This document shows, one piece after another, positions 1 to 64,000 of a stretch of 64,000 nucleotides of DNA. This DNA is from a virus (lineage: Duplodnaviria; Heunggongvirae; Uroviricota; Caudoviricetes): the IMG/VR virus record IMGVR_UViG_3300042901_002340, one strand, 5' to 3'. The notes beneath the pieces were generated by a model that did no database searches, was not told the origin of the DNA, and worked only from the letters and a program-made list of their open reading frames with translations. Both the position numbers and the translations under genes were made by a program. How positions within the stretch are numbered: the first letter of the stretch is position 1; the number at the start of each line of letters is the position of its first letter.

Positions 1-506
1 GGTGTGTAATCCATTACGCCCTCTTGTATATGAAATAGACATTTTTTAAATTCTGATCTTATACGTGTTGCATCATCCTCGTTGAAGAAATCATCTATGA
101 AATATTCTACCGATGGTATACCTGTTGATATAGTTGGGGATAAAGTTAAAACAGAATCGTCATCAAGAACATTAAGATTAGATATAATATGATTTATTGT
201 ATATGCAGGGATAAGTACATCATTATCCAATTTCAATATGTATTTATATCCATTGGTTTTTGAATATTCTATAGCATATCTGACTTTTGGTAGATAATTG
301 CTCTGCGGACAATCGACGTATGCGCACTCGAAGTCTATTCCGGAATCGGTGAGATTTTCTGTGTAGTAAGAAGAATCGGGATCAGAATTTACTATCAGTA
401 ACTTGATCTCTTTTATTTGCCCACATTTTTCTATTTCTTTTTTAATTTTATCAAAAACAAAATATCTATCGTTGCTCGTTAGATAAAATATTAATAGTTT
501 ATTCAT
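1..506 (-). CDS. Partial glycosyltransferase-like protein (runs off left edge)
   Basis: Manual translation from ATG at 506: MNKLLIFYLTSNDRYF...YKYILKLDNDVLIP. GT-A-like DxD motif; sits in the GT cluster. Confidence 0.55.
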   Translation of the reverse strand, partial: MNKLLIFYLTSNDRYFVFDKIKKEIEKCGQIKEIKLLIVNSDPDSSYYTENLTDSGIDFECAYVDCPQSNYLPKVRYAIEYSKTNGYKYILKLDNDVLIPAYTINHIISNLNVLDDDSVLTLSPTISTGIPSVEYFIDDFFNEDDATRIRSEFKKCLFHIQEGVMDYT

Positions 507-568
507 TTTTATTTTTTATATTGTTGTATATTTCAGTCTTTTAAATGATATGCTGGTAAAATGTGATT

Positions 569-1924
569 TCATTCCTTATGATTTTCTAGATAGTGTCCTA
601 AATCTTCAGGAGTTCCCAACCCCCACATTCCTGTTGAATTGAATGTCCTTATTTTTAATCCTCTTTTTATAGCTTGATTAAATACAGGGCAAACATAGAA
701 TTCATTATTATTTCTTATATTTAGATCTATCATTTCTTCTGCACATTCTACAAAATCTGATCCTCTTTTCCAGTAATAATATCCAACAGTTGCAATATCA
801 GAGATTGGATTTTTCTCTGCAACTTCGGTCACCAATCCCATATCGTCAACTTTTGCAAATGACCATTTTGGGTGAGTTGCAGTAAAAGTTACTATTCCTC
901 CATCCGCATTTGTCTCATTCATTTTATACATAAACTCGTTGGAATCCCATTCTACAAACTGATCGGAGTTTGCAAAAAATAAAGGTGAATTATTATTTAT
1001 ATGTTCTTTTGCTAGCAAACTGGTACAAGCTGCTCCCTCTGTTATACCATCTGTCTCGACTATTTTACATCCTGGTGTTATTAAGTTTAGGAGTGTATCC
1101 AAATTATATTTTTCCCTGTGTGATTTTTGTACTATATAGATATAGTTTGCATCGATGTTTAAATTTTCTACCACCAATTGGATCATTGGTTTTTTGTTAA
1201 CCTCTATTAAAGGTTTAGGGAAAGTATAACCTGCTTTTTCGAATCTACTCCCCGCTCCCGCCATGGGAATTAATATATTTAGCTTTTCGTCTTTCCATTT
1301 AGGTATTAAATTCATAATTTTTTTGTTTATTTTATTTTTTATATTTATATAGGTTACATCTGCTGGCGAATCTACTCTTAATATATCGGCTCTACTCCTT
1401 GAAGCTGCCAGAAGCCCGTAGGGCGAATCCTCTATTATTAATGTTTCCTCTGGGATAAATCCTAATCTAGACATTGCTTTCCAATATATTTCAGGGTGTG
1501 GCTTGCTATTGATTACATCTTCATTAGATAATATAAGATCAAAATTTTGGATTATTCCCAATTTGGATAGAACTATTAATACTGTTTTTTTGATGCTATT
1601 TGAACAAACTGCAAGTTTGTAACCTTCGTCGGAAAGTCTTTGCATGCATATTTTTAGATTCTCTGATTCAACTATATTTAATAGTTCAGCTGATGTATAT
1701 TTTTGTTTATCCTCCCATATTTTTTTGTATGATTCCTTTGGTAATCCTTTTCTTTCTGTTAGAATCTCAAGTTTTTGGTTTGTTTTCAATCCATCATATA
1801 TGGATAAATGTTCATCCCAATTTATTGTATATTCTTCACCTAAAGCCCTATTTAGTGCATCATAGTGTATATTTTTAGCTTCTACTAGAACACCATCTAA
1901 ATCAAATATTATCAATTTTTTCAT
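569..1924 (-). CDS. HAD phosphatase fused to sugar-nucleotidyltransferase-like domain
   Basis: N-terminal IIFDLDGVL, KPHPEIY and IIEDS HAD motifs; C-terminal ILIPMAGAGSRF...PKPLI NTP-transferase motif. Confidence 0.85.
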   Translation of the reverse strand: MKKLIIFDLDGVLVEAKNIHYDALNRALGEEYTINWDEHLSIYDGLKTNQKLEILTERKGLPKESYKKIWEDKQKYTSAELLNIVESENLKICMQRLSDEGYKLAVCSNSIKKTVLIVLSKLGIIQNFDLILSNEDVINSKPHPEIYWKAMSRLGFIPEETLIIEDSPYGLLAASRSRADILRVDSPADVTYINIKNKINKKIMNLIPKWKDEKLNILIPMAGAGSRFEKAGYTFPKPLIEVNKKPMIQLVVENLNIDANYIYIVQKSHREKYNLDTLLNLITPGCKIVETDGITEGAACTSLLAKEHINNNSPLFFANSDQFVEWDSNEFMYKMNETNADGGIVTFTATHPKWSFAKVDDMGLVTEVAEKNPISDIATVGYYYWKRGSDFVECAEEMIDLNIRNNNEFYVCPVFNQAIKRGLKIRTFNSTGMWGLGTPEDLGHYLENHKE

Positions 1925-2703
1925 TATCTATATCCTAAATATTTATAATTTTCTGGAGTTGACGATAAAGGTCTTGCTTCATTTCCGCTATGTGAATCAT
2001 ATTCTCTAAAAAAATCGGAGGAAAATTGTTTATCTTTTAATGATTTAACTATTGAAAACTCATTCATTACATATTTATGTTTTTTTACTAATGCCCTTCC
2101 TTCCCTAAAATCATTTATATTCTTCAACCATACCGGAGGAAATCCTCCTAAGACTCTTTTACTCCATTCTATATCTTCTCCTTCACCCCACACGAAATTC
2201 TCATCCAATGGAAATTCATCCATTACCTTTTTCTTACCTATCCAAAAATTTCCTGGAATGTACATTCCTTCGGATCCTATGTAATCATACGGTAATATCA
2301 CGTTTCCATATATCCTATCATCTGGTAGTCCTATCCAATCTATTGATCTTTTCCCATCCGAGTTTAATATTCTATTCATACATAAATCCCAATCATCGCC
2401 GAATTTCAGAAAATTAAGATACCAATTTTCATCTAAAATAAGATAATCGTGCATATAAACTATGATATCGAATTTAGATTCCTTTGTTATTAAATTCTTT
2501 TTTTTCGTTATCCATAAATTTCTTATGGTCTCATCAAATGGTATGACTCTTATTTGCTCAGATTCTTCTAATGAACAATTACCTATTATCAATATCTCGT
2601 ATAAATTTTTATCAATATTTTGGCCTTCTATGCTTAATATGACTGAATCTATATAACTGTTGGTGTTTTCGGAAGTTATTATACCGAATGTTATTCCTTT
2701 CAT
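1924..2703 (-). CDS. GT-A/GT2-like glycosyltransferase
   Basis: ITFGIIT...IVYMHDY and GEGEDIEWS motifs. Confidence 0.65.
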   Translation of the reverse strand: MKGITFGIITSENTNSYIDSVILSIEGQNIDKNLYEILIIGNCSLEESEQIRVIPFDETIRNLWITKKKNLITKESKFDIIVYMHDYLILDENWYLNFLKFGDDWDLCMNRILNSDGKRSIDWIGLPDDRIYGNVILPYDYIGSEGMYIPGNFWIGKKKVMDEFPLDENFVWGEGEDIEWSKRVLGGFPPVWLKNINDFREGRALVKKHKYVMNEFSIVKSLKDKQFSSDFFREYDSHSGNEARPLSSTPENYKYLGYR

Positions 2704-2708
2704 ATTTT

Positions 2709-3389
2709 TTATCTTGTTAATTTTACAAGTGTATGTGGGAGATTTTTATTTTTATACATCGATAATTTTTCTAAATAATTGGAATATTCGATTTCATTAT
2801 TTTCTAATATTGCTTTTTTCTCTACCCCAAATCCAGTGAGGGATTTGCACTTTACGTTATACATTTTTTTATACGAAAATCCAAATTCTTTAGCTCTAAA
2901 ACTTAAATCACCGTCGCAATAATAGTATTTATATGACGTATCATACATTCCTATTTCTCTAAATATTTTTTTATTATAGATACCATAATTTAGAACCAAT
3001 TCTTTTTCGTCATCATAAATCACATATTCTTTATCATTTTTTCCCCTCCATGAGAAAATATAAAAATCTTCATTTGCTTCTTTTGATATCTCCTGAATTA
3101 CTAGATCCCAATGGGTTTCCATTATAACATCATCGTTCCATTGGCATACCCATTCATGAGAGGAATTTTCTATCCCCAGATTCATATAATGCCAATAATA
3201 GCTTCTTTTTCCACATTCTATAAATTTAATTCTATCGTGATTTAAACTTTTTATGTATTCTATGGTACCATCGGTAGACCCACCATCAACTAAAACTAAT
3301 TCTAAATATTTGTTAGAATTTACTGTGTTGTCGATTACCATTTTTAAATAATCTAATCTATCTAAAGTCCCAGTTACTATACTTATCAT
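2709..3389 (-). CDS. GT2 glycosyltransferase
   Basis: MISIVTGT, LVLVDGGSTDGT, QWNDD and YYCDGDL motifs. Confidence 0.8.
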   Translation of the reverse strand: MISIVTGTLDRLDYLKMVIDNTVNSNKYLELVLVDGGSTDGTIEYIKSLNHDRIKFIECGKRSYYWHYMNLGIENSSHEWVCQWNDDVIMETHWDLVIQEISKEANEDFYIFSWRGKNDKEYVIYDDEKELVLNYGIYNKKIFREIGMYDTSYKYYYCDGDLSFRAKEFGFSYKKMYNVKCKSLTGFGVEKKAILENNEIEYSNYLEKLSMYKNKNLPHTLVKLTR

Positions 3390-3391
3390 TT

Positions 3392-4015
3392 CTATTTTCT
3401 TATATAAAATGCATCTCCCCATTCGAAAGGAGTAATTTCTGTTTCTACCCTTTCAAACCCATGCGAATTTAGAAAATCGTCCATTTCTTTTAATGTGTTA
3501 TTTTCCTTATAAACTTCTCCTGTGTTTATTTCGGTGTATATGTATTTAATATTTTTAATATAATCACCAAGTCCCTTCAATGCTTTTAATTCCACCCCTT
3601 GTATGTCAAGATTTATAAAATTGAATTCCTCCGGTGATATATTCTCTCTATCCATAAGACTTCTGATGGTTGATGTTTTCATTTTAATTTTATGTGTAAA
3701 CTCAACATGTGGGTGGTATTCCAGATGTTTACCAAATTCTAATATTGATGACGATTGAAGATTATTTGTTATATTAAAATCCAATTCAATTCCATCCTCA
3801 TCGTAAATTAGAGCATTAAAAAGTTTTTGATTTGAATCTTTTATTTTTTTACATCCATCCTCTATTAAAGAGGGATTTCCCTCTATCCATATTATATTAT
3901 TTACCCCCATTCCCATGTAATCGCTAATTTCTTCGAGCTCATGAGCCCCTACATGAATAATACCTGATGGTATAAATTGATATTTTTCACAGATATCTTT
4001 AAATTTTATTAGCAT
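3392..4015 (-). CDS. FkbM-family methyltransferase
   Basis: IIHVGAH, NLDIQGVELKALKG and IYTEIN motifs. Confidence 0.85.
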   Translation of the reverse strand: MLIKFKDICEKYQFIPSGIIHVGAHELEEISDYMGMGVNNIIWIEGNPSLIEDGCKKIKDSNQKLFNALIYDEDGIELDFNITNNLQSSSILEFGKHLEYHPHVEFTHKIKMKTSTIRSLMDRENISPEEFNFINLDIQGVELKALKGLGDYIKNIKYIYTEINTGEVYKENNTLKEMDDFLNSHGFERVETEITPFEWGDAFYIRK

Positions 4016-4022
4016 AGCTTAT

Positions 4023-4724
4023 TTATTTTATATTATTTTTAGTTAATATATCATGTACAGTAAATGGTAGTTTCTTTGCATTAAAATTACTTCCTGTATG
4101 AATTCTATGAGAAACTAGAATTTTTTGTATATTATGGAATGTTTTGTTTTGTTTGTATAATCTTATCCAAAAGTCAAAATCTTCCATTCCCTCTACATCC
4201 TCGTCCCATCCCCCTATTTCTATTGCATCGGAGGTTCTAAATAAAGATGATGAATTTACTATCTGATTATGGCCAGCGAGAAATCCACTCTTTATGTCAA
4301 TATCATTTTGATCTAAATTTAGAATGTTTGTTTTATTGTTATTTTTATCTATATAATATGCTAGTGTACCAATTACATCAAAATTTTTACAAATAGCTAC
4401 CTGTTCAGATAATTTATTTATTTCCCATATATCATCTCCGTCTATCAGTGAGATATATTCGGTATCTATTATTTTTAGTAGCTTATTAAGAGTTTTTGCC
4501 TTACCTTTATCATCACCATAGTCAACTATCGTGAATCTCTGATCTGTCTCTATTAGTGATTTTGCTATTTCTTTGCTAGAATCCACCGTCCCGTTGAATG
4601 CTATTATACATTTGAAGTCTTTGAATTTCTGAGCTAGTATACTTTCTATTGTGTATCCAAGGTATGCCTCATCATTATATACGGGCAGAAGTATTGTTAC
4701 GCTATCCATCATATAATAATCCAA
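4023..4724 (-). CDS. GT2 glycosyltransferase
   Basis: VTILLPVYN, IDGDDIW and EDFDFW motifs. Confidence 0.85.
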   Translation of the reverse strand: MDYYMMDSVTILLPVYNDEAYLGYTIESILAQKFKDFKCIIAFNGTVDSSKEIAKSLIETDQRFTIVDYGDDKGKAKTLNKLLKIIDTEYISLIDGDDIWEINKLSEQVAICKNFDVIGTLAYYIDKNNNKTNILNLDQNDIDIKSGFLAGHNQIVNSSSLFRTSDAIEIGGWDEDVEGMEDFDFWIRLYKQNKTFHNIQKILVSHRIHTGSNFNAKKLPFTVHDILTKNNIK

Positions 4725-5503
4725 TTTTCACAATATACATCACTTGGATTCTTTTGCATATAAGGTCCAAACCAATTTGAAGGTGCTATCGTTTTTTTAC
4801 TGTTAGCTAACCAAGAACCCCACCAACTGAATGAACTATTTGCTATTATATGACCATGGCATAATGACATTAAATACATATCAATATAGGGGCTTCCTGA
4901 TTCAACTATTGTTGAATTATTGATGTGTAGGTTCTGTCTGCACCATTCTGGATCATCGGAAAATATATAAAAATTTGAATTTGTATCGAAGTGTCCTGCT
5001 GCCTTCATATAATATTCTACGCTCTGAGTTGGATGATGTCCAGGTGAAGTTAGGTAATCTCCTCTTCTAACATGAACAGAAACACCGTTTTCTATATCTA
5101 TATGACTCTTTGAATCATCTATAATATCATCTCTGAATGTGAATATTTCTCTTATTTCTGAATCTATGAACTTGAAGTACTTTTCGGTTTGAAAGTATCC
5201 CGATAATGAAGTCGAATCTGGTAGTGTTCCCGTTTGTGTATTAAATCCGAAATCTGTTTCGTAATATATGTGATTTATCGGTATTTCACCGCTTGTCTTT
5301 ATTAGATTTTTTGGTATATTAAAACATTCCAATAATTTGCATCCATCATATGAATTCGGATCTGAACCCTGCTGAAATCTTTCAGCGGGAAAAACTGGAT
5401 CAAATCCAAGTTTTCTAGCTATTCCTATGGTTGAAGCAAATTGAAACATTTGATTACCAAATCTTCCCATGTGTCCAATATTATTAAAAGTTATCATAAT
5501 CAA
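4709..5503 (-). CDS. GT11 alpha-1,2-fucosyltransferase-like protein
   Basis: GRFGNQMFQ, VHVRRGDY and IIANSSFSWW are hallmark GT11 motifs. Confidence 0.9.
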   Translation of the reverse strand: MIMITFNNIGHMGRFGNQMFQFASTIGIARKLGFDPVFPAERFQQGSDPNSYDGCKLLECFNIPKNLIKTSGEIPINHIYYETDFGFNTQTGTLPDSTSLSGYFQTEKYFKFIDSEIREIFTFRDDIIDDSKSHIDIENGVSVHVRRGDYLTSPGHHPTQSVEYYMKAAGHFDTNSNFYIFSDDPEWCRQNLHINNSTIVESGSPYIDMYLMSLCHGHIIANSSFSWWGSWLANSKKTIAPSNWFGPYMQKNPSDVYCENWIII

Positions 5504-5593
5504 TTATTTATAATTTTACTGCTTTTTTACATTTTAGTTCCGTTTCATAGGAACAAAAAGTAACAAATAATCTAAAAATATAAAAGTGAACTT

Positions 5594-6250
5594 ATGAAAA
5601 AATTATCGGTTGTTGTGCCATATAGAGATAGGGAGGAACACCTTAAGCAATTTGTGCCATATATGGAGAAATGGTTAAAGGATGAAGAAATACCATTTGA
5701 GATAATAATAGTAAACCAGACGGAAGGAAAGGGATTCAATAGAGCAAAGCTTTTAAATATAGGATTCAAGGAAACTGAAAATTGCGATTATCACGTTTTT
5801 CATGATGTTGATATGTTACCTACTGATTCGGATTATGATTATACTAAAGGTCCAACACATCTTGCCTCGCAAGCTGAACAGTTTGGATATAAACTTCCCT
5901 ATGATGGGTACTTTGGTGGTGTTACCATCTTTGATAAACCTAGCTTTCTTAAGATAAATGGCTATTCTAATGATTATTGGGGATGGGGTGCGGAAGATGA
6001 TGACGTTCTATATAGATGCTCGATAATGGAAATACCTATATATAGAAAACAGTGCAGATATAAATCATTGGATCACGAAAGAAACATAGAAAGAGAACCG
6101 TATATAAAAAACATACACAGACTCAATAAATTTATAACTAACGCTTCGGAGAATTCCGTAATGGGGGACGGTTTATCTAATTTAGAATACACAAAAATCG
6201 AGGATAAGATGCTAACAGAGCATACAAGATTTATAACTGTTGAGATTTAA
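5594..6250 (+). CDS. GT7 beta-1,4-galactosyltransferase-like protein
   Basis: VVPYRDR, FNRAKLLNIG, FHDVD, YFGGV and WGWGAEDDD are hallmark GT7 motifs. Confidence 0.9.
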   Translation: MKKLSVVVPYRDREEHLKQFVPYMEKWLKDEEIPFEIIIVNQTEGKGFNRAKLLNIGFKETENCDYHVFHDVDMLPTDSDYDYTKGPTHLASQAEQFGYKLPYDGYFGGVTIFDKPSFLKINGYSNDYWGWGAEDDDVLYRCSIMEIPIYRKQCRYKSLDHERNIEREPYIKNIHRLNKFITNASENSVMGDGLSNLEYTKIEDKMLTEHTRFITVEI

Positions 6251-6459
6251 GATTCTCTTTTAAGATCACAGAGTACCCTATCGACAGTATTTATTAGATG
6301 TTCCATATTTTTACTTAGAGTATCAGGATCATCATTTTTTAGAAGATAGCTTATGGTCTCTAAAGATCCTAATGAATATGCTATTTTATTTTTAAGTATA
6401 TAGTTCTCCCTTAGAAGATTGTTTGGTTCTGCTGAATTGTCGTCTGGTAAAATTCCCAT
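6247..6459 (-). CDS. Hypothetical protein
   Basis: 70-aa ORF with TATATA upstream. Confidence 0.5.
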   Translation of the reverse strand: MGILPDDNSAEPNNLLRENYILKNKIAYSLGSLETISYLLKNDDPDTLSKNMEHLINTVDRVLCDLKRES

Positions 6460-6509
6460 TTCTTTTCTTTTTATAATATATAACTAAAACAAAAAAAAAG
6501 TACAAAACA

Positions 6510-6548
6510 AAAAAAAAGCCTAGATTTTTTGGAATCTAGGCTTTTTTT
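6510..6548. terminator. Bidirectional intrinsic terminator
   Basis: A-tract, GCCTAGATT...AATCTAGGC stem, T-tract. Confidence 0.75.
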
Positions 6549-6549
6549 A

Positions 6550-8643
6550 TTATTTTTTTGGTTTAGTTATCTTGACCTTTATTGGTGGCTGAATTCCTCC
6601 ATCCTTTGTTTTATCGAATGCTAATGTTATTGTATCTCCCTCTGATACTTTAGTCTGTACCATCAAATCAGCTAAGGTGTCCTCAATATATTTTTGTATG
6701 ATTCTTTTTAATGGTCTTGCTCCAAATTTTGGATTGAATCCTTCCTCGCATATCTTTTCCTTAAGGTCAGATGAAATTTTTATTTTGTAACCCAATGACT
6801 CTATTCTAGGTAAAGTTTTATTTAATTCGACTTCAAGAATATCCAACATGTTTTCTTTACCTAATTCTTTAAAGTAAACGATGTCGTCCAATCTATTAAT
6901 AAACTCGGGCGAGAATTTTTTTTCTAATTCTTTCTTTAGTAAAGCTTCGTTCTCAAATTCTTTATTATTTGATTTGGTTGATGTTACAAATCCGCTGCTT
7001 GTCCCAAATTCCGATAGTTTTCTTTGACCAACATTAGAGGTTAGTATAATCAAGGTGTTTTTGAAATTTATCTTTCTACCCTGTCCGTCTGTTAAATGAC
7101 CTTCGTCAAGAATCTGTAGAAGTGTATTAAAGATTTCTGGATGTGCTTTTTCAATCTCATCAAAAAGAACTATTGAGTATGGCTTTCTTCTAACTTTTTC
7201 TGTTAGCTGTCCGCCATCTTCGTGACCAACGTATCCTGGAGGTGCTCCGAACATTTTAGTAGCATCAAACTTTTCACCATATTCACTCATGTCGATTCTT
7301 ATTAGTGAATCACTTTCACCAAACATATACTTAGCAAGTTCTTTAGCTAATTGAGTTTTACCAACTCCTGTTGGACCAAGAAATAGAAATGTACCGATGG
7401 GTTTGTTTGGATCTTTTATTCCCATCCGATTTCTTAGAACTGCTCTGGATACTTTTTCTATGACATGATCCTGACCGATAACCTTACCTTTAAGCTCTGT
7501 GCTCATGTTAGCTAGCTTGAAGTTTTCGTCTTGATTTACTTTCTTAAGCGGAACCCCTGACATCATAGCTACAACCTCTGCAACCTTCTCTCCGTCTACT
7601 GTTTTCTTTTTTCCTTTTAACCTTGTCTCCCAAAGTTTTATTTCCGATTCCAGCGACACCTCAGTGTGTCTTTGTAGATCTCTAAATTTTGCTGCACCTT
7701 CATAATCCTGTCTTTTTACAGCGAGTTGTTTGTCAATTGCTATTTGAGCTAAATTCTTTTCCAGCTTGGTTATGGTATCCGGTACTTTAACGTCGCTTAG
7801 CTGTGTTCTACTGCCCGCTTCGTCTAAAGCATCTAAAGCCTTGTCCGGAAAGTTTCGGTCCGTTATATAGCGTTCTGTGAGCTTTACGCAGTTGATTATG
7901 GCATCGTCTGTATACTTTACGTTGTGATGATCCTCATATTTGGATTTTACACTGTTTAGTATATCTATTGTGGTTTCCATATCGGGTGGATTCACAAGTA
8001 CCTTCTGGAATCTTCTTTCTAGAGCTCCGTCTTTTTCTATATGCTGACGGTATTCATTTAGTGTTGTTGCACCAATACATTGGATTTCACCTCTAGCTAA
8101 AGCAGGCTTGAACATATTTGAAGCATCTAAAGATCCCGAAGATCCTCCAGCCCCGATTATGGTGTGTAGCTCATCGATAAAAATTATGATGTCTCTATTC
8201 TTCTTAAGTTCGTCTATGATTGATTTAATTCTTTCCTCGAATTGTCCTCTGTATTTTGTTCCAGCCACAAGAGAACCCATATCCAGAGTTAGAATTCTTT
8301 TGTTTAGTAGGGTCTGTGAAACTTTTCTTTGTACTATCTTTAGCGCTAATCCCTCAGCTATTGCAGATTTACCAACTCCTGGTTCACCGATAAGAACCGG
8401 ATTATTCTTCTTTCTCCTGGAGAGAATCTGGGAGATTCTCTCTATCTCAGGATCTCTGCCTATAATAGGATCGAGTTCACCTCTTGATGCGAGATCAGTT
8501 AAATCCGTTGAATGGGAATCAAGCACTGGGGTTTTACCTGTTCCTTTTTTGGACTTATACTCGCTTTGGTGGTCGTCCTCGTTCCCATCCGTGTATTGAT
8601 CCATGGATGGTGAAATTTTCTTTTTGTAGTCTCCTCTTTTCAT
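6550..8643 (-). CDS. clpC: ClpC-like AAA+ ATPase lacking the Clp-N domain
   Basis: Two AAA modules (GEPGVGKS, GPTGVGKT), short UVR-like middle region, FGARPLKR. Confidence 0.85.
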   Translation of the reverse strand: MKRGDYKKKISPSMDQYTDGNEDDHQSEYKSKKGTGKTPVLDSHSTDLTDLASRGELDPIIGRDPEIERISQILSRRKKNNPVLIGEPGVGKSAIAEGLALKIVQRKVSQTLLNKRILTLDMGSLVAGTKYRGQFEERIKSIIDELKKNRDIIIFIDELHTIIGAGGSSGSLDASNMFKPALARGEIQCIGATTLNEYRQHIEKDGALERRFQKVLVNPPDMETTIDILNSVKSKYEDHHNVKYTDDAIINCVKLTERYITDRNFPDKALDALDEAGSRTQLSDVKVPDTITKLEKNLAQIAIDKQLAVKRQDYEGAAKFRDLQRHTEVSLESEIKLWETRLKGKKKTVDGEKVAEVVAMMSGVPLKKVNQDENFKLANMSTELKGKVIGQDHVIEKVSRAVLRNRMGIKDPNKPIGTFLFLGPTGVGKTQLAKELAKYMFGESDSLIRIDMSEYGEKFDATKMFGAPPGYVGHEDGGQLTEKVRRKPYSIVLFDEIEKAHPEIFNTLLQILDEGHLTDGQGRKINFKNTLIILTSNVGQRKLSEFGTSSGFVTSTKSNNKEFENEALLKKELEKKFSPEFINRLDDIVYFKELGKENMLDILEVELNKTLPRIESLGYKIKISSDLKEKICEEGFNPKFGARPLKRIIQKYIEDTLADLMVQTKVSEGDTITLAFDKTKDGGIQPPIKVKITKPKK

Positions 8644-8790
8644 AAAAAATTTTATCCTTTATTTTATGCAAATATAGGATAAAATTTCGAAATATAAAAA
8701 ATAAATCATGATTATTTTTTAATCCATTATTTTTTATAAAATTTATTATGACGTATATGACATGAGATTTACCTCCCTATTTTAAACGAA

Positions 8791-10122
8791 TTACTTTACG
8801 AAGGTTTGATTTAGATTATTATATCCTGTACCTGCTTCCCATGTGCCCACATTGGATAATCTTATAGAATATTCAGGTCTTGTTGATAAGGTTACATTAT
8901 TATCAGGCAACCAAATATATGAATTATAAGAACCACTTGGTAGTCCAGATATATCAAATGTTTGGTTTAATGTCACAGTAGAGTACCACGAATTAACATC
9001 AGTTGTTATTTGAAATGGATATGTGATTCCACTTGAAGTGTTTTTAAACACGATATGAGCATTTCTACTTTTAAAAGAATTAGCATATCCTATATTTTCT
9101 ATATTAATAACAACATTCATGCTATTGCCATTTCTTAAAAATCTGCTTGAATTTAATTTTAGTCTATAACCAATATTCTTTTTTATAATATCGTAATCCC
9201 CGCTTGTAACCCAACTCTCTATCACAGCTGGAAAATAATCCCAGCTTATCAAACTCCAATTATAAAAGTCTAGCTCAATTTTAGCATTAGCACCGTCTGT
9301 TCTGGTGGGAACTGCGGTATTTAATCCATTACTTTCACCCGAGATAGGTGCATTGCTTGCCCCATTTTGAAATATAGCAATTTGTGTTGCATTAGGTGTT
9401 CCCCCTTCGCCAGTAACTAAAAATGTTCCGCCATCACCATCCTTATTTAAAAAGGCATCATTATAAAAACCAATTCTGGTATTACCTAACGGATACAGCG
9501 TTTGTTTATAATAAACAGCTCTTATTTGTACGGGAATGTCTGAATCAAATTGATTAAGTGCATGATCAACTACTTCTTTCCTATTGTCCCATTGAGTTTG
9601 TGTCCATAACAGGTAATTGTCGTCTCCAAATTCTGCAGATCCTGTATAGTACCATTCCCCATACTTACCTATGAATCCAATTTGGATTGATGAAATAACA
9701 TCCTTATTAGTGTTTATTACAGGGGCAAGTTGCGTGATATGTGCTTTTATTTGTGCTTTTGTTGGTTGATATACTGCTGCGTTCTGAGATGTATATGTAA
9801 ATCTAGCCAGTACTTTTAACCCAGCAGCCCTAATCCTATTAAAATCGGTCTGCATATTTTCTAGATATGTAGTTGTGATTGGTGATCCATCAATAAATAG
9901 GAATAGAAAGAATTGTCTTTGTATCACAGTCAATCCATCATTTACTCTATAATCTGTTAACGTTGATTGATTTAACAGATTATATACTGTTTCCGATGAA
10001 CCTGTTGTAGTTAACTCGTATAATCCCCTCTCTGGGTTGTTAATAATGTTATCATCCAACGCGTATTCTCTAAATGAAGATTTTTGTAAGCTGTTTAAAA
10101 ACCCTATCGATGGTGAAATCAT
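8791..10122 (-). CDS. DUF4874/DUF4832 putative glycoside-hydrolase-like protein
   Basis: NPERG, GFIGKYGEW, RIGFYNDAFL and IGYRL motifs; paralogue of 54199-55686. Confidence 0.7.
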   Translation of the reverse strand: MISPSIGFLNSLQKSSFREYALDDNIINNPERGLYELTTTGSSETVYNLLNQSTLTDYRVNDGLTVIQRQFFLFLFIDGSPITTTYLENMQTDFNRIRAAGLKVLARFTYTSQNAAVYQPTKAQIKAHITQLAPVINTNKDVISSIQIGFIGKYGEWYYTGSAEFGDDNYLLWTQTQWDNRKEVVDHALNQFDSDIPVQIRAVYYKQTLYPLGNTRIGFYNDAFLNKDGDGGTFLVTGEGGTPNATQIAIFQNGASNAPISGESNGLNTAVPTRTDGANAKIELDFYNWSLISWDYFPAVIESWVTSGDYDIIKKNIGYRLKLNSSRFLRNGNSMNVVINIENIGYANSFKSRNAHIVFKNTSSGITYPFQITTDVNSWYSTVTLNQTFDISGLPSGSYNSYIWLPDNNVTLSTRPEYSIRLSNVGTWEAGTGYNNLNQTFVK

Positions 10123-10124
10123 AA

Positions 10125-13100
10125 TTAATAATTATTTAATTGTAAAAAGTACTCATTGCTATTTCTTGTTAATAGAGCGGAACTTCCAGTTGCACCATTT
10201 AGTATGGCTGGTAACCCTCCCATAACAGTAAGAGTTATTCCTGCTCCTGCTAAAAACGTAATCGCTGCACTTCCTATTTTTGTATAACTTCCTATAAAAT
10301 CAGCATCTGATGTGCTAAGACATGTCAAATTAATTGCAGTGACCCCATTATTTATTTTCGTGTTTCTTCCATGCTGTCCCAATCCACCAGAACTTGTAGT
10401 ATTTGTATCAATTGGGGAGGTTGAAGAAATTGTAATATTTGGGATCGATAGAAAATCTGCTCCTGTAGCACCAGTTGCCCCGGCTGGACCAATTAATCCA
10501 GTAGCTCCAGTAGCTCCGGTAGCTCCAGTGGCACCAGTAGCTCCAGTGGCACCAGTAGCTCCAGTGGCACCTTGTTGGATATCGCTTAACATCGCAAAAG
10601 TACCGTTTTTATTAGGTAGGACCCACGTGTAATTACCATTTAAAAGTTCACCTGATAGCTGTCCGGTAATAGGTCCTAATGAACCTTCATTTCTTTGCGA
10701 AAAAACAATTACATTTCTATTAGGTTCTATACTAATGTATCTTTGCGTAATACCAGGTTCTGGATCATTTTTTGTGGCAATTACTCTGAGTCCCTGTAAT
10801 ATATCAGTGGACGATATATTTCCATTTACCGTTTGATTACCATAGAATTGGTTTGGTCCTGTTATAGCAAACGAATTTGTATCTGGTATATCATCTAGCA
10901 TCGCAAATGTACCACTCTTATCTGGCAATTGCTGTTCTAAATTACTTGTAGTGATTAAATCTGTTTTAATAGATGTATCACCACTTGATGTAGTTAATCT
11001 AATCATAGGGTTGGCAACCGATGATAATTCTAACATTTCTGGTGATATATTTGCAACACCACCAGTTGCTTCACTAAATTGTACACCAGTAGGGTATATT
11101 ATAGCATATCCTGTATCACTAGCTAATTGTATAACTGATTCCGATGTTGTGGAACCATTTTGAGCGGCTAAAATTACAGAAGCGGTACCATCTGTCACAG
11201 TAATTTGACTACTATCAAATTGTGATGCGATAAGAATATCAGTGCCAGTTGCACCAGTAACAATTATATCATTTGTAGTTACATTACCATTATCGGTTAC
11301 TTGTTGTAGTGTAGGAGTACCCACATCGCCACCATCAACTCTAATAATGTTTAAGTTATCATCAACAGCTAAAATTCTTCTATTGTCTGGTGTAATTTTA
11401 CTAACATTATTTGTCAATCTATTAGGTGTATAAATATTACCTGATGAATCTATAGTTATACCACGTGGTTCATTACCTGTTGTACCTAAAATTGTTGATA
11501 CCCCTGAAGGAGTTATTTTACTAATGTTATTTGAATTTGAATTAGCCGTATAAATATTGCCTGACGAGTCTATGACTATACCACGAGGACCATTTCCTGT
11601 TGTACCTAAAATTGTTGACACTCCTGAAGGAGTTATTTTACTAACGTTATTTGAACCATAATTAGCCGTATAAATATTGCCTAACGAGTCTATGGTTATA
11701 CTAATTGGAGTACTACCTGTAGTTCCTAAAATTGTTGACACTCCTGCAGGTGTAATTTTACTAACGTTATTTGAAATACCATTAGCTATATAAATATTGC
11801 CTGACGAGTCTATGGCTATATCATAAGGACCACTACCTGTAGTGCCAAAAATGCTTGATACTCCCGCAGGTGTAATTTTACTAACGTTATTTGAATCATA
11901 ATTAGCCGTATATACATTACCTGATGAATCCACATTTATTCCAAAAGGACTAATTCCTGTAGTGCCTAAAATGCTTGATACCCCTGCAGGTGTAATTTTA
12001 CTAACGTTATTTGAATCAGAATTAGCCGTATATACATTACCTGATGAATCTATAGTTATAGCGGTAGGAAAACTTCCTGTTGTACCTAAAATTGTTGACA
12101 CTCCTGAAGGAGTTATTTTACTAACGTTATTTGAACCATAATTAGCCGTATAAATATTGCCTAACGAGTCTATGGTTATACTGTGAGGACCAATACTTGT
12201 AGTACCAAAAATAATACTTGTATTTACAATAGGTGGTATATCTACATCTATTTCATTTGAGGTAATGGTAATGTTTTGGCCTGCGGATAAAACTGGTGGA
12301 AAGGTTTCTAATGAACCATCCCCTCTAATGTACTGACCAGTAGTCCCATTTATATATGATATTGTTCCTCCTGTTGCTGAAAACCTTACAATCCCTGTAT
12401 CTGATAATGCTGCTATTGTACCATCTGTATCTGGTAGTTGCCAAGTTCTTGTCTCTGTTAATAAATCCGACCTTAAAACTCCTAAACCTACTCCTATACT
12501 TGAATCTTGATAAAGATTAATTCCAGTATTCGATCCATCACCTATGTATAATCCCACAAATGGTGTGTACATAAAATTATAAATTCCACCGGAATCACTT
12601 ACAGTAACTGTATATCCATCTGCAACAAAATTACCAGCAGTAATACCACCTACTTGTATTGCATCTGTAGTAATTGCTCCAGCAGTAACTACTTCTTGAA
12701 GCGTTGGAATAGTACCAATATCACTTAAAAAAGCAATAGTGCCATCTGCATCTTGTAAAGTATATTTTCTACTTGCTGTTAATTCAGTAGTTGAAATTCT
12801 AGCCATAATAGTACCATCTTTTGATAGTACCGTTTGACCGTTTTCATCGGCTGTTGCATTGTATCCTAATAATTGAACGTGGTCAAAAGTATTTTCGCTA
12901 CCAGCTGAAAATCCTATTGCATTTACATAATCTCCTAGATTACCAGTAGAAGCATTATTTCCTAAACCATTAACGTAATTTCCCTCGTTTAAAAAACAAG
13001 CTAAATTACCAAAAGCGTTTATGTCAATTCCAGAATTACTTCCTGCTGCAAGTTCTCCTAAAGCGTTTACAATATTTCCAGAATTACTAGAAGCAGCATT

Positions 13101-14054
13101 TACTCCTATTGCAATTACAGTATTTCCAGTATTAGCATCTCCAGCTCCAGTCCCCGCAAAGAAATTGCCATCAACTAAATCGTGATTATTGTCTAATACT
13201 TGTTGAAGTGTAGGAGTTGCACCTCCAGTTGCACTTATAATAAGGTTTAAAGGGTCTGTATCATCAATATCTATATTTGTACCAGCTGTTAATGTAGGTA
13301 TATCATCTAAGGTGGCAATTTCCTTTATATCATTACCCGCATCCCTAAAATTATATGTTCCATTTCCCGTAGGGTTTGAAAATGTTATAGAGGTGTTAAT
13401 TCCTAATCCAACTTTTCCGTAGACTAATTTATTAGACTCTATAAAAAAATATTCGTTTGAATTTAAAATAGACGCACCTCCAATACCAAAAATAGAGTAT
13501 GTATTAAACGCTGTGGTGTCAACAAAAGATATTGAACCAGGATTTATAAAGCTTGTTATATTAGCATACTTAATTTCTAATCCAGCATCAACATCATTAG
13601 GCACTTCAACTATTATTGAATTAGTAGTTACATTTCCTTCGTCTGTTACTTGTTGAAGTGTTGATGTTCCTATAGGGCCAGTAGGGCCAGTTACTCCCTG
13701 GATCCCCTGTCCTCCAGTTGCTCCAGTTCCTCCAGTTGCTCCAGTTCCTCCAACAGGACCAGTAGGACCAACAGGACCAGTAGGACCAGAAGAAGGACCG
13801 GCGGGACCAACAGGACCGGTTACTCCTTGTTCCCCAGTTGCTCCAACAGGACCAGTAACACCACTTGCTCCTGTTGCTCCAGTAGAACCTGTTGCGCCAT
13901 AGTAATAGGGAAGATCCGACCATCTGGTTATGCCGTCTCCAATTTTAAGTTTTTCGCTATCAGTTTCATAAGCGGGCTCACCCGATAATAGAACTGGATT
14001 ATTTGCTTGCCAGTTTTCTAAGGTGTCTCTTCTTAATAATATTCTATACGCCAT
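10125..14054 (-). CDS. Tail fibre/receptor-binding protein with Mtd_N-like N-terminus, collagen repeats, YadA-like and NHL/beta-propeller repeats
   Basis: [27 protein letters not shown]; GxT triplets; about 7 x 40-aa [11 protein letters not shown] repeats. Confidence 0.8.
11385..12210. repeat. About 7 near-identical 120-bp tandem repeats encoding NHL-like blades
   Basis: Lines such as ctaacgttatttgaa...attagccgta recur every 120 bp. Confidence 0.85.
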
Positions 14055-14099
14055 TGTTTTTGTTTATATTTACGATTGAAAATAAAGGTTGATTATTTT

Positions 14100-15140
14100 T
14101 TAATCTGTTCTTTTTGTGAAATCTATTGTGACGAAAATATCAACTTGGAGCGGTGTTGATGTATTATTATTATAGACTCTAACACCAAATGCAGCACCGA
14201 GTGTTGTCGATCCGGAGTAGGGTATGGTCATAATTTGATTAAGACCACCTAATGTAGACTCTTTAGATGTTTGGTAGTATCCCGATCCGAATGTGTCTTT
14301 TACTAGCACATTCATCGATATGAAACTTTTTAGATCTAAACTTGTATGTAGATTTGTTTGATCATAAACACCACCGGTTGCAGTTCCCTCGTAACATTTT
14401 CTATAAATGGGCTTACCGTCTATCCACGTACCGACAACAATTTCGGGTGATGCTGGATTCGGGTATGTATTAGTTGTTCCAGTAGGTCCAGTAGCACCTA
14501 TTGTTCCAGTAGATCCGGTAGCACCTGTTGCTCCGGTAGGACCAGATGCGGCAGGTATGGTAACATTACCAGTAGCGTCTGCATAATTGGTACCATTAAT
14601 GGAGGTAATTAAAGTTCTAGGTGTACTACCGCATCTAGGAAATTCTAATAAATTTAATCCGGTAAGATTATTGGTGTTTATAGTCATTCCATTATTCCCA
14701 CTCCTACTAAAAGATAATGAATCCTTTGAAAAATAACTTGCTATAAAACTTGGGGAATTAGTTGAAGAAACGGAAAAATACTCACCATTAGTAAAAGCCA
14801 CTGTATTGTCGCTAACATTTCTTATTCTAATTTGTTGACCTGGATTACCAATTCCACTTACAGCTAGAACCTGTGGAAGTCCTGGAATGGCTCCAGTAGG
14901 ACCAGTTGCTCCAACAGGACCAGTAACGCCAGTTGCTCCAGTTGCTCCAACAGAACCAGTAACGCCAGTTGCTCCAGTTGCTCCATAGTAATAAGGAAGA
15001 TCTAACCATCTGCTTATACCGTTACCAACTTTAAGTTTTCCACTATCAGTTTCATAAGCTGGTTCACCCGATAATAGGACCGGATTATTTGCTTGCCAAT
15101 TTTCTAGGGTGTCCCTTCTTAATAATATTCTATACGCCAT
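14100..15140 (-). CDS. Mtd_N/collagen tail fibre protein
   Basis: N-terminus nearly identical to 10125-14054; C-terminal GTWIDGKPIYRK domain. Confidence 0.8.
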   Translation of the reverse strand: MAYRILLRRDTLENWQANNPVLLSGEPAYETDSGKLKVGNGISRWLDLPYYYGATGATGVTGSVGATGATGVTGPVGATGPTGAIPGLPQVLAVSGIGNPGQQIRIRNVSDNTVAFTNGEYFSVSSTNSPSFIASYFSKDSLSFSRSGNNGMTINTNNLTGLNLLEFPRCGSTPRTLITSINGTNYADATGNVTIPAASGPTGATGATGSTGTIGATGPTGTTNTYPNPASPEIVVGTWIDGKPIYRKCYEGTATGGVYDQTNLHTSLDLKSFISMNVLVKDTFGSGYYQTSKESTLGGLNQIMTIPYSGSTTLGAAFGVRVYNNNTSTPLQVDIFVTIDFTKRTD

Positions 15141-15149
15141 TGTTTTTAT

Positions 15150-15785
15150 TTATGTTTGCGATTGAAAATATTTTTCAATTCTTTTACTTAATCTAACTCT
15201 AGGGTCTGTTATTTTTCTGTTTACCTCTTCATATGTCAACACAAAACCAAAACTTAAAAAAATTCTTCTGGAATTAAATTCATTGGTCCAATGTTTGTAT
15301 AGTGAAGCTTCGAAGCAATATAAATCAGTTTCTTCTATGTTAACCACTTCTTCACCAACATAAAAATCATAATCTTCAGATAAAACACTTATATTACATT
15401 TATAGTTGACATAACCATCCAATGATGCATCATAATGTGGATTTATCTTACCACCCTTGTTCATGTCAACCGCTTGAAGAAAAATATTTTCTTTTGATAT
15501 GTTTAACTCATTTGAAATTCTACCTATAATCACATGGATAAAATCTGGCAACGGGTCATTTGACACGTCAGATATTGACTGAAACTTTGTTATATAGTTT
15601 GTCAATGTTGTGTTAGATATATCGAAAATACAGGATTTACCTTTTAGTGTTTTGGATAACTCTGATAAATGATAATTGCTATCATCACCAGTATGGTTAA
15701 CAGAATCTATCCATTGAACTATTTGGTTTGCTTCATCTTTTGTGATGAAGTTTTTTCTAATCTTATATGTTTCCAAATCCACCAT
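15150..15785 (-). CDS. 2OG-Fe(II) oxygenase-like protein
   Basis: PHYD (HxD) ... H ... R arrangement of a double-stranded beta-helix oxygenase. Confidence 0.7.
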   Translation of the reverse strand: MVDLETYKIRKNFITKDEANQIVQWIDSVNHTGDDSNYHLSELSKTLKGKSCIFDISNTTLTNYITKFQSISDVSNDPLPDFIHVIIGRISNELNISKENIFLQAVDMNKGGKINPHYDASLDGYVNYKCNISVLSEDYDFYVGEEVVNIEETDLYCFEASLYKHWTNEFNSRRIFLSFGFVLTYEEVNRKITDPRVRLSKRIEKYFQSQT

Positions 15786-15978
15786 ATTTTCCAATTTTTT
15801 TAAGGTTATGTTTTTCCAAAAATTCTTTTGGTCCCATAACTTCAATAATTGTTAATTCTGCTGAATCCATAAGAGATTTTGCTTTTTCTTCAGTAACAGC
15901 CATAACACATAGTTTATGCGTTGCTGGTAACTCTCCAGTTGGGGATAAATCTATTTTTAAGATGTTATCATTTTTCAT
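15763..15978 (-). CDS. Hypothetical protein
   Basis: Short ORF overlapping the next gene; start uncertain. Confidence 0.5.
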   Translation of the reverse strand: MKNDNILKIDLSPTGELPATHKLCVMAVTEEKAKSLMDSAELTIIEVMGPKEFLEKHNLKKIGKYGGFGNI

Positions 15979-16055
15979 TTTTTCTCTTGCTTGAAGAACT
16001 TTGCTTTCTTCACATAATATACAGATTCTCATATTTGTTGTTTTGTTTGTGTTTG

Positions 16056-16664
16056 TTAGTTATAAACTCTGATTTCTATTGGGGTTCTGATTAAATATTC
16101 TGAAGATACCACATCGTTATTAAAATCCTTAGTTTTTATATATGCGACAGATTCTGTGTCAAATCCTGAAGCAACATAACCATTACCTGTCTCCCAATAA
16201 GCATTACCTATTACAATTGTTGATTTATTATAAGTAAATAATCCATTTGACTGACCAGCATAACTTCCAATTGCTTCGTAAGTAAACCAAATATTTCCAA
16301 TAGTGTTTTCTAACACTGTTACTACTGGAGCACCTGTGTTGTAGCTTAAGTTACCTCCACTATAATTATTAGGCACTTCATTATTAGTCGCAACAAATAT
16401 AGTATTTACATTATTATTAGGAGCACCTACATTACTAAAGTCTCCTGTAGTAGTTTCCTTAATTTTATAAGTAACTCCTTTTGTCACAGCTCCTGAACTT
16501 AAAGTTAATGGGTCATCCCCACCGCTCTGTGTTAATAAAGCTGTATACACTTTATATGGTCTTGTATTTGTTGTACCTGTTACTGTAAAGTTACCATCTA
16601 TGGTGAAATCCCCACCTATAGTTTGTTCCTCTAAGTTATCTATTATGTATTTTGTTGTGCTCAT
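16056..16664 (-). CDS. Tail-fibre-associated protein
   Basis: YKVYTALLTQ...VLENT...PIEIRVYN module shared with 20354-21025. Confidence 0.6.
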   Translation of the reverse strand: MSTTKYIIDNLEEQTIGGDFTIDGNFTVTGTTNTRPYKVYTALLTQSGGDDPLTLSSGAVTKGVTYKIKETTTGDFSNVGAPNNNVNTIFVATNNEVPNNYSGGNLSYNTGAPVVTVLENTIGNIWFTYEAIGSYAGQSNGLFTYNKSTIVIGNAYWETGNGYVASGFDTESVAYIKTKDFNNDVVSSEYLIRTPIEIRVYN

Positions 16665-16765
16665 CTTGTTGGTTTTTTTTCATTATTTATGAAGCTTATA
16701 TGGATCTTAACGGGTTGCATATTTATGATCCTGATGGTTTATTCGCTGCTGTTTTTGAGTGTGTT

Positions 16766-19700
16766 CTAATCGTTGATATCAGTTATTGTCAGAATCCCAT
16801 TTCCATCATAGAAAGATAATTTTTTATTGGTACCCTCCGCTAATTGTTTTTTTTCAAAAATCTGGCACGTATATGGTTCATACACGGAAGGATTTGGACT
16901 TACCCCAGTAACCCCAATTGTTATATCGTCGGAATATAATGCGGTTACTTCTATTGTTATATCATCACTCCCACTAGTTCCACCAAACACATCACCTGAT
17001 ATTACTAAGAGATCTCCATTTTTATATCCACCCCCTCCTGTGTTTAGATCTATAGCGCTAACTTGGCTTGACGTAACTGTGATATTAAATGATGCATTTT
17101 CACCACCACCTGTTCCTCCTGCGAAGACGTTGTCATAATTCCCATTCTCCCCGGTTTTGCCTATAGCGTCGCTTGTAAATAAATCGATAACCCCGGTAAC
17201 CCCACCAATGGCTGTTCCAAGTATTGTTAAAGTATCACCTATCTGATATAATTTACCCTGGTTGTCCTCGTTAACCTCGGTTACTATACCACTTGTTACC
17301 AGGACTTCAAAAGTTGCACCTGTACCTTTGCCATCTGTCGTGGCGGTTAATCCTACATAAAGATCGTCGGATGCACTAGTTCCACCTGCAGTATAACTAA
17401 ATCCTGTGATATTTCCATAATTAGTTGTAAAATCTGTTGAGCCTATAGCGGTATTTATTATGTTCCATTGGAAATAGTCGCCAATAGTATTATTATTAAA
17501 ATTATCAGGAATGGAATTATTATAGAAATATTCACTTATAATGTTGTCTTGGAAATTATTTCCTATTTTGTTTCCTTGCGGATCATTATTACCAAAACCA
17601 AAACCGTCACCTATGAGATTATCTTGAAATCCGTTGCCTATTTCATTGTTTTGAAAATCATCCGCTATGGTGTTATTATAAACACCACCACCAAAAGTGT
17701 TATTGGAAAAATTTAATCCTATCACATTACTATCAAAATCGCTTATCCATTTATTACCGCTAACCATACCTAAAAAGTCATTGCCAGTTGTAACAGTACC
17801 AATTTGATTACTATAAACTGGACCAAAAAATTGATTAGAATCAATATAAGGACCAACATTGTTACCTGCAAATATATCAAATATTAAATTACCTTTAAAT
17901 AATCCAGCTATTATATTATCTCGAAAATTACTACCATTATTATTATCCTGTGTATAAATCGAATTCCATTCAGTGCCTACTGGAGATACATTAGAATTCC
18001 AATTGTTTTCGTCTGCTATGTTGTATATAGCACCGCCATTATTGCTTCTTGCTATCTCTAAGCTACCTTCAACAATGACATCTACAATATCCTCGTAATT
18101 TTTCTTTGTGAAATATACAGTAGGTTCTTCGGTTGGCCAAACTTTTGTTCTTTCGTATGAAAAACCGCTACCATTTCCATTTTGTGTCCATTGAGTAAAT
18201 TTAACTTTATGATATTGATTGTTAACTGTATCGTGCATTATTAGCTCTTTACCTAATATAACATTTCCAACGGCCTCACCATCATCACCATACAATGCAT
18301 TATAAAAATTATCATAATCTCGGCTATCTAAATTTTCAATACCAGTGTTGTCCCAATTAAAATAATCGTCGTTGCCTAGATTGTTATTCTCAAAAGTGCT
18401 ACCGATTTGGTTATTTTTAAAATTATATGAAATGCTATTAGAATAGAAATCATTTCCAATGTGATTATTCTGGAAATAATCTCCAATCAATTCATTATTG
18501 TTAAAATTATTTCCAATGTGATTGTCTCTAAAAGCATATCCAATGTTTACGTTTTGATAAAAATCATTCCCGATTACATTACCTTCAAAATCACCATTAG
18601 CAATATTATAAGTAAACGAATTACTGATTTGATTATCATCAAAATCTTGTCGGATAGTGTTATATTCAAAGATGTGACCGATTCTATTTAGACCAAAAGT
18701 GAAATTAGTCGTATTTCCGGAATCTCCTATCGTATTCCCTCTAAAATAATTACCTATCTCATTTTCATAGAAACCTGAATGTATCGCATTATCATAAAAA
18801 TCAATGCCTATAATATTTTCTCCAAATGGCGAATAGATTCTATTATTATAACATTGTTCACCAATTTGATTGTTGTAAAAACTATCTTCTACTAAATTAT
18901 CATAGAAACCGGTAAGGGTATTTTTACTAAATCGATCAAGTATGATGTTATTGTAAAAACTTCCTTTGATTGTGTTATAATAAAAATCACCTGCACCTGT
19001 ATAGAAATTTTGATAGAAACTACCATCTATAGTATTAAAACTGAATTCATCGCCATCGTCATCCCCAAAATTGTTTTCATAAAAACTTCCAGTGATTGTG
19101 TTACTATTAAAATCACAATCTATTATATTGTCACGAAAAGTATTATTGATTGTATTGTGGTCAAAATCGCTATTAATAATATTGTTGTAAAAATCATCTC
19201 TAATAATATTAGAATCGCAATCATCATTGAATGTGTTGTTTCTAAAATCAGTTCCGAATAAATTATCTGTATAAACGTTTGGAAATTCTAAATCTTCGTT
19301 TCTAAAAACATTATTTGGTAATAAGAATATTTTTTCTCGGAATTCAGTATATGATGTAGTGTTTATCGATACGTTATTAAAAGCTGTCGCATGATTTTCG
19401 AATGTGTAATATTCATACTCATTAGTATTAGAGATGATAGTGTTCTTTTTCCACGACATTCCCAATAATACTCTAGCGTCAACCAAACGACCATTTACAA
19501 TTTCACTAATTGCCTTACCAGTCACAACCATATTAGTGTTATCTTCGATAGATACAATTTGATAATACGTTATAAGTTCAGATCCTTCTGTATTGTTTTT
19601 AAGTATTCCGATGATATCACCGGCATTAAAATTTTCAAAAAATGTTCCATTGCCTTCAATGTTACCATTACTTGAAGTACCGCCAGCTGGAGCAATAGAA

Positions 19701-20335
19701 ACTAGTCCATCATAAACCGTCTCAGAAAAATATGCATCGTATCTTTTGAAAAGAACTTCTCTAAAATCATAATCAAAAGCGTTTCCTTGATCGTCTTTTC
19801 TGTATGTTATTCTACCAAATGCAGGACCACCGGTCACTTCGGTTTGATCAAATGAAACATCATATTTAATATCATCGTTGGGCCATTCCGGTTGATATGC
19901 ATCGGATGCTAATGAATTCGAACTTAACGCAAGCACGATTATGGGTGAAACTCCACCTTCTTTATAAGTGCCAGTCTGGATCTCTTCCCCATTAAAATTA
20001 TAATCCGGTTGATCATAACAAGTTTTAAAATCCGTTATTAAATAGCTACTATTCTGTATTAATCCATCGGTGTCAATTAAATTGGTTAACCCACTGTATG
20101 TAACAGAAATTAAAGAACCACCACCTGGCGCTCCAGTTGCTCCTTGTGCTCCAGTTGCTCCAGTTGCTCCAGTTATGCCTGAATAATACGGAAGCTGTGA
20201 CCATGGGGTTTGCCCATCGCCCATCTTGAATTTTCTGGTGTCCATCTCGTAGCCAGGTTCACCCGACATAAGAACCGGATCATTATAGTTCCAATTCTGT
20301 GATAAATCTCTTCTTAGTAATATTCTATAAGGCAT
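16766..20335 (-). CDS. Mtd_N tail fibre/spike with Asn-rich beta-helix repeats
   Basis: Mtd_N-like N-terminus, short collagen stretch, many F.NN.IG repeats. Confidence 0.75.
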   Translation of the reverse strand: MPYRILLRRDLSQNWNYNDPVLMSGEPGYEMDTRKFKMGDGQTPWSQLPYYSGITGATGATGAQGATGAPGGGSLISVTYSGLTNLIDTDGLIQNSSYLITDFKTCYDQPDYNFNGEEIQTGTYKEGGVSPIIVLALSSNSLASDAYQPEWPNDDIKYDVSFDQTEVTGGPAFGRITYRKDDQGNAFDYDFREVLFKRYDAYFSETVYDGLVSIAPAGGTSSNGNIEGNGTFFENFNAGDIIGILKNNTEGSELITYYQIVSIEDNTNMVVTGKAISEIVNGRLVDARVLLGMSWKKNTIISNTNEYEYYTFENHATAFNNVSINTTSYTEFREKIFLLPNNVFRNEDLEFPNVYTDNLFGTDFRNNTFNDDCDSNIIRDDFYNNIINSDFDHNTINNTFRDNIIDCDFNSNTITGSFYENNFGDDDGDEFSFNTIDGSFYQNFYTGAGDFYYNTIKGSFYNNIILDRFSKNTLTGFYDNLVEDSFYNNQIGEQCYNNRIYSPFGENIIGIDFYDNAIHSGFYENEIGNYFRGNTIGDSGNTTNFTFGLNRIGHIFEYNTIRQDFDDNQISNSFTYNIANGDFEGNVIGNDFYQNVNIGYAFRDNHIGNNFNNNELIGDYFQNNHIGNDFYSNSISYNFKNNQIGSTFENNNLGNDDYFNWDNTGIENLDSRDYDNFYNALYGDDGEAVGNVILGKELIMHDTVNNQYHKVKFTQWTQNGNGSGFSYERTKVWPTEEPTVYFTKKNYEDIVDVIVEGSLEIARSNNGGAIYNIADENNWNSNVSPVGTEWNSIYTQDNNNGSNFRDNIIAGLFKGNLIFDIFAGNNVGPYIDSNQFFGPVYSNQIGTVTTGNDFLGMVSGNKWISDFDSNVIGLNFSNNTFGGGVYNNTIADDFQNNEIGNGFQDNLIGDGFGFGNNDPQGNKIGNNFQDNIISEYFYNNSIPDNFNNNTIGDYFQWNIINTAIGSTDFTTNYGNITGFSYTAGGTSASDDLYVGLTATTDGKGTGATFEVLVTSGIVTEVNEDNQGKLYQIGDTLTILGTAIGGVTGVIDLFTSDAIGKTGENGNYDNVFAGGTGGGENASFNITVTSSQVSAIDLNTGGGGYKNGDLLVISGDVFGGTSGSDDITIEVTALYSDDITIGVTGVSPNPSVYEPYTCQIFEKKQLAEGTNKKLSFYDGNGILTITDIND

Positions 20336-20353
20336 TGTTATTTCTTTATATTT

Positions 20354-21025
20354 TTAATTATATACTTTGATTTCCAGGGGGTAAGGTCTATAAGTACCCA
20401 GTGGATTTGCTGATAAAATTAGAGTTGTATCATTCAATCTTCCCACTCCTCTCTCCTGTGCAACGTAAGCATTATTCATAAATGCATCGGGTACAATAAT
20501 TGTTTTATCCTCCAAAAATACGGGTAAATCACTTGTTAGTCTAAATTGTGAAAATGTATTACCGTAATCCGAAGTTAATGTTATTCCTAAAGTATTTTCT
20601 AGCACATTAAATGTAGGAAACACATTGGGTGTAATTATTTTTACCGGTGAATTACTTGTCCAGTTTGTTGGTGTTGTTCCAGTAGCAATAAAGGGCACGC
20701 CGATACTAACAAACCCAATATTAGTAAAATTATCCTCTGTTCCCTGATTATACACCTGTTCAACAACATATTTTTGACCGATTATAAAATTGGGTCCTGG
20801 TGTTAATGAGGCATAAGATCCGGTTTGCGTTACTAATGCACTATAAACTTTATAATCCCCTCGTGGACCGGACCAGTAGGGTAAATAGTTCCATGGAGTG
20901 ACACCATCGCCTATCTTCATATATGTTGTGTCTGTCTCGTAACCAAATTCACCACTCAATAGTATTGGGTTATTCACCAACCATTTACCTGATGGATCTC
21001 TTCTTATCTGAACTCTAAATGCCAT
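20354..21025 (-). CDS. Mtd_N tail fibre protein
   Basis: RVQIRRD...GEFGYETD..MKIGDG N-terminus. Confidence 0.75.
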   Translation of the reverse strand: MAFRVQIRRDPSGKWLVNNPILLSGEFGYETDTTYMKIGDGVTPWNYLPYWSGPRGDYKVYSALVTQTGSYASLTPGPNFIIGQKYVVEQVYNQGTEDNFTNIGFVSIGVPFIATGTTPTNWTSNSPVKIITPNVFPTFNVLENTLGITLTSDYGNTFSQFRLTSDLPVFLEDKTIIVPDAFMNNAYVAQERGVGRLNDTTLILSANPLGTYRPYPLEIKVYN

Positions 21026-21048
21026 TTCTATTTAATTTTTTATGTTAA

Positions 21049-21693
21049 TTATGGAGTCGAAAGATCACCGAATAATATCCACGTATCTGCTCCGGTTTTT
21101 ATTAATGTTGCGACTGAGTATTGGTACCCTAAATCTAGAGCTCCTTGTGCAGAATTAATAACAACCCCAGAATCACCAATCACGCTAACAGCTCCAGTAC
21201 CACCTCTTGATACCAATATTCTGGAGCCAATCTCGAAATTGCTTGATGCATCAGTTGGAACTCCTAGATATGACTGCGGATCTTCCGATGTGATATTTAC
21301 CATCTTGTTTCTATCACTAAGCTCCAATATATAAGTTCCTGTTTGCTCGTTTATTACTACCAAAGAAAAATCTGGTCCGGTTGGACCTGTTACCCCAATT
21401 GAACCTGTTGGACCGGTTGGACCAAATCCACCAGTTGCCCCTGTTACCCCAATTGAACCTGTTGGACCGGTTGGACCAAATCCACCAGTTGCTCCTGTTA
21501 CCCCAATTGAACCTGTAGCTCCAGTAGGACCGACACCCTCATAATATGCAAGCTCGTTCCATGGTGTTATCCCATCACCAATTTTAAGCCTACCATTGTC
21601 CGTTACGTAACTAGGTTCTCCCAATAATAGAACTGGATTGTTTACTTGCCAGTTTGCTAATGTGTCTCTTCTTAATAATATTCTATATGCCAC
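21049..21693 (-). CDS. Mtd_N/collagen tail fibre protein
   Basis: Mtd_N-like N-terminus, collagen repeats, C-terminal [16 protein letters not shown]. Confidence 0.75.
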
Positions 21694-21739
21694 TTTGTTT
21701 TGATTTTTTGCTTCGTTGTATATATTCGGAATCCCCGTC

Positions 21740-22546
21740 CTAATTTCTTCTTGCAGTAAGAACTTTATTGTAGTCCATTCTTATCTTGTTAGCTGACAGA
21801 ATATCTTTTATCTGTTTGTCACTTTCATCATACCATTTTTTATATTCAGAATCTGACGATAGTGGATCATAGTTCATCTTGTATGGTTGATCGTCGACAT
21901 CTATCGGCTCTTTTCTATCATATTCCTTATAATCAACTATTAGATCTATCGTAGAGTTTCCTGTTTTCTCTAGCCATGCCTTATAGAATTGGCCAAAATC
22001 TCTAATTCCAGTCACGAGATCAACGCATCCAATTGAACCAGGTAAGCTTCCGCCGTGCATGAAAAATCCACTTCTGCCAAATGTATTGGTTCCTTTCTGT
22101 GGAATTAGTGAGAATCTAAAATTACCCCAAGCTATTCTGGATGGATCTGTTATCTCCTTGAAATCATCAGTGCTCAGTGTGACATCATTATTAGGTAGGA
22201 GAAGAACTGTCTGTTTAGCTAATGTGAGCTTTACGAAATTATCATCGTTCCTCCACCTGGCGTTAAGATCCCTTTCCTCAGTAGGCCCTAGTTTATATGT
22301 ACCCTGAGGAATTGGTCCTTCCGCTTTTACTTTGGACCATTCAACAGGTGACGTGTTATATCTCTTTTTCCAAGATTCTGGTTTAGTGTACCATTGATAA
22401 TATGTTCTCCCGGAGCACGCTCGCCATGATCTTACCACACTTCCATTCTCCACAAAATCTAGCGTGTTGCCATTGAATAGAAGATGTGCATCGCTTTTTG
22501 ACTCTGCCTCGTTGATAAAGCCGGTAAAGTTTAGAATATTTTGCAT
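21740..22546 (-). CDS. DUF2778/Tlde1-like L,D-transpeptidase-fold protein
   Basis: GPIPQGTY and [10 protein letters not shown]...GSIGC (His...Cys catalytic motif). Confidence 0.7.
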
Positions 22547-22669
22547 TTATAAGTTTGTTTATAATTGAATACGACAAACTATATATTCGAAAAGTTAATA
22601 GCTATTTGGGGGATATAAACAAAAAAGCCCAGATATTAATACCTGGGCTTTTTTTAACTATCAAGAACG

Positions 22670-22999
22670 TTATTTCTGTTTTTTAAGAATAGCTGCTTGT
22701 AAGGCTTTTGGTAAGGTTTTTTGTTTAGCACTTAGACCTTTTTTTGGTGTTTTTGTTTTTTCACCATCATTTTCTTTTTTATCTGCTGCCGCTTTTTTCA
22801 TTGTCTCTTCCTTGTCTCCGTCCTTATCGAGATCTAAAAAATCAGGCTTTGCTTTGCTTTTTGATTTATCACCAGATTTAGCTTCTCTTTTAGCTTTCTG
22901 TTTATCTAAATAAGCTCTGAATCCTGCATTCATTTTTTCTGATACCTCATTTCCAAATTCCTCATTAATGAAGCTCTCGAAAGTTTCTATATTTTTCAT
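22670..22999 (-). CDS. Lys-rich putative internal head protein
   Basis: MKNIETFESFINE N-terminus; KPDFLDLDKDGDKEE motif. Confidence 0.55.
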   Translation of the reverse strand: MKNIETFESFINEEFGNEVSEKMNAGFRAYLDKQKAKREAKSGDKSKSKAKPDFLDLDKDGDKEETMKKAAADKKENDGEKTKTPKKGLSAKQKTLPKALQAAILKKQK

Positions 23000-23111
23000 A
23001 TCGAATTTTTTATTTATAGTATATATCTGAGAGGTTGAAACTATTTTCACTGGAAACAAAAAAGCCATGACATCTGATGAAGTCATGGCTTGTAGTAGCG
23101 TAGCCCGGTAA

Positions 23112-23636
23112 TTATATTTTTATAAGTCCAGAATCGAATTCCCAGTGGTGATTGGGACACAGGGCCATTAAATTTTCTGAACTGTTTATTTCTGATATTT
23201 TTGCATCATCAGGAAAGGATGATACTGATTTTATATGTGCTATATCAATATGTGTATCATATTGGCAAACTTTGCATTCCTTTGGTGATCCTGATCTAAA
23301 AAAAACTCTTCTTGCATGTTTACATATTGTGCTTCTTGCACTTTGATATGATTTATATCTTTTAAATACCTCGCTCTTAGTCATATTTAATATAATATTT
23401 ACTGCTGGTATTTTTTCGGGCTTGTGTTTTTTTCTATCTTTATTATAATTTATTTGACATAATTTACCACAGAATTTTTTTTTCTTGGTTATTGATATTT
23501 TTTCATTATCCCTTAATTCTATTATATTGTTGCACTTAGCACATATTTTTGGATTATTGTAATATTCAGCTCTTGCTTTCTCCTTGAATATTATAGCTGT
23601 AGCCTTTCCGCCCGCGGAGTTAGGATGATTTTTCAT
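23112..23636 (-). CDS. HNH endonuclease
   Basis: CKVC...IAHIK...NLMALCPNHHWEFD. Confidence 0.8.
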   Translation of the reverse strand: MKNHPNSAGGKATAIIFKEKARAEYYNNPKICAKCNNIIELRDNEKISITKKKKFCGKLCQINYNKDRKKHKPEKIPAVNIILNMTKSEVFKRYKSYQSARSTICKHARRVFFRSGSPKECKVCQYDTHIDIAHIKSVSSFPDDAKISEINSSENLMALCPNHHWEFDSGLIKI

Positions 23637-23721
23637 TTTAATGTATGAATATATTTTTTGTATGTTATATATCCCGCGGCCATAAAAAAGTCCGATATTG
23701 TGGATATCGGACTTTTCTTAG

Positions 23722-23791
23722 TAGCGTAACGTGGACTCGAACCACCCCCCAAGCTTATGAGACTTAGATGCAACCTTTACACTTTAACGCA
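23722..23791 (-). tRNA. tRNA-Met(CAT), initiator-like
   Basis: Cloverleaf, loop CT-CAT-AA, 1:72 mismatch; some stems imperfect. Confidence 0.65.
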
Positions 23792-23794
23792 ATT

Positions 23795-23886
23795 TGCTGA
23801 TTAATGAAGATTCGAACTTCAATCCTGTTTCCCCTTTCGCCTCCACGGCTACTCCGTTCTACTGTGCACCTTTACACCATAACCAA
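23795..23886 (-). ncRNA. tRNA-like RNA with aberrant anticodon region
   Basis: Acceptor TTGGTTA/TAATCAG, D-arm, T-arm TGAAG-TTCGAAT-CTTCA; no canonical anticodon arm. Confidence 0.45.
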
Positions 23887-23935
23887 TCGACAGTTTCGAA
23901 CCTGTCATACTTTGAGTAATTAATTCAAAGCTTTG

Positions 23936-24061
23936 TGGGGAAGGGTGGATTCGAACCACCTATTATAACATATGAAATTAATTTTATCCTTCGAAGTAAC
24001 TCAAAATCTTACTACTTATCAAAGAGAACATTGATCAGAGTGTCTTTTTTGTTGCTTCCCC
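23936..24061 (-). ncRNA. Y-RNA-like family member with tRNA ends outside
   Basis: Acceptor GGGGAAG/CTTCCCC and a T-arm enclose the same stem motifs as 32296-32740, in swapped order. Confidence 0.5.
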
Positions 24062-24149
24062 AATTTATTTAAAACCGATATGCTTCATTGCAATTTAATT
24101 TCATGCTAATTTGAAACTTGCAGGGATTTCTCCACTCTTTCAGTTTTAG

Positions 24150-24226
24150 TGGCGGTCCCAGGGGGACTCGAACCCCCGACCTCCGCCGTGACAGGGCGGC
24201 GTTGTAACCAACTCTACTATGAGACC
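24150..24226 (-). tRNA. tRNA-Asp(GTC)
   Basis: Cloverleaf ending in GCCA. Confidence 0.92.
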
Positions 24227-24447
24227 AAATATCCACTGATGAGATAATTCAGTGTGGATGTATCGGTTTTCTTGCTTTCAATAAACCTGCTGGTCTTACC
24301 CGGTGAAATTAGTCAAACTACTGGGAGGCTCTGTTACCTACCTTTTATTTCCCATGAGACCGGCGTTAAGGCTGTCCGGTCCAATAGCCAATCTATTGTT
24401 AAATGAGTCTTAGATCAAAGACTGATGGATATCTCTTATCCATTTAG

Positions 24448-24519
24448 TACTCCCACCGGGAGTCGAACCCGACTTTCCAGGATGAAAACCTGACGTCCTA
24501 ACCGATAGACGATGGGAGC
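24448..24519 (-). tRNA. tRNA-Glu(TTC)
   Basis: Cloverleaf, loop TT-TTC-AT. Confidence 0.9.
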
Positions 24520-24788
24520 GGTTAAGAAATAATGATGGAGTACCCGTCTCGCTCCATTCTTAAGTGCTTCTTCAGTTTTACTGTGCACAGGCACATTCCT
24601 TTGCAGGGGGTGTTGAATTTCTTAATCTACACATGGTTGTCGACACCGATGAGCAGGAAACCCCATTATTTCTATTTGTATATTTTATTGCCAGTTCTTG
24701 ATGCTTCTCTATATTTAGATAAGCTGTTCTATTGTTTCTGCAAGTCTACTCGCTATAAATAGCGGACTGTTTGGAATAAAATAAATTG

Positions 24789-24862
24789 TGGTCCCTGTAG
24801 GGCTTGAACCTACGACCCCCTGATTATGAGTCAGGTGCTCTAACCAACTGAGCTAAGAGACC
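24789..24862 (-). tRNA. tRNA(CAT), probably Ile2 (lysidine type)
   Basis: Cloverleaf, loop CT-CAT-AA; Ile2-like acceptor GGTCTCT/AGGGACC-A. Ile versus Met assignment is inferred. Confidence 0.8.
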
Positions 24863-25210
24863 GTTATTAAAAAAAAGAAATATCCAAACCACTTTCACAT
24901 CCCTTTACTCTTTGGTTTACCAGTCTTGCGTGACTGTGCTGGTCTAATCTCATTTCTGATATTAGAACGGTCTATTGCGTCAGGGTATGGCAACCAATAG
25001 ACTTGGACCTCTCCAAAAATATTTCTTTTAATTCTTTATGTTAATGAACGTTATTTTGTTTATTATTATATTGCAAAAGTATGATATTCTTTCGGGATAA
25101 AAAAATTATTTTTGATATTTTTTTGAATCTTTATTGTCTTATGATCCTTAATAATTACATTGCAAATTTATGAATTATTTTTGAAATAAAAAAATATTTT
25201 TTGATATTTT

Positions 25211-25873
25211 TTACTTCTTTTTTATTCTTCCTCTTTTCCATCCCTCTTCAATTGCTGTGCTGCTATTAATCTTTTTTTCAGTTAAGCAATTATTTACCCA
25301 AATTGTACCGAATTGTGAATTTTTTTCTCCTGTTTGTGATATGGAACTCTTTGCCCCTATCTCGTCTTTGGTTTTTTGTGTGTGATTTTTGTTTTTAAAA
25401 CTATTTATAAAGTTAATATTCCCACCATTCTCGGATCTTATTTTACCTATGATTGATCTTTTTTCTGATAATTTTTTTACCCATTCCTTATCATTTTCTC
25501 TTAGGAATTTCAATCTTGCATTACCTCTTTTGCTCAACTCCCTTTGCATCTCATTTGACCATTCGTTTACTCCTTCCGTAATTCCACCGGTTCCACCAAG
25601 GAGCAGATTCATGCACATGGGATCTTTTAATAGATCCTCGTTAACCAATTCTACCTCCCTTTCTATCAGGGATATTCCATCGTCAAGATATTCCAAAATT
25701 TCTTTATCGTGTGAATCCTTACCGTGCTTTCTTATGGAATTTCTTAGTCTTTTACCACTTCCAAAATACCCATCGTCTATATTATCAGTGGAGTGCATAC
25801 CTATATAATATTTACCATTCTTTGTGTTGGTTATCTTATAGATGTAATGAAACTTCTTTTCTTTTCTTGCCAT
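25211..25873 (-). CDS. GIY-YIG (Seg-like) homing endonuclease with NUMOD3-like repeat
   Basis: YIYKITN...YYIGMH...GYFGSG; KNHTQKTK; GEKNSQFG. Confidence 0.85.
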   Translation of the reverse strand: MARKEKKFHYIYKITNTKNGKYYIGMHSTDNIDDGYFGSGKRLRNSIRKHGKDSHDKEILEYLDDGISLIEREVELVNEDLLKDPMCMNLLLGGTGGITEGVNEWSNEMQRELSKRGNARLKFLRENDKEWVKKLSEKRSIIGKIRSENGGNINFINSFKNKNHTQKTKDEIGAKSSISQTGEKNSQFGTIWVNNCLTEKKINSSTAIEEGWKRGRIKKK

Positions 25874-25926
25874 TTCTATACTTTAATTTAGATTATATAT
25901 CCAAATTAAAGTACGAAAGAGCGCCG

Positions 25927-26012
25927 CGGAGATGAGAGGATTCGAACCTCCGCGGCGAATGAACGCCGAACGGTTTAGCAAACCGCTGCAGTACCACTAT
26001 GCTTACATCTCC
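25927..26012 (-). tRNA. tRNA-Ser(GCT)
   Basis: Cloverleaf with long variable arm, G73. Confidence 0.9.
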
Positions 26013-26067
26013 GAATACAAGCCCAGAAAATTGCGCATGCTGAGCAGAGGCGTTCTGGGAATTGTTG

Positions 26068-26154
26068 TACCCCGAGCCGGAGTCGAACCGGCACGCTCCT
26101 TTCGGAACACCAGAGTTTAAGTCTGGGGCGTCTAACCTGTTTCGCCATCGGGGC
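26068..26154 (-). tRNA. tRNA-Leu(TAA)
   Basis: Cloverleaf with long variable arm. Confidence 0.9.
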
Positions 26155-26164
26155 ATTATTTTTT

Positions 26165-26851
26165 CTAGAAATATTTCATTTTCATTCCTAATTTCCAACC
26201 TATGGAAACGTAGTATTCAATATCTTCTTTTTGTATTCTAATATTTTTTTCGTATTCTGTATTATAAACCCAGCATTTTCCATACTGTGAATTTTTTTCT
26301 CCCTTTTGATTTATTGAATTTTTATTACCGATTGTTTTTTTTGCCTCCTCTGTATGGGATCTGTTCAAAAATGCAACCGCTGCTGATTTTTTTAATTTTT
26401 CAGATTTTTCCGGATCTCCCCACATTTTTCTGGAATTTTCTGACATAGTAATACTCATTTGCATCTTTCTTCTTTTTGAATATTCCTGATCATTTTCCAT
26501 CAGCCATTTTTGTCTTTCTCTTGATCTTCTTCCTAGCTCTATTTGAATTTCTAAAGACCATCCTCCACCTCCACCAGGTTGCAAATTCATGCACATCGGA
26601 TCATTTAATAGATCCTCGTTAACCAATTCAATTTCTCTATTTCTTAAAGATTCACGGTCTTCGAAATATTCTAGAATTTCCTTCTCATGTACTTCTAAAC
26701 CATGTTTTCTTATGGAATTTCTTATTCTTTTTCCACCCCCCATATAACCATCATCTAGATTATGAGTAGAGTGCATACCTATATAATATTTACCATTCTT
26801 TGTATTGGTTATCTTATAGATATAATGGAACTTTTTTTCTTTTCTTGCCAT
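26165..26851 (-). CDS. GIY-YIG (Seg-like) homing endonuclease
   Basis: Paralogue of 25211-25873; identical first ~29 aa. Confidence 0.85.
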   Translation of the reverse strand: MARKEKKFHYIYKITNTKNGKYYIGMHSTHNLDDGYMGGGKRIRNSIRKHGLEVHEKEILEYFEDRESLRNREIELVNEDLLNDPMCMNLQPGGGGGWSLEIQIELGRRSRERQKWLMENDQEYSKRRKMQMSITMSENSRKMWGDPEKSEKLKKSAAVAFLNRSHTEEAKKTIGNKNSINQKGEKNSQYGKCWVYNTEYEKNIRIQKEDIEYYVSIGWKLGMKMKYF

Positions 26852-26904
26852 TTCTATACTTTAGTTTATCTTATATATCTAAACTAAAGTACGAAATCGC
26901 GCCT

Positions 26905-26980
26905 GGGTGAATGACGGGAATCGAACCCGCGACCTTTGGTACCACAAACCAACGCTCTAACCGACTGAGCTACATCCACC
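26905..26980 (-). tRNA. tRNA-His(GTG)
   Basis: Encoded G-1, C73, loop TT-GTG-GT. Confidence 0.9.
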
Positions 26981-27035
26981 ATGTTACGATCTATAAGGCC
27001 AGATCGTCAGCCAGTGCCTTCTCCCTGGGGAGATG

Positions 27036-27314
27036 CTATTTATTGTCTCTATTTTTTCCTAGATGGTAACCATCACAGAAGATGCATTTATAAACACTAA
27101 AGTATTTTCCATGTTTTCTCTGCATTGCGTCTGCTGCTTTTCTGCCTGATTCCTTTGTTGGAAATCCTTGCTTTGCCTTGCCGTCCATTTTATAATGACT
27201 TCTCTTATCGAATAAACCTAAAGCGTTACCTGTTATGAAAAAATTTCGAAATGCTCTTTTTAATGGAAGCTGATCCTTTAGACCAAGTATCACATTTCTT
27301 AATTTAATTTTCAT
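27036..27314 (-). CDS. Hypothetical basic protein with YKCxxCxxYH motif
   Basis: ORF track. Confidence 0.6.
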   Translation of the reverse strand: MKIKLRNVILGLKDQLPLKRAFRNFFITGNALGLFDKRSHYKMDGKAKQGFPTKESGRKAADAMQRKHGKYFSVYKCIFCDGYHLGKNRDNK

Positions 27315-27750
27315 TTTTTCCTGTCTTATTAAATTCCTCTTCTGTTACTTTTTTAATTGGTGTAAATAAAGCGAATCCATCATCGTCTTCGAAGTGATTG
27401 CATTTATCCATGAAATAATTTCCCATTTTAAATCTCCAATACTCGAAGACATTCATAGCGTCGTTCCATTTGCCAATTTTTGCTCTTCTATGATCTCCAA
27501 GATAGAAAGCTCCATCTTCAAGTTTAGCTTTTGCAATTGCTCCAGCTTCGATAAGCCTTGGTATATAATATTCCTTATACTCTTTCTCACCGACTCTTGG
27601 TATTTCAGGTACATCCTGGGGTGTTTTAAAAGGTTTAAGATTGTCCCATCTTTTTCTTCTAAGCTCCTCAAAATTTCTTCGATCAATTTCCCTTTTTTCC
27701 TCAAGGAACTTTCTGATCTGTTCGATTTTTTGTTTTTTGTCTTGTTCCAT
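27304..27750 (-). CDS. Hypothetical protein
   Basis: ORF track; overlaps the next gene. Confidence 0.65.
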   Translation of the reverse strand: MEQDKKQKIEQIRKFLEEKREIDRRNFEELRRKRWDNLKPFKTPQDVPEIPRVGEKEYKEYYIPRLIEAGAIAKAKLEDGAFYLGDHRRAKIGKWNDAMNVFEYWRFKMGNYFMDKCNHFEDDDGFALFTPIKKVTEEEFNKTGKNEN

Positions 27751-27769
27751 GATTACTAATTTTTATTAG

Positions 27770-27852
27770 AGGTGCCTGTCAGATTCGAACTGACGTGAGA
27801 TTTCTCTAGCGGTTTTGCAGACCGCCCCTTTCAGCCACTCAGGCAAGGCACC
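27770..27852 (-). tRNA. tRNA-Cys(GCA) with long variable arm
   Basis: Loop CT-GCA-AA, U73, variable hairpin GAGA-AA-TCTC. Confidence 0.85.
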
Positions 27853-27857
27853 GTGAT

Positions 27858-28517
27858 TTATTTCCTTCTATATTTCCTTCCATTCCCTTTATTACCTCCC
27901 TTATATGTTGGTAATTGTGCATCGCAATTTGGACATATTAATCTAAAATTGCTTTCGAGATTATTTTCTGAATTGCCATCGATATGATCTAATGTTATTG
28001 GTATTTTTTTACCATTCCATTCCATATTTTTGCAAATTTCACATTTATGGCCTCTCTCTAATATAAGTAATCTTTTTATTGTGCTTCTATTTGTATCCTT
28101 TAGTTCACCATTTTTGATCTTTTCTAATTGTACTTTATTATAATGATTTCTATAGCATACATCGTTACAAAAAACTGTTCTTTTATCCAGTTCTTTATTG
28201 CAATTTTTACATATCTTTTTTTTAGATGTTCTTTTTACCGCCCATCTATCAACCCCAGAATTGGCGCAAGTTATCGAGCAAAATTTTCTAGCAGCTTCTT
28301 TTTTTGTTGTACCTACAGTGAATTCTTTTTTACAGTTTTCACATATTATTTTATTGACTCTAAGATGTGTATAATCTTCCTGTTTTATTTTATATTTTTT
28401 GTATAAATGCTGTTTTACTGCTGAATATGTTTTGTTAAATAGTAAGGATATTTCATTGTAAGTCTTTCCTTCAATTAGCATTTTACTAGCTGCCTCTGAT
28501 TCATTTTGTGTCCACAT
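27858..28517 (-). CDS. HNH endonuclease with Zn-finger repeats
   Basis: LDHIDGN...NFRLICPNCD. Confidence 0.85.
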   Translation of the reverse strand: MWTQNESEAASKMLIEGKTYNEISLLFNKTYSAVKQHLYKKYKIKQEDYTHLRVNKIICENCKKEFTVGTTKKEAARKFCSITCANSGVDRWAVKRTSKKKICKNCNKELDKRTVFCNDVCYRNHYNKVQLEKIKNGELKDTNRSTIKRLLILERGHKCEICKNMEWNGKKIPITLDHIDGNSENNLESNFRLICPNCDAQLPTYKGGNKGNGRKYRRK

Positions 28518-28566
28518 ATATAAATGTTTTATTCGTATATATCCAAAAATGGATTTCGAATATTAG

Positions 28567-28649
28567 ATCCGGGTGTCGGATTCGAACCGACGTCGACTTT
28601 CGTCTCCTGATTACAAATCAGGTGCAATGGACCGCTATGCGAACCCGGA
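28567..28649 (-). tRNA. tRNA-Thr(TGT) with long variable arm
   Basis: CCTGA-TTTGTAA-TCAGG anticodon arm; variable hairpin GAC-GAAA-GTC. Confidence 0.8.
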
Positions 28650-28657
28650 ATATTTTG

Positions 28658-28743
28658 AGGAGAGAGGGAGGATCGAACTCCATGCAGTTACCCGCACCCG
28701 ATGCTTTCCAGGCATGGCCTATCACCGTTTAGGATCACTCTCC
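28658..28743 (-). tRNA. tRNA-Ser(GGA)
   Basis: Loop CT-GGA-AA, long variable arm, U73. Confidence 0.8.
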
Positions 28744-28857
28744 ATTGAGGGTTGACATATAGAATCTTTCCCAGTTTCTGCGGTATAGGTACCATCATGG
28801 GCTCCGTTAATTAATTCGTCTTTATAACCCCATACGGAACAAGCGGGGTAACCTAAG

Positions 28858-28945
28858 CGGAGAGGGTGGGATTCGAACCCACGGGAGTAATGAGCTCACA
28901 CTAGATTTCAAGTCTAGGCGCTTTTGACCACTTGCGCACCTCTCC
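28858..28945 (-). tRNA. tRNA-Ser(TGA)
   Basis: Loop CT-TGA-AA, long variable arm, G73. Confidence 0.9.
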
Positions 28946-28975
28946 AATTTACTTTTACAATATTTCAATGAACAA

Positions 28976-29008
28976 TAAAAAAGGCCTCCTTTTCGAGGAG
29001 ACCTTTTT
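28976..29008 (-). terminator. Attenuator terminator 1
   Basis: AAAAAGGTCTCCT-CGAAA-AGGAGGCCTTTTTT. Confidence 0.8.
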
Positions 29009-29031
29009 GATATTTATTATGTTACCTAATA

Positions 29032-29124
29032 TCAATACTCTCTCCTCATCACAATAGACGATTCACAAGTTGAACTTGTGTGATCTAAATGTAATGTATC
29101 TAATATGTACTGTATTTGTGACAT
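29032..29124 (-). CDS. Leader peptide 1 (30 aa) MSQIQYILDTLHLDHTSSTCESSIVMRREY
   Basis: Manual translation; lies between promoter motifs and the terminator; its 3' end is complementary to the terminator 5' arm. Confidence 0.75.
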   Translation of the reverse strand: MSQIQYILDTLHLDHTSSTCESSIVMRREY

Positions 29125-29281
29125 GATTTTTATTTTTATAGATTTATATATCTAATTGATTTTAATATTTTATGCAAATTTAAGGAAATGTTTCGAATAA
29201 AAAAAATTATTTTTGATTTTTTTCAAAATTTATTTAAAAAAAGTCACTCTTGCGAGTGACTTTTCATTTTTTTGTGATTTA

Positions 29282-30862
29282 TTAGATCACAATGGCTTCG
29301 ATTTCTCTCAAAATTGCTTTTGGATCAACCTCAGCTTTTTTGATCATCTCGTAGATATCAGCAGAGTAACCAAAAAGTTGAACTAATTTGTTACCTGGTT
29401 TGAACATGGTTGTACCATATCCTTGAATATCCACCGTGTAGATGAACGGCTCACCGTGTTTAGATTTGTAAGATTGGAAAGAACTGTTTGTAACGATTCT
29501 ATCACCACCTTGTAAATCCGATATGATGAAGACGCGGTCATATTTACCGCTTGATTGTAAAGTTGAGAAGATTGAACCGAAGTCCGTACCGTGTCCAACC
29601 CTACCTTGTAAGCTTAAACATGTGTTTTTGATAGTGTTTATGCTATCACCTGGATTGTATCTAATATCCTCAGTTGTTGTTGCAAATTGATATAAATCAG
29701 CACCAATACCTTTTGCTAGGGTTGCTCCGATAAGAGCAGCTTTATCGATACAGTGTTTATTGATAGCTTTACCATTCATTTTAACACCTTGACCCATTCC
29801 GTGCATAGATCCTGACGTATCTATAACAACAGCAGTTCTACCATGTGAGAATAATTCAACCAAGTTTGGTATTGCTAACTCGTAAGCTTTATTTAAAGCA
29901 GTAACGAATGGTCTAGATGCAGAAGCACTAGTTTCTTGTAAAAGAATCTCCAAAGCAATATCTATTTGGTGTGGGAAAACCAATGATTTTCTGATTAATT
30001 TCTCATCGATTAAAAGCTCACATGCTCCACTAACTAATTCAGAGTTTGCGCTTGTGTTGATGATGTTTCTTAAGTTACGAAGCAATGCCAAGTAACCAAT
30101 TTTTCTTGTTTTAATCAATTCAGCATAGTTGCTTTCTTTAGCCTGTGTTAATTCAACTTCAGCTTGAGCCTTGGTGATTTCCCCAGATTTAACTTTTGCA
30201 GCAACATCTTGTCCAGCTTTTGAGTTTTTATCCTCAACTGTATTGAACTGTTTTAATTTACCGGTCATAAGATCTTTAAAAACACCTTCCATTTGTGTGG
30301 TTGCTGGTTTTGGACGAACCAAGTTAACAACATCCACAAGAGAAACTGATTTTCCTTTACCTTGATATTTAGCTAATTCGTAGGTATCTGCTGATTCCAA
30401 AGCTGCTTTAAAACCTTTCTTCATTGAGTTAGGTAATGGTTTACCTGGATTGAAGTGTTGGTAAGCTGCAATGATCTCTAATACGTCATCTAAACGGTTT
30501 ACAATACCCCCGGTTTTAGCATTCTTATCTCTTTTTGAGAAGAATCTTTTACCTATGGCTGAACCAGATAAATGTTTAACTAATGACACAGATCCAAAGT
30601 GTGTTACAGATCTTTGTCCAACAACTGTTCTCGCGTACACGAGCGCTTTCGCGACGAATTCAATATCTTTTTTAGATAATTCGTCGATGAGTTGAATGAG
30701 TCTATTCTCTCTATCTGATAATTTTTCGTAGTATGAATTGTCTAATCCAGTGGTAAGAATTGCAATTAATTCCAATTTTGGATCATACTTCACACCAGTA
30801 CCACCTTGGTGGTTTGTAACTGTCTCTACAGTTCTTTTTACTTTTTGGTTGTAACGTGACAT
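29282..30862 (-). CDS. rsr: TROVE-domain/Ro60 (Rsr) RNA-binding protein
   Basis: TNHQGG start, AKYQ, YLALLRNLRNI, vWA MIDAS motif IDTSGSM, RVFIISD. Confidence 0.88.
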   Translation of the reverse strand: MSRYNQKVKRTVETVTNHQGGTGVKYDPKLELIAILTTGLDNSYYEKLSDRENRLIQLIDELSKKDIEFVAKALVYARTVVGQRSVTHFGSVSLVKHLSGSAIGKRFFSKRDKNAKTGGIVNRLDDVLEIIAAYQHFNPGKPLPNSMKKGFKAALESADTYELAKYQGKGKSVSLVDVVNLVRPKPATTQMEGVFKDLMTGKLKQFNTVEDKNSKAGQDVAAKVKSGEITKAQAEVELTQAKESNYAELIKTRKIGYLALLRNLRNIINTSANSELVSGACELLIDEKLIRKSLVFPHQIDIALEILLQETSASASRPFVTALNKAYELAIPNLVELFSHGRTAVVIDTSGSMHGMGQGVKMNGKAINKHCIDKAALIGATLAKGIGADLYQFATTTEDIRYNPGDSINTIKNTCLSLQGRVGHGTDFGSIFSTLQSSGKYDRVFIISDLQGGDRIVTNSSFQSYKSKHGEPFIYTVDIQGYGTTMFKPGNKLVQLFGYSADIYEMIKKAEVDPKAILREIEAIVI

Positions 30863-30891
30863 GATTATAATTGTTTATTCGTTTATATTAT

Positions 30892-31272
30892 AAAATTGAG
30901 TTATCGAAAAGATAAAGCATATAGACCAGGTCAAATGCAAGATCAATGTCAAAGACCTTCCTCTATCGCAAAGGCAAGGACAAAAACTAAGTCTCGTTAG
31001 TTAGCCAATTATCTGCCTAGTGGTAAAGAGGTATCTTTCTCTATGGCTTTCAGTAACTTGTCTAACAATTGAGTTCTATCTCAGTTTTGTTTATTTTTAT
31101 AGAAGAAGCGGAGTTTTGAGGCTCCCGAAGGAACCTCACAATTGCTGTATATGATTAATAGTCATTTATCTTATAAGATAATGGCTTGACGCCATTAATT
31201 AAAGGACCTTATCTCTCCGAATCAAAGCATCAGGGGAATCGGCTTTTGCTTACCCCATCAGCACCTCAATTT
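30892..31272 (-). ncRNA. Candidate ~380-nt structured RNA
   Basis: No sense-strand ORF; closed by AAATTGAG/CTCAATTT; internal hairpins and hexamer-periodic repeats. Confidence 0.5.
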
Positions 31273-31277
31273 ATTTT

Positions 31278-32201
31278 TTATTTTTCTAGTTGTTTCAGAA
31301 ACTCATCAACAACTGGTTGGAATCTAGCATCAACCTCGATTTTAAGGTTTACCGCTTCCGTGATTTTATTCTGACGCTCAGTTTCGAAATCTAGCTGAGC
31401 TTTTTTATAATCAGCTAGCCAAGATTCTCTCTTTTTGCTGTACTCGTTCATAGAAAGAGCATTTTTCTCGTTTACCTCAGCTTGCGCATCGGCATTCAAT
31501 TTAGAGATTCTTGCATTCTCCTTGGTTACTGAATTCTTAACCTTCGATTTGAAGTAGTTAACTCTTTGTTCATAGCCTCTATGAAGAGCTGCCAACTCCT
31601 CGTGTGTTTTTAATAGTTCCTCAGACTTGTGATGCACGTTAACCTTGATAGGTGTTTTCTTACCCACCTCGACCTCCATAAACTCAAGGAGCTGAATCTT
31701 AGGCAATTCAGATCTTAAACGATCTAACGTTCCACCTTTATGTATGAATTGACCTATGTGTGAAGCATAAGCCTCAGCCTCGATGAATTCATTATATTCT
31801 TCCATTGAGAGTTGTTCCCAACCCCAATCCTCACTAACTTGAGAAAGAACTTCAGGTTGAACACTAGGTTCCCTCGTCGGTGCCGGATTTTCATTCTCGT
31901 AATCGAAATACTCGGTTTTGATCCCGTTTATCATCACATCCTTAGCTTTTATATTCTCCATTAGGAAAGCCTGGGTTGCATGCAATCTCGCCTTTGATTT
32001 AAGAAGTTCTACAACATCAGTAGGCATAGGTTTTGCAGCGGTTAACTTATGATCCTCCTTAGAGATCTTTATCGTTTTTGATGCGTTATTGATATCAGCT
32101 AAAGCTGCAGTGATATCTTTTGATCTTTGGTTACAAAGATTTGATACTGATTGAGCTTGAGACATTGATAATCCTTTTGATGCTAATGAATTTCTTTTCA
32201 T
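31278..32201 (-). CDS. Coiled-coil hypothetical protein
   Basis: Helical Lys/Glu/Ala-rich 307-aa ORF transcribed just upstream of the TROVE gene. Confidence 0.8.
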   Translation of the reverse strand: MKRNSLASKGLSMSQAQSVSNLCNQRSKDITAALADINNASKTIKISKEDHKLTAAKPMPTDVVELLKSKARLHATQAFLMENIKAKDVMINGIKTEYFDYENENPAPTREPSVQPEVLSQVSEDWGWEQLSMEEYNEFIEAEAYASHIGQFIHKGGTLDRLRSELPKIQLLEFMEVEVGKKTPIKVNVHHKSEELLKTHEELAALHRGYEQRVNYFKSKVKNSVTKENARISKLNADAQAEVNEKNALSMNEYSKKRESWLADYKKAQLDFETERQNKITEAVNLKIEVDARFQPVVDEFLKQLEK

Positions 32202-32295
32202 GATGTTCTAATTTTTGTTTTTATATTTTACTTTTAAATTTCTACAATAAAAAAGGGATTAAGTCGCTTGGCGTCCTAATCCCTTTATAAAACTA

Positions 32296-32436
32296 ACAGA
32301 GAATGATGTAAGAAGTGTGAACAATTTAATGTCTGATTTACTGTCAGATGACTTAACCACTTGTCTAAATTTCCATTTTGGCGGAAACTATCGGAGTCGA
32401 ACCGATGTGCGATGTAACTTCTATACTTACTACTGT
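32296..32436 (-). ncRNA. Y-RNA (YrlA)-like RNA A, permuted Tyr-like tRNA domain
   Basis: Order: T-arm, acceptor 3' strand plus GCCA, linker, acceptor 5' strand, D-arm, anticodon arm (GTA), all inside an outer stem. Confidence 0.7.
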
Positions 32437-32445
32437 CGTATGTTT

Positions 32446-32600
32446 TATAAGGGAATGATGTAAATAGCGTTTTTTCTAACGTGCTCTACCAACTGAGCTA
32501 TTCCCCCAAATTTTTAATTTGTTTGGTGGGGGAAGATGGATTCGAACCACCGACACCGTGCTTTCAATGCGCGAAGTAACTATTTTACTGACCACTTATA
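32446..32600 (-). ncRNA. Y-RNA (YrlA)-like RNA B, Phe-like tRNA domain permuted at the anticodon
   Basis: TTGAAA-GCACG, T-arm, TTCCCCC-ACCA, linker, GGGGGAA, D-arm, inside an outer stem. Confidence 0.7.
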
Positions 32601-32610
32601 ATATGTTTTT

Positions 32611-32740
32611 TGTAAGGGAATGACAGGACGAAAGAAATGATGTTTTTGTGGGAGTTGAACCCACTACCTTAAATACCAAAAATTTACGATCTACCAAATG
32701 ATCTAAAAAACGATGAATTTCGTTACCTTTACCACTTACA
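32611..32740 (-). ncRNA. Y-RNA-like RNA C, non-permuted Gln(TTG)-like tRNA inside the outer stem
   Basis: TGTAAGTGGT...GTCATTCCCTTACA encloses a complete cloverleaf. Confidence 0.65.
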
Positions 32741-32817
32741 ATAATACTTTTCAATGAACGTTTTTGTGATTATTATATAAGAGAAAATCCTCTTTGTTTC
32801 ATAAAAAATCAACATTT

Positions 32818-33432
32818 TTATTTTTTTCTTTGTGTTTTTCCGAATTTCCATCCATCTGGTGGAATTTCTTCCTTACTCAATCTTGCATTCTCTGTCCCGT
32901 TTGTTATCCAACCGAGACCTTTCAATTTATTTTGTATTGCTCCTAATTTCCAACCTTCTGGTATGGAGACATCACTTTTAATTTTTTTTGAATTTGTACC
33001 ATCGTTAATCCATCTGGTTCCAAATTGTGAATTTTTATTTCCCTGTTGATTCCCTAGATTCCTCGATGAGATATGCTTTAATTCACCGCTTAGATATCTT
33101 GGATCATCGACTCTTACATTTATAAAATTTCCATCGTTGTCAATTACTGTTGAGAATCCATTTGTATGAAAACTTTTTCCTGGAACATGATAATTTCTAT
33201 TTAGTTGATTCCTTATATTTTTATAGATCTCTATAGATTCAAATTCAATTGCTTCCTCTCTATTACTAAAACCTTCACTTAGTATCATTTTTCTAAGTTT
33301 TGTTTTATCAGGATTCCATGTTTTCATTGATCCTAGATATGAATCTATTGATGGGTGAACCTTACTGCTTCTGCTTCCTATATAATATTCACCAGTCTCT
33401 ATATGCTCAACCTTATAAACGTAATGATACAT
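32818..33432 (-). CDS. GIY-YIG homing endonuclease
   Basis: YVYKV...YYIGSR...YLGS; GNKNSQFGTRWINDG. Confidence 0.8.
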   Translation of the reverse strand: MYHYVYKVEHIETGEYYIGSRSSKVHPSIDSYLGSMKTWNPDKTKLRKMILSEGFSNREEAIEFESIEIYKNIRNQLNRNYHVPGKSFHTNGFSTVIDNDGNFINVRVDDPRYLSGELKHISSRNLGNQQGNKNSQFGTRWINDGTNSKKIKSDVSIPEGWKLGAIQNKLKGLGWITNGTENARLSKEEIPPDGWKFGKTQRKK

Positions 33433-33491
33433 AATTTTTTCATTTATATATCATTACTTCGTTTTTATTTCGGAAACGAAGTAACTTTTTG

Positions 33492-33565
33492 TCGGTAGAG
33501 GAGGACTCGAACCTCCGGCCTTCGAAGTATCAGTTCGACGCTCTAACCAACTGAGCTACCTACCG
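33492..33565 (-). tRNA. tRNA-Ile(GAT)
   Basis: Cloverleaf, loop CT-GAT-AC. Confidence 0.9.
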
Positions 33566-33606
33566 TGGATTGGGTTTTTGAAAGAAACCCTTATGTAAAA
33601 CTTTTG

Positions 33607-33677
33607 AGATCCCAGAGGGATTCGAACCCCCGTCTTCAGATCCGTATTCTGAAATTCTTCCGCTGAACTATGGGACC
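33607..33677 (-). tRNA. tRNA-Arg(ACG)
   Basis: Cloverleaf, loop AT-ACG-GA. Confidence 0.85.
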
Positions 33678-33859
33678 AGTTAAAAATTAATTCTCCTTGC
33701 CTCCATCTACAAGTAGCAATAAATGTGTTTCCCCTTTCGTTGAATCGCCCTATAGACTCAGTTGCAACTAATTGGCACTTAGATACCGCCTTCTGTTCTC
33801 ACGTATTAAGGTTACACTTTAGAAATTTACCTCTACGGACACCAGGAGAATCAATTATA

Positions 33860-34033
33860 TTATAATTTTGCTTGGAGAATTACAATATCCCTTTTTATCC
33901 TTTTAACATCAGCATCGGTTAAATCAGCCTTAACGTCTCTCGTACCCTTTACTGTTTTAAGCCCACTTGCTAATTGGTTTTCCAACATTGATAATGCTCT
34001 TGCTTGTCTAGATCTTTTTGGTGCTGTAGCCAT
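33860..34033 (-). CDS. Small basic hypothetical protein (57 aa)
   Basis: Manual translation MATAPKRSRQARALSMLE...; TAnnTTTG promoter upstream. Confidence 0.6.
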   Translation of the reverse strand: MATAPKRSRQARALSMLENQLASGLKTVKGTRDVKADLTDADVKRIKRDIVILQAKL

Positions 34034-34094
34034 CTTTTTATTTATTGTTAATTATTATGTTGCAAATATATGACATCCTTTCGGGATAAAAAAA

Positions 34095-34556
34095 TTAATT
34101 TGTAATTTTTTCAACAATAATTTCCTTCACTTTAACCGGACTTGCCATACCAGGAAACTTTTTATTGAAAGCTCCGATAACTTTACCAGTAAGAGCTTGA
34201 GAGTTTAGGTTTGCACCATCAAATTCTGCTATAAGCTCAAGAACTGCTGAAGATATTTCTGAATCTTCCATTTGTTTAGGTAGATAAGACTCTATTGGTT
34301 TTAATTCTAGAGTTTCTTGTTCAACAAGATCCATTCTACCAGCTTTAGTAAATTCATCAACTGATTGTTTTCTTTGTTTGATTGTGCTTATGACAATCTT
34401 TAAAACATCAGCATCACTAAGCTCTGTACCAGCAGGTCCAGCTTTCTCAGCTTCCAAAATTTTTGACTTTAGCCCACTTAATGAGCTTTTACCTATTGTG
34501 TCCTTTGCCTTAAATGCTGCAATATAATCAGCATTGATTTTCTCTTTTAGTGTCAT
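34095..34556 (-). CDS. GatB/YqeY domain protein
   Basis: MTLKEKINAD..AAFKAKD, KQRKQS..F..AGR.DL, YLPKQM. Confidence 0.85.
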   Translation of the reverse strand: MTLKEKINADYIAAFKAKDTIGKSSLSGLKSKILEAEKAGPAGTELSDADVLKIVISTIKQRKQSVDEFTKAGRMDLVEQETLELKPIESYLPKQMEDSEISSAVLELIAEFDGANLNSQALTGKVIGAFNKKFPGMASPVKVKEIIVEKITN

Positions 34557-34571
34557 GTTTTCAATTTTTAG

Positions 34572-34640
34572 TGGAATATTGGGGCTCGAACCCTGCCTCC
34601 CGCTGTTTAGCGATTGCACATCCGCTTGTGCTTTTATCCC
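34572..34640 (-). ncRNA. tRNA-like RNA with 4-nt anticodon loop
   Basis: D-arm and T-arm intact; TCGCT-AAAC-AGCGG arm. Confidence 0.5.
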
Positions 34641-34704
34641 GTGGCCGGGGTTTATGGGTATTTATTAATCACCCCCAATGGGCCGACCCTTGGTGACATG
34701 CCAT

Positions 34705-35094
34705 TTAGATAGCTCCTTCTCCACCGCCTATGAAATATAAAACTGATCTGATATTTCTTTGTTCGTTACCGAGAGCTTCTATTTTGATTCTTTTCTCCTG
34801 CATGGATCTTTGTGTTTTAGCAAGATCCGTTTTAGCAACGATTAGCTCGTAATTATCTGCGGTTTTTTCGACGAAAGCAGCATCTCTTGCTTCTGCATTA
34901 CTATAAGCTTTTTTACCAGCTCCGTCAACTGTTGCACTTATTTCTGTTTTAATTACAGATTCGATCTGTGTGATCTTATCTGATTGGGATTGCGAAGTTT
35001 CAGTTAATGTTAATAATTCTAATTGTGCTTCAACAACCTTTGCGGGAATCTCCAATAGTCTATTAGCTAATGATTCCAATCTTTCCCTTTCCAT
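34705..35094 (-). CDS. Coiled-coil hypothetical protein
   Basis: ORF track. Confidence 0.65.
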   Translation of the reverse strand: MERERLESLANRLLEIPAKVVEAQLELLTLTETSQSQSDKITQIESVIKTEISATVDGAGKKAYSNAEARDAAFVEKTADNYELIVAKTDLAKTQRSMQEKRIKIEALGNEQRNIRSVLYFIGGGEGAI

Positions 35095-35115
35095 TTCGAA
35101 ATGTTTAAAAATTAG

Positions 35116-35205
35116 TGATCAGAACAGGAATCGAACCTGTGCACGACTGAAGATACCCTACTCCCGTAGATCGACTGCCTATACTGCCCTTTATATTACC
35201 CGATC
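35116..35205 (-). ncRNA. tRNA-like RNA with aberrant anticodon region
   Basis: Acceptor GATCGGG/TCTGATC-A; T-arm ACAGG-TTCGATT-CCTGT. Confidence 0.5.
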
Positions 35206-35501
35206 AATTTTATCAATTTGAAGCTCACAATGGACCCAACTTTAAGCTCAAAAATGCTCGAAATTGAGATACAAATGAGGGGCTTTGTGAGCTTCATTTC
35301 CTATTGAGATCCAATTCAGACTTTAGACCGCTACTAACACCATTTATCCATACTCTTGAAATGAAATGTGAAGGAATCGAACCTCCCTAGAGCCGTCGCC
35401 CCATACTCAGAATAACACCTATTTTCTACCCTTTGGTGATGACTTTCGTCTGTTCATCTTATTCCTCCTTTTTTGCTCTTTCGAACTAATTGGATCTCTT
35501 G

Positions 35502-35576
35502 TGATTCCTATACGATTCGAACGTATGACCCCCTGCTTGTAAAACAGGTGCTCTGAACCAACTGAGCTAAGGAACC
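35502..35576 (-). tRNA. tRNA-Val(TAC)
   Basis: Cloverleaf, loop TT-TAC-AA. Confidence 0.9.
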
Positions 35577-35593
35577 GGCTGCTGATATTGCTA

Positions 35594-36175
35594 TCAGCCT
35601 ATTTTATTTACTTTTGACTTCTTCTTCGCCTTCTGTTCTTCAATCTTAGCTGAGAATATCTCTTTTACTCTACCATCATGGTAGAATATTCTAGCATCAG
35701 GAGATGTCCAACCGTATTGGTCAGCTACTATCTGTGCATAATCTTCTATGCTATTAAGCTTAACCAATCCCTCTATTATTGGTGATCCATATTTTTCACC
35801 CAGAGATGGTTCCTTTACCCATTCGAATGCGGAATATCTGACTTTCAATAGGTCCAATGCCTCCTCAGGAGAAGATTCTCTATGAACCCATTCCTCCACC
35901 GGATAAGACCCATCTTTTTCCTTGGTCATCGATTCTAAATTAATAGCTGAATATGCACCATACCAACGATCTCCACAGCATGGACAATCGGATCCTTCAT
36001 CAACACCATTCCAATAACATCCGAGACCTTCAGCAATCGAATCTGCTTCATCCGAACTATTTGCTTCTATGAATAATCTGTGACATAGGTTATCGTCTGT
36101 TGCAAACGAACCACCAGTGTTGTTTTGAGAATACTCGTAAAATTTTAAACCTGCTTCTTCTTTTTTTCTTGTCAT
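35594..36175 (-). CDS. Conserved phage hypothetical protein
   Basis: QNNTGGSF and DCPCCGDRW motifs. Confidence 0.7.
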   Translation of the reverse strand: MTRKKEEAGLKFYEYSQNNTGGSFATDDNLCHRLFIEANSSDEADSIAEGLGCYWNGVDEGSDCPCCGDRWYGAYSAINLESMTKEKDGSYPVEEWVHRESSPEEALDLLKVRYSAFEWVKEPSLGEKYGSPIIEGLVKLNSIEDYAQIVADQYGWTSPDARIFYHDGRVKEIFSAKIEEQKAKKKSKVNKIG

Positions 36176-36185
36176 CTTTTTTGTT

Positions 36186-36416
36186 TTAAAAATAAATCCA
36201 TCCTGCGCATCTCTTAGGATACTTGGGTGTGAAATCTATGCAATCTGGATCTCCACCTCTGATGAATTCGAACATTGATACTTTTTCTTTTGTCCTGTTT
36301 GCTTTGTTGAATTGTCTAACGAAGTCTCTTGGAACATTATTCCAATAATGATATCTGCCAGGCGTGTGGCGTCTTCTTTGTGCTTCGGTCCAAGACCAGC
36401 TCTTTTTTGTTTTCAT
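36186..36416 (-). CDS. Small basic hypothetical protein
   Basis: Arg/Lys/aromatic-rich; preceded by a uORF-hairpin element. Confidence 0.6.
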   Translation of the reverse strand: MKTKKSWSWTEAQRRRHTPGRYHYWNNVPRDFVRQFNKANRTKEKVSMFEFIRGGDPDCIDFTPKYPKRCAGWIYF

Positions 36417-36480
36417 GTTGTATTAGGTTATTTTACCTAATACATGTCGAATTTCTTTTTCATTGTTAAAAATATTTTTG

Positions 36481-36553
36481 TGGACCTGAAGGGATTTGAA
36501 CCCTCATCCTCCTCCGTGCAAGGGAGGCGCTCAGCCAGTTGAGCTACAGGCCC
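36481..36553 (-). tRNA. tRNA-Ala(TGC)
   Basis: G3:U70 pair, anticodon TGC. Confidence 0.9.
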
Positions 36554-36561
36554 GGTTTTAG

Positions 36562-36634
36562 TAGCGTGTGCGGGGATCGAACCTGCGACCTAGAGTTTAT
36601 GATTCTCTCGCTCTGCCAACTGAGCTAACACGCC
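36562..36634 (-). tRNA. tRNA-Met(CAT), elongator-like
   Basis: Acceptor GGCGTGT/ACACGCT-A, anticodon CAT. Confidence 0.8.
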
Positions 36635-36675
36635 AATTCATAGGTTTTTAATTGAACCTATGAAAACAATCACTT

Positions 36676-36909
36676 CTACTGGTGATGTTTGACATATCTG
36701 CCAAATCGATCAACTCTAACCTCCATTTTAGTAAGGTTAAAATTCCAGTTTTGAAACACACCCAAGCCAGATCTTTGTCTTGCTTGTTTGTTCGCAGATT
36801 GCTCTGCCTTCTCACGTCCTTCTTCCGTAGTTTCTACGAAAAAAGTGGGAGCCTGAACACCAGTCTTACTGGTAGGAACTACTCTCCAAATTCTCAATTT
36901 CTGAGTCAT
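36676..36909 (-). CDS. Hypothetical protein
   Basis: ORF track. Confidence 0.6.
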   Translation of the reverse strand: MTQKLRIWRVVPTSKTGVQAPTFFVETTEEGREKAEQSANKQARQRSGLGVFQNWNFNLTKMEVRVDRFGRYVKHHQ

Positions 36910-36976
36910 AATTGTTTATCTAACAATTATGATCTACGAGCTGTCTTCGATTGCTTTCATTTGTTCTATTATATTT

Positions 36977-37264
36977 TTAAAATAACTTGTTTCCTTTATT
37001 AGCATATTTTACTAATATTTCTCCGTGACATCTTTTTGGTTTACACCAACACCCTAGAGTTTTTCCTTTAATCTCATGTAGAGAATTCATTAGCTCGTTG
37101 TTCTGAAGAAGATATTCCTCATACTTATCAATTGCTTCTTTTCTCGAAGCAACTTTAAACTCTGCTAATGTGTCTTCCTTATGTGAATATGGATTACCCC
37201 ATTTTGAGGGTCTTCCTATATAGACATCATATGGGTCGGTCTTAATGTTTACTACTTTAGACAT
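36977..37264 (-). CDS. DUF4326 domain protein
   Basis: DVYIGRPSKWGNPY and GKTLGCWCKPKRCHG motifs. Confidence 0.85.
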   Translation of the reverse strand: MSKVVNIKTDPYDVYIGRPSKWGNPYSHKEDTLAEFKVASRKEAIDKYEEYLLQNNELMNSLHEIKGKTLGCWCKPKRCHGEILVKYANKGNKLF

Positions 37265-37277
37265 CTGTTTATTTTTG

Positions 37278-37349
37278 AGCAGGTGGAGGGAATCGAACCC
37301 TCATATCCAGCTTGGAAGGCTGGCATACTAACCGTTGTACTACACCTGC
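37278..37349 (-). tRNA. tRNA-Gly(TCC)
   Basis: Cloverleaf, U73. Confidence 0.9.
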
Positions 37350-37398
37350 TTATTGGAGCCGGCACGATGATTCAATCGTGGATCACCCGGCATGTTTT

Positions 37399-38058
37399 TT
37401 AAAATTTCATTTTTCTTCCCAGTTTCCATCCTTCTGTAATATAATTTTCAATATCAGAGGCTTCAACAGACATGGATTTTTTAATATTTTCATTGTAGAT
37501 CCATTTCTTTCCAAAATTTGAATTTCCATTACCTTTTTGATGTATAGAATTTGATGTACCAATTCTTTTTTTTGTTTCTTCCGTGTGTTCTTTATTTAAA
37601 AATGATTTTGCTCCAGCTTCTCTTAATATTGCTGATTTCTCTGGATCTTCCCATAGCCTTTTAAGATTTTCTGATGATACTACCGCCATTTTTTCTCTAT
37701 ATCCTTGAGTGTTCCAATTTTTTTTATTTGATACCGATGCTCCTTTTTTTTGCCATTCCAACAACCATCCTCCTTCTCCACCTTTATTAATATTCATACA
37801 CATTGGATCTTTTAAAAGATCCTCATTAACTATTGCAATTTCACGTTGTCTTAATGATTCTCTATCATCGAAATATTCTAAAATTTCTTTAGTGTGTGCT
37901 TCCTTACCGTGTTTCCTTATGGAATTTCTTATTCTTTTTCCTCCGCCCATATAGTCATCATCCAAATTATGTGTTGAATGCATGCCTATATAATATTTAC
38001 CATTTTTTATGTTTATTATCTTATAAAGATAATGAAACTGCTTTTCTTTTCTTGCCAT
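37399..38058 (-). CDS. GIY-YIG (Seg-like) homing endonuclease
   Basis: Third MARKEK paralogue. Confidence 0.85.
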   Translation of the reverse strand: MARKEKQFHYLYKIINIKNGKYYIGMHSTHNLDDDYMGGGKRIRNSIRKHGKEAHTKEILEYFDDRESLRQREIAIVNEDLLKDPMCMNINKGGEGGWLLEWQKKGASVSNKKNWNTQGYREKMAVVSSENLKRLWEDPEKSAILREAGAKSFLNKEHTEETKKRIGTSNSIHQKGNGNSNFGKKWIYNENIKKSMSVEASDIENYITEGWKLGRKMKF

Positions 38059-38112
38059 TTCTATACTTTAGTTTAGATTATATATCTAAACTAAAGTACG
38101 AAAAAGCGCCAG

Positions 38113-38184
38113 AGCGAAAAACGGGGATTGAACCCGCGACCCCCACCTTGGCAAGGTGATGCTCTACCGCTGAGCTATTTTCGC
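38113..38184 (-). tRNA. tRNA-Gly(GCC)
   Basis: Cloverleaf, U73. Confidence 0.9.
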
Positions 38185-38299
38185 ATTTTTGAATGTGACA
38201 GGGTATTCTCCTGCAGATGTGGTGGTTAACTAGTCCCATTACCCACTCCAGTTTTTCGTCTGGTGCTGTTGTAGTTTATCAGCGTTCACACATTCATTG

Positions 38300-38372
38300 A
38301 GGGCGGAGTGAGATTCGAACTCACGACCATCTGATTAACAGTCAGAAGCTACTACCGCTGAGCTATCCACCC
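38300..38372 (-). tRNA. tRNA-Asn(GTT), atypical acceptor (G1-C72, U73)
   Basis: Loop CT-GTT-AA. Confidence 0.8.
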
Positions 38373-38375
38373 TTT

Positions 38376-38537
38376 TTATAATCCAGGAAAGGAATCCCAA
38401 CAGAACCAATCCTCGAATTTCTCATTTACTTCTTTAGTTATATCTTCCTTAGAAGTTCCTTCGTCAACATAAATAGACTCTGCCCTTTCGTATGTTGTAT
38501 CGAAGTAAATAACCACTTTAACTTTTTTTGTGTACAT
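38376..38537 (-). CDS. Small hypothetical protein
   Basis: MYTKKVKVVIYFD...; the longer predicted start overlaps tRNA-Phe. Confidence 0.5.
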   Translation of the reverse strand: MYTKKVKVVIYFDTTYERAESIYVDEGTSKEDITKEVNEKFEDWFCWDSFPGL

Positions 38538-38552
38538 AAAAGTATATATTTG

Positions 38553-38627
38553 TGGGACCGGGCGGGATCGAACCGCCATCTCTGGATTTTCAGTCCAGCG
38601 CGAACTGACCAACTGCGCTACAGTCCC
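38553..38627 (-). tRNA. tRNA-Phe(GAA)
   Basis: Cloverleaf, loop CT-GAA-AA. Confidence 0.9.
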
Positions 38628-38637
38628 TTCTATTATT

Positions 38638-39096
38638 TTATTTTTTTAGATTTCCTCCGCCGAAGGTTTCTGTTTGTGAATGACAGTTTGGACATAGCAA
38701 TCTTATATTTGCTATTCTGTTATCATCATTTATTCCGTTTATGTGATCGAGTTGTAATGTTAATTTCCCGCCATTCCATTCGTTTATACCACAAATTTTA
38801 CAAGAATATTCAATTATTCCCTCCCTTACTAAGCGTGACTTTAAACTTTTAAAGTTTCTATATGTAGATTTCTCTACCAATATATCTTCAATAGGTATTC
38901 TTATATTCTTACTGGTCCCGTGTGCCTTACCTTTAAAATGTGAGACGTCAATTTTGTTTTCCTCTATTATGGATTTTAATTTTCTATAAACGTTTCCTCC
39001 TTTAACATTATATCCCAAATTTCTTTGCAAGTCCGCATAAGTTGTGCACTTCTTTATTTCCTCCCTTATCCTTTCTATTGTGTATATAATTTTCAT
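38638..39096 (-). CDS. HNH endonuclease
   Basis: LQLDHING...NIRLLCPNCHSQT. Confidence 0.85.
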   Translation of the reverse strand: MKIIYTIERIREEIKKCTTYADLQRNLGYNVKGGNVYRKLKSIIEENKIDVSHFKGKAHGTSKNIRIPIEDILVEKSTYRNFKSLKSRLVREGIIEYSCKICGINEWNGGKLTLQLDHINGINDDNRIANIRLLCPNCHSQTETFGGGNLKK

Positions 39097-39113
39097 AACA
39101 TCTTTTTAATTTG

Positions 39114-39187
39114 CTCTTCTGGCTGGATTCGAACCAGCAACCCCAGGTTTAACAAACCTTCGCTCTAACCATTGGAGCTACAGAAGA
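39114..39187 (-). tRNA. tRNA-Asn(GTT)
   Basis: U1-A72, G73, anticodon GTT. Confidence 0.88.
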
Positions 39188-39193
39188 ATGTTG

Positions 39194-39304
39194 TGGAGCA
39201 GCTGGAATTGAACCACGCTATCTGGGATAAGCACTAATAGTCTTACTCTTGCTATCTAGAATCTGAAGCAGACCCTATCAGGCATTTCCCAACCCTTTTA
39301 CTCC
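39194..39304 (-). ncRNA. tRNA-like RNA with a long helix replacing the D and anticodon arms
   Basis: Acceptor GGAGTA/TGCTCC-A; T-loop TTCAATT; TGGGA...TCCCA helix. Confidence 0.45.
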
Positions 39305-39309
39305 ATTTG

Positions 39310-39387
39310 TGGGATATGGAGGACTCGAACCTCCGTGTGGTGTGCCTGATTTACAGTCAGGTGCAGTCGCCGCTGTGCCAATATCCC
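39310..39387 (-). tRNA. tRNA-Tyr(GTA)
   Basis: Loop CT-GTA-AA; short unpaired variable region. Confidence 0.85.
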
Positions 39388-39394
39388 ATTGTTG

Positions 39395-39468
39395 TGACCC
39401 CGGTCGGGCTCGAACCGACGACTCCCGCATTAAAAGTGCGATGCTCTAGCCAACTGAGCTACGAGGTC
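39395..39468 (-). tRNA. tRNA-Lys(TTT)
   Basis: Cloverleaf. Confidence 0.9.
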
Positions 39469-39645
39469 ATTATTGATAAAGTTGTTTTTGTTTAATAAAC
39501 CTGTCTGGTTTATTAAAACTTTTCCACTTTATCGTATTGATTTAGTTTCCATTATGTCAAAGATCCTTCTTTATCTGCATCGCAAATGTATGAAATGCTT
39601 TCGAATTAAAAAAATATTTTTTAATAATTTTTTTAATTTTATTTG

Positions 39646-39716
39646 TTGGGATACCAGGGTTCGAACCTGGACGAACAGAATCAAAATCTGTGATGCTTCC
39701 ATTACATCATATCCCA
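39646..39716 (-). tRNA. tRNA-Gln(TTG)
   Basis: Cloverleaf, U1-A72. Confidence 0.88.
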
Positions 39717-39728
39717 ATTTAAAAAAAG

Positions 39729-39799
39729 CACGGATAATAGGGGTCGAACCTATATCGGAAGTTTTGGAGACTCCTATGCTACCATTGCACCATACCCGT
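39729..39799 (-). tRNA. tRNA-Trp(CCA)
   Basis: Loop CT-CCA-AA, G73. Confidence 0.88.
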
Positions 39800-39803
39800 T
39801 TGT

Positions 39804-40031
39804 TTACCTAGTTGACTTATGGAACTCGTTGTTCTCTAAAGCCTTTCTAATGTACCTCATAAAGAAGATGGCATTATCTTCAGCTAACAGAGTTGCCTCA
39901 CCTATATCATTCAGTCTAACAGGAAATGTGTGATCTGCTCCTTCAACGAAAACGTTGTAATAAGCGATGTCATTCTTTAGATACGAGAATCTAACTTTGT
40001 TGTTCTTTACGATTTCTTTTATTGTTGCCAT
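39804..40031 (-). CDS. Conserved phage hypothetical protein
   Basis: FPV..DIG.AT.LAED.AIFFMRYIRKA. Confidence 0.65.
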   Translation of the reverse strand: MATIKEIVKNNKVRFSYLKNDIAYYNVFVEGADHTFPVRLNDIGEATLLAEDNAIFFMRYIRKALENNEFHKSTR

Positions 40032-40121
40032 TTCATTTATTTGTTTTTTAGAAAAGACCTATCAGATTAAAAATTCTGTCTTTTGACCCATCAAATTTTT
40101 TATCCTGTCTTTCCTTATTTG

Positions 40122-40195
40122 TCGGGGTAGCCGGACTCGAACCGACGACCTCCTGCTCCCAAAGCAGGCGCGCTAACCAACTGTGCTACACCCCG
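40122..40195 (-). tRNA. tRNA-Pro(TGG)
   Basis: C1-G72, anticodon TGG. Confidence 0.92.
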
Positions 40196-40208
40196 TTAAT
40201 TTCAATTC

Positions 40209-40243
40209 AAAAAAAAAACTCCAGATCTTTTAGGATCTGGAGT
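40209..40243 (-). terminator. Attenuator terminator 2
   Basis: ACTCCAGATC-CTAAAA-GATCTGGAGT followed by a long T-run. Confidence 0.85.
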
Positions 40244-40279
40244 AAAAATATTTAATGCTTATTTGACTAGTGCTTTACA

Positions 40280-40408
40280 TTAAATTATATTGTGACCTCC
40301 AGATCCCTTGCTGTACCCATTATACCATTTGGCAATGCCCACCTGATTAAATGGTGCAACGCTCTGCGGCATAAACGGTTTTACAATATTTCTGAAAGTT
40401 GTTTTCAT
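40280..40408 (-). CDS. Leader peptide 2 (42 aa) MKTTFRNIVKPFMPQSVAPFNQVGIAKWYNGYSKGSGGHNII
   Basis: Manual translation; contains GGATCTGGAG, complementary to the terminator 5' arm. Confidence 0.75.
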   Translation of the reverse strand: MKTTFRNIVKPFMPQSVAPFNQVGIAKWYNGYSKGSGGHNII

Positions 40409-40518
40409 TGTGTTTTTAAATTATAGATTTATATATCTATGTTGATTTTAATATTTTATGCAAATTTAGGAAAAAGTTTCGAATAAAAAAAATTATTTTT
40501 GATTTTTTTTGAATTATT

Positions 40519-40935
40519 TTATTTTTTATACCAGTGTATTAGATTTTCAAAATCCTTGAATTGTGATTCAGCTAATTTAATTTTAGTTTTTGCATACCCA
40601 CCGGTTAATATTAACGTATTTTTATCTATAGTGAATAGTTTTCTTTTATCCCCGCCAACAGATGAATATACCTCTAGATCGTCATCTTTATCAAATGCTT
40701 CGATTTTTTGATTTCTACCAACTTCTATATTTTTTTTAAGTAGGTCAACAAGTTGCATTGCCATTGGATCACTGGAGTCTATTGCTTTTTCATCAGGAAT
40801 ATCTTTATTTCTAGTGTACAGATCTTTTAAAAAATTATATAGCTTATTTGCTGCAATTACTCCAGCCGTTGCTAATCCAACAGATCCGATAATGCTCTCG
40901 TCTATGTAATCTTCAAATATTTTAATGTGTTTCAT
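40519..40935 (-). CDS. Putative internal virion protein
   Basis: MKHIKIFEDYIDES N-terminus. Confidence 0.55.
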   Translation of the reverse strand: MKHIKIFEDYIDESIIGSVGLATAGVIAANKLYNFLKDLYTRNKDIPDEKAIDSSDPMAMQLVDLLKKNIEVGRNQKIEAFDKDDDLEVYSSVGGDKRKLFTIDKNTLILTGGYAKTKIKLAESQFKDFENLIHWYKK

Positions 40936-41234
40936 TTCTTTGTTTTTTTTGATATTTTATATATACTGATTGATTTTGCAAATTTATAAAATCATTCCGT
41001 GATAAATAAATCGGTTTCGATTTATTTTGCTATTTTTATTAAATTTAGTTCAGGTTATATAATTCATTTATCTCGTACGAAAATATACATATTTCTGATC
41101 TGTTGGCACTATCCTCGCTTATTATGTCATCATTAATCAATGCATCAAGTAGTTTATCGTCCGGATTTTTTTCGCTTATTGACACCTGAATTGTACCCTT
41201 CAAAAGCTTTAATATGTTTCATTTTTAATTTTAT

Positions 41235-42095
41235 TTATAGTAATAGTAAACATGCTGCTAGTGCTGCAAGAATTATAATACCAGCAACTTTTAATACCTT
41301 AATGACTTTATTAATAAAATTTGGAATGTAACCCCTTTTACTTACCGTTGCTGGTATTTCCTGAGATACCTTCTTAGCAGCGGATGCCATTGTGAATGGT
41401 CTGGTTTTCCTTCCTCCCCAATTTTTACCCATCTCCGGGAGCTCCTCACTATCTATATGTATGGAGATGATCTCAGGGATTAGTTGTCTTTTTGCTCTTC
41501 TGAACTTCTTAGCAAACATAACATCTGACCTATCTACCTCTCCATGTTCTTTTGGGTATTCAAAAACACCGGAAGCTTTAGGGTTCCACATCTGAAAGAA
41601 TCCTATTGGTTCCCATCCTTTGCTTTTATATTCTGCTATTCTAACCCCAAGAGGGAATGCTGTAGTGTGGACATATATCCACCCCTCGTGCATGGGCTGT
41701 GGGCTCTCCAGAAAACTAATCCATGACTCGTAAGATGGACACATCATTCGGTCTACTCCATATATGGTTTCCTTGTCGAGCTCAAGATTCTCCAAGATCG
41801 ATCTTGTTAACGGCGGCAAATAAATGTCAGAATCCAGATGTACAACCCAACCGTCCATATCCAGATGTTTTAAACCCTCATTGATGCCCTTGCCCTTATT
41901 TATCTTGTGTCCATTTTCATAGAATGCATCAGTTTGTACACATGTGACATTATAAAAATCACAGAGTTCTTTGGTTTTGGTGTCCTTAGTATCTGTTACG
42001 ACAACGAGTTTATTAAAGTGATTTTTGTTGTGTGGGAGAGTGTGTGCTAAAAAATCACTATAATTAACACAAACGGTTACTGCCTCTATTTTCAT
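41235..42095 (-). CDS. GT-A glycosyltransferase-like protein with C-terminal membrane anchor
   Basis: VTVCVNYSDFL, NKGKGIN, HLDSDI, GFFQ; hydrophobic tail. Confidence 0.7.
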   Translation of the reverse strand: MKIEAVTVCVNYSDFLAHTLPHNKNHFNKLVVVTDTKDTKTKELCDFYNVTCVQTDAFYENGHKINKGKGINEGLKHLDMDGWVVHLDSDIYLPPLTRSILENLELDKETIYGVDRMMCPSYESWISFLESPQPMHEGWIYVHTTAFPLGVRIAEYKSKGWEPIGFFQMWNPKASGVFEYPKEHGEVDRSDVMFAKKFRRAKRQLIPEIISIHIDSEELPEMGKNWGGRKTRPFTMASAAKKVSQEIPATVSKRGYIPNFINKVIKVLKVAGIIILAALAACLLLL

Positions 42096-42105
42096 TTTTT
42101 TCTAT

Positions 42106-42915
42106 TTATTTTTTCTTCCATTCTCTTTTGGAATCCTTTGCTGCAGCTTTGGATATACCACAATCTGTAGATTTAAAATTTGGACTTTGTAAACCATCCA
42201 GAGTAACATAATCCTGCTTACCTTGTTTCTCTATTTTTCTCCTGTATTTCTTAAGATTTACCCTTACCTTGATCTTCTTATTATCGTAGGTTATTTCTCG
42301 GTAAACTATATCCTTGTATTCTCCCGGGTCTGCCGCTTCTTCCTTGCATCCCTCCATATAGTCTGTGTCGTTAATCTCCTCCGAGAATCCAGCTCTTATT
42401 GCACCGTTTATAAATAGATCTTCATTTTTCTTGCGTTGTGCTTCCCTTTTGATTTTAGCATCATCTCTTAGCACTGCTTTTTTCTTTAATGCTACCTGAA
42501 ATGATGATAATTTTGTTCCCGATGTGGATATTTTGAGTATGGTTGTAGTTTTATATTTTCCACCCTCCATTACAGTTTTTTGATCAATTATCTCATATGC
42601 TAATTCTCCCCCTTCCTTTATATCCCTTGCAAGGTCAGCAATTGCTCTAGATAGAGATATATCTTTCGATAAGGACATATCTGGTGATATACCAACACCA
42701 ACACCATTTATTTCTTGAGTCTCTACCTTCCCTGTATTTGCTTTCTGTATATCGGTTTTGTCCTGTGCTGTGATATCAGGTGATGCTAGAAGTGCAGCTA
42801 CAAGGGCACCAGTTGCTGCTCCTTTTTTTGCTTTAATTAGGATATCCGCTAGAAGATCTTCATTGAGAGGATCATTTGTATATTCAAATTCTTCGAATAA
42901 TTGTAGATGTTTCAT
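42106..42915 (-). CDS. Putative internal virion protein
   Basis: MKHLQLFEEF N-terminus. Confidence 0.5.
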   Translation of the reverse strand: MKHLQLFEEFEYTNDPLNEDLLADILIKAKKGAATGALVAALLASPDITAQDKTDIQKANTGKVETQEINGVGVGISPDMSLSKDISLSRAIADLARDIKEGGELAYEIIDQKTVMEGGKYKTTTILKISTSGTKLSSFQVALKKKAVLRDDAKIKREAQRKKNEDLFINGAIRAGFSEEINDTDYMEGCKEEAADPGEYKDIVYREITYDNKKIKVRVNLKKYRRKIEKQGKQDYVTLDGLQSPNFKSTDCGISKAAAKDSKREWKKK

Positions 42916-42916
42916 A

Positions 42917-43453
42917 CTATTGTTTTTTTACGTAAACTAAATATGCTACAATGAAGTAAATTAATGCGGACATTAATATGTAGTGTATATCCTTTAGCTC
43001 GATAAGACATGATGCACCTTTTATGGCTATCATTCCTATCATGGTTGCATATGCTCCGAATCTTGCATCTGAAAAATCTGCCTTAGATCCCTTAAATAGA
43101 CCAAGAACGAATTCTCTTCCCGCTTGTATCATGAATGATCCAAGTGTTATTAGAACAAATTGTTGCCAGAAGCTATCGAAGCTCTGTATATCAAATACAC
43201 TTATAAGAGCAGTAAATGCTGTACCTAATCCAACCAATCCGTGGAGATGCCATCTGTTTTTCTTTATTCCTGCAAATCCTTTTTCTTTTACTGTTTGGTA
43301 GTCGCTCTTAAATCCGTTTTTGATATTTTCCACTAATTCATCTAGTGCTGATATATCAATCACTTTAAATTTTCCTAGAAGGTAGAAAAATAGGAAAAAT
43401 CCGACTATAAATAATAATTCTTGCATAATAGTATTTTTTATACTATATATCAA
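42917..43453 (-). CDS. Multi-pass membrane protein
   Basis: Several hydrophobic helices. Confidence 0.65.
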   Translation of the reverse strand: MIYSIKNTIMQELLFIVGFFLFFYLLGKFKVIDISALDELVENIKNGFKSDYQTVKEKGFAGIKKNRWHLHGLVGLGTAFTALISVFDIQSFDSFWQQFVLITLGSFMIQAGREFVLGLFKGSKADFSDARFGAYATMIGMIAIKGASCLIELKDIHYILMSALIYFIVAYLVYVKKQ

Positions 43454-43465
43454 GAATGTGTGATC

Positions 43466-43888
43466 TTATTTATGAATATGCTTCCATTTGGCTCTGATGC
43501 AGGTTTGTTGGGTTCTTCTTTCTTTGAGATACATGTTGATGTATCCAATCATGTTGCCACAGCCTATTGGATTGGCACTATGGACATAACATTGGGGAAG
43601 ATCCAGATTGGCTTCTCTTGCATGTCCAACCAACCACCAAACCACACACATACCTGTTCTTTCCGTGATTGAATCGTAGTTAATATCGTAATTGAATCTC
43701 GTGTGGGTAAAAAAGTGATTGATAGCTGATGGACCAAGGTCGTGGTCCAGAGATATCATTTCCACGTTGTTTAGACCAGTCTTAGTGACCAAATCAACGA
43801 ATTGATCATAATCTCTTACTATGGTCCATTCTTTCCCTAAGGGGTGTTCTAATGGCGTTCTAGTATCGTCTAAGTAGATTGAGATCAT
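43466..43888 (-). CDS. Cyclic-phosphate-processing receiver-like domain protein
   Basis: IYLDD.R.P, ISLDHDLG and VHSANPIG motifs. Confidence 0.75.
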   Translation of the reverse strand: MISIYLDDTRTPLEHPLGKEWTIVRDYDQFVDLVTKTGLNNVEMISLDHDLGPSAINHFFTHTRFNYDINYDSITERTGMCVVWWLVGHAREANLDLPQCYVHSANPIGCGNMIGYINMYLKERRTQQTCIRAKWKHIHK

Positions 43889-43907
43889 TGGTGTGTTTTA
43901 TATTTTG

Positions 43908-43983
43908 TACCCCCGGTGGGAGTCGAACCCACAAAATCTCCTGATCCTAAGTCAGGCGGCTTTTCCAGTTTGCCCACGGGGGC
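43908..43983 (-). tRNA. tRNA-Leu(TAG) lacking a long variable arm
   Basis: Loop CT-TAG-GA, 7-nt variable region. Confidence 0.85.
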
Positions 43984-44132
43984 TTGTTATTATTGATTTT
44001 TAATATCTTTAATGTCCGCTATAATTTTATTAGCTTTAGCTGTCTCTGCTGGTGTACACTCTCTCATTGACTGCCATGCTTTCTTAAAATCGTCTGAATT
44101 TTTAATTTTCGACATGTCTGTCTTCACTGTTT

Positions 44133-44381
44133 TCATTTGTACTGTTTTTTTCTTGTGTGTTTCCAGGTTCTGTAAGTTCTAGCATCAAAGGTAGAAATTA
44201 TTTTACCATTTCCGTGCCTCCCTTTCTTTTTCATTGACATAGGAGAACAATCATAATAGAAGCTTCCAGCTCTTTTGCAACATATAAAGCAGTAATCATA
44301 TTCATGCTTTAAGTATGTTAATTTATACTCTCTTGGAGTTAAACATTTGTTGAGCTTTGCTCTGTTTTTGTTTCTTGACAT
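44133..44381 (-). CDS. Small basic Cys-containing hypothetical protein
   Basis: MSRNK...RTWKHTRKKQYK; preceded by a uORF-hairpin element. Confidence 0.6.
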   Translation of the reverse strand: MSRNKNRAKLNKCLTPREYKLTYLKHEYDYCFICCKRAGSFYYDCSPMSMKKKGRHGNGKIISTFDARTYRTWKHTRKKQYK

Positions 44382-44443
44382 TTTGCATTTGGTTATATTA
44401 AACCTAATGCATATCGTATTTCTTTTTCATTTTTAATTATTTG

Positions 44444-44517
44444 TGACCCCGGAAGGATTCGAACCTTCGACCTACTCATTAGAAGTGAGTTGCTCTATCC
44501 AGCTGAGCTACGGGGCC
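44444..44517 (-). tRNA. tRNA-Arg(TCT)
   Basis: Cloverleaf, A20. Confidence 0.92.
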
Positions 44518-44647
44518 AGTGTTATTTTTTTTAATTGCATTGCAAATATATGAAATCCTTTCGAGATAAAAAAATCTTTTTGAATCTTTTTTAAATTAAA
44601 AAGGGTCTAGTAAAACTAGACCCTTTAGATATAAATCTTATTTTGAT

Positions 44648-44827
44648 TTATGCCTTTGTTGTGTCTACTTTAACTGCTGTTGTGTCTACTGTTGTAGTAT
44701 CAACTTTAGTTGTATCAACCGCTGTGGTGTCAACCGGTGCATCAGTAGAATCTTTAGCGTCTACATGTTTGCATGATGTCAGGCTCAGCGAGAAGAGTAC
44801 TGCAAGTAAGAATAGTGTCCTTTTCAT
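44648..44827 (-). CDS. Small lipoprotein with VDTT repeats
   Basis: MKRTLFLL...LTSC lipobox followed by VDTT repeats. Confidence 0.7.
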   Translation of the reverse strand: MKRTLFLLAVLFSLSLTSCKHVDAKDSTDAPVDTTAVDTTKVDTTTVDTTAVKVDTTKA

Positions 44828-44913
44828 TTTTGTAATTTTTTTAATGTTTAGAGATTTTATATATCGATAATTATACCAAAAATTTGGATTTTGTTTCAAT
44901 TTCCAAATTTTTT

Positions 44914-45366
44914 CTATTTACATATGGAATCCGCAATGGAGATTGACCAGTTAGATGCACTTTTGTACCTAGCCTTTAGACCCATGCCCTCTATTAGACC
45001 AACAGCAGATCTTAACAAAGTGTTCGATTGGTGTCTTGGGTCTGGATTAAGATCGATGTCAATGAAGTCGGGGGTTTGCCCAGCATTCTCCATTATTTCA
45101 TGTGCAGTTTCTGCACTCAATTCAATCTCCTTCCACAGCCTTTCATACCTAGCTTGTATTCTAGGTATTGTTATCTTGCTGTAAAGCACGTGTCCTCCCC
45201 TGTTTGGTTGATGTAATACAATAACCGTAGCGAATGTCGTAGTGCCATTGTGATTTTGTGAATCACACCCTATGTAGATCTTATCTTCAGGGTTGTTTGC
45301 CATCCAATCAGCTAAGTAGCTAGATAGGTCGATGGACTTTTTCGTAGTTAGGCTTTTCCATTCCAT
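44914..45366 (-). CDS. RNase H-like YkuK (DUF458) family protein
   Basis: IYIGCDSQ, RLWKE, IDIDLN and ADSIC motifs. Confidence 0.8.
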   Translation of the reverse strand: MEWKSLTTKKSIDLSSYLADWMANNPEDKIYIGCDSQNHNGTTTFATVIVLHQPNRGGHVLYSKITIPRIQARYERLWKEIELSAETAHEIMENAGQTPDFIDIDLNPDPRHQSNTLLRSAVGLIEGMGLKARYKSASNWSISIADSICK

Positions 45367-45472
45367 GGTTAAAAATATTTATTGATTTATTTAAGCTATA
45401 TATTGATATTTTGTTTCTGTATACGATAAAGAATTTCAGTATCGTGATATATAATCAAAATAATTTAATTAT

Positions 45473-46063
45473 ATGGAACCAAGAGTATTAAATCTTAGTG
45501 CATTTGGCGAGGTTATAGATAACCCAAAGAATAAGCAAAATAGAGAACTTCCTCAGGAGCCACAGAAAGCATTACCCCCTGCCGATGTTGATGATTTTAA
45601 ATATGCCGATTCACCAGAAAGCGATTTTGATTTTAAATCAGTAGTTAGATCTAAAAAAGTATCTGATGATAACGGATCTAAATATGGTAAAGTTGTTAGT
45701 AAGCTTCTTCAGAATATCTCACAGACAAAATTGCTTCATTGGCAGTGTCTATTATACGGTCAACATAAAGCTCTTAATAAACTTTTTGATGTCCTTGTTG
45801 ATAAGGGTGACACTCTAATTGAGGCAGTAATGGGTAAATACGGTAGACCAACATTGGGTGACGATGATCTAAACATAAAACTTTACAATTTTGTCGATCC
45901 GAAGGAGGGAGATCTTACTGAATTTATGGAACATCTTTACCAGTGCTATAGAGTTGATTGTAGATCATACTTTGACGAGGAAAAAGATAGTGAAATTGTT
46001 AATATTATTGATGAGATCATTGGATCAATAGATCAAACTAAGTATCTTATTTCACTTAGATAA
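45473..46063 (+). CDS. Ferritin/Dps-like (DUF5856-type) protein
   Basis: KLLHWQ..YGQHKAL..D.LIE..MGKYGR..KYLISLR. Confidence 0.7.
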   Translation: MEPRVLNLSAFGEVIDNPKNKQNRELPQEPQKALPPADVDDFKYADSPESDFDFKSVVRSKKVSDDNGSKYGKVVSKLLQNISQTKLLHWQCLLYGQHKALNKLFDVLVDKGDTLIEAVMGKYGRPTLGDDDLNIKLYNFVDPKEGDLTEFMEHLYQCYRVDCRSYFDEEKDSEIVNIIDEIIGSIDQTKYLISLR

Positions 46064-46065
46064 TA

Positions 46066-46803
46066 CTAGTAAACGTTAGAATCTGTAGGGTTCTTTATCA
46101 TTATTATGGTGTGACAGCAAAGAACTTCATATTTCCACATGCCTGACAATGTTTCATACTTTTTAGATATTATAAACATGGTACTAGATCCAAATTTCCA
46201 ATTGCCATACTCATGTATGGCATTTTTGTGATCTGGTGAATTGAGGTAACCATTTAAAAATTTGTCGCAATTAGAGAAATCACCCTTCTTCTCCGAATAG
46301 TTTAAATATTTTTTTAGCACCTCTTTGTTCTCCATGCTGCTATTTTCACTTTTGAATGAGTATGAACATTGAATAAAAAGCTCAGAACTCCAAACTAAAT
46401 TATTCTTCTTCAATATTGGAAGATTATTTTTATCTGGAAATATGCACCCCTTTGGTTCTCTGAATACCTTAGGATTATCATATAATCTTTTATGTGCTCT
46501 TGCACCATATGGAATATGATCAAGAAGTTCGCTAAATGATGTATTCTTAGATGACTCCTTAAATACCAACATTGAATATTCGCTCCTGCCCGCTGCAACA
46601 GTATCCAAAACCTGGTCTCTCTCTATTATCCTTCTTTTTCCTGTTTTCCCGTAAAAGTATTTAGCTGTATACTTTTTAAAATAATTGCTAAAGTGCTCAT
46701 CCATGGATTCATTTAGATATATCTTGGAGTAAGTTTTCGTTGTGCTTTGGGATACCACTGACAGTGATAATAATAAAGCACATATTAATAATATTTTTCT
46801 CAT
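46066..46803 (-). CDS. Secreted protein, possible CAP-like domain
   Basis: Signal peptide MRKILLIC...; NSPDHKNAI motif. Confidence 0.5.
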   Translation of the reverse strand: MRKILLICALLLSLSVVSQSTTKTYSKIYLNESMDEHFSNYFKKYTAKYFYGKTGKRRIIERDQVLDTVAAGRSEYSMLVFKESSKNTSFSELLDHIPYGARAHKRLYDNPKVFREPKGCIFPDKNNLPILKKNNLVWSSELFIQCSYSFKSENSSMENKEVLKKYLNYSEKKGDFSNCDKFLNGYLNSPDHKNAIHEYGNWKFGSSTMFIISKKYETLSGMWKYEVLCCHTIIMIKNPTDSNVY

Positions 46804-46855
46804 GTCTTTTGTTTTACAATGCAAGATTAATAAATTATCTCGGAATAAAAAAATT

Positions 46856-47410
46856 CTAGCCTATTATTTCATATATTTTTTCATGAATAAAATTCAATCT
46901 GAATTTAGGAAGTGATAGAATTCCAAGAATTGCTCCTATTATATGGACTGTGTGTGCTATTTCGTCATTTCCACCAAGTCCTGCAAATTCAGCTATGATT
47001 ATCGATGAAATTATGAAATACCCAACAAGTTTTAATCTTTTTAGTGATAGTAGTCCTCTAGCTAACAGAAAGTAGCATGTTCCTGATATTCCTATTGAAG
47101 CGAATCTTGAATCTATCAATATGATTGGTAGATACAAAAGTGCTATCAGAGATGTAATCCAGAATATTCTTTCATATGTGTAGAATCTGTTGCATCGCAT
47201 GTTTAGAGATAAGAATATGCCGAAGATATTCCAGAATAGATGATTGAAGTTGGAATGTAATAATCCACTAGTAAATGGATTTATTGCAAAATAGTATGCA
47301 CACTTGTCACCAAATATAATCTCTATTACAATATAAAATAGAGTGGTCAATAAACAAATCGATGCGATCTGTACAGTGGTGACAATTGAGAATTTTATTT
47401 GATCTTCCAT
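46856..47410 (-). CDS. Rhomboid-family intramembrane protease
   Basis: H..FNHLFWN, GISG and AHTVHIIG motifs. Confidence 0.75.
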   Translation of the reverse strand: MEDQIKFSIVTTVQIASICLLTTLFYIVIEIIFGDKCAYYFAINPFTSGLLHSNFNHLFWNIFGIFLSLNMRCNRFYTYERIFWITSLIALLYLPIILIDSRFASIGISGTCYFLLARGLLSLKRLKLVGYFIISSIIIAEFAGLGGNDEIAHTVHIIGAILGILSLPKFRLNFIHEKIYEIIG

Positions 47411-47487
47411 ATTTTTATTTTTTGCAAGAATAAATAAAAATCACGGAATAAAAAAATAGGGATGAATCTTTTTGATCCTCCCTATTT

Positions 47488-47730
47488 TTAACAAATTTTG
47501 CTATCTAGTTTTTTTATAAATAAATCCGGGTCAATTTCGGAATGCTCTGAAATGCTTATTCTTATCGTGGCAACGTCCCTTTCATATTCAACATCACATT
47601 CGCATTTATTTTTATATTCCTCGTGGATTTCATCAAATAGTTCTATGACTTCCTGATTATAACCCTTAACACTAAACTCTCTTACGTGTCTGGATTCCTT
47701 ATTGTATCTTGCAGTTAATACTATGGACAT
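47488..47730 (-). CDS. Hypothetical protein
   Basis: ORF track. Confidence 0.55.
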   Translation of the reverse strand: MSIVLTARYNKESRHVREFSVKGYNQEVIELFDEIHEEYKNKCECDVEYERDVATIRISISEHSEIDPDLFIKKLDSKIC

Positions 47731-47737
47731 GGATCTA

Positions 47738-47947
47738 TTATTTTTTATTTTTGAATTCTATGGCTGCCTCAACGAAATCTTCCTCTGTTAGATTCCATTT
47801 CTTTTTAGATTTGCTAAGAAATTGTTTTGCCCCCTCGTAGGTGTGTTTACCCTTGGTTTCAAAATATTTTTGTAGATCCGCATATATTGCTGGACTTATT
47901 CCCTTTGCTTCAAATAGGAAATCTGGGTAGTTTTTTATGTTTTCCAT
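47738..47947 (-). CDS. Putative internal virion protein
   Basis: MENIKNYPDFLFEA N-terminus. Confidence 0.5.
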   Translation of the reverse strand: MENIKNYPDFLFEAKGISPAIYADLQKYFETKGKHTYEGAKQFLSKSKKKWNLTEEDFVEAAIEFKNKK

Positions 47948-48006
47948 TATTGATGATTAATTTTTAGATATATATATATCAAAAATTAATCTATATTGAA
48001 TAACTT

Positions 48007-48699
48007 ATGGAAAATATAATACCATTTTCAAATTTCTATTCCGATGATCTAAATGAATCTTTGGGCGGTGGGAGAGATAATACAAAAGAGGGGGGAGTAA
48101 AAAACTTCAACTACTCAAAAATAGTGGTACTTGACGGTTCATTATTCAAACTTGGTAAGGATGAAATAGATACCGATAATGATCAATTTAAAAGAGCGGT
48201 TGAGATCCTTAAACCTATGAAGGATTCAAGCATCGTTATTACAGGATCAGCATCAGCGGTAGGTAACGATAAAGGATATGACAATAAAAAATTGGCAGCT
48301 GACAGAGCTAAAAATTTTGTGGCTGCTCTTAAATCTGCTGGTGTCAATACTTCTAGATACATTACAAATTCTGTTGTAGGTAAAGCTACAGTACCAAATA
48401 GTCCAGCTGCAAACGCAGAACAAAACGTTACCTTTAAAATTAAAAGGAATGGAAGTACTGTTAGATTTGAACTTGAAAGGGATAATACCGCTGTTGTTGT
48501 GCCTAAAATAGACAAGATTAAAAATATTGCTCCTCCTATCATAGAGGGTGGAGATTATGAGTACATGGTTTATAAAATAACTTACAAAAAAGGGGATGCA
48601 CCGAAGGTTGCTGCTAATATAGCAAAAGTTACTAAAGATATTAGAGCGGATCTAAGAAACATAACTAAGGAATATACAAACTGCATAAACAAAAAATAA
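48007..48699 (+). CDS. OmpA_C-like domain protein
   Basis: FKLGK...ITGSASAVG...NKKLAADRAK. Confidence 0.6.
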   Translation: MENIIPFSNFYSDDLNESLGGGRDNTKEGGVKNFNYSKIVVLDGSLFKLGKDEIDTDNDQFKRAVEILKPMKDSSIVITGSASAVGNDKGYDNKKLAADRAKNFVAALKSAGVNTSRYITNSVVGKATVPNSPAANAEQNVTFKIKRNGSTVRFELERDNTAVVVPKIDKIKNIAPPIIEGGDYEYMVYKITYKKGDAPKVAANIAKVTKDIRADLRNITKEYTNCINKK

Positions 48700-48715
48700 G
48701 CTAATTTACATTAGC

Positions 48716-48976
48716 TTATTTTTTTATTTTAATTCTGACGTCGGAATTACCCTTTATGAGTCTATGCCAGACACCTTTCTTTATTTCTATCTTTCCTTCT
48801 AGTTTAATTGGTAATTGATTATCAAATTGAAACATCCAATCGGTTTTGTGTATTGGTTCTATCATTCTATCCTCCTCGTCCCAGTGCCATTTAAGATCAT
48901 CTTCATCCAGAGAAACACTAAATGTTCTAATAACCTCATTATCAGATAGTATTATTTCATCATAAGGTTTTACCAT
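48716..48976 (-). CDS. Cupin-like protein
   Basis: LKWHWDEEDR...WHRLIKG. Confidence 0.6.
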   Translation of the reverse strand: MVKPYDEIILSDNEVIRTFSVSLDEDDLKWHWDEEDRMIEPIHKTDWMFQFDNQLPIKLEGKIEIKKGVWHRLIKGNSDVRIKIKK

Positions 48977-49548
48977 GGTCTATTGGATTTAATACCAAGC
49001 AATTTTCTATATCTAGAAACGTTGCACGCCCACCATCTAGGTTTCCATTTAGGTCCAGGATTGTCACATTGCATTCTTGCTCTAAAAGATTTAGCTGCAG
49101 CTGCATCATTATTTCTTACCTTCATACCGGGTTGACCGAATCTTACTTGAACAACTTTACCACTTCCGTTTTTGGTATAAACCGCAAATTTTCTAGGTCC
49201 TCCTGGAGTTCTTCTAGGTTTATTTAATTTCACCTTCTTTCCCTGATATTCAGCCTCGTCTAACTCGTCCCATATCATATAAGGAACATCCAGCATCACG
49301 CGATCGCCCTCGTACGTCCCGTACGTGCCCGCGTCCGTACTTATTAAGAATAGGTCATTATCACAAAGATCTATTTTATTATTCTCCCATAAATCTCTAG
49401 CCTCATTAATAAGAGATAACCAGGCATCGGATTCTATTCTATAAACACTTTCCATGAGGGGAATTTCAGATTCCAGATGATAACTTAATCCCTCACTTAT
49501 TTCAGAGAAATTGTTGGTCTGGGATTCGAACGTTTTGATATATTTCAT
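48970..49548 (-). CDS. Conserved phage protein with capsid-targeting-like N-terminus
   Basis: MKYIKTFES; KFAVY..VRFG..SFRARMQC..RWWAC. Confidence 0.65.
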   Translation of the reverse strand: MKYIKTFESQTNNFSEISEGLSYHLESEIPLMESVYRIESDAWLSLINEARDLWENNKIDLCDNDLFLISTDAGTYGTYEGDRVMLDVPYMIWDELDEAEYQGKKVKLNKPRRTPGGPRKFAVYTKNGSGKVVQVRFGQPGMKVRNNDAAAAKSFRARMQCDNPGPKWKPRWWACNVSRYRKLLGIKSNRPW

Positions 49549-49550
49549 TA

Positions 49551-50183
49551 TTAGTTGTTTAAATATTGTTCAGCGTATTGGTATATGTACTTATTGTATC
49601 TTTTTAATACATCCTCACTAACTACCTTTTTTATGTCATTATATAGTGGATTTCTAGCCAACAAATCTCTAAGTTGTGAGATGTCTCTAAGACCCTCTCT
49701 AGACAGCATCATTTCTATGATTGACTGTGAGAATGCCATAATTTCATCCTTGTTAGAAAAATATAATTCCCTATCATTGGCGTCTGGTAGTGTATATTCA
49801 ACATTGGGTCTTCTTTCCCATTGTCCTTTATGAACGCTCTCGTGTTGAATCATATGTGAAATGAATCCAAGTTCTCTAAATCCTATACCCGGTATATTCA
49901 ATACTATATTTACGTTATTATCACTATCAATGAATCCAAATAGTGGTGTGTTTCTGGGTGGTGCTGTGTGCTTAAATTCCTCTGGTAATTCTCTATAGAA
50001 ATCCTCATATCTTTTAAACCTAACATCATGATTCCATGAGATCATATTTGCCTGGTCAACCGATATCGGTCTAACTGCGCAAGCTTCTGCAAGTTCAGAC
50101 ATAAGTTCCGTATAATCTATTGGCATTATTACTGCTTCATTAACGGATGTAACATAATCTTTAAATTTTTTTATGTTGATCAT
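49551..50183 (-). CDS. Zincin-like (HExxH) protein
   Basis: QHESVH and Y..NKDEIMAF. Confidence 0.55.
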   Translation of the reverse strand: MINIKKFKDYVTSVNEAVIMPIDYTELMSELAEACAVRPISVDQANMISWNHDVRFKRYEDFYRELPEEFKHTAPPRNTPLFGFIDSDNNVNIVLNIPGIGFRELGFISHMIQHESVHKGQWERRPNVEYTLPDANDRELYFSNKDEIMAFSQSIIEMMLSREGLRDISQLRDLLARNPLYNDIKKVVSEDVLKRYNKYIYQYAEQYLNN

Positions 50184-50289
50184 TGTTGAATTTTATTTTA
50201 TTATATATCAAAAAAATTGTGATTTTATTTTTTTCCTCCGCACGTATGCTATATCTTTGCATAAAAATTAAAAACATTAAAACAAAAAA

Positions 50290-51192
50290 ATGAGACAAAT
50301 CAAAGTTAACAAGGAAGCATTTACTCCCAGGACAACTAGAGCTTCCGCGTTATATTTAAACGAAGTGGATCGAACAAAGATAATGGATCCACAGAAAGAA
50401 GCAGAGATTGCATTTCTTGCTTACAATGGGGACGAAGAAGCCAAATTAAAATTAATAAATGCTAATTTGAGGTTCGTTTTAACAGTAGCTAAAAATTATG
50501 CTAAGAATCCGGACGATTTTGCAGAAATTGTTGCAGTTGGTAATATCGGTCTTGTTGAGGCAGCTTCACTATTCGATCCTAGTAGAGGATTCAAATTCAT
50601 ATCTTTTGCAGTTTGGCATATAAGAAAAGAGATATTGAAGCATCTCAGCGATAATGGTAGAACTGTTAGAATACCAACAAACCAGATAAATACCCTGAAA
50701 GCAATGAGAGATACTGCAAATGAGATCTCCATGAAAGAGGGAAGAAATGCAACATTCGAAGAAACAGTGGATGAAATTAAAAAGCTTGATAAATTCTCAA
50801 GAATAAAAACAAATATAATACAAAATGCAATTGGTGCTGATTCTAGACCAGCATCATTTGATTCACCTCTTAATGACGAGATCGGCTCAGCGACTCTAAT
50901 TGATATAATGGATTCAGGAGAATGCTACTCAGATCTTGAAACTGAAACAAACCAAAGTAATTCCATATTATTAAAACTTACGGAGTCACTCGATCCACAT
51001 GAAACCGAAATGGTACTAAGAAGGCATGGTGTATTTCCATTTGATGATGCAGGGGAAAGTTTTACACAGATCGCTCATGATATGGGAATGGGATTAACTA
51101 GTGAATGTGTCAGAATAAGGTACAAAGCTTCGATTAAAAAAATGGCAAAATATGCACAGAAACTTAACTATAAAATGTCCGACATATTATAA
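50290..51192 (+). CDS. RpoD/RpoS-like sigma-70 factor
   Basis: LINANLRFV..VAK.Y, GNIGL..A...FDP.RGFKFISFAVW.IR, RTVRIP, region-4 HTH. Confidence 0.9.
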   Translation: MRQIKVNKEAFTPRTTRASALYLNEVDRTKIMDPQKEAEIAFLAYNGDEEAKLKLINANLRFVLTVAKNYAKNPDDFAEIVAVGNIGLVEAASLFDPSRGFKFISFAVWHIRKEILKHLSDNGRTVRIPTNQINTLKAMRDTANEISMKEGRNATFEETVDEIKKLDKFSRIKTNIIQNAIGADSRPASFDSPLNDEIGSATLIDIMDSGECYSDLETETNQSNSILLKLTESLDPHETEMVLRRHGVFPFDDAGESFTQIAHDMGMGLTSECVRIRYKASIKKMAKYAQKLNYKMSDIL

Positions 51193-51554
51193 TGGAAGAA
51201 AAAATATACATATTGATGACGTCTTCTGGATCGTATGATGATTATATGACCCATATACTAGGGGTATATTCAACCAGGGAATTAGCAGAGGATGGAAAGG
51301 TTAAATACAAGGAGGCTCTGGATAAATTCTTTGATGAAAATCCCTGCCCGGTTGATTGGGAGACAAGAAAAAGGATAGAATCCTATGATATAACGGTAGA
51401 TGGAGATGGAGACAACTCTTTAATAGATCTATACCAAAATTGGTTTATAAAAACGTGTGGGGTATTCGAGATGTTAAAGGATTCATGGATCATTGAAAAA
51501 ACACTAAATCAAATAGATCTTGAATTAATAGACGATAGAACAAATTATTTCTAA
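51192..51554 (+). CDS. Hypothetical protein
   Basis: Overlaps the sigma gene stop codon. Confidence 0.6.
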   Translation: MEEKIYILMTSSGSYDDYMTHILGVYSTRELAEDGKVKYKEALDKFFDENPCPVDWETRKRIESYDITVDGDGDNSLIDLYQNWFIKTCGVFEMLKDSWIIEKTLNQIDLELIDDRTNYF

Positions 51555-51585
51555 ATAAAAAAAGCAGACATAAAATCTGCTTTTT

Positions 51586-52698
51586 TTATTTTTTTGATGG
51601 TATATTTATCTTCCCTGTCACTTTGTCCATTGTAGGTATAATACAATCGGTATCTATATTAAATACTGTATCGTCCAATGGGGCAAAAACCATAAGCTTT
51701 ATTGCCTGATTATAGTAAGGTTTTTTAACTATTGATATTTTGTAATCAGGATCTCCTTTAACCTCACCCTTCTGAACTATTCTAATCTTTCCGTTAGCAT
51801 CAAGAATCTTAGTTTTTATTAGCTCCTCTATTTTATCAGCAGGTATTCCAATTTCGGTCAGCTTTTTTCTCATACCAGTAAGAATTTTACCTTTAATTGT
51901 ATTAAGTGATCTTACAAAATCATCCGGTGATTCGGCCTCTCTCTTTCTGATTCTTACACCTAGGAATGGTGTTATGTAAAAATTATCTGGACCTTGATAA
52001 ACAACGAAACAATCGGGAATTTCTAAAGGTTCTAGATTGAGATTTATTATTGTATTGGGTGATGCATATAGACCAATTTCATCCTCTGAAAAATAACCAA
52101 CATAATCATTTTCTTCCGTGCCCTGTTTGCCCTTCTTATTTATACCTTTGGTGCATGTTATAACTTCTTTGTATTTTTCTCCGCTAAATTTTAACTCCGC
52201 TTCTATGTATTGGTAACTTTCTTCTTTTCCTTGGTCTGGTAGTAAATTTGTTTTGAATATGAAATTTTTATCAAATCCGGATTTTTCTTGCTCAGTTTTT
52301 ATTCCGAGCATTTCCATAACTATTTTCTTGACCGTGTCAAGCCTAGCCCTACAAAGTTGTGCATTATCTGATTTGTCACCAGCAATTCTCTTGTATCCGT
52401 CTTGTGCGAGTTGATTTCTTAATGATGCCGTTACAGGTATTGTTGACGTGGAAGCAGTTAAAACTATGGTTGTTACACCCTTATAGATACTTCCATTTAT
52501 AAGTTTAGAAACTATACTTTCAGCTATATCATTCTTAAGTTTTAATAGCTGATCAGGTTTTAGATTTTCAATTTTATACTGACCTAGAGGAAATTGAAAT
52601 CTCGCATTACTCACTGCACTAGAAACCGATACTACCGATTTTGCCGGTGCTTTTTCATCCTCATTTATAAAGGCTGAGAAGTCTTTTATTCTATTCAT
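51586..52698 (-). CDS. Putative internal virion protein, possible OmpA-like domain
   Basis: MNRIKDFSAFINE; NAQLCRAR. Confidence 0.5.
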   Translation of the reverse strand: MNRIKDFSAFINEDEKAPAKSVVSVSSAVSNARFQFPLGQYKIENLKPDQLLKLKNDIAESIVSKLINGSIYKGVTTIVLTASTSTIPVTASLRNQLAQDGYKRIAGDKSDNAQLCRARLDTVKKIVMEMLGIKTEQEKSGFDKNFIFKTNLLPDQGKEESYQYIEAELKFSGEKYKEVITCTKGINKKGKQGTEENDYVGYFSEDEIGLYASPNTIINLNLEPLEIPDCFVVYQGPDNFYITPFLGVRIRKREAESPDDFVRSLNTIKGKILTGMRKKLTEIGIPADKIEELIKTKILDANGKIRIVQKGEVKGDPDYKISIVKKPYYNQAIKLMVFAPLDDTVFNIDTDCIIPTMDKVTGKINIPSKK

Positions 52699-52766
52699 TT
52701 TATTTGAATTTGATTTATTCTATATATCCAAATAAAATACCATAAAAAAAGAGCCAGTAGGCTCTT

Positions 52767-53450
52767 TTACATTGTTAGTAGAAGTGAATAATCTTCGGGG
52801 TCGCCCGGATTTATAACAAGATCCTCGATAACGGATTTTTTGGTCTTCTTTATAGGATCAGAAAACCATTCCTCGAAAACATCGTCCCATTCAGTAAATT
52901 CAACATGTCCAAATGGATCTTTAGGCTCTGATAAATTACACGGTACCATTGATCCTGATGAGTCATAAATGTCGTCAAGTATCCCAAGTATTCCTATTGG
53001 TGATTTTTTCAATAGAAAATAATCCGAAACATGTGAGTTGTCTCTCTGTAGATGTATATCCCCATAGTTAACATAATCCATCTGGTTCGTAACATTCCAC
53101 AAGTGGGGTGTAGAAAATTCAACATAAGCTACATCCTTATTCTCGCATAAACCATATGCAGTAATAATAAGTATATTTTTTATTTTATGCTTAGTATTAT
53201 AGAAATACTGGGTTTGCTGAAATATTCCCCTACCCACACTAGCAACCTCGGAAACCCCTGGTCTCTTTTTTGTGAGAGGTGGAGGAAGAACGATAAGAAA
53301 TTCACATTCGTCCATAGCAGAATTGCTATACGTTCCTCCTGTGAATTCCTTTAGCTCTATGTCAAACTTTAAAAGATATCTCCGAATCTTGTCGACCGTC
53401 TCCTTGGATACAGCGTTGCTTTTCGAAAAATATACCTTATTATTTACCAT
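52767..53450 (-). CDS. Hypothetical protein
   Basis: ORF track. Confidence 0.6.
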   Translation of the reverse strand: MVNNKVYFSKSNAVSKETVDKIRRYLLKFDIELKEFTGGTYSNSAMDECEFLIVLPPPLTKKRPGVSEVASVGRGIFQQTQYFYNTKHKIKNILIITAYGLCENKDVAYVEFSTPHLWNVTNQMDYVNYGDIHLQRDNSHVSDYFLLKKSPIGILGILDDIYDSSGSMVPCNLSEPKDPFGHVEFTEWDDVFEEWFSDPIKKTKKSVIEDLVINPGDPEDYSLLLTM

Positions 53451-53790
53451 CTGTTCCGAACCATTCATCAACGATTGCCTGTGCTGCTTTTAACTCAATC
53501 TCTTTCAAGTTGAGCTTAAGCTTAGTTTTATGAAGATTGTTAACCCAGGTAGCGGCATCAAAATCATCTCCTCCTGGCTTCAAAGAGTAGCTGTTGTTTG
53601 GCGCAAGATCAGTAAGTTTAGAAATCTCCATCTCCAAAGCAAGTTTGTCGGTTTCAATTTTCTGAACTAAAGCATTTGCTGCAATAGATGCACCCTTAGA
53701 TAGGAGTGTAGCTCTTGTTTCTTTAATTGATGCATCGGATGCACTTAAATTCGTAATGAATTTGTTTTTTGTTGCTTTTAAATTTTCCAT
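53440..53790 (-). CDS. Coiled-coil hypothetical protein
   Basis: ORF track; TAnnTTTG-like promoter upstream. Confidence 0.65.
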   Translation of the reverse strand: MENLKATKNKFITNLSASDASIKETRATLLSKGASIAANALVQKIETDKLALEMEISKLTDLAPNNSYSLKPGGDDFDAATWVNNLHKTKLKLNLKEIELKAAQAIVDEWFGTDGK

Positions 53791-53887
53791 TTTTTAATGT
53801 TTCTTATAATTAGATTGCAAATATATGGCAATCCTGCGGAATAAAAAAATAAAAGCATAAAAAAATCCATCTCGAAGATGGATTTTT

Positions 53888-54202
53888 TTATTTTCTGAAT
53901 TTATTAGGAAATAACATTCTGAGTTCGTGTCCCTGTGGGATATCTTTAGTTCTTATTCCAAAAACTTTCTTTTCCGGACATGGATCCTTTCCATCCATTT
54001 TGAATCCATTATTGCATGCCCATGTCTCAATAGAGCGTGTATAAAGCTCTCCTTTTATGTATGGGAAGTTTACACCTGATTGATTATCGATCGTGTCTAT
54101 ACGGCCTCCTAATAAGGTAACCATTATATTTCTGTTCTGTCTTGAGGTTAGCGTGATTTCTCTTTTAGCCGAAAACCCCTCAAATAGTAATAAATTTTTC
54201 AT
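53888..54202 (-). CDS. Hypothetical protein
   Basis: MKNLLLFEGF N-terminus. Confidence 0.6.
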   Translation of the reverse strand: MKNLLLFEGFSAKREITLTSRQNRNIMVTLLGGRIDTIDNQSGVNFPYIKGELYTRSIETWACNNGFKMDGKDPCPEKKVFGIRTKDIPQGHELRMLFPNKFRK

Positions 54203-55686
54203 ATTTTTATTTTCTTAGTTATTACACTTGATTTTGTTTTTGCAACTATAATATATAATCCTTCTGGAAGTTCTGATAAATCTGGATTTTGTGATATTAA
54301 ACTTCCATTAAAGTTATATATCTTAACATTTATTGTTTCATCATCTTCCATTTCAATTCTTTTATTAACTATTCTAAAACTTGGAACATTGTATGTTTGT
54401 TGTAAATCATTAAATCCTTCTGTAGTCCAAGTATTCAAATTAGAGGTTTGAATTGAATATAGTTTATTACTAATAAATGGATCTGGTAAGTTTAAATATA
54501 ATTTATAAGTACCTACTGGTAAACCTAAAGTTACTAAATTAGTAGTGATAGTATAACTTGTACTTGTGCATCTTTTTATATCGTTATCTATTTCGAAGGA
54601 ATAATTTATATTAGTGCTAGTATTTTTACATATCAAAAATGCTTTTCTAGATTTAAACAAATTAGCATATCCATAGTTACCCATGTTTATTGTAAGAACG
54701 CCGTTGGTAATATTCGAAGAATTTAGCCTAAAATTATAACCTAAATTTCTTTGTATGGTGGTAAAACAACCATTTGTTTGCCATCCTGTAATTACTGCTG
54801 GAAAATAATCTTTATTAAGCAAACTCCAATTAAATCTATCCATTTCAATCATAGCATTTGAACAATCGGTTCTAGGTGTATTGACCATATTGGTTTCTCC
54901 TATTACAGGTAGATTTACTGTTTGTGTTTGCCAATAAGAAACTTGTGCTGCTGTTGGTGTAGCATTAACTGAACTCACACTAAATGTTCCGGAATCACCC
55001 CAAGTACCTAAAAATGAATCATTATAGAATCCTATTCTTCCCACGAAAGTGTTTCCATACATTTTTTGTTTTGCTTCTACATATCTAACTTGAACAAGTA
55101 TATCAGAAGAAAATCTTAGAAGCATTTCATCTAAAACTTGTTTTCTATTATTCCATTGAGTTGTACTTACTGGATAAGTATCACCAAATTCTGTAGAACC
55201 AGTATAATACCATTCACCCCATCTTCCGATAAATCCCGCTTGTACACATACAATTACATCCTTGTTGCGATTAATTACTGGCGCTAATTGTCGAATATGT
55301 GCTTGTATTTGAGCTCTAGTTGGCTGATATACAGTTGATGAATTGGCAGTGTATGAAAATCTAACAGTTACTTTAGCACCCGCTGTCCTAATTCTGTTAA
55401 AATCAGTTTGCATATTGTTTAAGTATGTTGAAGTAATTGGTGTACCTGTAATAAAATCTCTCAAAAAGAATTGTCTTTGTATTACAGTTATGTTTTCATT
55501 AGTTCTATACCCTGTTATTGTATTTTGGTTTAGTAAGTTATATCCTCCGGAAGAACCCGTTGAAGTATAGTGGTAAAGACCTTTTTCTGGATTGGGAATC
55601 GATGAGGATAAAGTTTGATATGTCACATTTTGCGAACTTATTATTACAGGGAACAAGAATAATAAGAATAGTAATATTTTTTTCAT
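54199..55686 (-). CDS. Secreted DUF4874/DUF4832 protein with T9SS CTD-like tail
   Basis: Signal peptide; paralogue of 8791-10122; ends IYNFNG..LSELPEGLYII...TKKIKI. Confidence 0.75.
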   Translation of the reverse strand: MKKILLFLLFLFPVIISSQNVTYQTLSSSIPNPEKGLYHYTSTGSSGGYNLLNQNTITGYRTNENITVIQRQFFLRDFITGTPITSTYLNNMQTDFNRIRTAGAKVTVRFSYTANSSTVYQPTRAQIQAHIRQLAPVINRNKDVIVCVQAGFIGRWGEWYYTGSTEFGDTYPVSTTQWNNRKQVLDEMLLRFSSDILVQVRYVEAKQKMYGNTFVGRIGFYNDSFLGTWGDSGTFSVSSVNATPTAAQVSYWQTQTVNLPVIGETNMVNTPRTDCSNAMIEMDRFNWSLLNKDYFPAVITGWQTNGCFTTIQRNLGYNFRLNSSNITNGVLTINMGNYGYANLFKSRKAFLICKNTSTNINYSFEIDNDIKRCTSTSYTITTNLVTLGLPVGTYKLYLNLPDPFISNKLYSIQTSNLNTWTTEGFNDLQQTYNVPSFRIVNKRIEMEDDETINVKIYNFNGSLISQNPDLSELPEGLYIIVAKTKSSVITKKIKI

Positions 55687-55758
55687 AATTACAACATTTT
55701 TAATACTATATATTCTATTAAAATGTCTAATAAATGGAATCTCCCGGGATGTTAATGG

Positions 55759-56067
55759 CTATTTTATATCAATTGATTTCCATCTAATAGGTTCAATCTC
55801 GCCAACTATTGTTATAAGATCATTAATATCCAAAGCAAATGTTGAATGAATTTTTTTACTACCATTCACGACAAATTCTCCATCTATATAAACTCTGTCC
55901 AGAGTATACACATTATCCTCAATGAAATGGACACCTGCATATTCGAGAATGTTAGAAAATGTAAAATGTTTCCAGTATGTAAATATTATTGGCTCTATTT
56001 TTTCTGTGTTTATCTTTTTAATCGGCTCCGTGTGCGTTATATTCCTTTCTATTTCAGTTTTTTCCAT
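55759..56067 (-). CDS. Hypothetical protein
   Basis: ORF track; start approximate. Confidence 0.5.
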   Translation of the reverse strand: MEKTEIERNITHTEPIKKINTEKIEPIIFTYWKHFTFSNILEYAGVHFIEDNVYTLDRVYIDGEFVVNGSKKIHSTFALDINDLITIVGEIEPIRWKSIDIK

Positions 56068-56387
56068 ATCATGCATGATTTATCTATGTCGGAAAGAAGA
56101 ACATCATAAAATTCCATATCTTTTATATCATTAAACCATAGAGAATGTTGAGTTTTAATCCCAGGTATGGGTACACCTACACCCTCGTCGTTTATCATCA
56201 TCCAGTCTGGAGCGAATCCAAATAACCCAGATATTTTAAATGCTCTAACCTTTCTTGCTATCCCAGTACCTTCCCATTCACCAAATTCTATTATATACTC
56301 CTCACCCTCCACCAATGAATAGGATGAAGAGTTTAATCTGTCCCCATACGGATTGTGGCCATAGTGTATAAATTTGATTTCTTTCAT
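56049..56387 (-). CDS. Hypothetical protein
   Basis: ORF track. Confidence 0.55.
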   Translation of the reverse strand: MKEIKFIHYGHNPYGDRLNSSSYSLVEGEEYIIEFGEWEGTGIARKVRAFKISGLFGFAPDWMMINDEGVGVPIPGIKTQHSLWFNDIKDMEFYDVLLSDIDKSCMIWKKLK

Positions 56388-56461
56388 AATGCAAGATTAT
56401 GAAAGAATTTCGAAATAAAAAAACATAACACAAAAAAATAGACTCCGAAGAGTCTATTTTC

Positions 56462-57229
56462 TTATATAAGTCCTTTTTTTATTTTTCTACCTATATCGCT
56501 GTAATCTTTTGTCCCGGTTTTAAGTAATATTTTTTTCTTTATCTCCGGTAATTCTACAATATGTAATCCGGGAGGATTTTCCTTAAAATATTCATAGATC
56601 CAATCACCATCTTTCGAATCCAATATATGTTCTAGCACTTCGTGGTATTTTTCACCTATTTTTAGAAAATGGTTATTCTTACCTATAGGATTACCAACAG
56701 GTTCATTGAAAAATCCAAAGATCTTTTCTATCTCTAGATCTTCCCTGTCTCCCTTGATTTCCCTGCAATAATTCATAATCAACCACGCTATTTGATTTGG
56801 ATCCCCGTGCATTTCAGTATAGGTCTCTGCATCATCTTCACCTTCGAATGATTCTAAGAATTCTGGGAAATCCTTACCGTTTTTAATTATTCTTCCAAAA
56901 ACATATATCTTGTCAACCCCAGCTCTATCGGCGATCTCGTCAATATTATCATGTATCCATTCTTCAAACATCGAGTGATTATCTATGTCCGGAGGCGCTG
57001 TGTTGATGGAAAGTGTATATAATGAATCAAATCCTAAATATTGAGGTAAAAGTGTTTCTAAAAATTCAGTTGTTATTGATTTTGTCGAATCACCAGAGAC
57101 TAGAAATCTTGCAAGTCTATTTGCACCTATCCTTTCGTCTTGAAAGAACACGGAGAAATACCAATAGGATGAAGGTCTTAGTTGCACGGAGTTTTCGAAT
57201 AATTGGTAAAAAGTTTTTATATTCCTCAT
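56462..57229 (-). CDS. Putative internal virion protein
   Basis: MRNIKTFYQLFEN; C-terminal domain shared with 57229-57807. Confidence 0.6.
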   Translation of the reverse strand: MRNIKTFYQLFENSVQLRPSSYWYFSVFFQDERIGANRLARFLVSGDSTKSITTEFLETLLPQYLGFDSLYTLSINTAPPDIDNHSMFEEWIHDNIDEIADRAGVDKIYVFGRIIKNGKDFPEFLESFEGEDDAETYTEMHGDPNQIAWLIMNYCREIKGDREDLEIEKIFGFFNEPVGNPIGKNNHFLKIGEKYHEVLEHILDSKDGDWIYEYFKENPPGLHIVELPEIKKKILLKTGTKDYSDIGRKIKKGLI

Positions 57230-57807
57230 TATATCAGTCCTTGTTTTAATTTTCTACCTATATCTCCATAGTCTTTAATTCCCGTTTTATCTAGGACTTC
57301 TTTCTTTAATTCTGGTGAATCATCAAGAAGATAAATTTCTAATGGATTTTTTTTGAAATATTCGCATAAAAAATCAATCTCATTATCTGATTTTAAATCA
57401 GAATCTATATTAAAGATAAAGTAAGGAATCTTCCTAGCTATAGACAAACACATTTTTAAAAAATCAAGTGAGCATCCGATTTTATTTAATAATACCGACT
57501 CTATTGCGTCTGTTTTTGATGAATGGTTATTATGAATATCTGATAGTTGTATCAAGCGTATTTTACTGGGTGTTTCCCCTTCAAACATAACAAGAAATTC
57601 ATCATTTATTATATAGAATTTACCATATGTTTTTGTCCATTGTTCGTATGTGTTTGGCCATCTAATCGGATCCCAATTAGTTAATTCTTTATCAGTACAG
57701 TATTCGCTAAATTCTTTATGCTCTCCCACACCAAAGGAAACAATTTTTAGTTTTCTATCCTCAATTAGACTCTCAAATAGCTGTTTGAACGTTTTAATAT
57801 TTTTCAT
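57229..57807 (-). CDS. Putative internal virion protein
   Basis: MKNIKTFKQLFES; shared C-terminal domain. Confidence 0.6.
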   Translation of the reverse strand: MKNIKTFKQLFESLIEDRKLKIVSFGVGEHKEFSEYCTDKELTNWDPIRWPNTYEQWTKTYGKFYIINDEFLVMFEGETPSKIRLIQLSDIHNNHSSKTDAIESVLLNKIGCSLDFLKMCLSIARKIPYFIFNIDSDLKSDNEIDFLCEYFKKNPLEIYLLDDSPELKKEVLDKTGIKDYGDIGRKLKQGLI

Positions 57808-57853
57808 ACCTTATATATCCGGAACCTATCACCACATTTTTATATAATATCAA

Positions 57854-58639
57854 ATGAAAAAAATATACACACAGAAGGAGATAGACGAATGGGAATCAAC
57901 CAATGATCCCATTATGAACTCTCTGTGGTATAAAAATAGACCGGGGATAAGACGTTCAGGTATTAATGTAAAGATAACAAGCCTAGAAATGGTTACCTTA
58001 TATGAATATGATATGGACCCAGTTAGTTTTATACACAATCATGGAATAGTTTATCCCAGCGGTAATAGGTGTAAACCAATCCTCCATGATGATCAGATAA
58101 GAATGCTAAGGGATCACGAGGTAAAAAGGTTTTACCCAGTTTATCTTCCCAGACAATCTGGACTAAGCTCATCCATACAATTTATGGCACTTCATGATCT
58201 TGTATTCAAAGGGAGTGATGTTGTTATAATATGCAAAAGTTTAAGAAGATCAGCTGAGCTAATAAAAAGAATAATGGAGATGTATGCAGAACTTCCATTC
58301 TATATGAAGCCGGGTGTGGACAGCATGGAGGACGTTAGTGTTAGATTTGAGAATGGAGGTAGAATAACAGCTTGGCCCGCTGATAGACCAATGGGTAGAA
58401 ATATAGATTGTTTATTCGTTGATGACTTTCAATACATGGACAGAAAAAGCAGGGAATCCATATTTCGAACCTGGGTGCCGGTGATGTCTAGTCTAGTATT
58501 AACCAGAATTTTTATCGGAACTAGCGGGGGAATTCCTGAGGAATTTAGGGACATCAGGGAGTTTGCTATGTTTATGTGTGATGATATTAAATGGATAACT
58601 GTAAAGGATAGAGGGATATCCACTTTTTATCAGGATTAA
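57854..58639 (+). CDS. Truncated/degenerate T4 gp17-like terminase ATPase domain
   Basis: PRQSGLSS (Walker A lacking Lys), YAELPFYMKPG, FENG, LFVDDF; no nuclease domain. Confidence 0.65.
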   Translation: MKKIYTQKEIDEWESTNDPIMNSLWYKNRPGIRRSGINVKITSLEMVTLYEYDMDPVSFIHNHGIVYPSGNRCKPILHDDQIRMLRDHEVKRFYPVYLPRQSGLSSSIQFMALHDLVFKGSDVVIICKSLRRSAELIKRIMEMYAELPFYMKPGVDSMEDVSVRFENGGRITAWPADRPMGRNIDCLFVDDFQYMDRKSRESIFRTWVPVMSSLVLTRIFIGTSGGIPEEFRDIREFAMFMCDDIKWITVKDRGISTFYQD

Positions 58640-59732
58640 GCAATTCCATTATATCGGCATATTTTATATCACAACCCCATCCTTGGAGTGACATATCCAT
58701 ATTTATAGGTAACCACAAGCGATCCTTCGTCGTGAAGACACCAAATATTAGAAAATATGTTTTGTTCCCGAAGGAAGCACTATATTCGTTGCCATGAACA
58801 AATCTGATGGGTCCATTTTCACCTAATATCTTCCAGATATCAAATGTATCAAAAGACTCATCATACACAAAGGTGATCATCTTATCCTTTTCCATTTAAT
58901 ATCCAAAACCTTAAATTTATCCCAGATTAATCCCTGAATTTTAATTGCCCACCCATTTGCGCACTGTCCCTCATTGATGGTTAATGTGTTGCCACTAGGA
59001 AGTTTAAACTTTCCAAAGATCTCAACCACCATCAGGGGTTTACCTGTGTCCTTATGTTCGCCCCATTTAGTTTTTGCTACGTATCTGGTGTTCTCCATAA
59101 GGGAATAACCTTCCCCGAGTAAATACCCAGAGATTCCAAGATCTTCCATTCTGCTATCATAGAAGAACTCAACTCTTTCTGTGTCTATAATATTTTTTCC
59201 CATCTCACTGAAAATTTTCTAAGTTCCTCCAAATTAGATTCTGTTAAAGCCAATCTTTGTTGGGATTGGGAAGGTTCATTACCAATCCAAATTGAAAATT
59301 TCCCATTGATGTGACCCAGTAAATCTACCTCGTACATTTCTCCATCGATATATTGAAAGTAGTACATACTGTTTTTTTGTGGCATGCCATCAAACCAGAG
59401 GAAGCTAAAATCTATCTCAATTTTTCCCATACAACCTTTAACTTTTCAAGCTCCGCAATGTGCTCGGCATTTAAAAAAACTGAACATTCGGATCTATTTA
59501 GAAGAATACTGCTGGTTAAGGTTACATGGAAATACCCATCGATTACACCCGCCCTCTCACGTGGATCCCACCAAATTCTATATTCTTCACCATCTATAAA
59601 ATCATAAAGCCAGCCAACTAGATTTTTTTTGATTGACATGGATGAATCATACATGAATGTGAAATCATCGAATCTTTCAATAGTGGTTTCACTATTGACA
59701 AAAACCTTATTGGTTATGGTGTTCTTTCCCAT
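58587..59732 (-). CDS. Four tandem small hypothetical ORFs (58587-58895, 58877-59203, 59185-59430, 59412-59732)
   Basis: Overlapping ORFs downstream of the TAnnTTTG promoter at ~59756. Confidence 0.5.
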
Positions 59733-59951
59733 GGAGTGATGTTTTTGTTTGTCATGCAAATATAATCAAAACACCCGGAAAAATCCAGACAATCAAAAAA
59801 AAGTTCATCTGGGGGGATGAACTTTTTAATTAACCTTTTAATCTGGAGAGCACCACCTCGTTGGCTTTGATCACTCTCGCTCTCTTCACTTGGTTTCCTC
59901 TGTTGGCTTTTTGCCTGCCAACTTTCTTTGATTTTGACATCTTGTTTTGTT

Positions 59952-60344
59952 TTATTTTTTTCTTATAACCTTGGCAGGATCTCCCCTCCAAGTCGTGGTC
60001 TCCACCGCATATGCATCGGCAAGCTTTCTCCAAACCTCTTGGGAGTTTGCATTGGAGGTGTGATCCGCTTGATGCACAGCAAATCCAGATTTCAACAGAT
60101 CATCGATGCACATCTTGATGAATCTATAACCAGATCCTCTGGGCGTGACCTTGTCTTGGTTTTTATAGAAGCTAACTATGCTTGCTGCTTCACCTGCCAC
60201 GAAAACCATCATCTCCCCAACTTCTCTGCCATTAAGCAACCAGCTGTATTCCCAGGAGTTTTTGTCAATCTCATTTCTCTGGATCTCTAGAGAGTCCGGC
60301 ATCTCCGCTTCAAAGAGTTCTCCAAATGTTTTGATTCTTTTCAT
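59952..60344 (-). CDS. Putative internal virion protein, GNAT-like fragment
   Basis: MKRIKTFGELFEA; RGSG motif. Confidence 0.5.
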   Translation of the reverse strand: MKRIKTFGELFEAEMPDSLEIQRNEIDKNSWEYSWLLNGREVGEMMVFVAGEAASIVSFYKNQDKVTPRGSGYRFIKMCIDDLLKSGFAVHQADHTSNANSQEVWRKLADAYAVETTTWRGDPAKVIRKK

Positions 60345-60441
60345 CTGTTATATATCATCTAAGTGAACCCAGGCGAAGGCGCATCGAAGCCCCTTTCTCA
60401 TTAAATTTCTAGGGGCCGGGCCCTCGGATCGGGATTGCTAT

Positions 60442-60768
60442 TTATTTCGAAGAAGGTGCAAGATCTTCCGGAGTCAACACAGAAGCAGGAATGATCTCAG
60501 GATGTAGATCCATGACAGAGTATCTAATAGATCTCTCACACTCATCTCCATTAACGAAAAGGATCTTCTGGATGTCAGATGCCACAGCCTCTTCAATCTC
60601 TGCCACATCACAAGTGGACATATCTACTATGGTCAACTCTCCCGCTTCCACCATGTCATCTATGCGGACTTGGGTCTCTGGGCGAAATGGAGCTGTGCCT
60701 TCCACGATGATGAGCCTACTTGTTTCTCCGAAGTGAAAGAACTCGTTGATGTGCTTAAGATGTTTCAT
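60442..60768 (-). CDS. Hypothetical protein
   Basis: MKHLKHINEFF start with GATATATA upstream. Confidence 0.5.
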   Translation of the reverse strand: MKHLKHINEFFHFGETSRLIIVEGTAPFRPETQVRIDDMVEAGELTIVDMSTCDVAEIEEAVASDIQKILFVNGDECERSIRYSVMDLHPEIIPASVLTPEDLAPSSK

Positions 60769-60870
60769 AAAAATGTATTTTTTTCTCTTATATATCCAGG
60801 TGACCAAGTCCCTATCCAGACGGAACAAATAAGGGATATCCCATATAAAAATGAAAACAAACATCACCCA

Positions 60871-61310
60871 ATGAGCAAGACAAAGAGAAGAGTGCACATT
60901 CAGAAACAAGAGTGGAACTGGTGGGTGTCATATGACAGATACAGGGAACCTCATAGAGTGACGATAGGTTCTCCTGACAAGCAGTACTATATTTACTCTC
61001 CAGAAGAGATACTAGGCAAGCCATGCTTCTACTATGGGGAACCAGGGTACAGATCACCAATCCACATAACTCCCTCTGACATCAGGTCATTCATAGGTAA
61101 AAACATACTAAATCCACACACCACATGATACACTGGCACTGGCTGGTTTTCGAAGCCATCATCCTGGGATTCGTCTATCTCATCTGCAGATCATATAATC
61201 ACCCAACATACCAAAAAGATTATGGCGAGTTTACTTGGTTCATCAAAGGCTTCTGGAGCATCATGTGCATCTTCTTCCTACTTATCTGGGGTGGATACAT
61301 TTGGTTCTAA
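60871..61310 (+). CDS. Two small ORFs (60871-61128; membrane protein 61125-61310)
   Basis: ATGA overlap; the second has two hydrophobic helices. Confidence 0.5.
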
Positions 61311-61323
61311 TCACTGGCTGAAG

Positions 61324-61401
61324 GAACTCTTTGTTGAATCCTCTAATGAACTCTTTGTTGAATCCTCTAATGAACTCTTTGGTGAATCCTCTAATGAACT
61401 C
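61324..61401. repeat. 24-bp direct repeat x3.25
   Basis: GAACTCTTTG(T/G)TGAATCCTCTAAT. Confidence 0.9.
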
Positions 61402-62434
61402 GGCTAGGATTAGATCTGGCATTCATTATTAGGAACGCCTAAGCGAGCTCACGGTGATCCAGCTGTGCCACGCACGAGGCCCCCTTAAATTGGACCTCCA
61501 AAATAGGGGTCCCTTACACAAGATAACCCGTCTTTCCAAGAAATAAGGGTCCCCTAATCAGCGGTTCCAGCCCCCTCATAACCGCCATATACGAGGGGGC
61601 TTCATAGCCCCTATGAGGGACCCCGTTTTTACCCCCCTTCAGGATCTTGGAGGGGGCCTAGTTTTCACGGTGTTCCAAAGGCAGGCAAAACAAAAATTTT
61701 TGGAATAAGAAAGAGATTACACCTCGGGCAGAGCTTAAGCATTAAATCAACATGCTCTTAATCCCACCACCGAGGCCCCCGGTGGTGCACATGCTTATAA
61801 TGAATATTTGGGGTCACCCCACAAAAAGGGCCCAGGTTTCCCTGAGCCTCTTTTCGAGCAGTTAGTTGTAATTAAAACATGCTTATGAGTTTATTCTGAG
61901 AGTTCTAAACAATTGTTATCTGGACACACGTAAAGAAATTCATTACCCAGTCCGATTGGGTGTTTGGTGCAGATCCCGTTACACCGTTGGCATCTTGGTG
62001 CCTCTATGAATCTACTATGGAATCTGTTGTAAGCTTCCGATAGATGAGTTAGTAGATTTTGCATTTGTGTTTTGATTTTAATTACAGAGCAAATATAAGG
62101 GATTCTTTTTGAATAAAAAAATAATATGAGAACTTTAACGCTTAGCAACTTTAACGTGAATTATTTTTTTATCCCGCGACTTTGTTGTACTTTAGCTCCT
62201 TCGGACCAATTTTAGAAAGTTGAAAATTTTACAGGGGAAAGAATGGAGACCACCGTCGACCTCGGTGTGATACATCTGTCTCTTCCTCTCTTTACATCTT
62301 ACTCTTACATATGTATTTCTCCATCGCCGGCGGTGGAAAGCATGCATGTCCATGCATTTTCCATGTCAAAACCTTGCCACACAAAAAAGGCTCACGTTCC
62401 TCACCGTGAGCCTTGGGGTTGTGTGACATTTGGT

Positions 62435-62908
62435 TTACATCCCAAATGTCACACCTAGGTTGGCTTTATTAAACGTGTCATAGCCGAGATTAATTCTGAT
62501 TCGCGGTGCGACACTATAGCCGATTAGTGCTCCAAACATTATCTTGTGCTCATCAGGTATGCTCTGTTGCACACCGTTGACTCTACCAGTAACATGCACA
62601 ATGGTTTGATTCCCGATTCTCGCACCGTAGTAAATGTTGTCTTGTTGATACCCGAGGTTTACGAAGTATGCCTTATCATTTCTGGTGTAGTTGATACCAT
62701 CTTGTGTGCGGATTTGATTATCAACCATTACTCCAGCACCGGCGCCTATGTGGTATTCTTTGAATCTGAAAGCTAATTCGGCTGCCATGGTTTTAGCAAA
62801 CCCACCAGTGAAGGTGAGATTTACTGAAGAAGGAGTATCGCCTCTGTGACATTGTGACCATGCTGATACACCGAGGGTAAGAGCTAAGATGAGAATTGAT
62901 TTTTTCAT
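62435..62908 (-). CDS. Small outer-membrane beta-barrel-like protein
   Basis: Signal peptide; alternating beta-strand pattern; ends LGVTFGM. Confidence 0.6.
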   Translation of the reverse strand: MKKSILILALTLGVSAWSQCHRGDTPSSVNLTFTGGFAKTMAAELAFRFKEYHIGAGAGVMVDNQIRTQDGINYTRNDKAYFVNLGYQQDNIYYGARIGNQTIVHVTGRVNGVQQSIPDEHKIMFGALIGYSVAPRIRINLGYDTFNKANLGVTFGM

Positions 62909-63062
62909 AAGTTCTAGTTTCTGGTTAATGAGATTACTACAATGATTAGAATTAGCACTACCGCTTTAATAATGATTAATTTTTTCATAATGAGTTGGTT
63001 TTAATTACTAAGTAAATATAATAATAATGGTTTAGATACCAACGATTGATTTCGTTAAATTT

Positions 63063-63314
63063 TTAGAAAGTTAATTCCGCAGTCATATCTTTAGCACCGA
63101 TGGCTTCAAGTCTTCTTGATATATAACCCCAAACGTGTTGTGGGATATACTCAAGATCAAATATAACTATTGGATCATTCGAGGCATCTATCGCTTGGTG
63201 ATATCTACCGGATACTTTATTGATAGGACCTGAAGCAGAATCCACCATTTCGAAATAATCATCCCTCTTGTCATCAGGAATCATATAGGCTTTTTGTGTG
63301 TCCGTTGTAAGCAT
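63063..63314 (-). CDS. Hypothetical early protein
   Basis: Follows TATATTTGC promoter motif. Confidence 0.55.
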   Translation of the reverse strand: MLTTDTQKAYMIPDDKRDDYFEMVDSASGPINKVSGRYHQAIDASNDPIVIFDLEYIPQHVWGYISRRLEAIGAKDMTAELTF

Positions 63315-64000
63315 GATTATATTGGTTTTAATTACTAAGCAAATATAATAATAAAGGTTTAGTTTCAAATGATAATAATCGTTAAAGTTTTCTCACGGTG
63401 TTTCCCATCAGGCTCCATCCGAATTCCAGGCGGAGGCTTTCTTCAGGGCATCTGGAGAAACACCGTCGACAACGGTGGGAACAGGGACATGCCCTGATCC
63501 ATGTCAAAAGCCCACAAAAAAAGAGGCTGAGCCTCTTTACACCGTTGCGGGTTTAGTTGTGTGTTATTCTTTTTCTTCAACGGTTTCTACTGGTGTCTCC
63601 TTGTATATTTTAATTGTTCTCATTAAAGATGCTGTTAATCTTTTACAGTAGTCCGAGTAATCACCGGGGCTTCTCCCACAGCATGCTGCGTTCTCTAAAC
63701 TCATTAGAACTTCTCTTTCAACTTGTTGTTCGTTCATGATTATGTTTGTTTTAATTACTTGGCAAATATATGATATAATAACTAATATCGAACGATTATT
63801 TTCGTTAAAGTTTTCTCACGGTGTTTCCCATCGGGATTCCATAGGATTCCAATTGGAAAAATGAAGAAGACCATATCCTGTCTCTAAAATGATTTCCACC
63901 GGGGCCGACGGTGTTTATGTTTATGTAAGGATTTACATGTCAAAATTCCTGATTTACAATTTTCATCCTTTACACCGAGGTCGACGGTGGATTGGTATCC

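Follow-up and report, generated by a model that had tools for sequence, protein, structure and literature searches.

A leader-peptide cassette that probably gates a phage tRNA block by multivalent transcription attenuation

A short leader ORF precedes a block of tRNA genes on the minus strand of a phage genome, and this cassette (cassette 1) most probably acts as a multivalent ribosome-dependent transcription attenuator that gates the block (probability roughly 0.9). The element is real and conserved. Features that define an attenuator are found together: a short ORF with a usable start lies between a promoter motif and the tRNA genes, its control codons are related to the downstream genes, a terminator with a mutually exclusive antiterminator overlaps the end of the ORF, and, in silico, a stall at the control codons frees the antiterminator and passage blocks it. 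Geometry, exclusive predicted folds, a strong start context, and co-variation in relatives point to attenuation of the trp/his type, as a sequence-only reading of the locus had proposed. We infer translation, coupling, read-through, and trigger from the sequence match, the alternative folds in silico, conservation, and co-variation.

Genomic context and host

The window is the whole stretch of DNA that was analysed, a 64,000-nt part of a source record that represents a complete virus of 430,120 bases with direct terminal repeats. ARAGORN detects 28 tRNA genes genome-wide, and 28 of 28 lie inside the window on the minus strand. They form three groups, namely Arg(TCT)/Leu(TAG), a Pro-to-Gln block (block 2), and a Ser(TGA)-to-Asp block (block 1). 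The proximal tRNA genes of block 1 are interspersed with endonuclease-like and other ORFs. The CAT tRNA at 24862-24788 has an acceptor stem of the Ile2 type with C4:G69. The leader ORF, the strong terminator, and the downstream tRNA order described in the sequence-only reading were recovered at the same positions and on the same strand. Its eleven-tRNA block holds from Ser(TGA) to Asp, and the final "Met" is only a degenerate initiator-like tRNA that ARAGORN reports at a lowered threshold. This degenerate CAT tRNA (~23791-23718) and more tRNA-like fragments at 24060-23860 are missed at the default score. No other terminator was found on the minus strand from 29005 to 23714. The coordinates of all features are given in Table 1.

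Table 1. Features of cassette 1, its sister cassette, and the tRNA blocks of the window.
Feature	Position	Strand	Remarks
Terminator hairpin ending the upstream Ro60/TROVE gene	29241..29262	-	would insulate cassette 1
Host-type promoter motif	29175..29206	-	T-tract 29206-29199; TAnnTTTG box 29182-29175
ATATATAA motif	29144..29151	-	candidate second promoter, presumably phage sigma-dependent
Translation initiation region	29125..29144	-	A-rich, Shine-Dalgarno-less
Leader ORF 1	29032..29124	-	30 codons/30 aa
Putative sensing window	29056..29106	-	codons 7-23, 17/17 read by block-1 tRNAs
Intra-leader hairpin, 1:2 type	29047..29096	-	candidate pause or anti-antiterminator hairpin
Antiterminator 5' strand GAGGAGA	29041..29047	-	codons 26-28; pairs with 29001-28995
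Antiterminator inner helix	29007..29035	-	29035-29028 with 29014-29007; spans stop codon
Intrinsic terminator	28977..29008	-	core 29003-28983; U-tract 28982-28977; 5' arm is the antiterminator 3' strand
Block 1, Ser(TGA) to Asp	28945-24150	-	ten tRNA genes (ARAGORN)
Proximal block-1 tRNAs	25926..28945	-	Ser(TGA), Ser(GGA), Thr(TGT), Cys, His, Leu(TAA), Ser(GCT)
Two internal host-type promoter motifs	25074..25200	-	boxes 25170 and 25081
Distal block-1 tRNAs	23718..24862	-	Ile2-like CAT, Glu, Asp, degenerate initiator-like CAT
Terminator closing block 1	23688..23714	-	
Sister cassette	40218..40468	-	promoter box 40468-40461; terminator 40243-40218; before Pro...Gln block
Leader ORF 2	40408-40280	-	42 codons
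Leader-2 antiterminator strand	40306-40297	-	10-bp helix
Block 2, Pro...Gln	40195-32639	-	16 tRNA genes (ARAGORN)

A motif consisting of a T-tract and a TAnnTTTG box occurs in ~60 copies before genes of the genome, and the box is one that we take to be of the Bacteroidota -7 type. Gene starts of the phage are A-rich and lack a Shine-Dalgarno signal. Since such promoter motifs and starts are generally associated with this phylum, the host is likely to belong to the Bacteroidota. The genome encodes three sigma70-region-2 proteins (G000 C1:181486, 263506, 271187), and no RNA polymerase beta subunit was found in it; therefore, the phage should use the host RNA polymerase. Further encoded are a T4 Rnl1-type RNA ligase (10319), a CCA/poly(A)-type nucleotidyltransferase (37712), and Ro60, and no TilS (ATP_bind_3) or RtcB gene was found in the genome.

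Several other observations concern the arrays. Two non-coding stretches with tRNA-like pieces, 32640-32290 and 31280-30860, lie upstream of a 307-aa gene and of the Ro60 gene, respectively, and are candidate Y RNAs. The 307-aa protein (32201-31278) has no Pfam family and no match in cultured phages, is present in 83 viral contigs, and is often encoded immediately 3' of a tRNA array. Three related GIY-YIG-like ORFs (26851-26165, 25873-25211, and 38058-37399) are each located directly 3' of a tRNA gene, behind a ATATATAA motif in an inverted repeat, and are mostly missing in close relatives. In related arrays, ARAGORN detects ochre suppressor-like tRNAs with anticodon TTA (L003:7918, L021, L081, L103/L157) and tRNAs with anticodon CTA (L010, L011, L014, L261). 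A conserved non-coding stretch of ~250 nt with a terminator is found 3' of the Ro60 gene in L004 (11575-11900), L005, and L009.

Codon content of the leaders

Codons 7-23 of leader 1 had been read as 17 consecutive codons served by the downstream block. This is exact: 17 of 17 are decoded by block 1 under standard wobble, provided that the CAT tRNA is Ile2. Each of the ten block-1 tRNA species has at least one codon within codons 2-23, a window picked post hoc, as was 7-23, in which 19 of 22 codons are served (binomial 1.5e-6 against a background of 0.358, block 1 reading 35.8% of phage codons). This places leader 1 at the top among 2738 ATG ORFs of the genome. The whole ORF, which involves no window choice, has 20 of 29 codons served (p=3e-4). 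Off-block codons also occur in leader 1, all of them outside the run, namely Gln at 3 and 5, Tyr at 6 and 30, Ile-ATT at 24, Val at 25, Met at 26, and Arg at 27-28. AUA is present at codons 4 and 7, and block 1 holds the Ile2-like tRNA.

A sister cassette precedes block 2. The promoter regions of leaders 1 and 2 are 91% identical, and the codon set of leader 2 is complementary to that of leader 1 and matches block 2. Leader 2 contains AUU and an internal AUG, and block 2 holds Ile(GAT) and an elongator-like Met tRNA, so that the split extends down to isoacceptors. When 24 tRNA species were shuffled between the blocks, the joint match of both whole ORFs was reached in 6 of 100,000 permutations (Fisher 6e-6). 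An accidental fit of codons in a short ORF of an AT-rich spacer could draw on the fact that window 7-23 was picked after the fact, and on one other run of at least 17 block-1 codons (30 codons) in the six frames of the genome. The whole-ORF tests, the sister cassette, and the independent arrangements in relatives reject chance, which is scarcely credible as an explanation.

Initiation signals and internal promoters

The promoter motif of leader 1 scores 38 with the PWM, the median over 60 sites in the genome being 37.6. The start context ranks at the 98th percentile of phage gene starts and at the 99.9th percentile of all ATGs. The ATATATAA motif is also found before leader-1 homologues and before inserted endonuclease genes.

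The sequence-only reading had cautioned that promoter motifs at ~25070-25190 could serve the distal tRNAs. Two such motifs are indeed present (25170 and 25081), and one is conserved: in six relatives, a single host-type promoter motif precedes the CAT tRNA of the Ile2-Glu-Asp group. Because of this conservation, probably only the proximal tRNAs depend on the attenuator alone. The distal tRNAs probably receive a basal supply from the internal promoter motifs, topped up by read-through.

Host-type promoter motifs also occur inside block 2 at 39590 (before Lys) and 34070 (before Arg-ACG) and are conserved in close relatives. The Arg(TCT)/Leu(TAG) group has a motif directly before it (44550), likewise conserved in close relatives, and no leader. 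A 59-aa lipoprotein-like ORF with Asp-Thr-Thr repeats (44827-44648), conserved in relatives, lies before tRNA-Arg(TCT). This ORF was flagged as a leader by the cassette detector described below, rejected on account of a promoter motif 3' of its own terminator, and left out of the statistics.

RNA structure and stall modelling

Leader-1 RNA is strongly structured compared with shuffles (z -4.2), and the intra-leader hairpins of the two leaders of the genome give z -3.6 or -2.8 against codon shuffles. The leader-1 antiterminator is predicted at ~-17 kcal/mol. Folding bore out the proposed GAGGAGA:TCTCCTC pairing and the mutual exclusion of terminator and antiterminator. The antiterminator had been proposed in two parts; exclusion of the terminator core is due to GAGGAGA:TCTCCTC alone, whereas formation of the TTGATATT:AATATCAA helix is compatible with this core.

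A ribosome was placed at each leader-1 codon in three models with equilibrium folding. With a transcript ending before the 3' arm, the antiterminator survives until the A site has passed codon 23-24 and is lost thereafter. If the 3' arm and the U-tract are both available for pairing, the leader-1 terminator wins at all positions. The most realistic model holds the U-tract in the hybrid, and its edges shift by one codon with the assumed footprint. Here, P(terminator) is 0.99 in leader 1 without a ribosome, but the antiterminator forms (0.75) when the transcript ends before the 3' arm. In the hybrid model, the terminator is predicted to form for stalls at codons 2-6, to be suppressed at 7-11 and 16-22, and to be fixed from 23; for stalls at 12-15 it returns through a competing fold. 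Four homologues have on-windows of 7-22, 7-20, 7-22, and 6-23 at equilibrium, each with at most one gap. The distant homologues in L157, L141, and L216 have stronger terminators, and termination is predicted at every stall position at equilibrium. Since the gap at codons 12-15 exists and these three never switch at equilibrium, the switch must be partly kinetic. As the predicted on-window spans ~7-22 and the switch is off from 23, both of its edges coincide with the matched run, and the off-block codons of leader 1 lie outside the on-window. For leader 2, read-through is predicted at stall codons 2-30.

The strong structure of the leader and the adjoining Ro60 gene would also suit an RNA switch that works independently of translation, by T-box-like binding of uncharged tRNA or through a protein, for which the adjacent Ro60 and a phage antiterminator would be candidates. 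In a T-box, a single specifier codon is read, compared with 17 in frame here, and start, frame, and stop of the leader are conserved. Rfam gives no T-box or riboswitch match, and none to T-box stem I, specifier loop, or antiterminator bulge at the gathering score or at E<=10. The Ro60/TROVE gene ends directly upstream of cassette 1; in relatives, its position relative to the cassettes varies, being upstream, downstream, or apart. Such a switch is therefore highly improbable. Since the Ro60 tree mixes the arrangement types and transfer of the gene from phage to phage is possible, no claim of co-evolution with the cassettes is drawn from it.

Conservation and co-variation in relatives

The leader-1 peptide is the same in four close relatives. 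The four sites that vary are all synonymous, compared with an expected synonymous share of 0.2, and the spacer has indels in these relatives. The four synonymous changes are modest evidence and no proof of translation because they also fit the leader hairpin. In L173, L157, L141, and L216, the leaders differ by whole codons only, preserving the frame. In L103/L157, L141, and L216, the sequences of both strands of the antiterminator helix differ and the helix is nevertheless restored. The L157 block contains Thr(GGT) but neither Leu(TAA) nor Ile2, and the leader before it has a matched run of 17 codons that contains ACC and no Leu or Ile.

A cassette detector blind to codon content, which looks for a short ORF followed by a terminator and a tRNA, was positive for 67 of the 126 loci that have at least eight tRNAs, many of these loci being incomplete or redundant and the calls for L150, L117, and L180 doubtful. 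Of 68 distinct leaders, 66 have upstream sequence that sequesters the terminator 5' arm, whereas this holds for 8 of the 48 ordinary terminators taken from this genome. Leaders of split arrays match their own split. Of 14 multi-block loci, 12, which represent four arrangement types, reach p<=0.0022 by within-phage permutation; two further types give p 0.016 and 0.054. Loci of one type are kin and not independent, and the effective count is four to six arrangements. Across 22 multi-block leaders, one over-long L015 ORF being left out, 75% of the codons between codon 6 and the structure-defined switch match, compared with 37% beyond the switch, where the value falls abruptly. Thus the ORF is conserved and, as the sequence-only reading anticipated, leader codons co-vary with tRNA content.

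These data bear on the possibility that the attenuator responds in general to translation being slow or blocked, be it through antibiotics, ribosome damage, or infection stage, and that the codon match is a by-product and not the tuned input. In favour of such a sensor, any stall within the window should yield read-through. Leaders of single-array phages mostly use 18-20 amino acids, more than same-length windows in ordinary proteins, which would suit such a sensor, as would the response of the Anabaena trn operon to general translational stress (PMC8421152, PMC10272220). However, a general sensor would need no matching of leader and block, and split arrays have leaders split to the isoacceptor level. 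AUA is present in seven of eight leaders with Ile2 in the block, compared with 5 of 14 without, and L157, whose block lacks Leu(TAA) and Ile2, has neither Leu nor Ile in its sensing run. A general sensor is thus an unlikely explanation.

Alternatively, the ORF might encode a functional small peptide with an ordinary gene end, the tRNAs being expressed through leak or from their own promoters. The peptide sequence is invariant in five close genomes, gene callers annotate the ORF, and internal promoter motifs exist. Yet the peptide matches no family, and peptides at the equivalent position in other phages are unrelated in sequence and nonetheless track tRNA content. Furthermore, no host-type promoter motif is found between the leader-1 terminator and tRNA-Ser(GCT), and antiterminators are rare at ordinary gene ends. 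This makes a functional peptide very unlikely.

Among cultured phages, no match to leader 1 and no close relative was found. The LR745206 region around Ro60 contains no tRNAs and the CcrColossus region one tRNA, neither being informative. A scan of genome contigs gave only seven loci, with no cassette among these.

Proposed mechanism and trigger

For multivalent attenuation at cassette 1, the following sequence of events is proposed. Host RNA polymerase would initiate at the promoter, and a ribosome would load onto the leader. During normal decoding, the ribosome would pass codon 23 and cover GAGGAGA, the terminator would fold, and transcription would end ~30 nt upstream of tRNA-Ser. A missing or uncharged tRNA for Ser, Thr, Cys, His, Leu(UUR), Ile(AUA), Asp, or Glu would stall the ribosome at about codons 7-22, where it would melt the leader hairpin and leave GAGGAGA free. 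Free GAGGAGA would pair with the terminator 5' arm and allow the polymerase to enter the tRNA block. New tRNAs would then relieve the stall, so that the tRNA pool would be under negative feedback. As to transcription-translation coupling in Bacteroidota, the presumed host phylum, a recent paper goes only as far as finding the NusG:S10 interface conserved (PMC13753749).

During infection, tRNAs are cleaved by host nucleases, a loss that phage tRNAs can make good (PMC10264068, PMC7824862). Since most tRNA species are sampled one to three times in leader 1, the leader appears suited to deep loss of one tRNA. Depletion of tRNA is favoured over amino-acid starvation as the selected trigger, because starvation would flip the switch, but extra tRNA cures only tRNA loss. 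It is somewhat favoured that phages audit the working tRNA pool codon by codon, with blocks induced by stalls at their own codons, chiefly after the action of host anticodon nucleases or host-tRNA decay. This would amount to an inducible counter-defence with block-specific feedback and, if true, to a role of attenuation that is not described for tRNA genes.

For 50 years, it has been an open question why phages carry tRNA genes (PMC10264068). If the sensor is made of the codons of its own array, the tRNA genes would be kept in reserve against loss of working tRNAs. Attenuation would be extended from amino-acid supply to tRNA supply, and phage annotation would gain an overlooked class of regulatory mini-genes. 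Leader codons can help to separate Ile2 from Met among CAT tRNAs, and the cassette may serve as a compact reporter for tRNA-cutting defence systems.

Comparison with known systems

Like trpL, hisL, leuL, and pheL of E. coli, cassette 1 combines a short leader ORF, a candidate hairpin of the 1:2 type, an antiterminator, and an intrinsic terminator, and the position of the ribosome would decide the outcome. The mechanism of pheL attenuation has been described, and classical leaders sense partial starvation by single-codon runs (PMC3082878). Unlike these systems, the cassette is phage-encoded, would control tRNA genes and not biosynthetic enzymes, and samples ten tRNA species instead of a run of one amino acid. 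The genes downstream of leader 1 are tRNAs and endonuclease-like ORFs, not amino-acid biosynthesis or synthetase genes. No match at the curated threshold was obtained with the catalogued leader families (Rfam Trp/His/Leu/Thr/Phe_leader and NCBIfam leader peptides); Phe_leader reaches 30.6 bits and Thr_leader 23.8 bits against a cut-off of 55 for each, both over the terminator only.

In T-box riboswitches, the choice between terminator and antiterminator is likewise set by tRNA charging, but the tRNA binds one specifier codon directly and no ribosome is involved, whereas the mechanism proposed here is ribosome-dependent. The closest counterpart in function is the Anabaena trn operon, also a long mobile tRNA array, which stays silent as long as translation is not stressed; its DNA-binding repressor TrcR acts at initiation, in contrast to the attenuation proposed here (PMC8421152, PMC10272220). 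Attenuation, leader, or terminator are not mentioned for this operon in PMC8421152. Phage counter-defence arrays are similar in that cleavage of host tRNAs is compensated by phage tRNAs together with RNA ligase and Ro60/TROVE (PMC10264068, PMC7824862). Regulated expression of the array is not described in these two papers, and "attenuat" is absent in both. The full-text literature searched, with weak coverage of subscription journals, holds no published case of attenuated tRNA genes or arrays and, in line with the sequence-only reading, no multi-codon attenuator for a phage tRNA array. The mechanism is known for amino-acid genes, and what would be new is tRNA genes as its target.

Multivalent attenuators are represented by thrL (Thr, Ile), ilvGMEDA (Ile, Leu, Val), and ilvBN, and the pheST attenuator with its leader pheM controls part of the translation machinery. 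As in thrL, ilvGMEDA, and ilvBN, one leader would read several amino acids; their number is two or three in the known cases and eight in cassette 1, and it reaches up to 20 in relatives with a single array. Unlike in thrL, the ilv operons, and pheM, the output of cassette 1 would be the adaptor RNA itself, so that the loop could correct the loss of tRNA.

What the first reader, a model, noticed from the sequence alone, without database searches (positions are those of the whole stretch)
32296..32740. Three tandem Y-RNA-like RNAs holding tRNA domains in three different topologies, upstream of Ro60
Seen: the three units share an outer stem (5' AGT(G/A)GT...; 3' ...(A/G)TCATTC(C/T)CT), and A and B also share GTTAC(A/T)TCG. 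Unit A encloses a Tyr(GTA)-like tRNA circularly permuted at the variable loop. Unit B encloses a Phe(GAA)-like tRNA permuted at the anticodon. Unit C encloses an unpermuted Gln(TTG)-like cloverleaf. A and B keep an internal NCCA. Established: bacterial Ro60/Rsr binds YrlA RNAs that have a permuted tRNA-like domain. Inference: a diversified Y-RNA set built by repeatedly capturing different tRNAs, possibly acting as nuclease decoys, repair tethers or precursors.
Basis: partly seen in the sequence, partly recalled or inferred. Interest (0 to 1): 0.8.

Follow-up and report, generated by a model that had tools for sequence, protein, structure and literature searches.

The report
Phage Ro60 partner RNAs displaying tRNAs
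A 430-kb phage encodes, beside its Ro60 gene, three small RNAs that graft one conserved stem 'handle' onto a tRNA body at three different junctions; this family is widespread in Ro60-carrying phages and swaps its anticodons unusually fast, which gives a testable lead on why bacterial and phage Y RNAs mimic tRNA.

Summary
On the minus strand lie three tandem units: C (32741-32610), B (32601-32445) and A (32437-32295), followed by a terminator. All share a bulged outer helix and the motif GUUAC(U/A)UCG (a "handle").

- **Unit C** encloses a whole tRNA-Gln.
- **Unit B** has the YrlA layout: the handle replaces the anticodon stem. The "Phe(GAA)" label is not supported.
- **Unit A** is a full cloverleaf closed at the acceptor end, with the handle in place of the variable arm.

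Covariance models found 22 distinct A-type sequences, 34 distinct B-type sequences and about 39 C-type units, in 44 loci of IMG/VR phage contigs. Base pairs are 94-98% standard, against 35-49% when the partners are slid. Ten loci carry all three types.

Units lie on the Ro60 strand in 28 of 28 loci. Every unit-bearing contig at least 60% complete encodes a TROVE protein.

Anticodons of handle-borne bodies change between near-identical phages (GUA, GAA, CAU in unit A). Canonical tRNAs showed 0 changes in 23 comparisons.

Best reading: these are Ro60-partner Y RNAs, a new variant of the YrlA kind, that display tRNA features. Binding and function are untested.

The scan noted the same unit A design on another genome, and analogous handle arrays beside Ro60-like genes in other phages.

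The parts
32610..32741 (-). Unit C: the handle flanks a complete, unpermuted tRNA-Gln(UUG) body (32639-32712). The acceptor stem continues into handle stem 2. The anchor is degenerate (AUUCAUCG, 32718-32711).
   Evidence: ARAGORN and Rfam tRNA 55.2 bits. Model R2 scores 147 bits, with 12 of 12 handle pairs standard. Orthologues are seen in L004-L008.
32445..32601 (-). Unit B: YrlA-type topology. Order: handle, anchor GUUACUUCG (32580-32572), small hairpin, 3-bp stem, T arm (32551-32535), acceptor stem closed by a loop with ACCA (32534-32501), D arm (32498-32483), A-rich linker, handle 3' strand.
   Evidence: Rfam YrlA 33.8 bits, below the gathering score. Model R3 found 34 distinct relatives with 94.4% of pairs standard. 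Bacillus phage G carries a copy at 96 bits.
32295..32437 (-). Unit A: the handle sits at the variable-arm position of a full cloverleaf. Order: anchor GUUACAUCG (32418-32410), T arm (32406-32390), 7-bp acceptor stem closed by loop GCCAAAAU (32389-32368), D arm (32365-32350), anticodon arm (32348-32332) with loop CAGUAAA and anticodon GUA at 32341-32339.
   Evidence: The re-permuted sequence is called tRNA-Tyr by ARAGORN. Model R1 found 22 distinct relatives, with 98% of pairs standard and 33 of 36 pairs showing compensatory change.
32246..32286 (-). Intrinsic terminator closing the C-B-A array.
   Evidence: Hairpin of -18.5 kcal/mol with z -4.3, followed by a U run. It is conserved after the array in L004 and L007.
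29282..30862 (-). Ro60/TROVE protein (526 aa), the presumed protein partner.
   Evidence: Pfam TROVE E 8e-11. PHROG 850 E 5e-31. The best solved relative is Thermus phage phiLo Ro60, 9KOP/9L5Y, E 5.5e-19.
23936..24061 (-). Fourth topology of the same handle: an open acceptor stem (GGGGAAG/CUUCCCC+A) and a T arm, with the handle as an internal hairpin followed by GUUACUUCG.
   Evidence: Read directly from the sequence. The same design, with a covarying acceptor stem, is seen in L009, L010 and L011. It was not modelled.
33454..33484 (-). Remnant of a further unit (C0): GUUACUUCG folded into a hairpin, next to a GIY-YIG homing-endonuclease-like ORF (32818-33432).
   Evidence: The intact C0 unit stands at the same place in L004-L006.

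Best explanation
The three units belong to a large family of phage small RNAs built from two parts.

1. **A portable 'handle'.** This is a 5-10 bp outer stem of free sequence, a bulged U, a 2-bp R-G:C-Y step, an asymmetric internal loop (3 nt over about 6 nt), a second stem, and the near-invariant 5'-strand motif GUUAC(U/A)UCG.
2. **An exchangeable body.** The body is a tRNA or tRNA mimic joined to the handle at the acceptor end (C), at the anticodon stem (B, the YrlA layout) or at the variable arm (A).

I read them as the Y RNAs of the phage Ro60. The handle would be the Ro60-binding module. It sits where the GNCGAA/CGAA motif and bulged helix sit in known Y RNAs. The body would present tRNA features (elbow, acceptor and, in A and C, a true anticodon loop) to tRNA-recognising factors.

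Because the anticodon is swapped rapidly while the frame C32-U33-NNN-A37-A38 is kept, the most likely role is in the phage-host conflict over tRNA. The Ro60-bound tRNA look-alikes would act as decoys or tethers for anticodon-specific host factors, or would recruit exonucleases such as PNPase.

- **Shown here:** the structures, the covariation, the shared handle, the co-occurrence and co-orientation with TROVE, and the anticodon hypervariability.
- **Inferred:** transcription and processing, Ro60 binding, and the decoy or tether role.
For: **Structure**
- A-type: 22 distinct sequences, 98% standard pairs, 33 of 36 pairs with compensatory changes, slid controls 35-46%, and 0 of 500 shuffles as good.
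- B-type: 34 distinct sequences, 94.4% standard pairs.
- C-type alignment: 95.7% standard pairs overall, with handle helices at 82-96%.
- Handle in 31 distinct units that are not A-type: 94.7% standard pairs against 46-56% when slid.

**Link to Ro60**
- Among candidates defined by anchor plus 5' core, 54 lie on the Ro60 strand and 1 on the other.
- In 28 of 28 further loci with a Ro60 hit, the units are on the same strand.
- Of 15 unit-bearing contigs without Ro60 inside the fetched locus, 8 encode TROVE elsewhere. The 7 that do not are all at most 38% complete.
- Ten loci hold all three topologies.
- Unit B is YrlA-like. YrlA RNAs are established Rsr partners (Chen 2014, PMC4201824).
- The closest solved protein, phiLo Ro60, binds two upstream Y-like RNAs and host PNPase (Hu 2025, PMC12135203).

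**Anticodon display**
- Positions 34 and 35 are the two most variable unpaired columns of the A-type alignment (1.88-1.89 bits), while positions 32, 33, 37 and 38 stay C, U, A, A. There are 14 different anticodons in 22 sequences.
- Among four unit A copies that are 98% identical, 5 of 9 variable columns fall in the 7-nt anticodon loop (Fisher p 4e-6).
- In 23 comparisons of orthologous canonical tRNAs, the anticodon never changed.

**Context**
- The phage encodes Rnl1- and Rnl2-type RNA ligases.
- A Ro60-like protein of phage Bas63 counters a defence system (PMC11482910).
Against: - There is no expression, end-mapping or binding evidence.
- The handle lacks the canonical GNCGAAN0-1G motif. 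Only the CG is invariant, and the next two bases are mostly U/A rather than AA.
- Rfam YrlA does not reach its gathering score here or in 12 relatives.
- A terminator separates the array from Ro60. Some units lie 5-8 kb from the gene.
- Many C-type bodies are high-scoring tRNAs with full acceptor stems, so they could simply be tRNA precursors.
- The alignments used for pair counts were fitted to the models, which inflates the paired percentage somewhat.
- The loci were collected either through Ro60 homology or through a sequence pattern, so the association statistics are not from an unbiased sample.
Confidence: 0.7

Rival explanations
1. The handle is a leader-trailer processing signal of a special class of tRNA genes. 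Some of these genes are circularly permuted, as in Cyanidioschyzon merolae. The handle would be cut away, permuted forms would be religated, and RNase P plus 3' trimming would release working tRNAs. Ro60 would be a neighbour, not a partner.
For: - Unit A is a complete cloverleaf with a 7-bp acceptor stem and an encoded GCCA in the closing loop.
- Anticodon loops keep the tRNA frame C-U-NNN-A-A.
- Many C-type bodies score 55-61 bits on Rfam tRNA over positions 1-71.
- The phage has Rnl1- and Rnl2-type ligases.
- M. smegmatis YrlA is cut by RNase P and receives CCA (PMC4201824).
Against: - B-type units have no anticodon arm, and short units have no tRNA body at all.
- Several C-type bodies lack most of the acceptor stem: the Rfam tRNA match covers only model positions 3-68 or 5-66.
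- NCCA is lost in the nearest relatives.
- A-type anticodons include AAA, AAC and AGG. To my knowledge bacterial tRNAs do not use these.
- In the window, A (GUA) and C (UUG) duplicate canonical phage tRNAs.
- No splicing endonuclease is known in this setting.
- The tight link to TROVE is left unexplained.
Confidence: 0.15
2. The handle is recognised by some other factor, for example an RNase III-type enzyme separating units of a polycistronic transcript, or an unidentified phage protein. The co-occurrence with Ro60 would then reflect shared genomic neighbourhood in tRNA islands of large phages.
For: - Units are packed 8-10 nt apart in one promoter-to-terminator block.
- The handle resembles bubble-containing RNase III sites of T7 (from my own knowledge, not tested here).
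- The handle sequence does not match the published Ro60 motif.
Against: - In the window only one of the 28 tRNAs that ARAGORN calls clearly carries a handle (unit C's tRNA-Gln), so it is not the general processing device.
- The near-invariant single-stranded GUUACUUCG and the conserved bulge point to sequence-specific protein recognition.
- TROVE is present in all unit-bearing contigs that are at least 60% complete.
- The 307-aa neighbour is not conserved: it is absent in L007 and not homologous to phage G gp539.
Confidence: 0.12
3. The units are decaying tRNA pseudogenes and chance repeats without function.
For: The bodies are AT-rich. Unit C has a C1-A72 mismatch. MFE z-scores of the single units are modest (-0.8 to -2.4).
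Against: There is massive compensatory covariation in all helices across Ro60 relatives of 28-97% identity. The strand bias is 54 to 1. The array order is conserved.
Confidence: 0.01

Closest known systems
YrlA (Rfam RF02553; Chen et al. 2014, PMC4201824), the tRNA-like Y RNA bound by bacterial Rsr/Ro60; also reported in 22 phages, including Bacillus phage G (as cited in PMC12135203)
   Same: Unit B has the same layout: an outer protein-binding stem, a T arm, an acceptor-like stem closed by a loop, and a D arm. It lies on the same strand and within 2 kb of the Ro60 gene. There is more than one Y RNA per locus. An NCCA is present in some closing loops.
   Different: - The score is only 33.8 bits against a gathering score of 69.
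- The 5' motif is GUUACUUCG, not GNCGAAN0-1G.
- The outer helix has its own conserved bulge-and-loop pattern.
- The same handle also carries whole tRNAs and a variable-arm design. I did not find either described for YrlA in the papers I could read.
Deinococcus radiodurans Yrn1 (Chen et al. 2014)
   Same: The Ro60-binding stem stands at the acceptor position, with a stem-loop at the anticodon-arm position, as in the C-type units. This holds especially for those C-type units with a shortened acceptor stem.
   Different: Yrn1 has a 6-nt 'anticodon' loop and an incomplete D arm. The C-type bodies here are full cloverleaves with 7-nt loops of the tRNA pattern.
Thermus phage phiLo Ro60 with Yrl1/Yrl2 (Hu et al. 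2025, PMC12135203; PDB 9KOP, 9L5Y)
   Same: It is the closest solved relative of the window's Ro60 (E 5.5e-19). The phage encodes tandem Y-like RNAs upstream of the gene. Binding was shown by EMSA and cryo-EM, and the complex engages host PNPase.
   Different: Yrl1 and Yrl2 were defined by a CGAA motif in a stem-bulge-stem. In my term search of that paper, 'tRNA-like' and 'anticodon' did not occur.
Circularly permuted tRNA genes of the red alga Cyanidioschyzon merolae (from my own knowledge)
   Same: In unit A the 3' half of the tRNA (T arm, acceptor 3' strand, CCA) precedes the 5' half, with a short linker between the acceptor ends.
   Different: The algal junctions lie in the anticodon, D or T loops and are flanked by a bulge-helix-bulge motif for the splicing endonuclease. 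Here the junction is at the variable arm and carries a different, Ro60-linked helix.
Handle-plus-body RNA arrays beside Ro60-like (DUF2828-vWA) genes of Felix O1-type and other phages
   Same: They follow the same design principle: several small RNAs in the tRNA island share one handle, carry different bodies, and sit beside a Ro60-type gene.
   Different: Those notes report a different handle motif (UACAGCAA type) and a different branch of the protein family. I did not test them.

Membership tests
YrlA (Rfam RF02553) | Score at or above the Rfam gathering threshold (69 bits) | tested here: not met
   Unit B scores 33.8 bits. No YrlA hit reaches the gathering score in the window or in 12 related loci.
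YrlA (Rfam RF02553) | Topology: outer stem, T arm, acceptor-like stem closed by a loop, D arm, return to the outer stem | tested here: met
   This holds for unit B. Model R3 found 34 distinct sequences, with the T, acceptor and D helices 96-100% paired and showing compensatory changes.
YrlA (Rfam RF02553) | 5' motif GNCGAAN0-1G (Chen 2014) | tested here: not met
   The motif at that position is GUUAC(U/A)UCG. Only the CG is shared, and the next two bases are mostly U/A and A/U.
YrlA (Rfam RF02553) | Encoded within about 4 kb of Ro60 on the same strand | tested here: met
   The array lies 1.4 kb upstream on the same strand. Units share the Ro60 strand in 28 of 28 other loci.
Y RNA in the broad sense (RNA partner of Ro60) | Physical binding to Ro60 | not testable with these tools
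   Only co-occurrence and co-orientation could be examined.
Y RNA in the broad sense (RNA partner of Ro60) | Long 5'-3' stem with a conserved bulged helix and a conserved 5'-strand motif | tested here: met
   The features are a bulged U, an R-G:C-Y step, a 3 nt over 6 nt loop and an invariant anchor. Handle pairs are 91-99% standard in the outer stem (helix 1, with the R-G:C-Y step) and 82-94% in stem 2, with many pair types.
Canonical tRNA (unit C body) | Cloverleaf above the Rfam tRNA threshold with a 7-nt anticodon loop | tested here: met
   55.2 bits against a gathering score of 29. ARAGORN calls Gln(ttg).
Canonical tRNA (unit C body) | Works in decoding (aminoacylated, matured ends) | not testable with these tools
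   It has a C1-A72 mismatch and 33% G+C, and it duplicates the canonical tRNA-Gln at 39645-39716. In L004/L005 the same body carries a Lys(CUU) anticodon arm.
Circularly permuted tRNA gene (C. merolae type) | The 3' half lies upstream of the 5' half, and the re-joined sequence is a full cloverleaf | tested here: met
   Unit A re-permuted is called tRNA-Tyr(gta) by ARAGORN with every linker tried.
Circularly permuted tRNA gene (C. merolae type) | Bulge-helix-bulge motif at the junction and a splicing endonuclease | tested here: not met
   The junction helix has a 1-nt bulge, 2 bp and a 3 nt over 6 nt loop. No search for an endonuclease gene was made.
Two-piece (permuted) tmRNA | Rfam tmRNA_permuted at the gathering score, with a tag reading frame | tested here: not met
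   Unit B scores 17.8 bits against a gathering score of 47, over the T-arm and acceptor part only. ARAGORN finds no tmRNA in the window.

The most novel reading that the evidence does not exclude
The handle-borne bodies may be programmable 'anticodon displays'. These would be Ro60-bound tRNA look-alikes whose anticodon triplet is under diversifying selection, so that each phage lineage baits or blocks a different anticodon-specific host factor. Candidates are anticodon nucleases of defence systems, T-box leaders that sense uncharged tRNA in Firmicutes, and a synthetase. This would give the long-unexplained tRNA-like domain of Y RNAs a concrete job and would define a new counter-defence strategy.
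Probability: 0.3. Interest if true: 0.85.

Novelty: new variant of a known kind. Interest (0 to 1): 0.72.

Why it matters
Why bacterial and phage Y RNAs imitate tRNA has been open since 2014. This family offers a natural experiment on that question.

- One protein-binding handle is joined to tRNA bodies in at least three, probably four, topologies.
- Some bodies have true anticodon loops that change between phages whose copies of the unit are otherwise 98% identical.
- This points to the anticodon as a functional surface of a Ro60 particle.
- It links phage Ro60 to the tRNA-centred arms race (anticodon nucleases, RNA ligases, phage tRNA sets).
- It gives clear constructs for binding, cleavage and decoy assays.
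- It adds a variable-arm permutation to the known ways a tRNA fold can be rewired.
- It shows that current Rfam models miss a widespread phage RNA family: about 98 model-supported units in 44 loci here.

Tried and rejected
- **Rfam at gathering thresholds:** only tRNAs were found in the window, and there was no YrlA in 12 relatives.
- **First collection pattern:** it had too few specified bases.
- **Crude scoring by strictly consecutive pairs in both stems:** this mislocated several 3' partners because stem 2 has bulges. I replaced it with covariance models.
- **Pairing of the anchor's CG with a 3' CG in unit B:** not supported across relatives, with only 67% paired.
- **CGAA as the conserved motif:** not supported.
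- **The 307-aa ORF as a conserved partner:** rejected. It has no Pfam or PHROG match, is not homologous to phage G gp539, and is absent in L007.
- **Recent capture of the phage's own tRNAs:** rejected.
- **Sigma-70 promoter scan:** the number of hits was no higher than in shuffled sequence, so it was uninformative.
- **A handle around tRNA-Met (24756-24895; R2 51.5 bits):** doubtful, because there is no anchor and stem 1 is poor.
- **RtcB in the genome:** none found.
- **Spacer 30863-31277:** it holds no handle motif.
- **Supplementary tables of Chen 2014, and the 2020 Annual Review:** neither is held in the paper library. I could not check which phage G element was reported.

Full report
**Setting**

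The window is the reverse strand of a 430-kb IMG/VR phage genome with direct terminal repeats. It is a distant relative of Bacillus phage G. It carries 28 tRNA genes, all on the minus strand.

The 526-aa ORF at 29282-30862 (minus strand) is a TROVE/Ro60 protein:
- Pfam TROVE, E 8e-11.
- PHROG 850, E 5e-31.
- Best solved relative: the Ro60 of Thermus phage phiLo, E 5.5e-19.

**The observation**

Read on the minus strand, the region holds three tandem units about 8-10 nt apart, in the order C, B, A. They are closed by a strong intrinsic terminator at 32286-32246 (z -4.3).

All three begin and end with the same module:
- 5' side: stem 1, a bulged U, (G/A)G, U(A/C)A, stem 2, then GUUAC(U/A)UCG.
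- 3' side: stem 2', (A/G)UCAUU, C(C/U), stem 1'.

GG:CC in B and C is AG:CU in A, a compensatory change inside the window itself. The 9-mer GTTACWTCG occurs four times in the window, all on the minus strand, against 0.43 expected.

The three bodies are as follows.
- **Unit C** encloses the ARAGORN/Rfam tRNA-Gln(UUG) at 32639-32712.
- **Unit B** aligns end to end with Rfam YrlA, but only at 33.8 bits against a gathering score of 69.
- **Unit A** contains, in order, a T arm, a 7-bp acceptor stem closed by the loop GCCAAAAU, a D arm and a complete anticodon arm. When the sequence is opened at that loop and closed at the variable position, ARAGORN calls tRNA-Tyr(gta) whatever short linker is used.

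- Unit B has no anticodon arm. Its 'GAA' lies in an A-rich linker.
- The internal NCCA of A and B is not kept even in the closest relatives.

**Relatives**

The Ro60 protein retrieved 19 viral loci at 28-97% identity. The units recur there on the Ro60 strand.
- L007 has the array directly in front of Ro60, without the 307-aa ORF and spacer found in the window.
- A simple definition (anchor with at most one mismatch, plus the 5' core UR-G-Y-R at the right distance) gave 55 candidates, 54 of them on the Ro60 strand.
- Their best stem 1 is at least 7 bp in 23 of 55 candidates, against 18 of 275 shuffled controls.
- An exact-pattern scan of IMG/VR added 118 loci. By my own rough estimate, many single hits there are chance.
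- 28 of those loci hold a Ro60 gene inside the fetched stretch, always on the strand of the units.
- For 15 unit-bearing contigs without Ro60 in the fetched stretch, a TROVE search of the whole contig was positive in 8. The 7 negatives are fragments of at most 38% completeness. All four contigs of at least 60% completeness were positive.

**Covariation**

I built three covariance models from the window's units and their near-identical copies, using hand-drawn structures, and searched all loci.

| Model | Type | Distinct sequences | Standard pairs | Slid controls |
|---|---|---|---|---|
| R1 | A | 22 | 98.0% of cells | 35-46% |
| R3 | B | 34 (incl. phage G copy, 96 bits) | 94.4% | 41-48% |
| R2 | C | 87 in the counted alignment, ordinary tRNAs included; 47 rows carry the handle | 95.7% overall | 46-49% |

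- For R1, 33 of 36 pairs carry compensatory changes and 0 of 500 shuffles do as well.
- For R3, the only helix that fails is the 2-bp CG:CG pairing I had drawn next to the anchor (67% paired).
- For R2, the handle helices are 82-96% standard. After removing rows that overlap A or B units, 39 C-type units remain.
- The handle alone, taken from 31 distinct units that are not A-type, is 94.7% paired against 46-56% when slid.

These alignments are fitted to the models, so the percentages lean upward. The gap to both controls and the number of pair types per position leave little doubt.

In all, 44 loci hold model-supported units. Of these, 25 hold at least two types and 10 hold all three.

The family also contains two further forms:
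- Short units of about 80 nt without a tRNA body.
- A fourth design in which the handle is an internal hairpin of an acceptor-plus-T-arm frame. The window has one at 24061-23936.

**Anticodon hypervariability**

Four phages carry unit A at 98% identity. Of their nine variable columns, five lie in the 7-nt anticodon loop, giving GUA, GUA, GAA and CAU (Fisher p 4e-6).

Across the 22 distinct A-type sequences:
- The loop keeps C32, U33, A37 and A38.
- Positions 34 and 35 are the two most variable unpaired columns of the whole RNA.
- There are 14 different anticodons, among them AAA, AAC and AGG.

The same happens at the other handle-borne bodies:
- The C position holds Gln(UUG) in the window and Lys(CUU) in L004/L005, on the same acceptor, D and T arms.
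- The C0 unit is UUG in L004/L005 and UUA in L006.

As a control, 23 comparisons of orthologous canonical tRNAs between the same phages showed no anticodon change.

The bodies are not copies of the phage's own tRNAs. In the window they duplicate canonical tRNA-Tyr and tRNA-Gln genes.

**What it most likely is**

- Published work shows that bacterial Rsr binds YrlA RNAs with a tRNA-like domain and that phages carry them too (PMC4201824).
- A phage Ro60 binds two upstream Y-like RNAs and host PNPase (PMC12135203).
- A Ro60-like protein of phage Bas63, sitting upstream of its tRNA genes, counters a defence system (PMC11482910).

Unit B ties the present family to YrlA by topology. The shared handle ties A, C and the short units to B. 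Co-occurrence and co-orientation tie the handle to TROVE.

I therefore read the units as the Y RNAs of this phage's Ro60, with the handle as the binding module and the tRNA body as the functional surface. The rapid anticodon turnover on a conserved tRNA-type loop suggests that the body engages anticodon-specific factors. In a phage that also encodes Rnl1- and Rnl2-type RNA ligases but no RtcB, a decoy or tether role in the conflict over tRNA is the most economical proposal. None of the binding or functional steps is shown.

**Rivals**

- **Special tRNA genes with the handle as a processing signal.** This fits unit A's full cloverleaf and many high-scoring C-type tRNAs. It does not explain B-type and short units, bodies without an acceptor stem, the loss of CCA, the unusual anticodons, or the TROVE link.
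- **The handle serves another factor, such as an RNase III-type enzyme.** This cannot be excluded without binding data. It fits poorly with the invariant single-stranded motif and with the fact that only one of the window's 28 ARAGORN-called tRNAs clearly carries a handle.
- **Pseudogenes or chance.** This is excluded by the covariation.

**Novelty**

Already in print are the YrlA layout, several Y RNAs per locus, phage Ro60 genes, and a Y-like RNA in phage G.

I found no description of the following in the searchable literature or in Rfam:
- This handle.
- The variable-arm design with an intact anticodon arm.
- Whole tRNAs carried in the same handle.
- The co-occurrence of three topologies in one array.
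- The anticodon hypervariability.

Earlier notes of this scan recorded the same unit A design on another genome (e1-5709743). They also recorded analogous handle arrays beside Ro60-like genes in other phage groups. I tested only the former.

Noticed in passing
window 23936-24061 (-); also L009 ~5270-5435, L010 ~4275-4415, L011 ~2900 and ~4700: A fourth topology. It is a tRNA-like frame with an open acceptor stem (GGGGAAG/CUUCCCC+A) and a T arm. The same handle sits inside as a hairpin, followed by GUUACUUCG. The acceptor stem covaries among relatives. Two more T-arm-like hairpins follow at 23920-23800.
   Followed up: partly
window 33454-33484 (-) and ORF 32818-33432 (-): An isolated GUUACUUCG, folded into a hairpin right after tRNA-Ile, looks like the remnant of a unit (C0). 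That unit is intact at this place in L004-L006. A GIY-YIG/homing-endonuclease-like ORF occupies the rest of the space.
   Followed up: partly
L006 3890-4023; L066 1601-1734: These are handle-borne tRNA bodies with anticodons UUA and UCA, which would read stop codons. In L004/L005 the same C0 body has UUG.
   Followed up: no
L085 4621-5009: An Rfam permuted tmRNA match (60.5 bits, gathering score 47) lies directly upstream of the Ro60 gene of that phage.
   Followed up: no
L001 (Bacillus phage G) about 3430, - strand: A second handle-like 5' motif (GAAGCGGGAAAACAGCUACUUCG) lies in the unannotated 1-kb gap between gp540 (TROVE) and gp539. This is in addition to the B-type unit at 4969-5128.
   Followed up: no
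window 30863-31277 (-) and ORF 31278-32201 (-): A 415-nt spacer and a 307-aa ORF without any family match separate the array from Ro60. The spacer has no handle motif, and both elements are absent in L007.
   Followed up: partly
G000:C1:10319-10846 and 32821-33360 (outside the window): The genome encodes a T4 Rnl1-type RNA ligase and an Rnl2-type RNA ligase, but no RtcB.
   Followed up: partly
L007 4408-4490 and 5688-5765; L008 5008-5090; L010 4623-4711; L013 8211-8288; L018 7676-7754: These are short units of about 80 nt. They have the full handle and anchor but only an A-rich interior of 40-50 nt without a tRNA fold. They may be the counterpart of YrlB.
   Followed up: partly
window 24756-24895 (-): tRNA-Met(cat) with flanks that the C-type model aligns as a handle (51.5 bits). 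There is no GUUACUUCG and stem 1 is poor, so this is probably not a true unit.
   Followed up: partly

Follow-up and report, generated by a model that had tools for sequence, protein, structure and literature searches.

The trpL and hisL leaders of E. coli, together with the multivalent thrL and ilvL leaders and the pheM leader of pheST, share the same 1:2, 2:3 and 3:4 helices and an intrinsic terminator. In pheL attenuation, a short ORF is combined with alternative helices, and stalling at cognate codons leads to read-through (PMC3082878); leader attenuation has also been proposed for Flavobacterium amino-acid operons (PMC9723704). The phage locus analyzed here resembles this class in its short ORF, its predicted antiterminator and terminator helices, the intrinsic terminator before the first regulated gene, and codons cognate to the downstream genes. 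However, members of the trpL/pheL/thrL class regulate genes for amino-acid biosynthesis, uptake, or synthetases and carry tandem runs of one to three amino acids, whereas the genes downstream of the phage unit are tRNAs and its leader (leader 2) disperses 13 amino acids (3–20 in other phage leaders). Moreover, parallel phage leaders partition the code, and what they supply would be new adaptors, not amino acids. Since it has neither tandem regulatory codons nor amino-acid-supply targets, the phage unit is not a plain member of this class.

T-box riboswitches likewise sense tRNA status and choose between a terminator and an antiterminator, but they recognize a single uncharged tRNA by direct binding and work without an ORF, unlike leader 2; a T-box was ruled out by an Rfam gathering search of positions 23000–46000, which returned only tRNAs. 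Stalling in a short ORF also alters downstream expression in toiL (PMC12121999) and in the mycobacterial poly-Cys attenuators (10.1101/834739, PMC13096801), where tRNA-Cys cleavage by VapC4 stalls ribosomes in the Cys attenuator ORFs (PMC13096801). These systems, however, control protein genes and sense one amino acid or drugs, with toiL acting through ribosome-site masking and Rho. A translational attenuator, in which an upstream ORF masks a ribosome-binding site as in toiL or ermCL, was ruled out here by a first downstream gene that is tRNA-Pro behind an intrinsic terminator.

Control of the cyanobacterial trn operon is reportedly exerted by a repressor and, unlike the phage leaders, is neither codon-matched nor split into blocks; at the phage locus, the 16-nt palindrome at 40439–40424 could be a repressor operator. 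The trn operon and other long bacterial tRNA arrays are similar to the phage locus in that a long array with a homing endonuclease is linked to survival of translational stress, and the trn operon paper does not mention a leader or attenuation (PMC8421152). According to the available portions of two reports on phage tRNAs that act against host defence, the T5 tRNA-Lys counters PARIS (PMC11464382), and a T5-like tRNA-Tyr counters retron-Eco7 with a rescue that depends on promoter strength (PMC11555353). The likeness lies in tRNA supply rescuing translation and in the importance of expression level; those portions describe a strong promoter and no sensor, whereas expression of the block studied here is apparently conditional. 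No leader attenuator for tRNA genes was found in our literature search, from which subscription journals were mostly out of reach.

The window, meaning here the whole 64,000-nucleotide stretch of DNA that was analyzed, is part of a complete virus record of 430,120 bp with direct terminal repeats (IMGVR_UViG_3300042901_002340), which encodes a T4-type Gp23 capsid protein and its own sigma-70-like genes. The nearest named capsids belong to Prevotella Lak phages (~46%) and to Tenacibaculum, Flavobacterium, and Chryseobacterium phages. Because a motif made up of a T-run and TAnnTTTG recurs about 100 times in the genome and matches the -7 box of Flavobacterium sigmaA (PMC9723704), we infer a host in Bacteroidota. 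There is no ready cultured model, since among the cultured relatives by capsid protein a tRNA match is absent from MaF61 and MA9V-1, while PAU and pT24 have a few tRNAs and no detected leader-terminator unit. ARAGORN found 28 tRNAs in the whole genome, all within the window on the minus strand; three tRNAs with a CAT anticodon lie at 23700–23800, 24788–24862, and 36561–36634 (-), the one near 23720–23795 having been missed by ARAGORN. The features of the locus are collected in Table 1.

Table 1. Features of the leader 2 locus, its tRNA block, and the sister unit (window positions)
Feature	Position	Strand	Basis or remark
Candidate host sigmaA-type promoter, T-run + TAnnTTTG box (40468–40461)	40461–40500	-	PWM 40.7, rank 12/100 genome copies
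16-nt palindrome with GATATATA, shared with leader 1 only	40424–40439	-	2 copies genome-wide
Leader ORF 2, 42 codons	40280–40408	-	Putative sensing zone ~ codons 7–29/30
Segment 1, codons 4–6, predicted 1:2 protector with segment 2	40391–40399	-	MFE prediction
Segment 2, predicted antiterminator strand, codons 34–38	40297–40307	-	11-bp pairing with terminator 5' arm
Predicted inner helix across the stop codon, juxtaposing segments 2 and 3	40247–40291	-	In both predicted states
Intrinsic terminator, 5' arm = segment 3	40209–40243	-	Folding, terminator scan
tRNA-Pro(TGG), Trp(CCA), Gln(TTG)	39645–40195	-	No other promoter-like site upstream
Candidate internal sigmaA-type promoter (39582), then boxA-like motif, ahead of tRNA-Lys	39555–39600	-	Score 40.1, rank 15/100
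tRNA Lys, Tyr, Asn, Phe, Asn, Gly, Gly, Met, Ala, Val with interspersed ORFs (HNH, GIY-YIG)	35501–39468	-	
Second candidate internal sigmaA-type promoter (34062)	34063–34100	-	Score 42.7, rank 4/100
tRNA Arg(ACG), Ile(GAT), Gln(TTG), end of block 2	32639–33677	-	
Sister unit, putatively gating block 1: same promoter, leader 1 (29124–29032, 30 aa), terminator (~29005–28981)	28975–29225	-	

The original prediction, made from the sequence alone, described a 42-aa ORF followed by a 10-bp terminator with a U-run and then by tRNA block 2, and this arrangement was confirmed. Its reading of the peptide also holds: leader 2 contains all 13 block-2 amino acids, residues 5–35 include only S16 and S33 from outside the set, and Leu, Cys, Asp, and Glu are absent. 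In-set residues make up 35/41 of leader 2 against the 0.63 expected from this phage's proteins (binomial p = 0.0016), and the in-set count together with full coverage is equalled by only 0.024% of real protein windows from this genome (joint p ~2e-4). Codons 5–34 carry no tandem identical residues; the 13 amino acids are dispersed, most of them occurring one to four times each. Codons that fall outside the set or read AGA lie mostly in the start zone (T3, T4, and R6) and the tail zone (S33, S36, and H39). A caveat attached to the prediction, that the sole Arg codon of leader 2 is AGA and is not decoded by the Arg(ACG) of block 2, is correct. It is largely explained because codons 4–6 are predicted to pair with codons 35–38, a helix whose presence may be the reason why Thr, AGA-Arg, and Ser codons are found there. 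The frame is intact in four relatives, with indels restricted to the flanks, and synonymous substitutions make up 9/17 of the codon changes (p = 0.012 vs 25%). The four related contigs retain promoter, ORF, segment 2, and terminator, and a blastn search of the leader region against GenBank phages matched only tRNA-Pro. To judge from these sequences, leader 2 appears to be a short ORF kept under selection between a promoter and the genes it would regulate.

The terminator stem (40243–40218) has 10 pairs, 5 of them G-C, with a 6-nt loop and 9 further T (−15.2 kcal/mol). As had been predicted, GGATCTGGAG at 40306–40297 is the exact 10-nt complement of the terminator 5' arm; the full pairing comprises 11 pairs including one G-U and encloses a second helix, for a total of −23.5 kcal/mol. 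This duplex between the arm and upstream RNA (−18.7 kcal/mol) ranks first of 160 genome terminators and beats 300/300 dinucleotide shuffles. The core of segment 2 is invariant in five sequences, and a terminator-arm change in one relative (L010) stays a G-U pair in both helices. The 1:2 helix is the predicted MFE structure of the ribosome-free RNA in the window and in all four relatives, but the nascent RNA prefers 2:3, and L002 yields a P(term) of 0.22.

When a ribosome footprint was modelled, stalls at codons 2–30 left the 5' arm captured in the nascent RNA (P = 0.91), capture dropped to 0.16–0.24 for stalls at codons 34–40, and a ribosome over codons 32 to stop gave P(terminator) = 1.00. 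The antiterminator is thus predicted to be exclusive with the terminator and placed such that a ribosome near the stop codon would mask it. In ribosome-free folds, the nascent RNA of leader 2 favours the antiterminator (0.91) and the full-length RNA favours the terminator (0.89). Equilibrium P(terminator) with a mid-ORF stall has a median of 0.99 over the leaders (0.41 for leader 2 and 0.07–0.94 for its relatives), and equilibrium folding fails to reproduce the switch in most leaders. Since the terminator wins at equilibrium in most of them, the switch would have to be kinetic, with 2:3 forming first.

Block 1, behind leader 1, contains tRNAs for Ser (three), Thr, Cys, His, Leu, Glu, and Asp and a CAT tRNA. 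The proposal that the two leaders divide the code between them stood up to comparison: leader 2 draws 35/41 residues from its own set vs 7/41 from the block-1 set, leader 1 draws 19/29 from its own vs 11/29 (or, if Ile is included in the block-1 set, 22/29, p = 0.0015), and in the composition test each leader fails to match the block of the other. The CAT tRNA at 24788 presumably resembles Ile2, which would fit the two ATA codons of leader 1 as against the ATT codons of leader 2. As an internal control, the Arg(TCT)/Leu(TAG) tRNAs have a promoter directly upstream, and the preceding 59-aa ORF is unmatched (z = −0.3). This ORF (44648–44827, -), just upstream of the Arg(TCT) promoter, is lipoprotein-like with DTT repeats, has its own terminator, and is conserved in relatives; it is not a leader. 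Between the two tRNA blocks lies a TROVE/Ro60 gene (29282–30862, -); many related phages have homologues of it next to their tRNA arrays, which suggests a module for RNA repair or quality control.

The original prediction had also counted the near-duplicate regions upstream of the two leaders as evidence against chance. The duplication is real (91% over 101 nt), but it was not counted as independent evidence, since at its core lies the generic promoter motif with about 100 genome copies. Within the duplicated region, the only part private to the two leaders is the 16-nt palindrome, whose copies lie at 40439–40424 and 29154–29139. The GATATATA that it contains has 93 genome copies, 67 of them intergenic (intergenic DNA makes up 13%) and 65 within 70 nt of an ORF start, and it is probably a phage-sigma promoter motif. 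Because the palindrome contains this motif, which is enriched just before genes, there may be two phases of transcription for each leader; the palindrome itself could form a 5' hairpin, act as an operator, or mask the GATATATA promoter.

A search of large-phage loci for small ORFs and terminators ahead of tRNA arrays, suggested along with the original prediction, found such units, and their leaders match their own arrays. Related loci were collected via the neighbouring TROVE gene and the promoter pattern, and a detector blind to composition was used, which asked for a terminator ≤400 nt from a tRNA and took the longest ATG ORF ending 5–60 nt before that terminator. On related phage contigs, this returned 75 short-ORF units with 51 distinct peptides in 20 families; 46 distinct leader-plus-terminator units stand ahead of reshuffled tRNA arrays. 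A first clustering chained 70/75 units into one family and was uninformative, and the stricter clustering used instead still puts 33 units in one family, which makes it conservative. Across the 17 informative families, the mean own-array z was 2.26 vs 0.05 when permuted (p ≤ 5e-6), and seven complete arrays without an intervening promoter gave an own-array match at p = 2.4e-4. Because the leaders are related to varying degrees, pooled p-values overstate independence, and the family-level permutation is the figure to trust. Within a single phage, the two leaders of L013 match their own arrays at 23/30 and 30/39 vs 6/30 and 7/39 when swapped; L015 and L022 have three leaders each, and phages with several leaders split the code differently from this phage. 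Leaders of single long arrays (L011, L012, L037, L059, L115, and L125) hold 19–20 different amino acids in 33–51 residues; for arrays of ≥16 amino-acid types, where leaders have 19–20 distinct residues, a count of 20 is reached by 0.04–1.8% of same-length protein windows.

The match is also restricted in position. In-set residues number 41/85 in the start zone, 234/291 in the sensing zone, and 89/189 in the tail (80% vs 47–48%; Fisher p = 2e-16, with leaders that are not fully independent), so that matching is confined to the codons where, in the model, a stalled ribosome would free the antiterminator. The Leu codon box tracks the Leu anticodon of the array (p = 0.008), and codon-box matching was not significant for Ser and Arg. 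Moreover, in almost all of the 46 leaders the antiterminator occupies the final codons. The antiterminator duplexes have a median of −12.1 vs −6.4 for genome terminators (p = 3e-15), and the antiterminators fit their own terminators better than those of other units (−12.7 vs −7.0 cross-paired, p ≤ 1e-5). In the Prevotella megaphage Lak-A1 (MK250016.1), two leader-plus-terminator units precede tRNA clusters (L214 and L213). The first, tested out of sample, is a 42-codon ORF with a terminator (~108063–108191, +) before His, Pro, Arg, Arg, Gly, Cys, and Met tRNAs and has 21/41 residues in a 6-amino-acid set vs 0.20 expected (p = 8e-6); the second, ending at ~501507 (-), has 30/36 in set (p = 0.17), which is compatible and not significant. 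The original Lak paper makes no mention of a leader, attenuation, or a terminator. Several related arrays (L010:7918; L017, L018, L034, L089, and others) also contain suppressor-type tRNAs, with TTA and CTA anticodons, according to ARAGORN, hinting at stop-codon recoding in some related phages.

This comparative test, in which leaders of related phages match their own arrays, is the strongest evidence for the attenuator reading, which is supported both by the match in this genome and by unrelated leaders in other phages. We assign a probability of roughly 0.8 to ribosome-coupled attenuation that answers slow decoding of block-specific codons and raises tRNA output. In the mechanism that we infer, polymerase would start at the leader promoter with a ribosome following on the leader ORF. 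Were all codons read fast, the ribosome would cover codons 32 to stop and mask segment 2, the terminator would fold, and transcription would stop ~15 nt before tRNA-Pro. A slow Pro, Trp, Gln, Lys, Tyr, Asn, Phe, Gly, Met, Ala, Val, or Ile codon at positions 7–30 would instead free segment 2, which would pair with the terminator 5' arm ahead of synthesis of the 3' arm and so let polymerase read into block 2. The extra tRNA would speed the ribosome and close the loop, and leader 1 would be the same switch for the complementary amino-acid set.

A general translation-stress sensor would use the same parts, with any slowdown or uncoupling (antibiotics, ribosome damage, or host shut-off) freeing segment 2, the choice of codons serving only to widen coverage, and no block-specific response in practice. 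Such a sensor would suit codons that are scattered singly instead of standing in runs, a nascent fold that favours the antiterminator in the absence of a ribosome, and the existence of leaders with all 20 amino acids, and E. coli toiL offers the precedent of one uORF sensing many stresses (PMC12121999). The block-specific matching and avoidance seen across reshuffled arrays, and within one genome, would however not be selected for in a generic sensor, and a stress response can coexist with a block-specific one; we consider it unlikely that stress sensing accounts for the leaders by itself.

How much of block 2 the attenuator would control depends on its internal promoters. The previously described tRNA order is correct, with a second Gln(TTG) at 32639 to be added, and the internal promoter motifs, raised earlier as a caveat, are real, high-scoring, and conserved in relatives (in three for 39582). 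Since they score as high as the leader promoter (ranks 15 and 4 vs 12 of 100), the switch is a probable booster for 10/13 amino-acid types: only the Pro, Trp, and Gln tRNAs appear to be strictly behind it, and the remaining block-2 tRNAs would probably be boosted above a basal level, not gated on/off. A terminator scan found no strong terminator between leader 2 and the end of block 2, so that read-through would add to the downstream tRNAs, and leader 2 carries codons of tRNAs beyond the internal promoters too. Because neither internal promoter has GATATATA after it, leader 2 may matter more once the phage sigma dominates. The block also contains GIY-YIG-like and HNH endonuclease genes (37399–38058 and 38638–39096, -), the former bringing a GATATATA motif (38086) that could serve as a further internal promoter. 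From the internal promoter to tRNA-Lys runs a conserved 110-nt leader (39470–39580, -), whose boxA-like motif and A/T-rich hairpin are kept in three relatives. The motif, which we take to be boxA-like from the rrn boxA consensus, lies at 28973–28963, 39565–39555, and 32759–32749 (-) and at related loci; it follows 17/46 leader terminators vs 1/160 genome terminators, leader 2 being without it, and suggests Nus-type processive antitermination of the untranslated arrays past the switch.

These strong, conserved internal promoters would also fit a terminator that is constitutive or leaky and follows a small gene only incidentally, with the tRNAs transcribed from the internal promoters or released by a timed phage antiterminator protein. 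Such a view agrees with the dominance of the terminator at equilibrium and with a stop-to-stem gap of 21–37 nt, which is normal for ordinary genes here and was dropped as a diagnostic for that reason. Yet the Pro, Trp, and Gln tRNAs lack a second promoter-like site, 35/46 units have no internal promoter (by a pattern tuned to this phage's genome), and composition match, zone restriction, and terminator-specific antiterminators would all be left unexplained, which makes this account quite improbable. Least probable of all is nascent-peptide arrest, or a peptide or leader RNA acting in trans, that drives the switch or has its own job with codon identity secondary: leader 2 is well conserved in close relatives and its RNA is highly structured (z = −5.5), but between phages the leaders have no sequence in common, only a composition that fits their respective arrays, and no common arrest motif was seen among them.

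Under ribosome-coupled attenuation, the likeliest trigger would be the loss of tRNA bodies to host anticodon nucleases or to general tRNA decay in infection, which is favoured over amino-acid starvation because more tRNA would not cure starvation; it is the least certain step of the mechanism. We see an even chance that the leaders sense defence, each acting as a checklist ORF for its tRNA block that is rewritten upon reshuffling, detects nuclease-destroyed tRNAs, and switches on replacements. Whether such modular code surveillance spans large Bacteroidota phages, Lak megaphages included, we hold to be about evenly poised.

Why phages carry tRNAs is a long-standing puzzle, with codon-bias tuning set against the replacement of destroyed host tRNA, and a sensor that switches tRNA genes on only at slow codons would argue for replacement on demand. 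The question is testable with a 250-nt reporter and does not need phage culture. The attenuator reading would extend classical attenuation from amino-acid to tRNA supply and from one to three amino acids to up to 20, and the leaders may provide compact reporters for tRNA-targeting defence systems in Bacteroidota. If defence sensing is true, it would constitute a counter-defence that is inducible and limits itself, and the tRNAs under attack could be read off from each leader.
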